Made by a program: the position numbers and the translations under genes. The notes beneath the pieces were generated by a model. The model saw nothing but the letters and a program-made list of their open reading frames with translations, did not search any database and was not told the DNA's origin. 64,000 bases of DNA from Eledone cirrhosa (taxonomy: Eukaryota): contig OZ024753.1 in assembly GCA_964016885.1 (NCBI GenBank), positions 10,044,001 through 10,108,000 of the forward strand, in the 5' to 3' direction. This document shows positions 1 through 64,000 of the stretch, in pieces. Within the stretch, counting starts at the first letter, position 1; each line of letters opens with the position of its first letter.

Positions 1-1556
1 TCATTGTTACAAGGGAGGAGGTGACACTCTAGAAAAGAGCAGTGAGTGACATTGTAGTCATTGTTACAAGGGAGGAGGTGACACTCTAGAAAAGAGCAGT
101 GAGTGACGTTGTAGTCATTGTTACAAGGGAGGAGGTGACACTCTAGAAAAGAGCAGTGAGTGACGTTGTAGTCATTGTTACAAGGGAGGAGGTGACACTC
201 TAGAAAAGAGCAGTGAGTGACGTTGTAGTCATTGTTACAAGGGAGGAGGTGACACTCTAGAAAAGAGCAGTGAGTGACGTTGTAGTCATTGTTACAAGGG
301 AGGAGGTGACACTCTAGAAAAGAGCAGTGAGTGACATTGTAGTCATTGTTACAAGGGAGGAGGTGACACTCTAGAAAAGAGCAGTGAGTGACGTTGTAGT
401 CATTGTTACAAGGGAGGAGGTGACACTCTAGAAAAGAGCAGTGAGTGACGTTGTAGTCATTGTTACAAGGGAGGAGGTGACACTCTAGAAAAGAGCAGTG
501 AGTGACGTTGTAGTCATTGTTACAAGGGAGGAGGTGACACTCTAGAAAAGAGCAGTGAGTGACATTGTAGTCATTGTTACAAGGGAGGAGGTGACACTCT
601 AGAAAAGAGCAGTGAGTGACGTTGTAGTCATTGTTACAAGGGAGGAGGTGACACTCTAGAAAAGAGCAGTGAGTGACGTTGTAGTCATTGTTACAAGGGA
701 GGAGGTGACACTCTAGCAAAGAGCAGTGAGTGACGTAGTCATTGTTACAAGGGAGGAGGTGACACTCTAGAAAAGAGCAGTTAGTGACGTTGTAGTCATT
801 GTTACAAGGGAGGAGGTGACACTCTAGAAAAGAGCAGTTAGTGACGTTGTAGTCATTGTTACAAGGGAGGAGGTGACACTCTAGAAAAGAGCAGTGAGTG
901 ACGTTGTAGTCATTGTTACAAGGGAGGTGGTGACACTCTAGAAAAGAGCAGTGAGTGATGTTGTAGTCATTGTTACAAGGGAGGAGGTGACACTCTAGAA
1001 AAGAGCAGTTAGTGACATTGTAGTCATTGTTACAAGGGAGGAGGTGACACTCTAGAAAAGAGCAGTGAGTGACGTTGTAGTCATTGTTACAAGGGGGGAG
1101 GTGACACTCTAGAAAAGAGCAGTTAGTGACATTGTAGTCATTGTTACAAGGGAGGAGGTGACACTCTAGAAAAGAGCAGTGAGTGACGTTGTAGTCATTG
1201 TTACAAGGGAGGAGGTGACACTCTAGAAAAGAGCAGTGAGTGACGTTGTAGTCATTGTTACAAGGGGTGAGGTGACACTCTAGAAAAGAGCAGTGAGTGA
1301 CGTTGTAGTCATTGTTACAAGGGAGGAGGTGACACTCTAGAAAAGAGCAGTGAGTGACGTTGTAGTCATTGTTACAAGGGAGGAGGTGACACTCTAGAAA
1401 AGAGCAGTGAGTGACGTTGTAGTCATTGTTACAAGGGGTGAGGTGACACTCTAGAAAAGAGCAGTGAGTGACGTTGTAGTCATTGTTACAAGGGAGGAGG
1501 TGACACTCTAGAAAAGAGCAGTTAGTGACGTTGTAGTCATTGTTACAAGGGAGGTG
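1..1556. repeat. 57-bp tandem satellite, about 27 copies, runs off the window start
   Basis: Unit TCATTGTTACAAGGGAGGAGGTGACACTCTAGAAAAGAGCAGTGAGTGACGTTGTAG repeats with few substitutions. Confidence 0.97.
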
Positions 1557-2101
1557 ACTCTCGAGAAAGGACAGTGACATTGAACTGATGTGAAAGAGAC
1601 TAAAGAAATTTTAGCACAGTTAATTAGGGATTGAAAATTACCAGTAAATATAAAATAGGATCCATGATTGCTTAATTCCTTAACTATTGCTAAAATATTG
1701 AAACCTGGAGCTGCTGTTCAGAAAATTGCAGTGTTTCAGAAACATTTGATATTTCACATCCCTCCTCCCCCTCCTTTGTTTGATATCAATATATGTTGAT
1801 ATGAAGCACCAAATAAATTGCAATTTGCTTTGCTTAGCAACAAGCTGTTAGATGTTGAGGAAAGGAAGTAGGCTTATTGTGAGATAAATAGCTGAAAAAA
1901 GAAATTGTTATTGGATGGTGGGATGGTTAATTTTTGAGAAATTAGGAAGTTGTCAATTAAACCCAGAGAGAGATATGGAGGAGGAGGGGGGGGGGTGATA
2001 GAGAACAAAGATATTTAAAACAAAACAACCAATTTACTGTTAAGCAGATTTTTTAATGACTTTGTATTTTGTTTCAATTAATTTTCATTTATTAACGGTA
2101 G

Positions 2102-2154
2102 GAGAAGCATATGTTATCTTTGTGGAGGATGAAACTCAGTTTATCAACTCTACT
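2102..2154 (+). CDS. Weak candidate upstream coding exon, (G)EAYVIFVEDETQFINST, possibly part of the MFSD14-like gene
   Basis: T-rich tract and AG at 2100-2101, GTAAGG donor at 2155, open frame ending in phase 0, non-repetitive sequence; no homology recognised. Confidence 0.25.
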
Positions 2155-2264
2155 GTAAGGCTAACATTTAATTATTGGCAGCAACAACAACTGCAACAAC
2201 AACACCTTCACAGCTGTTGATATTATTACAGAAATATTTTATTCATATATCACCAGTTGGATAT

Positions 2265-2599
2265 CATCATCATCATTTCATTTTACGTCCGCCTTTTCCC
2301 TGCTTGCAAGGGTGGGACGGGAACTGATTCTGGCTTGATTTCTACAGCTGGATGCCCTTCCTAACACCAACCTCATTTACAGTGAGTGCTGGGTGCTTTT
2401 TTGCCGTGGCACCTCCACGACCACTTTGCAGTGGAATGATAGGGACCCCAGTCATCTCATTTCTACAGCTGAGTAAACTGGAGCAATGTGAAATAAAGTG
2501 TCTTGCTCAAGGAAACAACACATCACCTAGTCTGAGAATTGAACTCACAACCTTTCGATTGCAAGGCCAATGCTCTAACCACTAAGCCATGTGCCTCCA
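2265..2599 (-). mobile_element. tRNA-derived SINE family 1 (CORE-like centre, RTE-type tail)
   Basis: Minus strand head GGAGGCACATGGCTTAGTGGTTAGAGC...GAGTTCAATTCTC (A/B boxes), CCTTGAGCAAGACACTTT centre, GGAAGGGCATCCAGC tail ending in (GAT)n; many copies in window. Confidence 0.9.
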
Positions 2600-2654
2600 T
2601 GGATATATATATTTAATATGTATAGTTATGTAATAAACAACATAAGGCAATTAT

Positions 2655-2712
2655 TCCATTTACCAGTGGTTTCTTAAAAGCAAAAAATTTTGCTTTCAAT
2701 CCTCAGAATGAA
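2655..2712 (-). ncRNA. Type I hammerhead ribozyme motif (family A, minus arm)
   Basis: Reverse complement of the 2728-2785 motif. Confidence 0.75.
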
Positions 2713-2727
2713 AAAATCCTGTTTTTT

Positions 2728-2785
2728 TTCATTCTGAGGATTGAAAGCAAAATTTTTTGCTTTTAAGAAACCACTGGTAAATGGA
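2728..2785 (+). ncRNA. Type I hammerhead ribozyme motif (family A)
   Basis: TTCATT-CTGAGGA-stem II TTGAAAGCAAA/TTTGCTTTTAA-GAAA-CCA C TGG-TA-AATGGA; full core, predicted cut after GUA at 2779. Confidence 0.78.
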
Positions 2786-2884
2786 ATAATTGCCTTATGT
2801 GGTTTATTACATAACTATTAAGCTCTGTTACCTACATAGAGCACTCTTTTTTCCTGGACTTTTCCGACGGAATTACTTCATTTA

Positions 2885-4222
2885 TAGAATCAAAAGGCCT
2901 TAAAATTAACCTGACTAAGACTAAAGTTCTAGTTTGTAAGAAAGAAAATAAGGCGGTGGTCCCTTCCGGGAAGTGGCCATGCTCAGTGTGTAGGAAAGGC
3001 GTAGGTAGAAACTCCATTTTGTGTCCCAAATGCAAAGTATGGGTGCATAAAATATGTAGTGGGATACATGTGGCCGGTGCTCTGGTGCAATAAGTAGCAG
3101 CAAGTGCCCACAAAATACTAGCTCTTTCAACTGCGCAGAGGGTTCTATAGAAATAGTGGACAGCTTCCGTTACCTGGGTGACAAAATCAGCAGTGGGGGA
3201 GGGTGCTCTGAAAGTACAGTAGCTAGAGTCAGAACTGGATGGAAAAAGTTCAGAGAGCTTATACCACTATTAGCCGCTAAAGGGTTCACCCTAAAAATGA
3301 AAGGCAGGTTGTATGATGCCTGCATACGAACAGCAATGTTGCATGGCAGTGAGACCTGGGCATTGTGTGCAGAGGATATACGCAGACTAGAGAGGAACGA
3401 AGCTTGCATGCTCCGCTGGATGTGTAATAGTAATATACGTGAACGGCAAAGCATAAACGAACTAAGGAAAAAATTAGAAATAAGAGGGATCAGATGTTGT
3501 TTACTCGAGAGAAGGCTACATTGGTATGGTCACGTGATGCGCATGAAAGACGATAGCTGTATAACAGGGCAATAAAGATAGACGGTAGCCACGGAGTAGG
3601 CAGACCCAGAAAAACCTGGGACGAGCTGATAAATTCCGACCTCACACACTTACACCTCTCCAAGACAATGTCACTGGACCGAGACCTTTGGCGGTACTCA
3701 GTAATAGAGAAGACCCGCCTTACCTAAATACAAAGTAAAACCTACTACAGTCAGTAGGCATCTCTAACAAAATACACCCCTGTCCCACCACCTCCATCCC
3801 ATCCACACCGTCCCTTTCAATGTAAAGTTATGTTGGTGCCACAACACCCAGGCCGAAACAAATGAGATCGTGTAGGTGTCACGACAAAAAACACACAGTC
3901 CACGCTGTAATGTGGCCGTGTAGGCAACACGGTAAAAACCTCCCAGCCCCACTCTGTAAATGTGGTTGGTGTTAGGAAGGGCATCCAGCCGTAGAAAACC
4001 CGCCAGACAGTCCACGCTGTAATGTGGCCGTGTAGGCAACACGGTAAAAACCTCGCAGCCCCACACTGTAAATGTGGTTGGTGTTAGGAAGGGCATCCAG
4101 CTGTAGAAAACCCGCCAGACAGTCCTATGCGAGCAAGACAATCACTCTTGCCTCAAGTGGGAAATACCCCCGTCCAAACCCATGCAAGCGTGGAACACGG
4201 ACGTTAAACGTTGATGATGATG
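2885..4222 (+). mobile_element. 5'-truncated RTE-clade LINE (RT C-terminus plus 3' UTR)
   Basis: KGLKINLTKTK, Cys-rich insert, FRYLG, LHGSETW, RRLHWYGHVMRM, GRPRKTW; frameshifted; (GAT)n tail. Confidence 0.92.
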
Positions 4223-4446
4223 AAATATATATTAATTCAAAATATTAACAAAAATAGAACTTCTTGTGATCAAGTATATTTTATTATACATATTTCAGAG
4301 GTACTGAGCTAAAAAGCACCGTCCACACAAGTGTCTTGCTCAAGGAAACAACACATCCTCAGTCCGAGAATTGAACTCACAATCTTTTGATTGCAAGCCC
4401 AATGCTCTAACCACTATATATATATATATATATATATGTAGTTCCA

Positions 4447-4600
4447 CAGCAATTAGTTCACCATACTGAGAACAAATGTTTCACCTCAGCTCGGTCTAAG
4501 ATTCATTTTGACCAAGCTCAGGATTCGAATAAGGTGAAACATTTGTTCTCTGTATAGACTGAGTGCTCTCCCACTCCGGATATAACCCTCCATTGTTCTA
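4447..4600 (+). mobile_element. Short hairpin remnant between (TA)n tracts with a hammerhead-like GAAAC 3' half
   Basis: Inverted arms GAGAACAAATGTTTCACCT / AGGTGAAACATTTGTTCTC; no CUGANGA box. Confidence 0.45.
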
Positions 4601-4863
4601 CTATATATATATACTTTGAGAAAATGTATGGTCAATTTGTATTTATATTAAAGGAATGTGGGTTCTGTTTATGAATCTATTTAGTTCTAGAGGATTCTAA
4701 TGCTACAATCAGATTTTTACCACATTTTTATAGCAAATTCTTCTTATCCTGGGTTTTCCCAGCATGCACTGCACTGTCTATTTAAATACATATACAGTTA
4801 AACTATTTTAATTAGTGGGAAATTTACAGGTTTTGAAAGCATGTTGAACCTTTTATATGGAGT

Positions 4864-4894
<31 letters not shown>

Positions 4895-5249
4895 TATGCA
4901 TGTTTTGCTATCAAACTTTGCAAATCTGGACAAGTTTTGTATATTCTAGGGAGTGGAGATAGCAATGTTTTGAGCAAAGCCCTTCTACATATATACAAGC
5001 TTGTTAGAATCATTTTTCTGGTGTAGGTCCCAACACTGTTCTACATTTCTGTTGATTCTGGTTTTTCTTTAACTGTTTAGCATTTAAACTGGCCGTATCT
5101 GGCCACAAATCTCTCACCTGTAGGAGTGTTGTATTGACATATCAATCCAACTAAAATAAGTAATTATACCTTAATAAATGTCTGCCCCCAGCTTTAGATT
5201 CTAGTAAGAAAATACACATTATATATATATATATATATATAAATATATA

Positions 5250-5450
5250 TATGAAAAGATTCAGGACCCTGACGGCTGAGCTCCAGCCATCTCAACAGCT
5301 AGATCTGAACTGTTCAGATCTAACTGTCGAAACGGCTAGAGCTCAGCCGTCGGGGTCCCGAATCTTTTCATATTACCCACTCTGCTACCCCAAGTACCGA
5401 GTACTCTGGTGGGTTATGGTCCACCTGGTATTTTACCACACCCTTTCTGA
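5250..5450 (+). mobile_element. (TA)n-embedded asymmetric hairpin element, family D (hammerhead 3' half)
   Basis: Palindrome 5250-5372 centred near 5311; GAAA-CGGC...GCCG-TC-GGGGTCC; homologous to 55623-55807 and 59363-59527. Confidence 0.7.
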
Positions 5451-5524
5451 TATATATATATATAATACAGAGTACCCGACCTCACATGGGTACAAGCTGA
5501 AGCATATAGACAATATGCCCCCAC

Positions 5525-5993
5525 ACTCCCCACTGCAAGATGGTCGTGGAGGTGCCACGGCAAAAAAGCACCCAGCCCACACTGTAAAGTGGACGTGTAG
5601 GCGCCATGAAAAAGCATCCAGCACTCACTGTAAATGAGGTTGGTGTTAGGAAGGGCATCCAGCTGTAGAAATCAAGCCAAATCAGTTCCTGTATGAGCAA
5701 GGCCCTTCCTAACACCAACCTCATTTACAATGAGTGCTGGGTGCTTTTTTGCCGTGGCACCTCCACGACCACTTTGCAGTCCCTATCATCTCATTTCTAC
5801 AGCTGAGTAAACTGAAGCAATGTGAAATAAAGTGTCTTGTTCAAGGAAACAACACATCACCCGGTCTGAGAATTGAACTCACAACCTTTCGATTGCAAGG
5901 CCAATGCTCTAACCACTAAGCCATGTGCCTCCATTGCTCTAACCACAAAGCCATGTGCCTCCATTGCTCTAACCACAAAGCCATGTGCCTCCA
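5525..5993. mobile_element. Two SINE family 1 pieces joined in opposite orientation; 30-bp head segment triplicated
   Basis: Plus-strand tail 5525-5700 abuts a minus-strand copy 5702-5932; TTGCTCTAACCACAAAGCCATGTGCCTCCA x3. Confidence 0.85.
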
Positions 5994-6063
5994 TATATAT
6001 ATATATATATATAAAGAATGAAGAATAACAGGTAGACATCATAAAAAGGTAATTTATTCCGTG

Positions 6064-6175
6064 TGCTTAAAAATGTTTCCACGGTGGTTATACAGCCTAG
6101 TTATGCTATGTGCAAATTTATAACTATTTGCAAAACTCAATTATAAAATGCTGTGACCACTGTATCATCAGAGCA
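6064..6175 (-). ncRNA. Hammerhead-like motif with long stem II
   Basis: Minus strand TGCT-CTGATGA-TACAGTGGTCACAGC...GCTGTATAACCACCGTG-GAAAC-ATTTT-TA-AGCA; stem III is weak. Confidence 0.5.
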
Positions 6176-7049
6176 GAATGGTTAATATATATATATATAT
6201 AAATTACACAATTATCAAAGTTATTATATATATTATACACCCCCCACCGCAAGGTGGTCGTGGAGGTGCCACGGCAAAAAAGCACCCAGCCCACACTGTA
6301 AAGTGGACGTGTAGGCGCCACGAAAAAGCACCCAGCACTCACTGTAAATGAGGTTGGTGTTAGGAAGGGCATCCAGCTGTAGAAATCAAGCCAGATCAGT
6401 TCCTGTATGAGCAAGGCATGGTCAGCCGACCAGACACTGCCCACAACAGGACAACCCGTCTAACCCATGCTAGCGTGGAAGAACGGACGTAAAACGGTGA
6501 TGATGATGATGATATATATATATTATATATATATATATATGTGTGTGTATGTATGGTCCTGTAACTAATGATAGTCGTAGTGGCGCTGTATTGACATACA
6601 GCGTTTCTTGGGAATTTTAAGCCTGGTGGAGTCCATCCCTCTCCAGGCCTGAGTACAGTAGATTTGTTCCAAAGGAAGATAGGAAGTGAGAAAGAGATAT
6701 AGAGAAAGAATCAACCCCAATACTAGACTGGTACTTTTTTTATCGACCTTGAAAGGATGAAAGGCAAAGTTGACTTCGGTTGGATTTGAACTCAGAGAGC
6801 TAGAACCAATACCATAAAGCATTCTATCTGACATTCTAACGACTTTGCCAATTCACCGCCTATATATGTGTCTTTAATGCATCAAAACATGAGCAACCCA
6901 CAGCAGACAGCCGAAGAGCGTGAAATGTCTTATTTTTATGTTTCCCCTACATTTACGAAACAATATATATTTCCAAGAGATGTCAGCATGAATGGATCTG
7001 TTAGTTTTATCTAAAGACATTTTTTCCAGTTCCACCCCTTCAATCTATC

Positions 7050-7165
7050 TTATTTCTCATTCTTTCTTCTGGTGAAGGACTAGCTTCCGAAATATTTCAA
7101 GCATTAACCTAATATATTCCTTCCATATACTGTACCGATTGTGTTGTTATTTCTGTTTACCTTTT
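7050..7165 (+). mobile_element. Degenerate copy of hammerhead-bearing family B
   Basis: CTGGTGAAGGACTAGCTTCCGAAA then sequence matching the reverse complement of 21202-21335 with a deletion; ends at (TA)n. Confidence 0.6.
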
Positions 7166-7407
7166 ACATACATATGTATATATATATATATATAGGTACA
7201 CAAATACACACAATTTTAACATTCTGTAGTACAGTAGCTATGATGACAATATGTAGAATATTAACGGCATTTAGCTTGTCTCAGTTTCATTAACTCAACA
7301 TTCCTCAACTAATTGAAGATTGCCAGCATCTTTTAAAAGCAATGTACAAAGGACCAGTCCAAACCATGCAAGAATGGAACACTGGATGTAAAATGAAAAT
7401 GATCATG

Positions 7408-7447
<40 letters not shown>

Positions 7448-8340
7448 CCAGAATCAGTCCTGTATGAGCAAGATATTACAGTGTGGACGGGGTGTTTTTG
7501 TTGTGACGCCTGCATGGCCACTTTACAGTGTGGGCTGACTGCTTTTTGTTGTGACACCTACACGACCACTCTCCAGTCTGGGCTGGGTGCTTTTTGTTGT
7601 GACACCTACACGACCACTTTACAGTGTGGGCTGGGTGCTTTTTGTCGTGGCACCTACATGACCACTTTACAGTATATATATATATTTAAATATATATATG
7701 CATCTGGTACATATATCTAATACTCTGTATAAGTACATAACCCTCAAATGTGGGCGCACATCTATCATATGTGATTAACCACCAACAAACCAATCACAAG
7801 ATTAGTAGCCTAACCAAATAAATAGGGCTCTCATTATGTTATAGATGTCATACTGTTGTTGTCATTTTGAAATATCTAGATTTACATGGGAATAAACGTG
7901 CGCAAGAAATTTTCACACAGATACTGGTGTGAAAGCTAAATACACTATCTTCGGTTTGGTATTCATGCCAACACTTACCTATGGTCAAGAATTTGGGCAA
8001 TGCCTTGAAGAATATGATCCCAAATGCAAGTATCTGAAGTGGGGTTCCTCTGAAAGGACTTTGCAGTAATATTACAGATACTGGCTGTGTGGGTGTTGAC
8101 CTTAAATAGAAAATATAACTTAGCTTTCAGCTATTTATTGGATCAATATAGAAAATATGTAACTATAGTTGTCTGATGGACATTGTAGAACGCAGATAGA
8201 TAATGAATCTCTTAGTTGACTGAGTCTCTTCACCTGAAACATGTGGCTTGAAAAGTTTCTCCACTCTCACTTTTATTCATTCATACATTCCTTTTTTTTT
8301 TTTTTGTCTTTCTTTGTTTTATTATATTTTCTTAATGCAG

Positions 8341-8412
8341 CTCAAGAAAAAAAATGAACTGACAGGCTCAAAGAATTCTGAAATGATGTCTAGTGAATAT
8401 GACAATGTAAAG
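8341..8412 (+). CDS. Candidate coding exon LKKKNELTGSKNSEMMSSEYDNVK, probably N-terminal region of the MFSD14-like gene
   Basis: Strong polypyrimidine tract and CAG at 8338-8340; open 72 nt; AAG|GTTAAT donor (alternative AAT|GTAAAG at 8407); phase 0 fits the 26038 exon. Confidence 0.45.
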
Positions 8413-10104
8413 GTTAATTTGTTTTTGCTAGAATTCTGTGGAATAGAACTTATTTCCTTGCTGATTTTACTGACTTAATTTTTTTTTTTTTTTTTTTTTT
8501 TTTGCGCTCACTGAAACTTTACTACCCACCCTCTCGTTAATGCTTTTTGTTGTCACTTATTAAAAAAGCGTGTGTTTTAGTTGTATTTCATATGTGGGTT
8601 TATATATAAATCAATGGCAATTAACCAACATACTTTTTACTACATGTGTGTGTGTCTATCTATATATATATTATATATATATATAAATCTAGAGAGAAGT
8701 TGAAAATGCAATTTCAATCTATAAGAGGATTCTTTTAACGGTTTTGCAGTTTGATGATTTTCAAACGTTAACCAGATATTTCTCCATCTCCCTTAACTTT
8801 TGACAATCATGAAACTGGTAAAGATTTTGTTAATTACATTTTCAACTTTTTCCTATATTATTAATATATATATGTATATATATATTGTGGGTTCATGTGG
8901 TATATATCTAACTGCGGGTTGTTGATTTTTTTGTTGTTGTTTCTTTGCTGAGACATCAGACTAAGTGGTGACAATATTGAATTGTTGCTGATCATATGTT
9001 GATATCTTGTCATTTGTATTGTCTATGGGGTTTTGTCTCACATATGGGTTCCCCCCTAATTAACCCTCATCATTAACCATTGTGTTTTACCTTCATTATT
9101 CCATCTGAGGCTGCTTCTTTAATTTTCTGAGTTATTCAACAAATTATGCGGTGTCCATTTTGGTTTTACTCTCTACATGTCCTTCTTTTCATCATCATCA
9201 TTTTACGTCAGCTTTTAAGATATAAACGCCAGGTGGTGCTATTAAGTTAGACATGGCCTGGGCCAATACTGGCTGAAACTTATCAAAGTTATATAAATAG
9301 CCAACAAATGTTTTTAGATCTTAACGTATTTTTGTGGTAAAGGCTTTGTTACATAATTATATCACATAATATTGAATCTATGAGATTTTGGTATTATTTA
9401 TTTTGAGAACAATTCCTTAAAAAAGGATGAACAACCAGTTGCACCCGGTTTGAACAGAAAGAGGTGACAGAGTTCTGGCTGGATATGGCCGGTTTAAATG
9501 CTAAAGGGTTAAACCAGCTCCCTCATCAGACTCTGGTCTGGTGATGAGTTAAATGGGCGGGCGGATGAACACCTCAGAGTCAACGGGCACCCACCTCAAC
9601 TATGGGTTAAATAAAATCACCAACCCACAATTGGCCAAGCATGGTAAGTACAGCTATACCTCTGATATGATCAAAACCAAATAGAAAGCAGTGGAGGTCA
9701 ACCAGGATTGAGAAGGCCCTGGATTGGTGATGACAGATCTATTGTCCTTTGAAAAAGCTTTCACTCTCCTCTTAGAACCACCTGATTCATGTTCATTACT
9801 TTGGGTAGAGGGTGTCATTAAAATGTTGGATTAAATGCCTTTTGTTGTTTATACCAGCTCTTTGTGCTCTGAGTTCAAATCCAGCTGAGGTCAACTTTGC
9901 CTTTCATCCTTTCGGAGTCAGTAAAATACCAGTGTAGGGCAGTGAGTGGATTGATGGAATTGCTAGGGTGTTGGGCGTGATGTCTTGTGGTATCTATTCT
10001 GGTTCTGTGTGGTCTGAGTTCAAATCTTGCTTCCTGACACTGGAAAAATGGGACCGTGATAGGTGTGGAATCCCTATTAGTAAAATACCCAGGAAACATC
10101 TTAT

Positions 10105-12180
10105 AAAACTGGAGCCAAGCATCAGTCCTTGATAAATAGAAGCCTTAAAAACTGGAGCCAAGCACCAGATTTTGGTAAATAGAAGCCTTAAAACTGGAGC
10201 CAGGCACCTGTCCTTGGTAAATAGAAGCCTTAAAACTGGAGCCAAGCACCTGTCCTTGGTAAATAGAAGCCTTAAAACTGGAGCCAAGCACCTGTCCTTG
10301 GTAAATAGAAGCCTTAAAACTGGAGCCAAGCACCTGTCCTTGGTAAATAGAAGCCTTAAAAACTGGAGCCAGGCACCTGTCCTTGGTAAATAGAAGCCTT
10401 AAAAACTGGAGCCAGGCACCTGTCCTTGGTAAATAGAAGCCTTAAAACTGGAGCCAAGCACCTGTCCTTGGTAAATAGAAGCCTTAAAACTGGAGCCAAG
10501 CACCTGTCCTTGGTAAATAGAAGCCTTAAAAACTGGAGCCAGGCACCTGTCCTTGGTAAATAGAAGCCTTAAAAACTGGAGCCAGGCACCTGTCCTTGGT
10601 AAATAGAAGCCTTAAAACTGGAGCCAAGCACCTGTCCTTGGTAAATAGAAGCCTTAAAACTGGAGCCAAGCACCTGTCCTTGGTAAATAGAAGCCTTAAA
10701 AACTGGAGCCAGGCACCTGTCCTTGGTAAATAGAAGCCTTAAAAACTGGAGCCAGGCACCTGTCCTTGGTAAATAGAAGCCTTAAAACTGGAGCCAAGCA
10801 CCTGTCCTTGGTAAATAGAAGCCTTAAAAACTGGAGCCAGGCACCTGTCCTTGGTAAATAGAAGCCTTAAAAACGAGCCAAGCACCTGTCCTTGGTAAAT
10901 AGAAGCCTTAAAAACTGGAGCCAGGCACCTGTCCTTGGTAAATAGAAGCCTTAAAACTGGAGCCAGGCACCTGTCCTTGGTAAATAGAAGCCTTAAAACT
11001 GGAGCCAGGCACCTGTCCTTGGTAAATAGAAGCCTTAAAACTGGAGCCAAGCACCTGTCCTTGGTAAATAGAAGCCTTAAAACTGGAGCCAAGCACCTGT
11101 CCTTGGTAAATAGAAGCCTTAAAACTGGAGCCAGGCACCTGTCCTTGGTAAATAGAAGCCTTAAAACTGGAGCCAGGCACCTGTCCTTGGTAAATAGAAG
11201 CCTTAAAAACTGGAGCCAAGCACCTGTCCTTGGTAAATAGAAGCCTTAAAACTGGAGCCAGGCACCTGTCCTTGGTAAATAGAAGCCTTAAAACTGGAGC
11301 CAGGCACCTGTCCTTGGTAAATAGAAGCCTTAAAACTGGAGCCAAGCACCTGTCCTTGGTAAATAGAAGCCTTAAAACTGGAGCCAGGCACCTGTCCTTG
11401 GTAAATAGAAGCCTTAAAACTGGAGCCAGGCACCTGTCCTTGGTAAATAGAAGCCTTAAAACTGGAGCCAGGCACCTGTCCTTGGTAAATAGAAGCCTTA
11501 AAACTGGAGCCAGGCACCTGTCCTTGGTAAATAGAAGCCTTAAAAACTGGAGCCAAGCACCTGTCCTTGGTAAATAGAAGCCTTAAAACTGGAGCCAAGC
11601 ACCTGTCCTTGGTAAATAGAAGCCTTAAAAACTGGAGCCAGGCACCTGTCCTTGGTAAATAGAAGCCTTAAAAACTGGAGCCAGGCACCTGTCCTTGGTA
11701 AATAGAAGCCTTAAAACTGGAGCCAAGCACCTGTCCTTGGTAAATAGAAGCCTTAAAAACTGGAGCCAGGCACCTGTCCTTGGTAAATAGAAGCCTTAAA
11801 ACTGGAGCCAAGCACCTGTCCTTGGTAAATAGAAGCCTTAAAAACTGGAGCCAAGCACCTGTCCTTGGTAAATAGAAGCCTTAAAAACTGGAGCCAAGCA
11901 CCTGTCCTTGGTAAATAGAAGCCTTAAAAACTGGAGCCAGGCACCTGTCCTTGGTAAATAGAAGCCTTAAAACTGGAGCCAAGCACCTGTCCTTGGTAAA
12001 TAGAAGCCTTAAAAACTGGAGCCAGGCACCTGTCCTTGGTAAATAGAAGCCTTAAAACTGGAGCCAAGCACCTGTCCTTGGTAAATAGAAGCCTTAAAAA
12101 CTGGAGCCAGGCACCTGTCCTTGGTAAATAGAAGCCTTTAAAACTGGAGCCAGGCACCTGTCCTTGGTAAATAGAAGCCA
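10105..12180. repeat. 42/43-bp tandem satellite, about 49 copies
   Basis: Unit AAAACTGGAGCCA(G/A)GCACCTGTCCTTGGTAAATAGAAGCCTT. Confidence 0.97.
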
Positions 12181-13244
12181 AGGTATATTGAGCTGAGATA
12201 AGCACAATTGAATTGTGAAATGCTTTGTTTATGTTAGTGGCTTCTGCTTTATGTTAGATGTTTAACTCATTGACGCCAGATATCATAACAATAATTGTAT
12301 GATGTTAAAATAGCAAGTTATGTCATACATACACTGTTGTGGTTTAACTCTCTAAAGAGGTTACAGGAAATACCTCGTCATTCTATGTACTCCTTGGACA
12401 CTCACACAATGTGCTGTTCTATTGTTACACCCCACCCCAATATCTCATATGCCATGTCCTCTGTGGATATACCCCACAATGTGCTGGACTGAGACATCTG
12501 TACTTAAATACCTGGACTGATATCTGTGGTTAAATACTTCAGTATATATTATGGAGATCTCTCAGGGAGCATGGGGCTAAAGTAGACCCCTCAACAGTTA
12601 CCTGGCCTAGAAGTAGGCCCCCAACAGGCCTTGCAACCTGGCCTGGGAGCAGGCCCACAATAGGGCTTGAGGCTAACAATCTTATTTCTATTTATCGAAA
12701 CTACTGTAGTAGTTGTGTAGTTGCCACAAAATGTGCCCAGCCTACACTGTAAAGAGTTTGTGTTGCTGACATGATTAAAAAAAAAATAAGAACACACTGT
12801 AAATGAGGTTGGCAAGAGGAAGGGCATCCAGCCATAGAAACCATTCTAAAATCAGTTCTGTATGAGCAAGACAATCATCTGATTTGGCTTGTCTCACAAC
12901 AGGGACAACTCGTCTAACCCATGCTAGGGTAGAAAAATTAATGTTAAAAGGGGTTGATGGTGAAGAAATACCAGTTAACTACACCCAATCCTTCTAAAAG
13001 TTTGATGCCCATCCTAGTAAGAAATCTTAGTTGGTTATTTATTATTTACTAAGTGATTTCACTGTGTAACTAAGCTCTGTTTTAAGTGCCATGGATGTGT
13101 GCGTGTGGGGTGGGGGTATTGTGTTGATTTTATGTGAAGAGCGATCTGGTGATGGGTGACAAGTCATAGTCATCTGACCCCCCCTGTCCCACATATTGTC
13201 ACTTACCCATAACATCCTTCCTCACATCCTCATATTCTCCCCTC

Positions 13245-13472
13245 TTAACCCTTTAGCATTTACATTACTCTATATTTGCTATTATATTTTCATGGTAGAG
13301 GTTTTACCTCGAGTAATTATCTCACATAATATCGAATCTATGATATTTTGATATTATTTATTTTGAGAGCAATACCTTAACATAAGTATAAGTAGCTGGT
13401 TATGGCTGGTTTGAACAAAAAGAGGTGAGAGGATTATAGTGGATATGGCCGGTTTAAATGCTAAAGTGTTAA
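13245..13472. mobile_element. piggyBac-type MITE of about 225 bp (reference copy)
   Basis: TTAA-CCCTTTAGCATTTA ... TAAATGCTAAAG(G/T)G-TTAA; TTAA target duplication and CCCT termini. Confidence 0.85.
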
Positions 13473-14361
13473 ACACTGCTCACTTGGGATAAGTCACTCA
13501 CTCCTATAGATTAGAGAGGGCTCTTCAGTCAAGTCAATGATGATGAGCTTCCTAGGCCTAGTTTGCTAATAAAAACGCATCCAGTAAACACTGTCAAGTG
13601 GCTGGTGATAGGAAGGGCATCCAGCCACAGAAAACTTGCCAAAGAAAACAAAAAAACGAAGCAAGGGTCGAGGAGACTCTTTAGTTGTCTCAAAGTCATG
13701 ACAATCTCCCTAATGTTGATGCCTTTATTAAAATACACCCAGTAGAGTGTGGGAACATATGTAAGCGAGATGCAGACTCCCAGCTTGTCTGAGAGGTCAG
13801 TGAATCTGACTTTGTCTTTGATGACCTGTCCGAGCCCTTCATAGCAGGAGAAAAACTAACAATGAACATGATGTGGATATTTTATGAGCCGGTAGTTGCT
13901 CTGATTAAATGTATTTAGAAAGGCCACAAGTTGAGGAAAACAACTTAAATAATGTCTATCCTTATCATCTCTGTGTTATCAATGTTTCTATTGGTTTAGA
14001 TTGGCTGAAGTCAGGCAGATCAGGTGATCTTGTCTTGCTCATATGTTCTCATATTGGCTTGGTTTTCTATGGTTGTATGTCATTACAGGGTAAACTGGGT
14101 GTTTTTTGTCATGGCATTAATATGATCTTCTTACAGGTTGGACGAGGTGTTTTTTGTCATGGGAATAACATGATCCTCTTACAGGGAGGGTTGTTTTCAA
14201 AATAAATAACATCAAAATTTTGTAGATTCGATACTACTATGTGAGATAATTATGTAACATAAAGCTTTTACTCTGAAAATACAATAGTAAATATAGAGTA
14301 ATGTAAATGCTAAAGGGTTAATAATAAAGAATAAATAATAAAGAAATCATTATTATTATTA

Positions 14362-15070
14362 TTAACCCTTTAGCATTTACATTACTCTATATTTACTATT
14401 GTATTTTCAGAGTAAAAGCTTTATGTTACATAATTATCTCACATAGTATCGAATCTATGAAATTTTGATGCTATTTATTTTGAAAACTATAGCTTAGTGT
14501 TGGTATGTGCAGCCAGTTACAGCTGGTTTGAATAGAAAGAGGTGAGAAAGTTCTGGCCGGATACAGCCGGTTTAAATAGAAAGAGGTGAGAGAGTTCTGG
14601 CTGGATACAGCCGGTCTGAACAGAAAGAGGTGAGAGAGTTCTGGCTGGATACAGCCGGTTTAAATAGAAAGAGGTGAGAGAGTTCTGGCTGGATACAGCC
14701 GGTCTGAACAGAAAGAGGTGAGAGAGTTCTGGCTGGACACAGCCGGTCTGAACAGAAAGAGGTGAGAGAGTTCTGGCTGGACACAGCCGGTCTGAACAGA
14801 AAGAGGTGAGAAAGTTCTGGCCGGATACAGCCGGTCTGAACAGAAAGAGGTGAGAGAGTTCTGGCTGGACACAGCCGGTCTGAACAGAAAGAGGTGAGAA
14901 AGTTCTGGCCGGATACAGCCGGTCTGAACAGAAAGAGGTGAGAGAGTTCTGGCTGGACACAGCCGGTCTGAACAGAAAGAGGTGAGAAAGTTCTGGCCGG
15001 ATACAGCCGGTCTGAACAGAAAGAGGTGAGAGAGTTCTGGCTGGACACAGCCGGTTTAAATGCTAAAAGG
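14362..15070. mobile_element. Same MITE with its right-hand 44-bp segment amplified about 12 times (14520-15058)
   Basis: Left TIR at 14362; unit CAGCCGGTCTGAACAGAAAGAGGTGAGAGAGTTCTGGCTGGATA; degenerate right TIR near 15057-15070. Confidence 0.88.
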
Positions 15071-15648
15071 ATTGGCAATATCGGTAGAGGGTCAGGCACC
15101 ATGCTTCACTGCATATAGTTACGGCCTTTTATGTTCAGAATTCAAATCCCGCCAAGGTGAGCTTTGCCTTTCATCCTTATGGGGTCAATAAAATAAAGTA
15201 CCAGTAATACACTGGGGTAATTTCTGGCCTTGTGCCAAAAGTAGAAACAATTATTATTATTATTTATGATGATGATTTCCAACTATTTCTTGTTAGTGCA
15301 TAGGTCTTCAGTATTTATTTAGGCAATTATGTTTGAAAAAAGTTCATAGCAGTACAGAATGTAACGATTGAGAATTTAATCCCAAATCAATAAAAAACAA
15401 CAGTGAATGAACTAGAGATTTTCCCAATGAAAGTAGCTGCCACTGTGGTTACCTAAGTCTTGTCTACTTACTACTGTTATTGTCTTATAGTTGTTGTGTT
15501 ACTGTCTAAACAACACAGTTGCTGGCTCAATCAATGATTTCATTGCAATCAACTAAAATTTAAAACGTTTAATGTCTGCAACAGATCTGAGACTTTTGTT
15601 CTGGGGAGATGTGTTAGTGATGTTTTCACCAAGTTATTTGTGGGGCTG

Positions 15649-15695
<47 letters not shown>

Positions 15696-15779
15696 GGAGG
15701 TATATGGTCTTTAAAGCGATGAAATACCAATGATGGTTGGAAGATCACTGATGAAGGACTAACTTTATTCATATATATA

Positions 15780-15823
<44 letters not shown>

Positions 15824-16233
15824 CATAATCGGAGAAAGCTTTAAGCGATACTCCGGCCAAATTCCAACTCACTCAACAAACATTAGGAAATACCTGAGTA
15901 TATTCCCATTTAAACGTTTGGGGTGCTAACTATATTGTATTGTGTGGATAATTGGCTGTATTATTTCATATGAGATATATCAAATATATATATATATATA
16001 TTTATTAAAGGGCTAAAAATGAGTCTTGTTACTCTGGAGTTTGCTTGTTTATCACAGGGTCATTAGACAAGAACTATTTGTGTGTATATATATGTGGGTT
16101 TTATACAGTTTTTTGTCAGGTTTATTACCTATGACCTGGGTCAGGAAAAGATGAGTGCATGAGCTTTCTGTTCCCTGCATAGGATGTGTGGATTGGGTGC
16201 CTTTTGTCATGACACAGTGACAATCACTTTACA

Positions 16234-16283
<50 letters not shown>

Positions 16284-16882
16284 ACACACATATATATCAT
16301 GACAAAAAGCATCCAGCCCACACTGTAAAGTGGTCGAGTAGTTGCCACAACAAAAAGCACCCAGTCCATGATGTAAAGTGGTCGTGTAGGTGTCACGACA
16401 AAAAGCACCCACCACATTTTGTAAATGTGGTTGGCATTAGGAAGGGCATCCAGCCATAGGAACCAAGCCAAAATTAGTTCCGTGTGAGCAAATCACGGTC
16501 CCCTGACCTGATCTCTCACAAAGGGACAGCCTGTCCTACCTATGCTAGCGTGGAAGATGGGCATTAAACAATGATGATGATGATATCATCATTGTTGTTT
16601 TAATGCCTGCTTTCCCTGCTAGAAAATATATAGTTTCTGTTTTATATTTGCATCTAGTTATTAACAAACAAACAAAAAACATTATTTGGCTGACAAAATT
16701 TAATTGTTCTTAGAAAATCAATTAGTCTTTTGATGTTACCTTAAAACATTGACTGGCAATCTAGCCAAGCAGGTCTGTGTTTTAAATAATTTATTTCGAA
16801 TAAATCATCTATAACATCTGTTCTTGAAAGCAGATAAGTTATTTGTTGCTTCAGGTCCACTGCGACTGACTTCTCTAAATGA

Positions 16883-17268
16883 TAAACCCTTTAGCATTTA
16901 ACCCGGCCGTATCTGGCCAGAATTCTTTCACCTCTTTCAGTTCAAACTGGCTGTAATCAGCTGCTCATACTGATGTTAAGGTATTATTCCCCGATATTAT
17001 GTGAGATAAAGCCGGTGGCTTGGCAGTATCGGTAGAGGGTCGGACGCCATGCTTTGCAGCATAGTTACGTCCCTTTACGATCTGAGTTCAAATCCCGCCG
17101 AAGTTGACTTTGCCTTTCATCCTTACGGGGTCGATAAAATAAAGTACCAGTAATGCACTGGGTAATTGCTGGCCTTGTGCCTAAAAGTAGAAACAATTAT
17201 GTGAGATAAAGCCTTTACCATGAACATACAAAAGTAAATATAGAGTAATGTAAATACTAAAGGGTTAA
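16883..17268. mobile_element. piggyBac-type MITE interrupted by a SINE
   Basis: Both TIRs present; SINE inserted at 17014-17195. Confidence 0.85.
17014..17195 (+). mobile_element. tRNA-derived SINE family 2 with an 18-bp target-site duplication
   Basis: TGGCAGTATCGG A box, GAGTTCAAATCC B box, CTTTGCCTTTCATCCTTACGGGGTCGATAAAATAAAGTACCAG body; TSD ATTATGTGAGATAAAGCC at 16996-17013 and 17196-17213. Confidence 0.9.
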
Positions 17269-17549
17269 ACCGGCCATATCTGGCCAGCATTCTCGCATCT
17301 TTCTGTTGAAATCAGCCATAACTGGCCACTCATATTGATGTTAAGGTATTGTTCCCAAAATAAGCATAAAATCTCATAGATTCGATATAATGAGATAATT
17401 TATGTGAGGTAAGCCTTTACTGTGAAAATATAATACTAAATATAATAGTACATATTGAGTAATGTAAATGCTATAGTCTCATTTTTTGAAATATATATTT
17501 TAATTATTTGATATATGTTACAATATTCCATCACCTGGGGGTCATGGCA

Positions 17550-17776
17550 TTAACCCATTAGCATTTACATTACTCTATATATACTATTATATTTCCATGT
17601 TAAAATCTTTACTTCACATAATTATCTCACATAACATGGAATCTGAGATTTTGATGTTATTTATTTTGAGAACAATACTTTAACATCAATATGAGTGTCT
17701 GATTCCAGCCAGTTTGAATAGAAAGAGATGAGAGAATTCTGGCTGGATATGGCCAGTTTAATAGCTAAAGGGTTAA
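17550..17776. mobile_element. piggyBac-type MITE copy
   Basis: TTAA-flanked with both TIRs. Confidence 0.85.
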
Positions 17777-18289
17777 AACACCCCAGAAAACGTTTTATGA
17801 AGCCACATAAGCCTACATTGTTGTGAGCTGTAAATTTACTTCATTTTTCCCTCTGTGAACGCTTCATTTGGTTGTTGTTGTTTGTGCAGAAGCATACCTC
17901 AGACTACACGATCCGATGTGTCTTTTTTGGGGATGAGTTTAGTAGGGTGATATTTGTTGTTGTTACAATTCATATCTGCATATGTTTCACTGGCTTTCTT
18001 ATGAGATGCAATCTCATAGGAGGTTTTCTTGGGTGTTTTAATGATAGAGACCCCTGTCCTACCACATCACCATTTTTTCTGGTGACAGTAGGTGGGATGT
18101 CAATTCAGAATGTACAGAGCTTGGGCAGATACCACTTGTCTAATGCTCTAAGAATTTCCCCAGTCTTCCATCCTTAGACTAGTACTTTATTTAACAATCC
18201 TGAAAGAATGAAAGGCCAGGCTTGAGTTGGGGTGGGGGAAACCCATTGCATTACTCTATATATACTTTTGTATTTTTGTGGTAAAGGCT

Positions 18290-18968
18290 CTATTGCGAAT
18301 CAGCGTTTCCCTGAGGCTTGGCCTCCGGATCTGCCAGCCACACCAATGTTGCTGTGGTTCCACCGTGGACTCTTTTGGCCTCCACCCGCTTTCCTGTCGC
18401 CACAGTGCCGGCCGCATTCCACGCCATGCTGCCCTCAATGGGGTCATTAAGCATGGCTTGGACGCTGCAGGCTTCCCTTCCCAGCTCGAGCCGGTGGGGC
18501 TGGATCAAGGGGACGGCAAAAGACCAGATGGCATGACCATCTTCCCCTTCCGCGGTGGCAAACCCCTCGTCTGGGATGCCACTTGCACCGACACTTTCTG
18601 CAGCCGCAACTTGGTGCAGTCTGCGACTGACCCAGGTTCTGCTGCACGTCGGGCTGAGAGGGCCACACTCCTAAAATATCGGTCGCTCTCCGACAGGTTT
18701 GCGGTCGTTCCCCTGGCAGTGGAGACTTCTGGTGCCCTCGGCCCCAGGGCTACCTCCATACTCACCACCATAGGCGCTGAGCTGGCCAGCCGCAGGTGTG
18801 AGCCCCACGAGTTGGAGTGGCTTTTCCAGCGCGTCTCCCTTGCCGTCCCCCGGGGAAACGCCTTCTCCATTCTGTCCGCCGGGGCTGTGGGTGGGCCCCA
18901 TCGCGTACCAATACATTAGTTAAATACCATTCTTTCATCTGATATATCAACTATTAATTAAATTCTCT
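18290..18968 (+). mobile_element. 3' fragment of a CRE-like non-LTR retrotransposon (zinc knuckle plus restriction-like endonuclease), inserted in a MITE
   Basis: LRLGL, Cys/His knuckle (CCC...H...C), RH, KRPDG, VWDAT, PLAVETSG, RGNA motifs; GC-rich island; stop at 18919; MITE sequence on both sides. Confidence 0.82.
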
Positions 18969-19072
18969 TTAACATAATTATCTCACATAATATTGGATCT
19001 ATGAGATTTTGATATTATTTATTTTGAGAACAGTACTTAAATCATCTACGTCATCAAGTACAGTGAGATTAC

Positions 19073-19115
19073 ACTTTGCTGAGGAGGTCTAATAAGACTA
19101 AGATATATCCAAAGT
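19073..19115 (+). ncRNA. Decayed minimal hammerhead motif
   Basis: ACTTTG-CTGAGGA-GGTCT AATA AGACT-AAGA (GAAA expected)-TATA-TC-CAAAGT; 6-bp stem I is perfect. Confidence 0.5.
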
Positions 19116-19471
19116 TGTCTCTCATAATTACCAAAATGATTGATGCAATATTAGGCATTGAAATATAGTATCTTATCATCTCTGCATAAGTATTTCTAAT
19201 TAGACTTTTTGATGCTTGTTACATCAACACTTTGGCATTTACGTTACTCTCTATTTACTATTGTATGTGTGTGGTAAAGGCTTTACATTACATAATATCG
19301 AATCTTTGAGATTTTTATATTATTTATTTTGAGAACAATACCTTAATATAAGTATGAGCAGCCAGTTATGGCTGGTTTGAACAGAAAGTGGTGTGAGAAT
19401 TCTGGGTGAATTTGGCCAGTTTAAATGTTATAGAGTTAAATGTTAACACAATTTTAACAATAATATTCACA

Positions 19472-19883
19472 TTAAAACCGGCCATATCTGGGCAGAATTC
19501 TCTCACCTCTTTCTGTTCAAACCAGCTGTAACTGGCTGCTCATATCTACCTTAAAGTATTGTTCTCAAAATAAATAATATCAAAATCTTGTAGATTCAAT
19601 ATTATGTAAGATAATTATGTAAGATAAAGCCTTTACTGTGAAAATACAATAGTAAATATAGAATAATATAAGTGCTAAAGGGTTAACCCTTTAACATTTA
19701 AACTGGCCATATCCGGCTAGAATTCTCTCACCTCTTACTGTTCAAACTGGTCGTAACTGGCTGCTCAGGTATTGTTCTCAAAATAAATAATGTCAAAAAC
19801 TTGTAGATTCAATATTATGTTAGATAAAGCCTTCTATGAAAATACAATAGTAAATATAGAATAATGTAAATGCTAAAGGGTTT
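19472..19883. mobile_element. Two tandem piggyBac-type MITEs sharing one TTAA (19683-19686)
   Basis: GCTAAAGGG-TTAA-CCCTTTAACATTTA junction. Confidence 0.8.
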
Positions 19884-20517
19884 ACTTTACCTAATCTTCC
19901 ACTACAAACCCACAAGTTCCATAAGACCCATCACATTTACTGTAAACATGGAATTAATGTAGTATTTTAATATCATTATCTTGGATTGACACAGAAACAC
20001 ACACAAAGGAAATTTCAATTCCAACTGTTTCCATAGTTATTTTATTCCTTATGTACTGAACAATAAACGCTAGGTTTAGGTGGGAGAATGCCACATTTTA
20101 TATGTTCTTCAATAGCTGTTCTGTTTATCTAGCAATGTGTTTTATCGTCAATAAGGAAAACAACAGGTGTGATTCAAGCTATTACGGAGACGCTTTAGAG
20201 TAGAATTCCATGCCTATGCTGCTGTCATAAAAGAATTACTTTATTTATTTTTCGGTTTCGATTAAGTTCAATAATCTGCCAATACAGTATGTCTAGCAAC
20301 TAGTAGCAGTACATTATAAGTAGCAAGTGTTTTTAGTTATCTCTATTGAGTATGTATCAGTATTGGAATCACAATCACATATGTTAATATATTATCTATA
20401 GACATGGCTGTGTGGTTGAGTGGTTTGTTTCACAACCCTATGCTTTCAATGTTTTGTGAGTCGTGAGAAAATTTAGTAGATAGAAAATATACATAGCCAG
20501 TCGTATATGTATGTATG

Positions 20518-20562
<45 letters not shown>

Positions 20563-20704
20563 CCAAAGATTAATATTATTCGTTGATTATTCAATGAATA
20601 TAATTTTACAATAGATTAGAAGCACTCGACAGTAAAATTTTCCTGGAGTATTTAATATCATTCAAAATATTAATAAATGAAAAAATATTCTCATAATCAC
20701 AATA

Positions 20705-20771
20705 TATATTTTATTATACATATTTCAAAGGTACAATGGTGTTTAAGTACGTTTTCATCAGACAAAATATA
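20705..20771 (-). ncRNA. Type I hammerhead motif (family C, minus arm of hairpin 20676-20932)
   Basis: Reverse complement of the 20838-20904 motif with one loop change. Confidence 0.7.
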
Positions 20772-20837
20772 AGATTTGATATGCGGCATACCGCTACGGT
20801 TTTGATTACTCAATTCCAATAGTGCCACTATTGGAAT

Positions 20838-20904
20838 TATATTTTGTCTGATGAAAACGTACTTAAACACAATTGTACCTTTGAAATATGTATAATAAAA
20901 TATA
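20838..20904 (+). ncRNA. Type I hammerhead motif (family C)
   Basis: TATATTTTGT-CTGATGA-AAACGTAC...GTACCTTT-GAA-ATATGTAT-A-ATAAAATATA; 10-bp stem I and quasi-palindromic stem III. Confidence 0.72.
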
Positions 20905-21171
20905 TATTTTGATTATGAGAATATTTTTCATTTATTTGAATAATAATTATATATATATATATTCATTATTTTAAATAATTTGGCAGTATCGGTAGAGGGT
21001 TGGACGCCATGCTTTGACACATAGAGTTACGGCCCTTGCTATTCTGAGTTCAAATCCCGCCGAGGTTAGCTTTGCCTTTCATCCTTACGGGGGTCGATAA
21101 AATAAAGTACCAGTAATGCACAGGAGTATTGCTGGCCTTGTGCCAAAAGTAGAAACAATTATTTTGAATAA

Positions 21172-21207
<36 letters not shown>

Positions 21208-21287
21208 GCAAACGGAAATAACAAGACAATCGGTACAGTATATGGAAGGAATATATTAGGTTAATGCTTGAAATAGCAGGAAGAGGG

Positions 21288-21323
21288 TCTTAACGTTTCG
21301 GACACTAGTCTTTCATCAGAAGA
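21288..21323 (-). ncRNA. Minimal hammerhead motif (family B)
   Basis: Minus strand TCTT-CTGATGA-AAGACTAGTGTCC-GAAACGTT-AAGA; palindromic ACGT stem III as described for Penelope-associated minimal hammerheads. Confidence 0.65.
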
Positions 21324-21764
21324 AAGAATGAGAAATAGGAGGGAGGCACAGAGCAGGCTTTGTTTTCAAATGGCTAGCGAATTTGAAAATTAGGTAGTAA
21401 CATGTGCTTACACCGTATTTGGCTACATAGAATTAGTTTGTTAGTTGGGATTTTAAAAAAACCCTTTTGGATGGAAAAAAGGATGAGTATTGACGTACCT
21501 GTTTGTAAACAAAGCTTGCTTTGTGTCTCCCTATTTATATACATATATAAATACTTGCTATGCTCATATAGCTTCTAATTGAATGGGAGGCAGCATGGGT
21601 GGCGTGTTGGTGTAATGGTAATACATTGGTTCGGCAAACCAAAGAAGTGGATTCATGTCCTATGTACGTTAACACCCATCCTTTTTTTCCATTCAGAGGG
21701 TCTTTTAAAATCCCAACTTACAGACTAATTCTATGTAGTCAAATATGGCGTAAACACATGTATA

Positions 21765-22133
21765 TCATCATCATCATCATCACCGTTTTACGTCCGTTCT
21801 TCTACGCTAGCATGGGTTAGACGGGTTGTCCTGTTGTGGGCAGTGCCCGGTCGGCTCATACAGGAACTAATTCTGGCTTGATTTCTACAGCTGGATGCCC
21901 TTCCTAACACCAACCTCATTTACAGTGAGTGCTGGGTGCTTTTTTGCCGTGGCACCTCCACGACCACTTTGCAGTGGAATGATAGGGACCCCAGTCCTAT
22001 CAACTGAGTAAACTAGAGCAATGTGAAATAAAGTGTCTTGCTCAAGGAAACAACACATCACCCGGTCCGAGAATTGAACTCACAACCTTTCGATTGCAAG
22101 CCCAATGCTCTAACCACTAAGCCATGTGCCTCC
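21765..22133 (-). mobile_element. SINE family 1 copy
   Basis: Same head, centre and tail as 2265-2599. Confidence 0.9.
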
Positions 22134-35144: not shown

Positions 35145-36210
35145 ATGGATTCATTGAAGCTCCGACGTCTGGCAATGGACTTGGTAAACACCCACCATGT
35201 TGTTAACCATCTCGCCAACATCAATCCTGAGCACCTTTTTGATCTCCATGTGTCTAACACACGTGGACATGCCTACAAAATCAGAAAACAGCACAGCTCC
35301 CATGACTTTCGGAAACGTTTTTTCACGCTTAGAGTTGCTGAAGCATGGAACAAACTGCCTGCGTCAGTTGTTAGCTGCCGAGACACTGCATCCTTTAAAA
35401 CCTCCATGGAACAAACTACCTGCATCAGTTGTTAGCTGTTGAGACACTGCATTCTTTAAAACCTCCATGGAATAAACTACCTGTGTCAGTTGTTAGCTGC
35501 CGAGACACTGCTTCCTTTAAAACCTCCATGGAACAAACTGCCTGCGTCAGTTGTTAGCTGCCAAGACACTGCATCCTTTAAAACCTCCATGGAACAAACT
35601 GCCTGCGTCAGTTGTTAGCTGCCGAGACACTGCATCCTTTAAAACCTCCATGGAACAAACTACCTGCATCAGTTGTTAGCTGCCGAGACACTGAATCCTT
35701 TAAAACCTCCATGGAACAAACTGCCTGCATCAGTTGTTAGCTGCCGAGACACTGCATCCTTTAAAACCTCCATGGAACAAACTGCCTGCGTCAGTTGTTA
35801 GCTGCCGAGACACTGCATCCTTTAAAACCTCCATGGAACAAACTGCCTGCGTCAGTTGTTAGCTGCCGAGACACTGCATCCTTTAAAACCTCCATGGAAC
35901 AAACTGCCTGCGTCAGTTGTTAGCTGCCGAGACACTGCATCCTTTAAAACCTCCATAGAACAAACTGCCTGCGTCAGTTGTTAGCTGCCGAGACACTGCA
36001 TCCTTTAAAACCCTCATGCTTCCCGAAATTCGCCAAAACTACACCTGATGTACCCCTTCCATACACATGCACACGTGTATATCATGACTCATGCACTGTT
36101 CATTTTCCTGACGTTTGTACATTACCCTATGTACTATACGTACACTTTTTAATGAGTTGTAGTGCACCTGAGCATTGTACACAATATTTTCATTATTATT
36201 ATTATTATTA
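35145..36210 (+). mobile_element. CR1-like LINE 3' end with internal 61-bp tandem amplification (35344-36017, about 11 copies)
   Basis: SLKLRR...DL, NTRGH, RKRFFTLRV, WNKLPASVV...FK; (ATT)n tail. Confidence 0.88.
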
Positions 36211-36720
36211 TAAATTGAACTGTTTCTGGCTTGGTTTCTACAGCTGGATGCCCTTCCTAATGCCAACCACATTTCAATGTGTGCTGTATGCTGTGTGCTG
36301 CATGCTTTTTGTTATGACTCCTACATGCCCACTTTACAGTGTGAACTGGGCGTTTTGTGTCATGTTGCCATCAGAAAAAAAAAACAGGTTATTGGTTTAT
36401 TTACAGAAAACGTGCATATAGAAAAAATAGAAAAAATGAAATTTCATTTCTCACTCTTAGTACGGCTGATACTTAAATATAAGTATGTATACGTACATAT
36501 ATATATCTATTGTCGCCACCAGTTGTGTAGGTGCTTACATATACACACACACATGCTTGCATACACACTCACACATGCTTACCGTATATACAAATATGTA
36601 AATCAGATAAAATAAAAAGCCACAACAAAACTACAAATGCCAGTTGTTAGTCACGTATGTGAGACATTATTTTCATACAATATGTCGTTATGCCTGAAGC
36701 CAGTGAAAAGGCTTTTTTAT

Positions 36721-37250
36721 CACCACCACCACCATCATCATCACCATTACCACCACCATCATTACCACCACCACCATCATCATCATCACCATTACCACCA
36801 CTATCACCACCACCATCATCATCACCATTACCACCACCATCATTACCACCACCACCACCATCATCATCATCACCATTACCACCACTATCACCACCACCAT
36901 CATCAACATTACCACCACCACTATCACCACCATCATCACCATTACCACCACTATCACCACCACCATTACCACCACCACCACCATCATCACCATTACCACC
37001 ACCACCATCATCACTATTACCACCACTATCACCAACACCATCACCACCACCACCATTACCACCACCACCATCATCACCATTACCACCACTATCACCAACA
37101 CCGTCAACATTACCACCACCACCACCACCACCACCATCACCATCATTACCACCATCGCCATCATCATTACCACCACCACCATCATCATCATCATCACCAT
37201 TACTACCATCATCATTGTCATCATCATAACCATCATCATTGTCATCATTA
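36721..37250. repeat. (CAC/CAT/TAC)n trinucleotide low-complexity tract
   Basis: Direct inspection. Confidence 0.95.
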
Positions 37251-37693
37251 TTTTACTTTTGTATATAATACCGCCGAGGTTAACTTTGCCTTTCATCCTT
37301 ACGGGGCCGATAAAATAAAGTACCAGTAATGCACTGGCTAATTGCTTGCCTTGTGCCAAACGTAGAAACAATTATTTTACTTTTGTGTTTCAAGGTTACA
37401 CAAGTTGAACTGTGCCTCATGTCTTTCTACCTGTAACCACCATCACCGTCATCATCAATGCCATCATCACCATCACTACCCCCCACCTGTATTTCAAGGT
37501 TACCATGAGTAAGATGTACCTTATGTCATCCTACCTACTGACTAGTTATTTCTCTGTTTTTGTGTGTTAAGTAATAAAATTATTAAAAGATCAACAGTTA
37601 AAAAGGTATTCACAGTAAAACAATTAACTTGTTATTTTTTAATTACATACCTTATTCCACATAGGATGTGATATAATCCATCTTGTTTTAGGT

Positions 37694-40600
37694 TTAAACC
37701 TTTAGCATATATATTACTCTATATTTTCTATTATATTTTCACAGTAAAGGCTTTACCTCACATATTTAAATCACATAATATCTCACATAACATTTACATT
37801 ACACTATATTTACTATTATATTTTCATAGTAAAAGCTTTACCTCACATATTTAAATCACATAATATCTCACATAACATTTACATTACACTATATTTACTA
37901 TTATATTTTCATAGTAAAAGCTTTACCTCACATATTTAAATCACATAATATCTCACATAACATTTACATTACACTATATTTACTATTATATTTTCATAGT
38001 AAAAGCTTTACCTCACATATTTAAATCACATAATATCTCGCATAACATTTACATTACACTATAGTTACTATTATATTTTCATAGTAAAGGCTTTACCTCA
38101 CATAATATTTACATTACTCTATAGTTACTATTATATTTTCACAGTAAAGGCTTTACCTCACATATTTAAATCACATAATATCTCACATAACATTTACATT
38201 ACACTATATTTACTATTATATTTTCACAGTAAAGGCTTTACCTCACATAATATTTACATTACTCTATATTTACTATTATATTTTCACAGTAAAGGCTTTA
38301 CCTCACATTTAAATCACATAATATCTCACATAACATTTACATTACACTATAGTTACTATTATATTTTCACAGTAAAGGCTTTACCTCACATAATATTTAC
38401 ATTACTCTATATTTACTATTATATTTTCACAGTAAAGGCTTTACCTCACATTTAAATCACATAATATCTCACATAACATTTACATTACACTATAGTTACT
38501 ATTATATTTTCACAGTAAAGGCTTTACCTCACATAATATTTACATTACTCTATATTTACTATTATATTTTCGCAGTAAAGGCTTTACCTCACATTTAAAT
38601 CACATAATATCTCACATAACATTTACATTACACTATAGTTACTATTATATTTTCACAGTAAAGGCTTTACCTCACATATTTAAATCACATAATATCTCAC
38701 ATAACATTTACATTACACTATATTTACTATTATATTTTTTACACTATATTTACTATTATATTTTCATAGTAAAGGCTTTACCTCACATATTTAAATCACA
38801 TAATATCTCACATAACATTTACATTACACTATAGTTACTATTATATTTTCACAGTAAAGGCTTTACCTCACATATTTAAATCAAATAATATCTCACATAA
38901 CATTTACATTACACTATATTTACTATTATATTTTCACAGTAAAGGCTTTACCTCACATTTAAATCACATAATATCTCACATAACATTTACATTACACTAT
39001 ATTTACTATTATATTTTCACAGTAAAGGCTTTACCTCACATTTAAATCACATAATATCTCACATAACATTTACATTACACTATATTTACTATTATATTTT
39101 CACAGTAAAGGCTTTACCACATATTTAAATCACATAATATCTCACATAACATTTACATTACACTATATTTACTATTATATTTTCACAGTAAAGGCTTTAC
39201 CTCACATATTTAAATCACATAATATCTCACATAACATTTACATTACACTATATTTACTATTATATTTTCACAGTAAAGGCTTTACCTCACATATTTAAAT
39301 CACATAATATCTCACATAACATTTACATTACACTATAGTTACTATTATATTTTCACAGTAAAGGCTTTACCTCACATATTTAAATCACATAATATCTCAC
39401 ATAACATTTACATTACACTATAGTTACTATTATATTTTCACAGTAAAGGCTTTACCTCACATATTTAAATCACATAATATCTCACATAACATTTACATTA
39501 CACTATATTTACTATTATATTTTCACAGTAAAGGCTTTACCTCACATATTTAAATCACATAATATCTCACATAACATTTACATTACACTATATTTACTAT
39601 TATATTTTTTACACTATATTTACTATTATATTTTCATAGTAAAGGCTTTACCTCACATATTTAAATCACATAATATCTCACATAACATTTACATTACACT
39701 ATATTTACTATTATATTTTCATAGTAAAGGCTTTACCTCACATATTTAAATCACATAATATCTCACATAACATTTACATTACACTATATTTACTATTATA
39801 TTTTCATAGTAAAGGCTTTACCTCACATATTTAAATCACATAATATCTCACATAACATTTACATTACACTATATTTACTATTATATTTTCACAGTAAAGG
39901 CTTTACCACATATTTAAATCACATAATATCTCACATAACATTTACATTACACTATATTTACTATTATATTTTCACAGTAAAGGCTTTACCTCACATATTT
40001 AAATCACATAATATCTCACATAACATTTACATTACACTATATTTACTATTATATTTTCACAGTAAAGGCTTTACCTCACATATTTAAATCACATAATATC
40101 TCACATAACATTTACATTACACTATAGTTACTATTATATTTTCACAGTAAAGGCTTTACCTCACATATTTAAATCACATAATATCTCACATAACATTTAC
40201 ATTACACTATAGTTACTATTATATTTTCACAGTAAAGGCTTTACCTCACATATTTAAATCACATAATATCTCACATAACATTTACATTACACTATATTTA
40301 CTATTATATTTTTTACACTATATTTACTATTATATTTTCATAGTAAAGGCTTTACCTCACATATTTAAATCACATAATATCTCACATAACATTTACATTA
40401 CACTATATTTACTATTATATTTTCATAGTAAAGGCTTTACCTAACATATTTAAATCACATAATATCTCACATAACATTTATATTACTCTATATTTACTAT
40501 TATATTTTCACAGTAAAGGCTTTACCTCACATATTTAAATCAAATAATATCTCACATAACATTTACATTACACTATATTTACTATTATATTTTCACAGTA

Positions 40601-43600
40601 AAGGCTTTACCTCACATTTAAATCACATAATATCTCACATAACATTTACATTACACTATATTTACTGTTATATTTTCACAGTAAAGGCTTTACCTCACAT
40701 ATTTAAATCACATAATATCTCACATAACATTTACATTACACTATATTTACTATTATATTTTCACAGTAAAGGCTTTACCTCACATATTTAAATCACATAA
40801 TATCTCACATAACATTTACATTACACTATATTTACTATTATATTTTCACAGTAAAGGCTTTACCTCACATTTAAATCACATAATATCTCACATAACATTT
40901 ACATTACACTATATTTACTATTATATTTTCACAGTAAAGGCTTTACCACATATTTAAATCACATAATATCTCACATAACATTTACATTACACTATATTTA
41001 CTATTATATTTTCACAGTAAAGGTTTTACCTCACATATTTAAATCACATAATATCTCACATAACATTTACATTACACTATATTTACTATTATATTTTCAC
41101 AGTAAAGGCTTTACCTCACATATTTAAATCACATAATATCTCACATAACATTTACATTACACTATAGTTACTATTATATTTTCACAGTAAAGGCTTTACC
41201 TCACATATTTAAATCACATAATATCTCACATAACATTTACATTACACTATAGTTACTATTATATTTTCACAGTAAAGGCTTTACCTCACATATTTAAATC
41301 ACATAATATCTCACATAACATTTACATTACACTATATTTACTATTATATTTTCACAGTAAAGGCTTTACCTCACATATTTAAATCACATAATATCTCACA
41401 TAACATTTACATTACACTATATTTACTGTTATATTTTCACAGTAAAGGCTTTACCTCACATATTTAAATCACATAATATCTCACATAACATTTACATTAC
41501 ACTATATTTACTATTATATTTTCACAGTAAAGGATTTACCTCACATATTTAAATCACATAATATCTCACATAACATTTACATTACACTATATTTACTATT
41601 ATATTTTCACAGTAAAGGCTTTACCTCACATTTAAATCACATAATATCTCACATAACATTTACATTACACTATATTTACTATTATATTTTCACAGTAAAG
41701 GCTTTACCACATATTTAAATCACATAATATCTCACATAACATTTACATTACACTATATTTACTATTATATTTTCACAGTAAAGGCTTTACCTCACATATT
41801 TAAATCACATAATATCTCGCATAACATTTACATTACACTATATTTACTATTATATTTTTTACACTATATTTACTATTATATTTTCATAGTAAAGGCTTTA
41901 CCTCACATATTTAAATCACATAATATCTCACATAACATTTACATTACACTATATTTACTATTATATTTTCATAGTAAAGGCTTTACCTCACATATTTAAA
42001 TCACATAATATCTCACATAACATTTACATTACACTATATTTACTATTATATTTTCACAGTAAAGGATTTACCTCACATATTTAAATCACATAATATCTCA
42101 CATAACATTTACATTACACTATATTTACTATTATATTTTCACAGTAAAGGCTTTACCTCACATTTAAATCACATAATATCTCACATAACATTTACATTAC
42201 ACTATATTTACTATTATATTTTCACAGTAAAGGCTTTACCACATATTTAAATCACATAATATCTCACATAACATTTACATTACACTATATTTACTATTAT
42301 ATTTTCACAGTAAAGGCTTTACCTCACATATTTAAATCACATAATATCTCGCATAACATTTACATTACACTATATTTACTATTATATTTTTTACACTATA
42401 TTTACTATTATATTTTCATAGTAAAGGCTTTACCTCACATATTTAAATCACATAATATCTCACATAACATTTACATTACACTATATTTACTATTATATTT
42501 TCATAGTAAAGGCTTTACCTCACATATTTAAATCACATAATATCTCACATAACATTTACATTACACTATAGTTACTATTATATTTTCACAGTAAAGGCTT
42601 TACCTCACATATTTAAATCACATAATATCTCACATAACATTTACATTACACTATATTTACTATTATATTTTTTACACTATATTTACTATTATATTTTCAT
42701 AGTAAAGGCTTTACCTCACATATTTAAATCACATAATATCTCACATAACATTTACATTACACTATATTTACTATTATATTTTCATAGTAAAGGCTTTACC
42801 TCACATATTTAAATCACATAATATCTCACATAACATTTACATTACACTATAGTTACTATTATATTTTCACAGTAAAGGCTTTACCTCACATATTTAAATC
42901 ACATAATATCTCACATAACATTTATATTACTCTATATTTACTATTATATTTTCACAGTAAAGGCTTTACCTCACATATTTAAATCAAATAATATCTCACA
43001 TAACATTTACATTACACTATATTTACTATTATATTTTCACAGTAAAGGCTTTACCTCACATATTTAAATCACATAATATCTCACATAACATTTACATTAC
43101 ACTATATTTACTGTTATATTTTCACAGTAAAGGCTTTACCTCACATATTTAAATCACATAATATCTCACATAACATTTACATTACACTATATTTACTATT
43201 ATATTTTCACAGTAAAGGCTTTACCTCACATATTTAAATCACATAATATCTCACATAACATTTACATTACACTATATTTACTATTATATTTTCACAGTAA
43301 AGGCTTTACCTCACATTTAAATCACATAATATCTCACATAACATTTACATTGCACTATATTTACTATTATATTTTCACAGTAAAGGCTTTACCACATATT
43401 TAAATCACATAATATCTCACATAACATTTACATTACACTATATTTACTATTATATTTTCACAGTAAAGGCTTTACCTCACATATTTAAATCACATAATAT
43501 CTCACATAACATTTACATTACACTATATTTACTATTATATTTTCATAGTAAAGGCTTTACCTCACATATTTAAATCACATAATATCTCACATAACATTTA

Positions 43601-44451
43601 CATTACACTATATTTACTATTATATTTTCATAGTAAAGGCTTTACCTCACATATTTAAATCACATAATATCTCACATAACATTTACATTACACTATATTT
43701 ACTATTATATTTTCATAGTAAAGGCTTTACCTCACATATTTAAATCACATAATATCTCACATAACATTTACATTACACTATATTTACTATTATATTTTCA
43801 TAGTAAAGGCTTTACCTCACATATTTAAATCACATAATATCTCACATAATATTTACATTACACTATATTTACTATTATATTTTCACAGTAAAGGCTTTAC
43901 CTCACATATTTAAATCACATAATATCTCACATAACATTTACATTACACTATATTTACTATTATATTTTCATAGTAAAGGCTTTACCTCACATATTTAAAT
44001 CACATAATATCTCACATAACATTTACATTACACTATATTTACTATTATATTTTCATAGTAAAGGCTTTACCTCACATATTTAAATCACATAATATCTCAC
44101 ATAACATTTACATTACACTATATTTACTATTATATTTTCATAGTAAAGGCTTTACCTCACATATTTAAATCACATAATATCTCACATAATATTTACATTA
44201 CACTATAGTTGCTATTATAGTTTCATAGTAAATGCTTTCTTCACATAATTATCTCACATAATATCTCATGACATTTACATTACTAATAGTGAAGGCTTTA
44301 CCTCACATAATATTGAATCTATGAGATTTTGATATTATTTATTTTGAGAATACCTTAACATCAGTATGAGAAGCCAGTTATGGCTGGTTTGAACAGAAAG
44401 AAGTGAGAGAATTCCAGCCGGATGTGGCCGGTTTAAATGCTAAAGGGTTAA
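37694..44451. repeat. 85-bp satellite (about 6.6 kb) lying inside one piggyBac-type MITE
   Basis: Unit CATTTACATTACACTATATTTACTATTATATTTTCACAGTAAAGGCTTTACCTCACATATTTAAATCACATAATATCTCACATAA matches the MITE left part; left TIR at 37694; MITE right half and TIR at 44300-44451. Confidence 0.93.
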
Positions 44452-44469
44452 ACATATTGTACCACAATG

Positions 44470-44915
44470 AAGATGGTGTTCAGGTAAAACCCACCTGAAT
44501 GGAGAGAACACCTGACTGACCTATATTTGATTTAATGGAGCTGGTCTGAGATGGTGTTCAGGTAAAACCCACCTGAATGGAGAGAACACCTGACTGAGCG
44601 ATATTTGATTTAATGGAGCTGGTCTGAGATGGTGTTCAGGTAAAACCCACGTGAATGGAGAGAACATCTGACTGAGCGATATTTGATTTAATGGAGCTGG
44701 TCTGAGATGGTGTTCAGGTAAAACCCACCTGAATGGAGAGAACATCTGACTGAGCGATATTTGATTTAATGGAGCTGGTCTGAGATGGTGTTCAGGTAAA
44801 ACCCACGTGAATGGAGAGAACATCTGACTGACCTATATTTGATTTAATGGAGCTGGTCTGAGATGGTGTTCAGGTAAAAATTTACCTGAATGGAGAGAAC
44901 ATCTGACTGAGCTAT
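44470..44915. repeat. 78-bp tandem repeat, about 5.7 copies
   Basis: GAGATGGTGTTCAGGTAAAACCCACCTGAATGGAGAGAAC...GGAGCTGGTCT. Confidence 0.93.
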
Positions 44916-45077
44916 ATCATAACATAATAAAGGGAGGAGTGCGGGACTGTCCTGAATATATTTTTTATCCCATTAGTAAAATAAGTTGGATTACTTTGAA
45001 TAAATAATGAATGAATATTACATAATTTATGTACTAAATATTGTAGCTGTTGATTAAAGATAAATATTCTTATGATA

Positions 45078-45289
45078 CAGGGCGTTTCAAAAAATTTGAT
45101 ATCAACGGCCTGTTCCCAAGGTTGTCACATTGAAATATATAGTGTGAATTAATGTTATAACGTGGACATGTTTTGAGGAATAAATATTGTGTTACTCAAC
45201 AAGGAGCCTGCTTAGTCTCATTGTCCTAGACTTTGTAGTTTCTGGTATATTTACATCTCAAATGATATTACATTTTTTGAAACACCCTG
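45078..45289. mobile_element. Tc1/mariner-type MITE
   Basis: TA-CAGGGCGTTTCAAAAAAT ... ATTTTTTGAAACACCCTG-TA. Confidence 0.82.
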
Positions 45290-45810
45290 TATAATGATTG
45301 CTTATTTTAAGATTCACTTCTTTTAAAATTTTCAAATGTCAATACTTCCGGTTATGATATAACGGACACTATATCATATCACTTATATAAATGTTCATAT
45401 ATTTGCATCATTATATCACAACATTTATATTTCCATCGCTTACTTTCTCTTTTTTCGTTTTCATTACATTTCACCGTAATGTAGTTTATATATAATGTTG
45501 ACTTTTTAAAATGTATTTGTGTATATATCTGAATGTATCTGTGTATGGAGTGTATCTGTGTATATATATACCTCTGTATGGAGTGTATCTGTGTATATAT
45601 ACCTCTGTATGGAGTCTTTGTACAATTAGACATGCAATATGATATTTGCTTGTTTATTAATTTTGTCAATTTTGTGTCATTGACAAAACATAATGTGTCA
45701 CCAAAAATATATCTTTAAAAAGTGTGTCACCAATGTGGAAAACATTCTAGAATTCTCTGGCTTTAGGAGACACTGAACGGGGATAGTCTTGCATACACAC
45801 ACACATACCA

Positions 45811-45841
<31 letters not shown>

Positions 45842-48059
45842 ATCTCTCTCTCTCACACACACTGTCTCTCTCCCCCTCCTCTACATTAATATGGTGTTTA
45901 AGCTAAACTAAAACTGTATTTTTTTCTTTTAACACAAGTGGGAACATTTCTCACTTGTGTTCCAAAATTTTCTCTAAAATACCACACAAACAAACAAACC
46001 CAAAATAAATCCAGATCACATTTCTGTCCATTTCATGGACCTAAAAGTACAAGAACTAAGCCAGCCCTGTTGAGATTTTAACTGGGAATTATAAGACACT
46101 GAGTAGTCTAGAATAATAATGCTATATATACCAATATAACTGACACCATTAGCTCTTGTGCTAATTTTTACTTAATCTAAATCAGCTGAATGTGATTAAG
46201 AGCAGAGCTTTAAAACTGAATATCTGTTCTACTTGAAAAAAAAAAAAAGAAAGAATTTGGTGATGTAGAAGTGAGGTGATACTGCTAAATTTAGTTTTTA
46301 AATTTAGGACAACCATTTCACAATCACCTTTTGAACTCTTTAAAACCATTGTGATGAGGAAACAAAGTTCAGTGTGTCTTTTATCCCTAAGGAAGTTATA
46401 TTTTGTTTTGTTTTTATTATTTCTTTTCCCAGTTATCTTGTCCACGATGAATTTATCATTATTGATAATGTTATCTATTTGTAGTATGAGCTTACTGACT
46501 AAAACTATTGATCATACTATAAACCAATCACAAAACCGTCACGTTAGACGTGAGGAATTTTTACTTACATTCAAATTTTGAAATTCATCAGCAGTCAAAG
46601 CTTCTAAAATTCACAAAAAAAAAAAAAAATCTAAGAATAAAAAAGAGCCCCTAAAAATTTATTAAATTATTTTAAGACAAAAGATGTAATTTAATTTTGC
46701 GATATGTGGAGAGATTTTTTTCTTATTGTGTCCACAAGAGTGTCAGCTACAAAGCTTAGTTAGATGGGGTTATACCACAGCTGAACACATTGCTGTCCTT
46801 TCTCATTAAACTCTGCCAAGTCCAATGCTGTGCAGGGGTGTTCCAGGAGGTGCTGCGTAGTCTGTGGTTCGATGAACTCGGATCATAAAGGGACGTAACT
46901 ATGCTGGAAAGCATGTCCGACCCTCTACCAATTCTGCCAATCCACCAATGGTTACTGACAAGCTGTGATGCTGGTACAGATATTTTCATAACTTAGATAA
47001 AGCATCACATTTGTGGCATGTCTCCAACAGAAAGGCTACACAAAGAGACAAGGTAGCAAAAGAGCTTATTATTATTAGGGTGGTGGGTTGGCAGTATCGG
47101 TAGAGCGTGAGACGCCATGCTTTGCAGCATAGAGTTACGCCCCTTTACATTCAAATCCTACTGAGGTTAACTTTGCCTTTCATCCTTATGGAGTCGATAA
47201 AATAAAGTACCAGTAACATACTGGAGTCGATTTAGTAAAACTTTCCCCTCCCACAAAATTGCTAGCCTTGTGCTTTGCTTTTCATCCTACGGGGTTGATA
47301 AAATAAAGTACCAGTAATGTACTGGGTAATTGCTGGCCTTGTGCTAAAAGTAGTAACAATTATTATTAATATTAAGGCGGTGGATTGGCAGTATCGGTAG
47401 AGCATCAGATGCCATGCTTTGCAGCACATAGTTGCGCCCCCTTACGTTCTGAGTTCAAATCCCGCCGAGGTTAGCTTTACCTTTCATCCTTATGGGGTCG
47501 ATAAAAATAATGTACCAGTAATGCAGTGGGGTTGATTTAATCAACTTTTCCCTCTCCCTCAAGTTTGCTGTATCCGGTCAGAATTCTCTCACTTCTTTCA
47601 GTTCAAACCGGCCGTAACTGGCCACTCATGCTGATGGCAAGGTATTGTTCTCAAAATAAATTATATCAATATCCCATAGATTCAATATTATGTGAGATAA
47701 AAAGTCTTTATCATGAAAATACAACAGTAAATATTTAGTAATGTAAATGCTAAAGTGTTAACAAAGCCTAAGCAAAAAATTAAATAATAAAAAAAAAAAA
47801 AGGATAATTTTTCTCTCTTTACCTCTTCAGCTTCTGAAAAAAAAATTAAGACATTGTGTACTGTGATATAATAAATTGCTTAATTAGAACAAGGAACTAA
47901 AGTCAAAATTAGTAGACTAATTAAATACATGTTTGACAGCTTGTAGCTACTAATTGCCAATGACTAACTAAATCAATTAGTTGGATACAAATAGCCAGAC
48001 ACTAAGACTAGAGTTGGTCACTAACAATAGATCAATGTAAATGAAATAGACAAACTAGA

Positions 48060-48920
48060 GTGGTGGTGGTGTGATGATGATGGTGTGATGGTGGCCGTGG
48101 TGGTGGCGGTGTGATGGTTGTGGTGGTGGTGGTGGTGGTGTGATGGTGGTTGTGGTGGTGGTGTGATGGTGGTAGTGGTGGTGGTGGTCGTGGTCATGGT
48201 GGTGGTGTGATGGTGGTGGTGGTGGTGTGATGGTGGTGGTGGTAGTAGTGGTGTAATGGTGGTGGTGATAGTAGTGGTGTGATGGTGGTGGTCGTGGTCA
48301 TGGTGGTAGTGGTGGTGGTGGTGGTGGTGGTGGTGGTGGTGGTAGTAGTGGTGGTGGTGGTGGTGTAATGGTGGTGGTGGTAGTAGTGGTGTGGTGGTGG
48401 TGGTAGTGTGATGGTGGTAGTGGTGTTGTTGCTGTTGCAGTTATATCCTCTTAAATATTTCATAGCAATCCATACATACACTCCACAGATGCACACTTCC
48501 CTCACATACACACCCACACTCTCCACATACACACCCACACCCACCAACTGCACACACTCACACACATACACATTCCACACTTCATACACACTCACACAAA
48601 TACACTCACACACACAACACTCCACACACATTCACACTTCACACACACACACACACATACTCCAGACACACACACACATACTACCACACACACTACACAC
48701 ACACACACACATACTACACACATACTCCAGACACACACACATACTCCAGACACACACACACACTCAACACACACATCACACATCACACACACTCCACACA
48801 CTCACATTACACACACACTCCACACACTCACATTACACACACACTCCACACTCACATTACACACACACTCCACACTCACATCACACACACACACACACAC
48901 TGACAGGTATACACATACAC
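48060..48920. repeat. (GGT)n tract followed by a CA-rich tract
   Basis: Direct inspection. Confidence 0.93.
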
Positions 48921-49123
48921 TCACTGGTACTTTGATTTATACAAAATGTCTTATTTTTAAGTGCTCATATTTATATTAAGCCTTCCATATGGGAGGGGAA
49001 GAGAAATCCTTTTATGTTCCAAATAGTATCTCAATAATGACTTAAGTTATTTTACAAAGACTGGCAGGTAAAAATCCCTCAATAACAAGCCACCTGAAAC
49101 CCTCCCTGTTTCTTCTGTTTAAT

Positions 49124-49348
49124 TTAACCCTTTAGCATTTACATTACTCAGTATTTACTATTGTATTTTTGAGGTAAAGGCTTTATCTCACATAGTTATC
49201 TCACATAATATCAAATCTATGAGATTTCGATATTTATTTTGAGAGCAATACCTTAACATCAATATGAGTGGTCAGTTACAGCAGGTTTGAACAGAAGAGG
49301 TGAGACAATTCTGGCCAGAAATGGCTGGTTTAAATTCTAAAGGGTTAA
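49124..49348. mobile_element. piggyBac-type MITE copy
   Basis: TTAA-flanked with both TIRs. Confidence 0.85.
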
Positions 49349-49364
49349 AGAGTTAATATATAAA

Positions 49365-49688
49365 TCATCATCATCATCATTTCATTTTACGTCCGCTTTT
49401 TACCTGCTTGCAAGGGTGGGACGGGAACTGATACTGGCTTGATTTCTACAGCTGGATGCCCTTCCTAACACCAACCTCATTTACAGTGAGTGCTGGGTGC
49501 TTTTTTGCCGTGGTACCTCCACGACCACTTTGCAGTCCCTATCATCTCATTTCTACAGCTGAGTAAACTGGAGCAATGTGAAATAAAGTGTCTTGCTCAA
49601 GGAAACAACACATCACCCAGTCTGAGAATTGAACTCACAACCTTTCGATTGCAAGGCCAATGCTCTAACCACTAAGCCATGTGCCTCC
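49365..49688 (-). mobile_element. SINE family 1 copy
   Basis: As 2265-2599. Confidence 0.9.
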
Positions 49689-50841
49689 ACTATATTTTAT
49701 ATAAGACCTTTTTATTAAGTTAAATATCAGCTGGAACCTTTTAGCATTTTCATTTCTCTATTGCTCTATATATACTATTGATTTTTGTGGTAAAGGCTTT
49801 ACCTCACATAATTATCTCACATAATATTGAATCTATGAAATTTCGATATTATTTATTTTGAGAGTAATACCTTAATATCAGTATGAGTGGCCAGTTGGAA
49901 CAGAAAGAGGTGAGAGAGTTTTGGCCGGATACGACTGGCGTAACCCTTCATTTATATTACTCTATATTTACTATTGTATTTTTACGGTAAAGGCTTTATC
50001 TCACATAATTTTGAATCTATGAGATTTTGATATTATTTATTTGAGAACAATACCTTCATGTCACTATGTTTGGCTGGTTACAACCGGTTTAAACAGAAAG
50101 AGGTGAGAGAATTCTGGCCAGACACAGCCGCTTTAAATGCTAAAGGGTTAAAGGATAACTAAAATCTCAATTTTGACCCATAGTCATACTATCTATAGCT
50201 GTTGAACCAATCTCTTGTCATATTCTCTTAGGTCTGTGTACCTAGTCATATCTCTTGGGGTCTGTGGTACCTAGTCATACTCTCTTGGGTCTGTGGTACC
50301 TAGTCATACTCTTGGGTCTGTGGTACCTAGTCATACTCTCTTGGGTCTGTGGTACCTAGTCATACAATCTTTGGCTTTGGGGAACAAAAGGTGTCCAGTT
50401 GTTAAAAAAATTCTAACTAACCTTTTCTTTTTTGGCTGAACATTCATAGTCAACTTAACTCTGCCAATTGAAAGATAACCAATTGAATATTTAGAAACAA
50501 CTCACAATGTTCCAGATATGCAGATCTATAAATTATCAGCCTGTTGGTTTCTGTCAAACATCGTATAATGTTTAAAAACTCTAGCTGTGACCATTTTGTA
50601 TTTATCATGAACCTTGTTGTTTTAAGATTTATCACTTAAAACCTGATCTCTTTGTTGAAGGTGGTGAGAAAGTTGTAGATTTGAGTTGGTGTTTGTTTCT
50701 CAGGTTTTATGGTTTGTACATATATTTGATGTAACATTTGTAAAGCAGGGCAAACAGGTGTTTAATTGAGTTGATGAATTACTGTGTTGTTCTGTTGTGT
50801 TAATAGTTAATGAGTTTTCAGTTATTAACATTTATGAATAA

Positions 50842-51447
50842 CTAGCAGTGGTACCCGGCGTTGCACGGGATAAGGTATTTTGGAACGCGGGCCTCCAACA
50901 GACCTAATCGTGGAAAAACTGCATGCCTGGACAATATGTAAAGACAATAAACCGAATATTCTGATGGCTGGATAATCTTTAAGATTTTCCTCGATGAAGC
51001 AGGAAAAATGCAGGTTTTCACCTAGGGGATCAAGAAAATAATTTTTTTTATGTGCATATAAGCCTTGATATTTCGGGGAAAATCGGCTAGACATAACGCC
51101 TCCAAAAAGCCATAAAAAGCTTTAAAAATGAGTTTTTTCACCTAATGCGGGCCCTAGGCCATAAAAAAGTTAGATTTTCTTTGCTCACAGTATGAAGAAG
51201 AGACTGACTAATACATAGATACAATTTCAAGGAAATCGGTTTGACGTAACACCTCAAAAAAAAACCCTAAGAAGCTTTAAAAACGCAGTTTTTCACCTAA
51301 TGCGGGCCCTAGGACATCAAAAAATTGAATTTTATGTGCATAACATTCACTGAAACATAAGTAATACACATGTAAAGTTTGTAAAAATTCGGTTGGGTAC
51401 TTCTCGAGTTTTAGGGATTCAAACTCACTCACACACACACGCACGCA

Positions 51448-51499
<52 letters not shown>

Positions 51500-51774
51500 G
51501 AAGTGACGTAATGCAGACATACAGACAGATATAAGGGCGCAACGTTATATGTATGTATCTATCTAAAAAGAGAAAGACCAAGAATTATAGAGAGAGAGAG
51601 ATCGCTATCTCTAGGGCATTGAAAATTTGAAATTTTTTTTGCTCAGAACACTCCCTGAAACATAAGTGTTACATGCGTAAAGTTTGAAAACAGTCGGTTG
51701 GGTGGTTCTTGAGTTTTAAGGATTCAAACTCACACACACACACACACAGACATCCTCAGTTTTATATATATAGA
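50842..51774 (-). mobile_element. Non-autonomous Helitron
   Basis: Minus strand 5'-TC...CTAG-3', hairpin CCCG TGCAACGC CGGG just upstream of CTAG, inserted between A and T with no TSD, internal (CA)n tracts. Confidence 0.85.
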
Positions 51775-52280
51775 TTGTTTCTACTTTTGGCACAAGGCCA
51801 GCAATTATCCCAGTACATTACTGGTACTTACTGTGTTGTTCTGTTGTGTTATAGTTAATGAGTTTTCAGTTATTAACATTTATCAATAATTGTTTCTACT
51901 TTTGGCACAAGGCCAGCAATTACCCCAGTACATTACTGGTATTTTATTTTATCGACCCTGCAAGGATGAAAAGCAAAGTTAACCTCGGCGGGATTTGAAC
52001 TCAGAATGGAAAGGGCCGTAACTCTTTGCGTCAAAGCATGGCGTCCGACCCTCTACCGATACTATATTATTTAGTTATTTACACTATTATTATTATTTTT
52101 GGCAGCATCAGACACCATACTTTGCAACTCAGAGTTATGGCCCTTTGCGTTCTGACTTCAAATCCCGGTGAGGTTAACTTTGCCTTTCATTCTTATGGGG
52201 GGGGGGGGGGGGGGCTCGATAAAATAAAGTACCAGTAATGCACTAGGGTAATTGCTGGCTTTGTGCCAAAAGTAGAAACT

Positions 52281-52675
52281 CACTAGAAAAGGAAAATCAG
52301 GGTGGAGAGAGAAGTGCTGCCTTCCAGCCAGTTTGTTGAAAAGGTGGGTGAGAGAGGCAAGAATAGCCCAGTGCGTGTGCCTGTAGTATCATAGGAGGAA
52401 AACTGAAAGAGGGCGCTTGCCTTAGCGGTCAGGGGGACTGTGGCTTTTTGTGGACTTTCTCCACGAATGACCCTCGGAAGTCTCCCCCTCTATTAGGGAA
52501 TTTTTCCTTTGTTTTCTTTTTTTTTTTTTTTTTTTTGTTACATCCTTTGTTTTGGGTTTTTATATATAAAATTTTGTTTTTACACACGCAGAAATGCCCC
52601 TTTGTACCATTCTGTGCTGTCCTTAATGTCTTACTTTATGTCAACCCTTGTGGTTAATAAAGAAAGCATTATTAT
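52281..52675 (+). mobile_element. Probable L1/Tx1-type LINE 3' end
   Basis: RKIRVEREVL...F..RW-like C-terminus (frameshifted); UTR ending CCCTTGTGGTTAATAAAG-(ATT)n; same tail near 53540-53580. Confidence 0.5.
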
Positions 52676-53067
52676 TGGCAGTATCAGTAGAGGGTCGGAT
52701 GCCATGCTTTGCAGCATAGAGTTATGGCCCTTTATGGTCTGAGTTCAAATCCCGCCGAGGTTGACTTTGCCTTTCATCCTTACGGGGTCGATATAATAAA
52801 GTACCAGTAATACACTGGGTAATTGCTGGCCTTGTGCCAAAAGTAGAAACAATTATTATTAATATTATTGGATTGGCAGTATCGGTAGAGGGTGAAACAC
52901 CATGCTTTCTAGAATAGTTACGTTCTGAGTTTAAATCCTGCCGAGGTTAACTTTGCCTTTCATCCTTTCAAATATCTGGCCTTGTGCCTAAAGTAGAAAC
53001 AATTACTTTTTATTATTATTTATTTTTATATATTTTTAAAATATATTTTATATTTGTTATATTTTAA

Positions 53068-53451
53068 AGGTGCATGGCTTAGTGGTTAGAGCATTGGCCT
53101 TGCAATCGAAAGGTTGTGAGTTCAATTCTCAGACCGGGTGATTTGTTGTGTCCTTGAGCAAGACACTTTATTTCACATTACTCCAGTTTACTCAGCTGTA
53201 GAAATGAGATGATAGGACTGGGGTCCCTATCATTCCACTGCAAAGTGGTCGTGGAGGTGCCACGACAAAAAAGCACCCAGCCGACACTGTAAAGTGGACG
53301 TGTAGGCGCCACGGAAAAAAAAAAAGCACTCAGCACTCACTGTAAATGAGGTTGGTGTTAGGAAGGGCATCCAGCTGTAGAAATCAAGCCAGAATCAGTT
53401 CCCGTCCCACCCTTGCAAGCAGGGAAAAGCGGACGTAAAATGATGATGATG
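53068..53451 (+). mobile_element. SINE family 1 copy
   Basis: As 2265-2599. Confidence 0.9.
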
Positions 53452-53613
53452 AAATTAGTCTTGCCATTGTGCACTTTTACTCAAGCTTATTGCAAACCCC
53501 TACTGCCCCTGTCTTTGTATTGTTCCCTACATATCGGCCCTTGTGGCCAATAAATGAAATCATTATTATTATTATTATTACTACATATAAATATATCTTT
53601 TTTTTACTTTCAG

Positions 53614-53676
53614 GTCTTAAATGACACATTCCCTGATCACACATTTTTGATGAATGGACTCATTCAAGGGGTTAAA
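53614..53676 (+). CDS. MFSD14A: MFSD14/HIAT1-like MFS transporter, next exon (VLNDTFPDHTFLMNGLIQGVK)
   Basis: TTTCAG acceptor, AAA|GTAAGT donor, 63 nt, phase 0; matches recalled VLHETFPKHTFLMNGLIQGVK. Confidence 0.95.
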
Positions 53677-54559
53677 GTAAGTAGTGAGATGTTGGTTTTA
53701 TTTACAGATGTTGGTCTTATTTTACTGTATATACTTGTATATAAGTCTAGGAATATGTGACAAATTATCTGATGATATATATATAGTAATATATACGAGG
53801 TTATAGTATAGTACTTCACTATCTTCATTGGTAAGATGAGATAAGTTTGATGTACTTTACCATCCACTGTTGAACGTTTGTGAAGATGTATGGATAAATA
53901 ATAATTTTCCTATTCTTGGCTTTCTTAAAATTTTGAAAATTAACCCGTGCTAGCGTGGAAAAATGGACGTTAAACAATGATGGTATATATACATACACAC
54001 ACACACATAATAATATAAGGACAATTTGTTATGTCTTCATTATGTTTAATCATTGGTGACGCGTGTTTCGCTATTGATCAGCTCAAGGTTCGATCTAAAT
54101 CAATCTGGCCCGACTCTGGAATCAAAAGCTCGTCGGACCTCTGCTGTGGTATGTCATTACCACAGCAAAGGTCTGACGTCACCAATAAATAAACGTAATA
54201 AAGACATAACAAATCACCCTTTTATTATTATATTTACACTCTGTTTAACTCTACACCTCGTTACAGACGTGAATCTAAGCATCGAGTGCTCACTTGGGTG
54301 AAGCTACAGTAATTGCACGTTACACTCCCTAGATATATACATACATATGATGGCTGCCCCCTCGTTATCAAGTATGGCCATTGAACAATATACCATTATT
54401 AATAATTATTAATTAATTCTATCGTGCAATGCCTGTGTGTGAAGATATTTTTTAAAGTGAGGAAATACTGTGCACTGAGCCAATCCCACTCTCTGAGCGA
54501 CTAGCTATAACCTGAAAAGAAGAAAAGATCAACATCATCGGTAACTACTGAGCCGCAGG

Positions 54560-54878
54560 TTTTATATCAGAGTTATCCCAGTTTCCTGAGTTGCCTTCTC
54601 CTAGAAGAATGCCCTGACGAAGGCTAGGGGTCCTTCACTCCCTGTGGTTTAACCGTGTGGTACATGTATATATACATATTTACACACTTTCGAATGGCTG
54701 TTGACTCTTACGAGTTCTTCCACCCTTTATCAGGTTTTGTTTTTTGTCCTGCAGGGTGTCCAAAATCACCCTCCTCACCAAGCAAACCTGGTTGGGTTGC
54801 CGGTTTAGTCGCCGACGACCCGACCATGCGACAGGTTGTACTGGGTTACATGTTACCAGTAGCACTCAAGAGTGACCC
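54560..54878 (-). mobile_element. Probable 5' UTR fragment of an RTE-type element
   Basis: GC-richer block containing GTTGCCTTCTCCTAG; minus strand AGAGTCAACAGCCA resembles AGAGTCAACGGGCA near 9576. Confidence 0.4.
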
Positions 54879-54887
54879 ATACATACA

Positions 54888-54951
<64 letters not shown>

Positions 54952-55346
54952 CACACACACACACAGTTTTTCCCTGGTATTTGCAGGGTTACGATCCTAG
55001 AGCACCCGGGAGGAGTGAAAAACCGCGAATATTGCACATGGTTCATAAAAATGCCTACAAACGTCAAAATATGATGTAAAATATGATAAAAAAAAAAAAA
55101 AGAGGGACCATCTTATGCGAAGCAGCGTCCAATAGGCCAGCAAATATAGTATATTGTTATTAGTAATTTATCGTTAAAAAATATATATTGCCACGGAAAC
55201 AGCCATTAAAATAATTGCAGAAGATATTTATGATTCCTTGAATATTTGGTGGTTTCCATGAACAATTATTAGTTAGGTTCTATGGAAACTTTCACGATTA
55301 ACTGGGACTGCAAGTGTCAGGTGTACACTGTATATATATATATATG

Positions 55347-55379
<33 letters not shown>

Positions 55380-55382
55380 ATG

Positions 55383-55424
<42 letters not shown>

Positions 55425-55564
55425 TATCGTTTCTGAATTTGTTTAGCAAGATTCTTTATCTGAAATCGTGTGTTGAAACCGATATTGTTATACTTTGGTG
55501 CGTGTGTTTCTTATTGGCAACATGACCCTCCCAAAGTATAACTATATATATATATATATATATG

Positions 55565-55622
<58 letters not shown>

Positions 55623-55624
<2 letters not shown>

Positions 55625-55805
55625 ACGAAGGAAATGTGGTAGGGAACCAGATGGACCATAACGCACCAAAGTACTCAATACTTAGGGTAGTAGAGTGGGT
55701 AATAGGAACGAGTAGGACCCCGACGGCTGAGCTCAAGCCGTTTCGACGGCTAATTAGCCGTCGAAACGGCTTGAGCTCAGCCGTCGGGGTCCTACTCATT
55801 CCTAT

Positions 55806-55807
<2 letters not shown>
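55623..55807 (-). mobile_element. Family D hairpin element in (TA)n
   Basis: Palindrome centred at 55753/55754; homologous to 5250-5450. Confidence 0.75.
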
Positions 55808-55841
<34 letters not shown>

Positions 55842-55873
55842 AAAAGAAAATTTTGTTCTACATGGCTGAATAC

Positions 55874-56083
55874 AATAAATGTAATCTGAGTTTTTCGAAT
55901 ATTAATAATACCATTCGGTTCGTTTGCAATTATGTAAACAAGCCTCAATTTTATAGCCATGTCCCATGTCAGTAGAATAGACACATTATGTTGGCATAGG
56001 AGCAAGAATGAGGCTCGTTTACATAATTGCAAACAAATCGAATGGTATTATTAATATTCGAAAAACTCAGATTACATTTATTA
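55874..56083. repeat. About 210-bp hairpin between (TA)n tracts
   Basis: AATAAATGTAATCTGAGTTTTTCGAATATT... arms of about 75 bp; no hammerhead core seen. Confidence 0.8.
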
Positions 56084-56094
56084 TATATATATAT

Positions 56095-56725
56095 CATCAT
56101 CATCATCGTTTAATGTCTATCTTCCATGCTAGCATGGGTTTAGACGGGAGTTGTCCCGCTTGAGGCAAGATTAGTTGTCTGGCAGGTTTTCTACGGCTGG
56201 ATGCCCTTCCTAACACCAACCATGTTTACAGTGTGGACTGGGAGGTTTTTACCGTGTTACCTACACGGCCACATTACAGCGTGGACTGTGCGTTTTTTTG
56301 CCGTGACACCTACGCGACCTCATTTATTCAGGACTGGATGTTTTGGTACCAACATAACTTTACAGAGAAAGGGGTGGTGTTGATGGGGATGGGAGTAGGG
56401 GTAGTGGGATGAGGGTATATATTTGGTTAAGAGGTGCCTACTGACTGTAGGTTTCGCTTTGTACATAGGCAACACGGGTCTTCTGTATTACTGCGTAGCG
56501 CCAAAGATCTCGGTCCAGTGACATTGTCTTGGAGAGGTGCAAGTGTGTCAAGTCGGAATTTATCAAATCGTCCCAGGTTTTTCTAGGTCTGCCTACCCCG
56601 TAACTTCCATCAATTTTGATCGCCCTGCACTTTTTTATACAGCTGTCGTCTTTCATGCGCATCACGTGACCATACCAATGTAGTCTTCTCTCAAGTAAAC
56701 AGCATCTGATCCCTCTTATTCCTAA
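56095..56725 (-). mobile_element. RTE LINE 3' fragment
   Basis: HVMRMKDDSCIKKC...GRPRKTW on the minus strand plus UTR. Confidence 0.9.
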
Positions 56726-56889
56726 TATTGTACAGTTATTAGTTTGTTCAGGTATTGTTACAGCTCACATCTTGAAGATTTAGCCAGTCTCTTATGAAGT
56801 TGCGCCTTCATAGATTTCTTGGGTGTTTTTCATAAGAGACCCTTCTCTTATCATGTTATTAAAATACTGTGATAAGAGTTGGGATTTGA

Positions 56890-57405
56890 CCAGTGTAGAA
56901 ACAGACGCTACATGTCATACCATCTAACTCTCTCTGGCTGTCACCACTCTGGACTGGTCAGAACTAGTGTAGAAACAGATGCTACATGTCATACCATCTA
57001 ATTCTCTCTGGCTGTCATCACTCTGGACTGGTCAGAACTAGTGTAGGAACAGATGCTACATGTCATACCATCTAACTCTCTGTGACTGTCACCACTCTCG
57101 ACTGGTCAGAACAAGTGTAGGAATAGACGCTACATGTCATACCATCTAACTCTGGGACTGACAGCACTCTAGACTGGTCAGAACTAGTGTAGGAACAGAT
57201 GCTACATGTCATACCATCTAACTCTCTGTGACTGTCACCACTCTGGACTGGTCAGAATTAGTGTAGGAACAGATGCTACATGTTATACCATCTATCTCTC
57301 TATGACTGTTACCACTCTGGACTGGTCAGAACTAGTGTAGGAACAGATGCTACATGTTATACCATTTAACTCTCTGTGGCTGTCACCACTCTAGACTGGT
57401 CAGAA
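56890..57405. repeat. 74-bp tandem repeat, about 7 copies
   Basis: GTCAGAACTAGTGTAGGAACAGATGCTACATGTCATACCATCTAACTCTC...CTGGACTG. Confidence 0.93.
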
Positions 57406-57729
57406 CCATTTATCAGTTGTCTTCTCTCCAATATACTTAGCTAAATTTACCTAAGGTGTCAATAATACTACAAATTTATATATTTTCGGTTAGGTTAGGT
57501 TGAACAGAACTGTCAATAATACTACAGATTTATATATTTTCGGTTAGGTTAGGTTGAGCAGAACTGCTACTTAATATTACAAATTTATATATTTTAGGCT
57601 AGGTTGAGCAGAACTGCTACTTAATATTACAAATTTATATATTTTAGGTTAGGTTGAACAGAACTGTTAGTTAATACTACAAATTTATATATTTTCAGTT
57701 AGGTTAGATTGAGCAGAGCTGTTGCTTAC

Positions 57730-57940
57730 TTAACCCTTTAGCATTTAAATCGCCCATATCTGGCCAAAATTCTCTCACCTCTTTCTGTTCAAACCGGCTG
57801 TTCCCAGCCGCTCATACTGATGTTAAGGTATTGTTCTAAAAAAAAAAAATATCAAAATCTCATAGATTCAATATTATGTGAGGTAAAGCATTTACCATGA
57901 AAATACAGTAGTAAATGTAATGTGAATGCTTAAGGGTTAA
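57730..57940. mobile_element. piggyBac-type MITE inserted in a roughly 50-bp degenerate repeat
   Basis: TTAA at both ends; the flanking repeat resumes after 57940. Confidence 0.82.
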
Positions 57941-58291
57941 TACTACAAATTTATATATTTTCAGTTAGTTTAGATTGAGCAGGGCAGTTGTTTGCCTAAT
58001 ACAGCAAATTTCCACAATGGTCTTTTCACTTGCAAAAAATAGTACAAAAAGAAAAACATCTGAATTGAAGAACTTGTTTTGTAAATATTTTATGCTAAAT
58101 CATTCCAGGATGTTAAGAGTTAATCAAATCTTTCCTTATGTTGTGTGTATCTGGTGTGGTTGAATGCATTTTTATAAAAGATACACACACACACATATGT
58201 ATATATATATATTGGATCATCAAGTATGAATTTTGTAGACACAAAAAAAAAACAAATTTCTACAAATTTCATAATTGACGACCCAACACAT

Positions 58292-58325
<34 letters not shown>

Positions 58326-58366
58326 TAATTCAAAATATTAACAAAATAGATATTCTTGTGATCGAT

Positions 58367-58436
58367 TATATTTTATTATACATATTTCAGAGGTACCGAG
58401 TTAAATTTAACAGTACGCCCTCATCAGCTAAAATAG
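58367..58436 (-). ncRNA. Type I hammerhead motif (family C relative)
   Basis: Minus strand CTATTTTAG-CTGATGA-GGGCGTAC...GTACCTCT-GAA-ATATGTAT-A-ATAAAATAT; truncated sister copy at 4230-4310. Confidence 0.62.
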
Positions 58437-58490
58437 GATGATGCATGACATACCCTGACATAGTAGATGGTTAAGATTCAGTCATGGTAG

Positions 58491-58524
<34 letters not shown>

Positions 58525-58525
58525 C

Positions 58526-58566
<41 letters not shown>

Positions 58567-58567
58567 A

Positions 58568-58625
<58 letters not shown>

Positions 58626-58772
58626 TAAGAATAAAGTAACAAGTATTTAGTGTTGCATCATAACATATTTAATAACATATTACGTAATATATTATGATGC
58701 AACACTGAGTCTGCGCGAGCACCGAGTGCTCACCCGGCATACTGCCTATGGACGCAATTTTCTTGCACCTAT

Positions 58773-60314
<1,542 letters not shown>

Positions 60315-60318
60315 GCAT

Positions 60319-60666
60319 GGAGGCACATGGCTTAGTGGTTAGAACATTGGGCTTGCAATCGAAAGGTTGTGAGTTCAATTCTCAGACCGGGTGATGTGTT
60401 GTTTCCTTGAGCAAGACACTTTATTTCACAATGCTCCAGTTTACTCAGCTGTAGAAATGAGATGATAGGGACTGGGGTCCCTATCATTCCACTGCAAAGT
60501 GGTCGTGGAGGTGCCACGGCAAAAAAGCACCCAGCACTCACTGTAAATGAGGTTGGTGTTAGGAAGGGCATCCAGCTGTAGAAATCAAGCCAGAATCAGT
60601 TCCTGTCCCACTCTTGCAAGCAGGGAAAAAGCGGACGTAAAATGAAATGATGATGATGATGATGAT
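60319..60666 (+). mobile_element. SINE family 1 copy
   Basis: As 2265-2599. Confidence 0.9.
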
Positions 60667-60904
60667 GTATATGTATATATATATATTAATGTACGTACGT
60701 ATAGTATATTTAATAATATACTGTATGTTTATTTAAAAACATTTTGAAGGCCATTCGCTATGAATTTTAAAGTAGTGACCACGTCACATACTTAGTCTCG
60801 GCAAAAGCAAAGGGGAGTAATCGATGGTAGTACTGTTTCTCACTTGTAAGTGGTTGTCAAGACAACATACCCCTTCACTTCTGCCGAATATATATATATA
60901 TATA

Positions 60905-61500
60905 TGGACACGTGATGCGCATGAAAGTCGATAGCTGTATAACAAAGTGCAGGGCAATAAAGATAGACGGTAGTCACGGAATAGGCAGACCTAGAAAAAC
61001 CTGGGACGAGCTGATAAACTCCGACATCACACACTTACACCTCTCCAAGACAATGTCACTGGACCGAGACCTTTGGCGGTACTCAGTAACAGAGAAGACC
61101 CGCCTTACCTAAATATATAGTAAAACCTACTCCAGCCAGTAGGCATCTCTAACAAATACACCCCGTCCCACCACCCCCACCCGATCCACACCACCCCGTT
61201 CTATGTAAAGTTATGTTGGTGCCGCGCCATCGAGGCCGAAACAAATGAGATCGTGTAGGTGTCACGACAAAAAAACACACAGTCCACGCTGTAATGTGGC
61301 CGTGTAGGCAACACGGTAAAAACCTCCCAGACCCACACTGTAAATGTGGTTGGTGTTAGGAAGGGCATCCAACTGTAGAAAACCTGCCAGACAGTCCTAT
61401 GCGAGCAAGACAATCACTCTTGCCTCAAGTGGGACTACCCCCGTCCAAACCCATGCAAGCGTGGAACACGGACGTTAAACGCTGATGATGATGATGATGA

Positions 61501-61503
<3 letters not shown>
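60905..61503 (+). mobile_element. RTE LINE 3' fragment
   Basis: GHVMRM...GRPRKTW plus UTR and (GAT)n. Confidence 0.9.
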
Positions 61504-61563
<60 letters not shown>

Positions 61564-61673
61564 AAATATATGTGTGAATGAAGTATTTTCGTCGGAAAGG
61601 TACAGGAAAAAAGAGTGCTCTATGTAGGCTACAGTGCTTATTAGTTATGTAATAAACAACATAAGATAATTAT

Positions 61674-61733
61674 TTCATTTACCAGTGGTTTCTTGAAGGC
61701 AGATGTATGTCTGTCTTCAGTCGTCAGAATGAA
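61674..61733 (-). ncRNA. Type I hammerhead motif (family A, minus arm of hairpin 61642-61880)
   Basis: Reverse complement of 61788-61848 with small stem II loop differences. Confidence 0.72.
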
Positions 61734-61787
61734 TAAATAACATGGTGTTTTTCAAATCCATATTTAATAAAAACACCATGTTATTTA

Positions 61788-61848
61788 TTCATTCTGACGA
61801 CTGAAGACAGATACAACATCTGCCTTCAAGAAACCACTGGTAAATGAA
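61788..61848 (+). ncRNA. Type I hammerhead motif (family A)
   Basis: TTCATT-CTGACGA-CTGAAGACAGAT ACAAC ATCTGCCTTCAA-GAAA-CCA C TGG-TA-AATGAA. Confidence 0.75.
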
Positions 61849-61971
61849 ATAATTATCTTATGTTGTTTATTACATAATTAAAATATATGTAAATATATAT
61901 CAGATAGGGTTTTTGTGTGTTGTGTGATGGTGTAGGACAGAACAAAGGGAGAGACGCAAAATAAAAATCCA

Positions 61972-62014
61972 GTCACTGAAGAGGTCGCAGAATGTGTGAC
62001 AAAAGAGCTTTGAC
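61972..62014 (+). ncRNA. Hammerhead-like motif (family E) with G12 mutated
   Basis: GTCA-CTGAAGA-GGTCGCA GAATG TGTGAC-AAAA-GAGC-TT-TGAC; element runs to (TA)n near 62145. Confidence 0.55.
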
Positions 62015-63439
62015 AATATATAAACAACCATCCGGTTATCCAACCAACCAACCAACCAACCGGAAATTTATAATAAATTGAAGTGAAAACCAACCGGTGC
62101 ATGTGTTTTAATTGGCAGCATGACCCTACCAAAGTATAACAATATATATATATATGTGTGTGTGGGTGTTGTAGTTTGCTTGAAGCGTTATGTTAGTGTA
62201 TAAAGCAGTATTTAGTTTGAAGGCTGCGACAATACAAAATGGACAATAGATTTCAGAATAAATTGAAGGTAACAAATATGTTGGTGTATCACCTGTTATT
62301 TTATTTACCTGTCCATGACATATATATATGTGTGTGTGTTTGTCATGGACTTCTACACACCTACAATGAAATAGGGCAGCCTGGGATGATGGTAAAGAAT
62401 GCTTATCCAAGTGCTGCACAGTGGGATCACACCTAGGACTATGTGGTTGCAAAACAAATTTACTGGCTACATAGATATGCTCCTTTATCAGATGGCTCTA
62501 CTCAGCTTCAGTCATGTATATGTTTGGCTAATAAGATATAAGCATTGAAGGTCCTGTTTGGAAAGCACCTGTCCAAAGTGCAAGCCTGAGCAATGTGTTT
62601 TGTGGAAGATCAGCAATTGCCCATGCATTCAAATCTCCTTTTTCCATGCCACCAATGTTATTGAAGGTAAAAGCCAGAATGAGATACTACAAGACACTAA
62701 TGTTTCTGCCAATCCACCACTCCGGACTGGTACTTCATTTATCGACTCTTAAAGGACGAAAGGCCAGATTTGAACTTAGAGAGCTGAAAGTAAATACTGC
62801 CAAACATTTTAATCCAATGCTTTAACAATTCTGCCAATTCCATCAAATGTAAGAGTAGAGGAACAATATTTAAGCTTAGTACAACAGATATAGGTATTTG
62901 TTTTTATTGTTTTCACTCTGAAATAGTTCATTGCCAAGTTCATATCATACCCTTTATATGAACAGTCCTTTCTCATTGCCAACGTCATCTCTTGTCTTAT
63001 ATCTGATGTGAACAGCCCTTTCTCATTGCCAAGTTTATCTCTTGCCCTATATCTGATGTGGACAGTCCTTGCCCTCACTCTTAGTCTAGCTGACTTTTTA
63101 AGAAACATATCCACTGCCAAAGCCAACATGTTTTTGATACCTGCTCTACCCTCAAATTCACTTTTGACTTTCTTTTATTATTTTGGCTCCAATGTCTCAG
63201 CTTTTATGTTTTCTCTCTCCTGTGACAATCATGGCTTTCAACAGCTGTTGATTCTCCCATACCATAAATAGACACCAATTTCACTAACAAATGTTTTTCT
63301 CTCATCATGGCACACCTTCAGCCATTAGTAGCCTAGACTGGCTTCAGAAGATAAGCCATCTACCTGATCAATAAGTCCACCTATATTGAGAATACCTGTC
63401 ACATTCTCATGCTATTTCTTTTGGCTTCTGTTCCTGTTA

Positions 63440-64000
63440 TTTATATTATATATAGGTGGTCTTGCTGTGTATATATATTATATATAGGTGGTCTTGCTGT
63501 GTATATATATTATATATAGGTGGTCTTGCTGTGTATATATATTATATATAGGTGGTCTTGCTGTGTATATATATTATATATAGGTGGTCTTGCTGTGTAT
63601 ATATATTATATATAGGTGGTCTTACTGTGTATATATATTATATATAGGTTTGCTGTCTGTAAAGTAACACACTAGTATAGGTGGTCTTGCTGTGTATATA
63701 TATTATATATAGGTGGTCTTGCTGTGTATATATATTATATATAGGTGGTCTTGCTGTGTATATATATTATATATAGGTGGTCTTGCTGTGTATATATATT
63801 ATATATAGGTGGTCTTGCTGTGTATATATATTATATATAGGTGGTCTTGCTGTGTATATATATTATATATAGGTGGTCTTGCTGTGTATATATATTATAT
63901 ATAGGTGGTCTTGCTGTGTATATATATTATATATAGGTGGTCTTACTGTGTATATATATTATATATAGGTGGTCTTGCTGTGTATATATATTATATATAG
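63440..64000. repeat. 32-bp tandem repeat, runs off the window end
   Basis: ATAGGTGGTCTTGCTGTGTATATATATTATAT. Confidence 0.95.

Follow-up and report, generated by a model that had tools for sequence, protein, structure and literature searches.

Head-to-head hammerhead motifs in the Eledone cirrhosa genome as the footprint of truncated Penelope-like element insertions

The two hairpins with head-to-head hammerhead ribozyme motifs in a 64,000-nucleotide stretch of the genome of Eledone cirrhosa (contig OZ024753.1, positions 10,044,001–10,108,000; this whole stretch is referred to as the window) are 5′-truncated insertions of two sister subfamilies, A and B, of one Penelope-like element (PLE). 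Very probably each of them is a truncated insertion of a PLE of the Hydra clade with two terminal repeats (pLTRs) joined head to head, likely brought about by a double nick of a (TA)n target and two starts of the reverse transcriptase (RT). The family is new and its kind is known, head-to-head hammerheads being the described and ordinary footprint of truncated PLE insertions. An earlier note on this DNA rightly regarded the hairpins as ribozyme-bearing retro-insertions of the PLE type, the terminal repeat indeed preceding an ORF with RT and GIY-YIG motifs; its further proposal of a separate ORF-less element had to be given up, the hairpins being truncated copies of a family that does carry an ORF.

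All four arms of the two hairpins (4/4) hold a full type I hammerhead core, as was seen both by reading of the two loci and in a descriptor scan: the NUH cut site, the core boxes and the three helices are all present; stem I comprises 6–7 bp, stem II is long, and stem III is a 4-bp palindrome with a 1-nt loop. C3, N7, A17 and the cut positions are given in what we take to be the numbering of the hammerhead core. At locus 1 the tail-less inverted pLTR arm of subfamily A (2622–2721, minus strand) contains the motif at 2654–2713 with C3 at 2706 and the predicted cut after A17 at 2661, and ends 39 nt past this cut. The tail-bearing arm (2722–2886, plus strand), which is the 3′ end of the element, contains the motif at 2727–2786 with C3 at 2734, core boxes at 2734–2740 and 2767–2770, the palindromic stem III at 2770–2778 and the predicted cut after A17 at 2779; its tail of 63–68 nt (2819–2886) is bounded by both fixed end points. 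The TA-rich left flank (2607–2621) is a remnant of the (TA)n target in which a target-site duplication is unreadable. On the other side a fragment of a LINE-type RT frame (2887–3490) abuts the tail, with no TA tract in between.

Locus 2, which belongs to subfamily B, has the tail-less inverted arm on the plus strand (61748–61881; C3 61794; predicted cut after A17 at 61842; end 39 nt past the cut) and the tail-bearing arm on the minus strand (61577–61754; C3 61727; predicted cut after A17 at 61680), with an overlap of a few bases between the two at the centre. The tail occupies about 61577–61640, a short (CA)n run lies right at its junction (61571–61576, minus strand), and the (TA)n tract that served as target adjoins at 61505–61561. 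The hairpin described earlier at 61642–61880 is thereby confirmed as a hairpin and corrected in its extent, its tail reaching about 61577. The other structural observations of that note were borne out as well: in addition to the full core in every arm, one arm is longer at both loci (it extends 63–68 nt beyond the +39 end of its partner), the core and stems I and III are kept between the loci, N7 changes from G (locus 1) to C (locus 2), and stem II is unlike in sequence with its pairing retained.

The motifs are no product of chance and the descriptor is specific: it found 27 matches in a genome sample of 790 kb (79 evenly spaced 10-kb pieces) versus 0, 0, and 0 in three block shuffles. No hammerhead model of Rfam matched over 2715–2830 at E ≤ 10, and none was among the 150 of 203 matches listed for the window; for the hairpins the Rfam scans returned hairpin and microsatellite noise. 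The window is rich in microsatellites, has tRNA-like Rfam matches at 21601–21671 (plus) and 49618–49681 (minus), which are probably SINE heads, and between about 38000 and 44000 is low in GC and has a strong GC skew (−0.65 to −0.68), which probably marks a tandem array. It also contains a third head-to-head pair at 20703–20950 (C3 at 20761, minus, and 20848, plus) from another hammerhead family, which has a TA-rich palindromic stem III and six relatives in the 790-kb sample, and two lone motifs at 21319 (minus) and about 61975 (plus) from two further families. The latter motif adjoins locus 2 and is degenerate; in L061 a relative of it comes after a fragment of a GIY-YIG ORF.

The family is abundant. 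An 18-mer spanning stem III had 9,586 exact matches in the genome versus 0 for the reversed control, and searches with the arms of locus 1 and locus 2 gave 876 and 2,361 candidates, respectively, the 40 that were scored for the locus 1 arm being 97–100% alike. Scaled from the 790-kb sample (L121–L199) to a genome of 3.0 Gb, the seven family loci found correspond to about 26,500 (95% range 10,700–54,700), and the 27 intact motifs of all hammerhead families, about nine in number, to about 102,000 motifs (67,000–149,000). Among the first 100 exact matches there were, within 1 kb, 15 head-to-head pairs, 1 tail-to-tail pair and 0 same-strand pairs. L203 (G000:C1:3570818-3571085) is a rare example of a tail-to-tail pair that has both tails, and head-to-head pairs occur also in two other hammerhead families (L150, L157).

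When the family is followed upstream, the tail in full-length copies continues into a 5′ UTR and then into an ORF. Copies attached to an ORF, for which the earlier note had suggested to search, are thus found: in L111 and L112 the pLTR sits before an uninterrupted frame of 711 aa with RT and GIY-YIG motifs, the start codon being about 225 nt past the predicted cut, and uninterrupted frames of at least 711 aa are present in 3 of the 10 candidates fetched. Subfamily A has 156 exact repeat-to-5′ UTR junctions. For subfamily B there are 12 such junctions, 11 of which were examined: in L241 and L244 a hammerhead of the B type stands before a broken frame with 65–92% identity to the A protein, whereas L240 belongs to the A type and the remainder have little or no such ORF. 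Direct pLTRs, hammerhead inside, flank the ORF in L061, L111, and L115, the distance from pLTR to pLTR being 3.8 kb in L115 and 4.7–5.1 kb in L111 and L061, both of which have nested inserts; the unit is thus not of the short length (<3 kb) which the consulted part of Craig et al. (2021; PMC8557442) gives as a tendency of the Hydra clade. In L018, L115, and L084 a pyrimidine tract ending in CAG, kept in both subfamilies, lies about 140–150 nt upstream of the predicted cut and looks like the splice acceptor of a retained PLE intron. L238 (G000:C2:169702717-169703470) consists of five tandem 183-bp units of tail plus 5′ UTR; it was considered as a retrozyme and rejected, its units having no hammerhead.

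The 711-aa protein contains RWK (R37-W38-K39), DKT (D114-K115-T116), YRDD, a CxCX5C linker (C556-C558-C564), a GIY-YIG-type Y..YxG and CxxC-E-N-CxH (C659-C662, E665, N681, C690-H692), a motif set that is diagnostic of the Hydra clade according to the compared part of PMC8557442. The key residues are 80–100% conserved, and the GIY-YIG residues Y577, Y595-x-G597, E665, and N681 97–100% conserved, among 119 aligned relatives. The protein has 1,336 relatives among 8,000 scored; of the 120 matches listed, 118 were aligned, and all 120 are annotated as unnamed or "hypothetical". The predicted structure has a pLDDT of 93.7, and its top three folds in Foldseek are telomerase RTs, the TM-scores being low (0.2–0.4); a GIY-YIG structure was not among the Foldseek matches listed. 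Pfam found neither an RT (RVT_1) nor a GIY-YIG domain in the 711-aa protein, in ORF pieces or in whole ORFs of the family, a GIY-YIG match obtained with ORF pieces belonging to another element nested in L061, and a sequence search of the PDB with the 711-aa protein returned nothing. Atlas neighbours of the protein carry RVT_1 and GIY-YIG (PF01541). A homodimer prediction for residues 1–480 scored 0.00, which has no weight in either direction. Judged from the D..YRDD motifs and the predicted folds, the protein is a telomerase-like RT; a putative GIY-YIG endonuclease is assigned to its C-terminus by motif, and membership in the Hydra clade is assigned from the protein motifs and the (TA)n preference.

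The anatomy of the insertions is defined by two fixed ends. Among 60 loci of subfamily A and 30 of subfamily B the 3′ ends are bimodal, lying at about +39 and at +101 to +107 relative to the predicted cut, while values of +112 come from overshoot, the reference having a TA flank there; these loci are biased to whole, young arms because they were the best matches to the query. Of 42 directly joined pairs, 38 consist of one tail arm and one tail-less arm and 4 depart from this layout; in L222 both arms are tail-less. The centre junction differs from insertion to insertion, the 5′ ends are variable, the flanks are (TA)n, and both ends of the insertions show a TA match of 2–4 bases to the target. 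An apparent clustering of the 5′ ends just upstream of the hammerhead is true of the best-match loci and fails in pattern-picked and random loci, in which the 5′ ends range from +52 to beyond −180. Several insertions have just one or no whole hammerhead. In L030, L086, L196, L200, and L211 the tail-less arm has at least 30 nt which the tail arm does not possess; for L086 and L200 there is no sequence at all that the two arms have in common.

The two arms of an insertion stem from one source lineage. N7 is equal in both arms in 24/24 true A pairs (17 G/G, 7 T/T; Fisher p = 3e-6; one cross-pair between two neighbouring L020 insertions is left out) and in 13/13 B pairs (12 C/C, 1 T/T), and therefore both arms must have come from the same lineage. 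Thereafter the arms of one insertion decay separately: minor alleles are found in a single arm 99 times and shared 19 times (3 private) in A, counts to which a false cross-pair and some of the junction columns contribute, and 48 times versus 2 times in B. The variants which had been thought private to each locus occur in many other copies and are markers of the subfamilies, and the "covariation" reported between the two loci is likewise the difference between two subfamilies, which are 82–85% alike.

Across 22 variants, 93.4% of the cells are paired as compared to 35–54% in slid controls, and 4 of the 9 stem II pairs have changed on both sides, in related sequences that were picked for an intact core. 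Shuffles equalled this in 0/500 cases for cells and in 30/500 for pairs. Since these changes go back to a few subfamily splits among related sequences, the covariation gives modest support to selection in active lineages, not in the hairpin copies. Conservation of the core is no independent test, a near-intact core having been the criterion by which rows were selected; that the 11-base core is unchanged between A and B at 82–85% overall likeness is weak evidence.

The insertions have likely come about as follows. The GIY-YIG domain would nick both strands of a (TA)n target; one nick would prime reverse transcription at the tail site (+102 to +107) and the other at +39, in each case by way of 2–4 TA bases that pair with the RNA; the two cDNAs would end early and be linked to each other at the centre, in many cases through short AT-rich microhomologies. 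For another PLE it has been found in vitro that two RT start sites bound the tail and that nicking and extension occur on both strands, ribozyme cleavage being unnecessary (Frangieh et al., 2024; PMC11167929, in the part considered here). The hammerhead is the element's normal motif, is predicted to dimerize via its palindromic stem III and is probably of relevance solely in RNA transcribed from full-length source copies; the hairpin copies carry it as a passenger, which the predicted fold-back would bury.

A second route to the same structure from the same element is self-priming, a fold-back model put forward in PMC3846280 (as far as the part used here goes), in which the cDNA or antisense template would prime on itself at a short palindrome to give the inverted arm. 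It would fit the agreement of the arms at N7 and the many near-symmetric centres, situated at a T4-A4 palindrome some 90 nt upstream of the cut. As the origin of the inverted arms it is nevertheless unlikely. Because the tail-less arms of the five insertions named above have at least 30 nt lacking in the tail arm, they are no copies of it, and in two of these the arms do not even overlap; moreover, a tail-less arm would be unable to supply a tail, and the fixed +39 end is more simply explained as a start than as a stop site. Fold-back may have given rise to the symmetric centres.

Far less probable is that the hairpins are a non-autonomous, retrozyme- or MITE-like element, mobile as one unit and retained for the sake of its two ribozymes or of its double-stranded RNA. 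The hairpins at both loci are long and near-perfect, there are thousands of copies, and animal retrozymes have been proposed to be PLE derivatives (bioRxiv 10.64898/2026.07.22.740005, in the part compared), but a unit should not change its centre from insertion to insertion, have its minor alleles mostly in one arm, or lack one or both whole hammerheads in several insertions, and tandem direct hammerhead repeats were not found. A DNA MITE is rejected on the variable centres and 5′ ends, the one-sided tail and the link to an RT ORF; the uniform TIR/TSD structure by which the earlier note would have recognized an ordinary DNA MITE was looked for and is absent. A non-LTR retrozyme is rejected on the 15 inverted versus 0 same-strand pairs mentioned above. 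That the hairpins are a read-through chimera of library or assembly can practically be dismissed: the palindrome is near-perfect, and four DNA runs of one study, which showed the family's ends, gave no short-read contig that spans the whole stretch; yet the arms differ by point changes and end at the fixed family position, the flanks are unrelated, and dozens of loci as well as published PLEs have the same layout. Two primed starts at a doubly nicked (TA)n target are therefore the reading we prefer.

What this means for the ribozymes can be seen from the predicted energies. It is correct that either strand encodes one ribozyme together with its antisense, as had been stated; in the transcript, however, the predicted fold-back would far outweigh the ribozyme fold (−143.5 kcal/mol for the hairpin 2622–2820 versus −12.4 kcal/mol). 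Both window motifs co-fold into a predicted double-hammerhead dimer of −32.8 and −32.4 kcal/mol, as compared to about −24 kcal/mol for two monomers (2 × −12.4). Since the hairpin dwarfs the ribozyme fold, and since in several insertions a whole hammerhead is present once or not at all, the pairing of ribozymes looks like a side effect of the points at which copying ended.

Full-length A copies carry, 1.2–1.8 kb before the terminal hammerhead, a second, tail-less hammerhead in the 3′ UTR (L111:5787-5893; L112:5333-5431; L115:8500-8598; L061:3774-3844). Position 17 is G in 28/29 of these second copies and A in 55/55 tail arms and 64/65 other arms; to our knowledge, NUG sites are not cleaved by hammerheads. 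The second and the terminal copy co-fold into a double hammerhead in L115, not in L111. The plain reading is that the G17 copy is a fixed old insertion; a description of a second 3′-UTR hammerhead copy with a G cut site was not found in our literature search.

The tail junction has a further peculiarity. Two or more CA repeats lie directly at the junction in 38/120 tail ends (5/23, 7/21, 8/14, and 10/29 in the sublineages, all four of which have them, and 8/33 unassigned), two or more TG repeats in 1/120, and a (CA)n run at the +39 junction in 1/78, whereas 2,856 background TA runs are preceded by CACA and TGTG about equally (152 and 150). The runs sit between element and (TA)n, e.g., in L020, L099, and L103, and once a C run is found there. 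Stuttering is possible because the template at the tail start site reads ...UAUACAG. We therefore mention, as a tentative and rather doubtful idea, that the RT may stutter like telomerase, copying ACA repeatedly at one start site ahead of the tail and thereby adding (CA)n to the target, and that the G17 hammerhead, its own cut site being dead, may be the in-cis dimer partner that enables the terminal cut. The (CA)n may as well have been inherited from read-through flanks of source copies, with slippage in addition. Neither (CA)n at PLE tail junctions nor repeat addition at PLE junctions was found described in a literature search that covered few subscription papers.

With its intact ORFs and an estimated 11,000–55,000 loci, this young family of the Hydra clade offers a large natural record of PLE insertion, and for some insertions at least it favours two independent primings rather than simple fold-back. 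The (CA)n at the junction and the G17 partner are two leads to how a relative of telomerase starts copying and to the role of the ribozyme in PLEs. If the stuttering is true, the RT would seed microsatellites at thousands of loci.

The comparisons that follow refer to the parts of the cited sources that were considered. The inverted copy with a tail has been described for PLEs by Craig et al. (2021; PMC8557442), whose supplement shows Penelope-13_HM with an inverted 5′-truncated copy, both strands bearing the same hammerhead. With the C-terminal-endonuclease PLEs of the Hydra clade in that paper the Eledone family shares the protein motifs, the targeting of (TA)n, an additional base on each side of stem II and a stem III that is palindromic, 4 bp long and closed by a 1-nt loop; the stem III pairs are even identical to those of Hydra-1_Obim from octopus, of which stems I and II are different. 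Because stems I and II differ from those of every hammerhead in the compared part of the table in PMC8557442, we consider the family as new. It also differs by a longer stem II (9–11 bp), a tail of 63–68 nt rather than the published 30–40 nt, a microsatellite-rich 3′ UTR with a second hammerhead, and a copy number far above that noted for Hydra-1_Obim.

Cervera and de la Pena (2014; PMC4209133) reported dual motifs 100–700 bp apart on opposite strands and tied the dispersed motifs to truncated PLEs. The minimal, dimeric hammerheads of that work resemble those in Eledone in the large helix II, the weak palindromic helix III and the predicted dimer; however, stem III is longer in Eledone, and stem II opens with U-A after U/A or C/A positions, whereas G10.1-C11.1 is typical there. 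Poseidon from the green anole (Frangieh et al., 2024; PMC11167929) is similar in having two internal RT starts, an AT-rich target and extension on both strands. It belongs to another clade, however, and its ORF overlaps the hammerhead, whereas the Eledone ORF begins about 225 nt downstream; the TA match of 2–4 bases at both ends is found in the Eledone family, unlike in Poseidon. Finally, with the non-LTR retrozymes of animals (PMC7229834; bioRxiv 10.64898/2026.07.22.740005) the family has in common the type I hammerhead, the PLE origin and the high copy number, but retrozymes are direct tandem repeats that give rise to circular RNAs, whereas the Eledone insertions are inverted pairs with variable centres.
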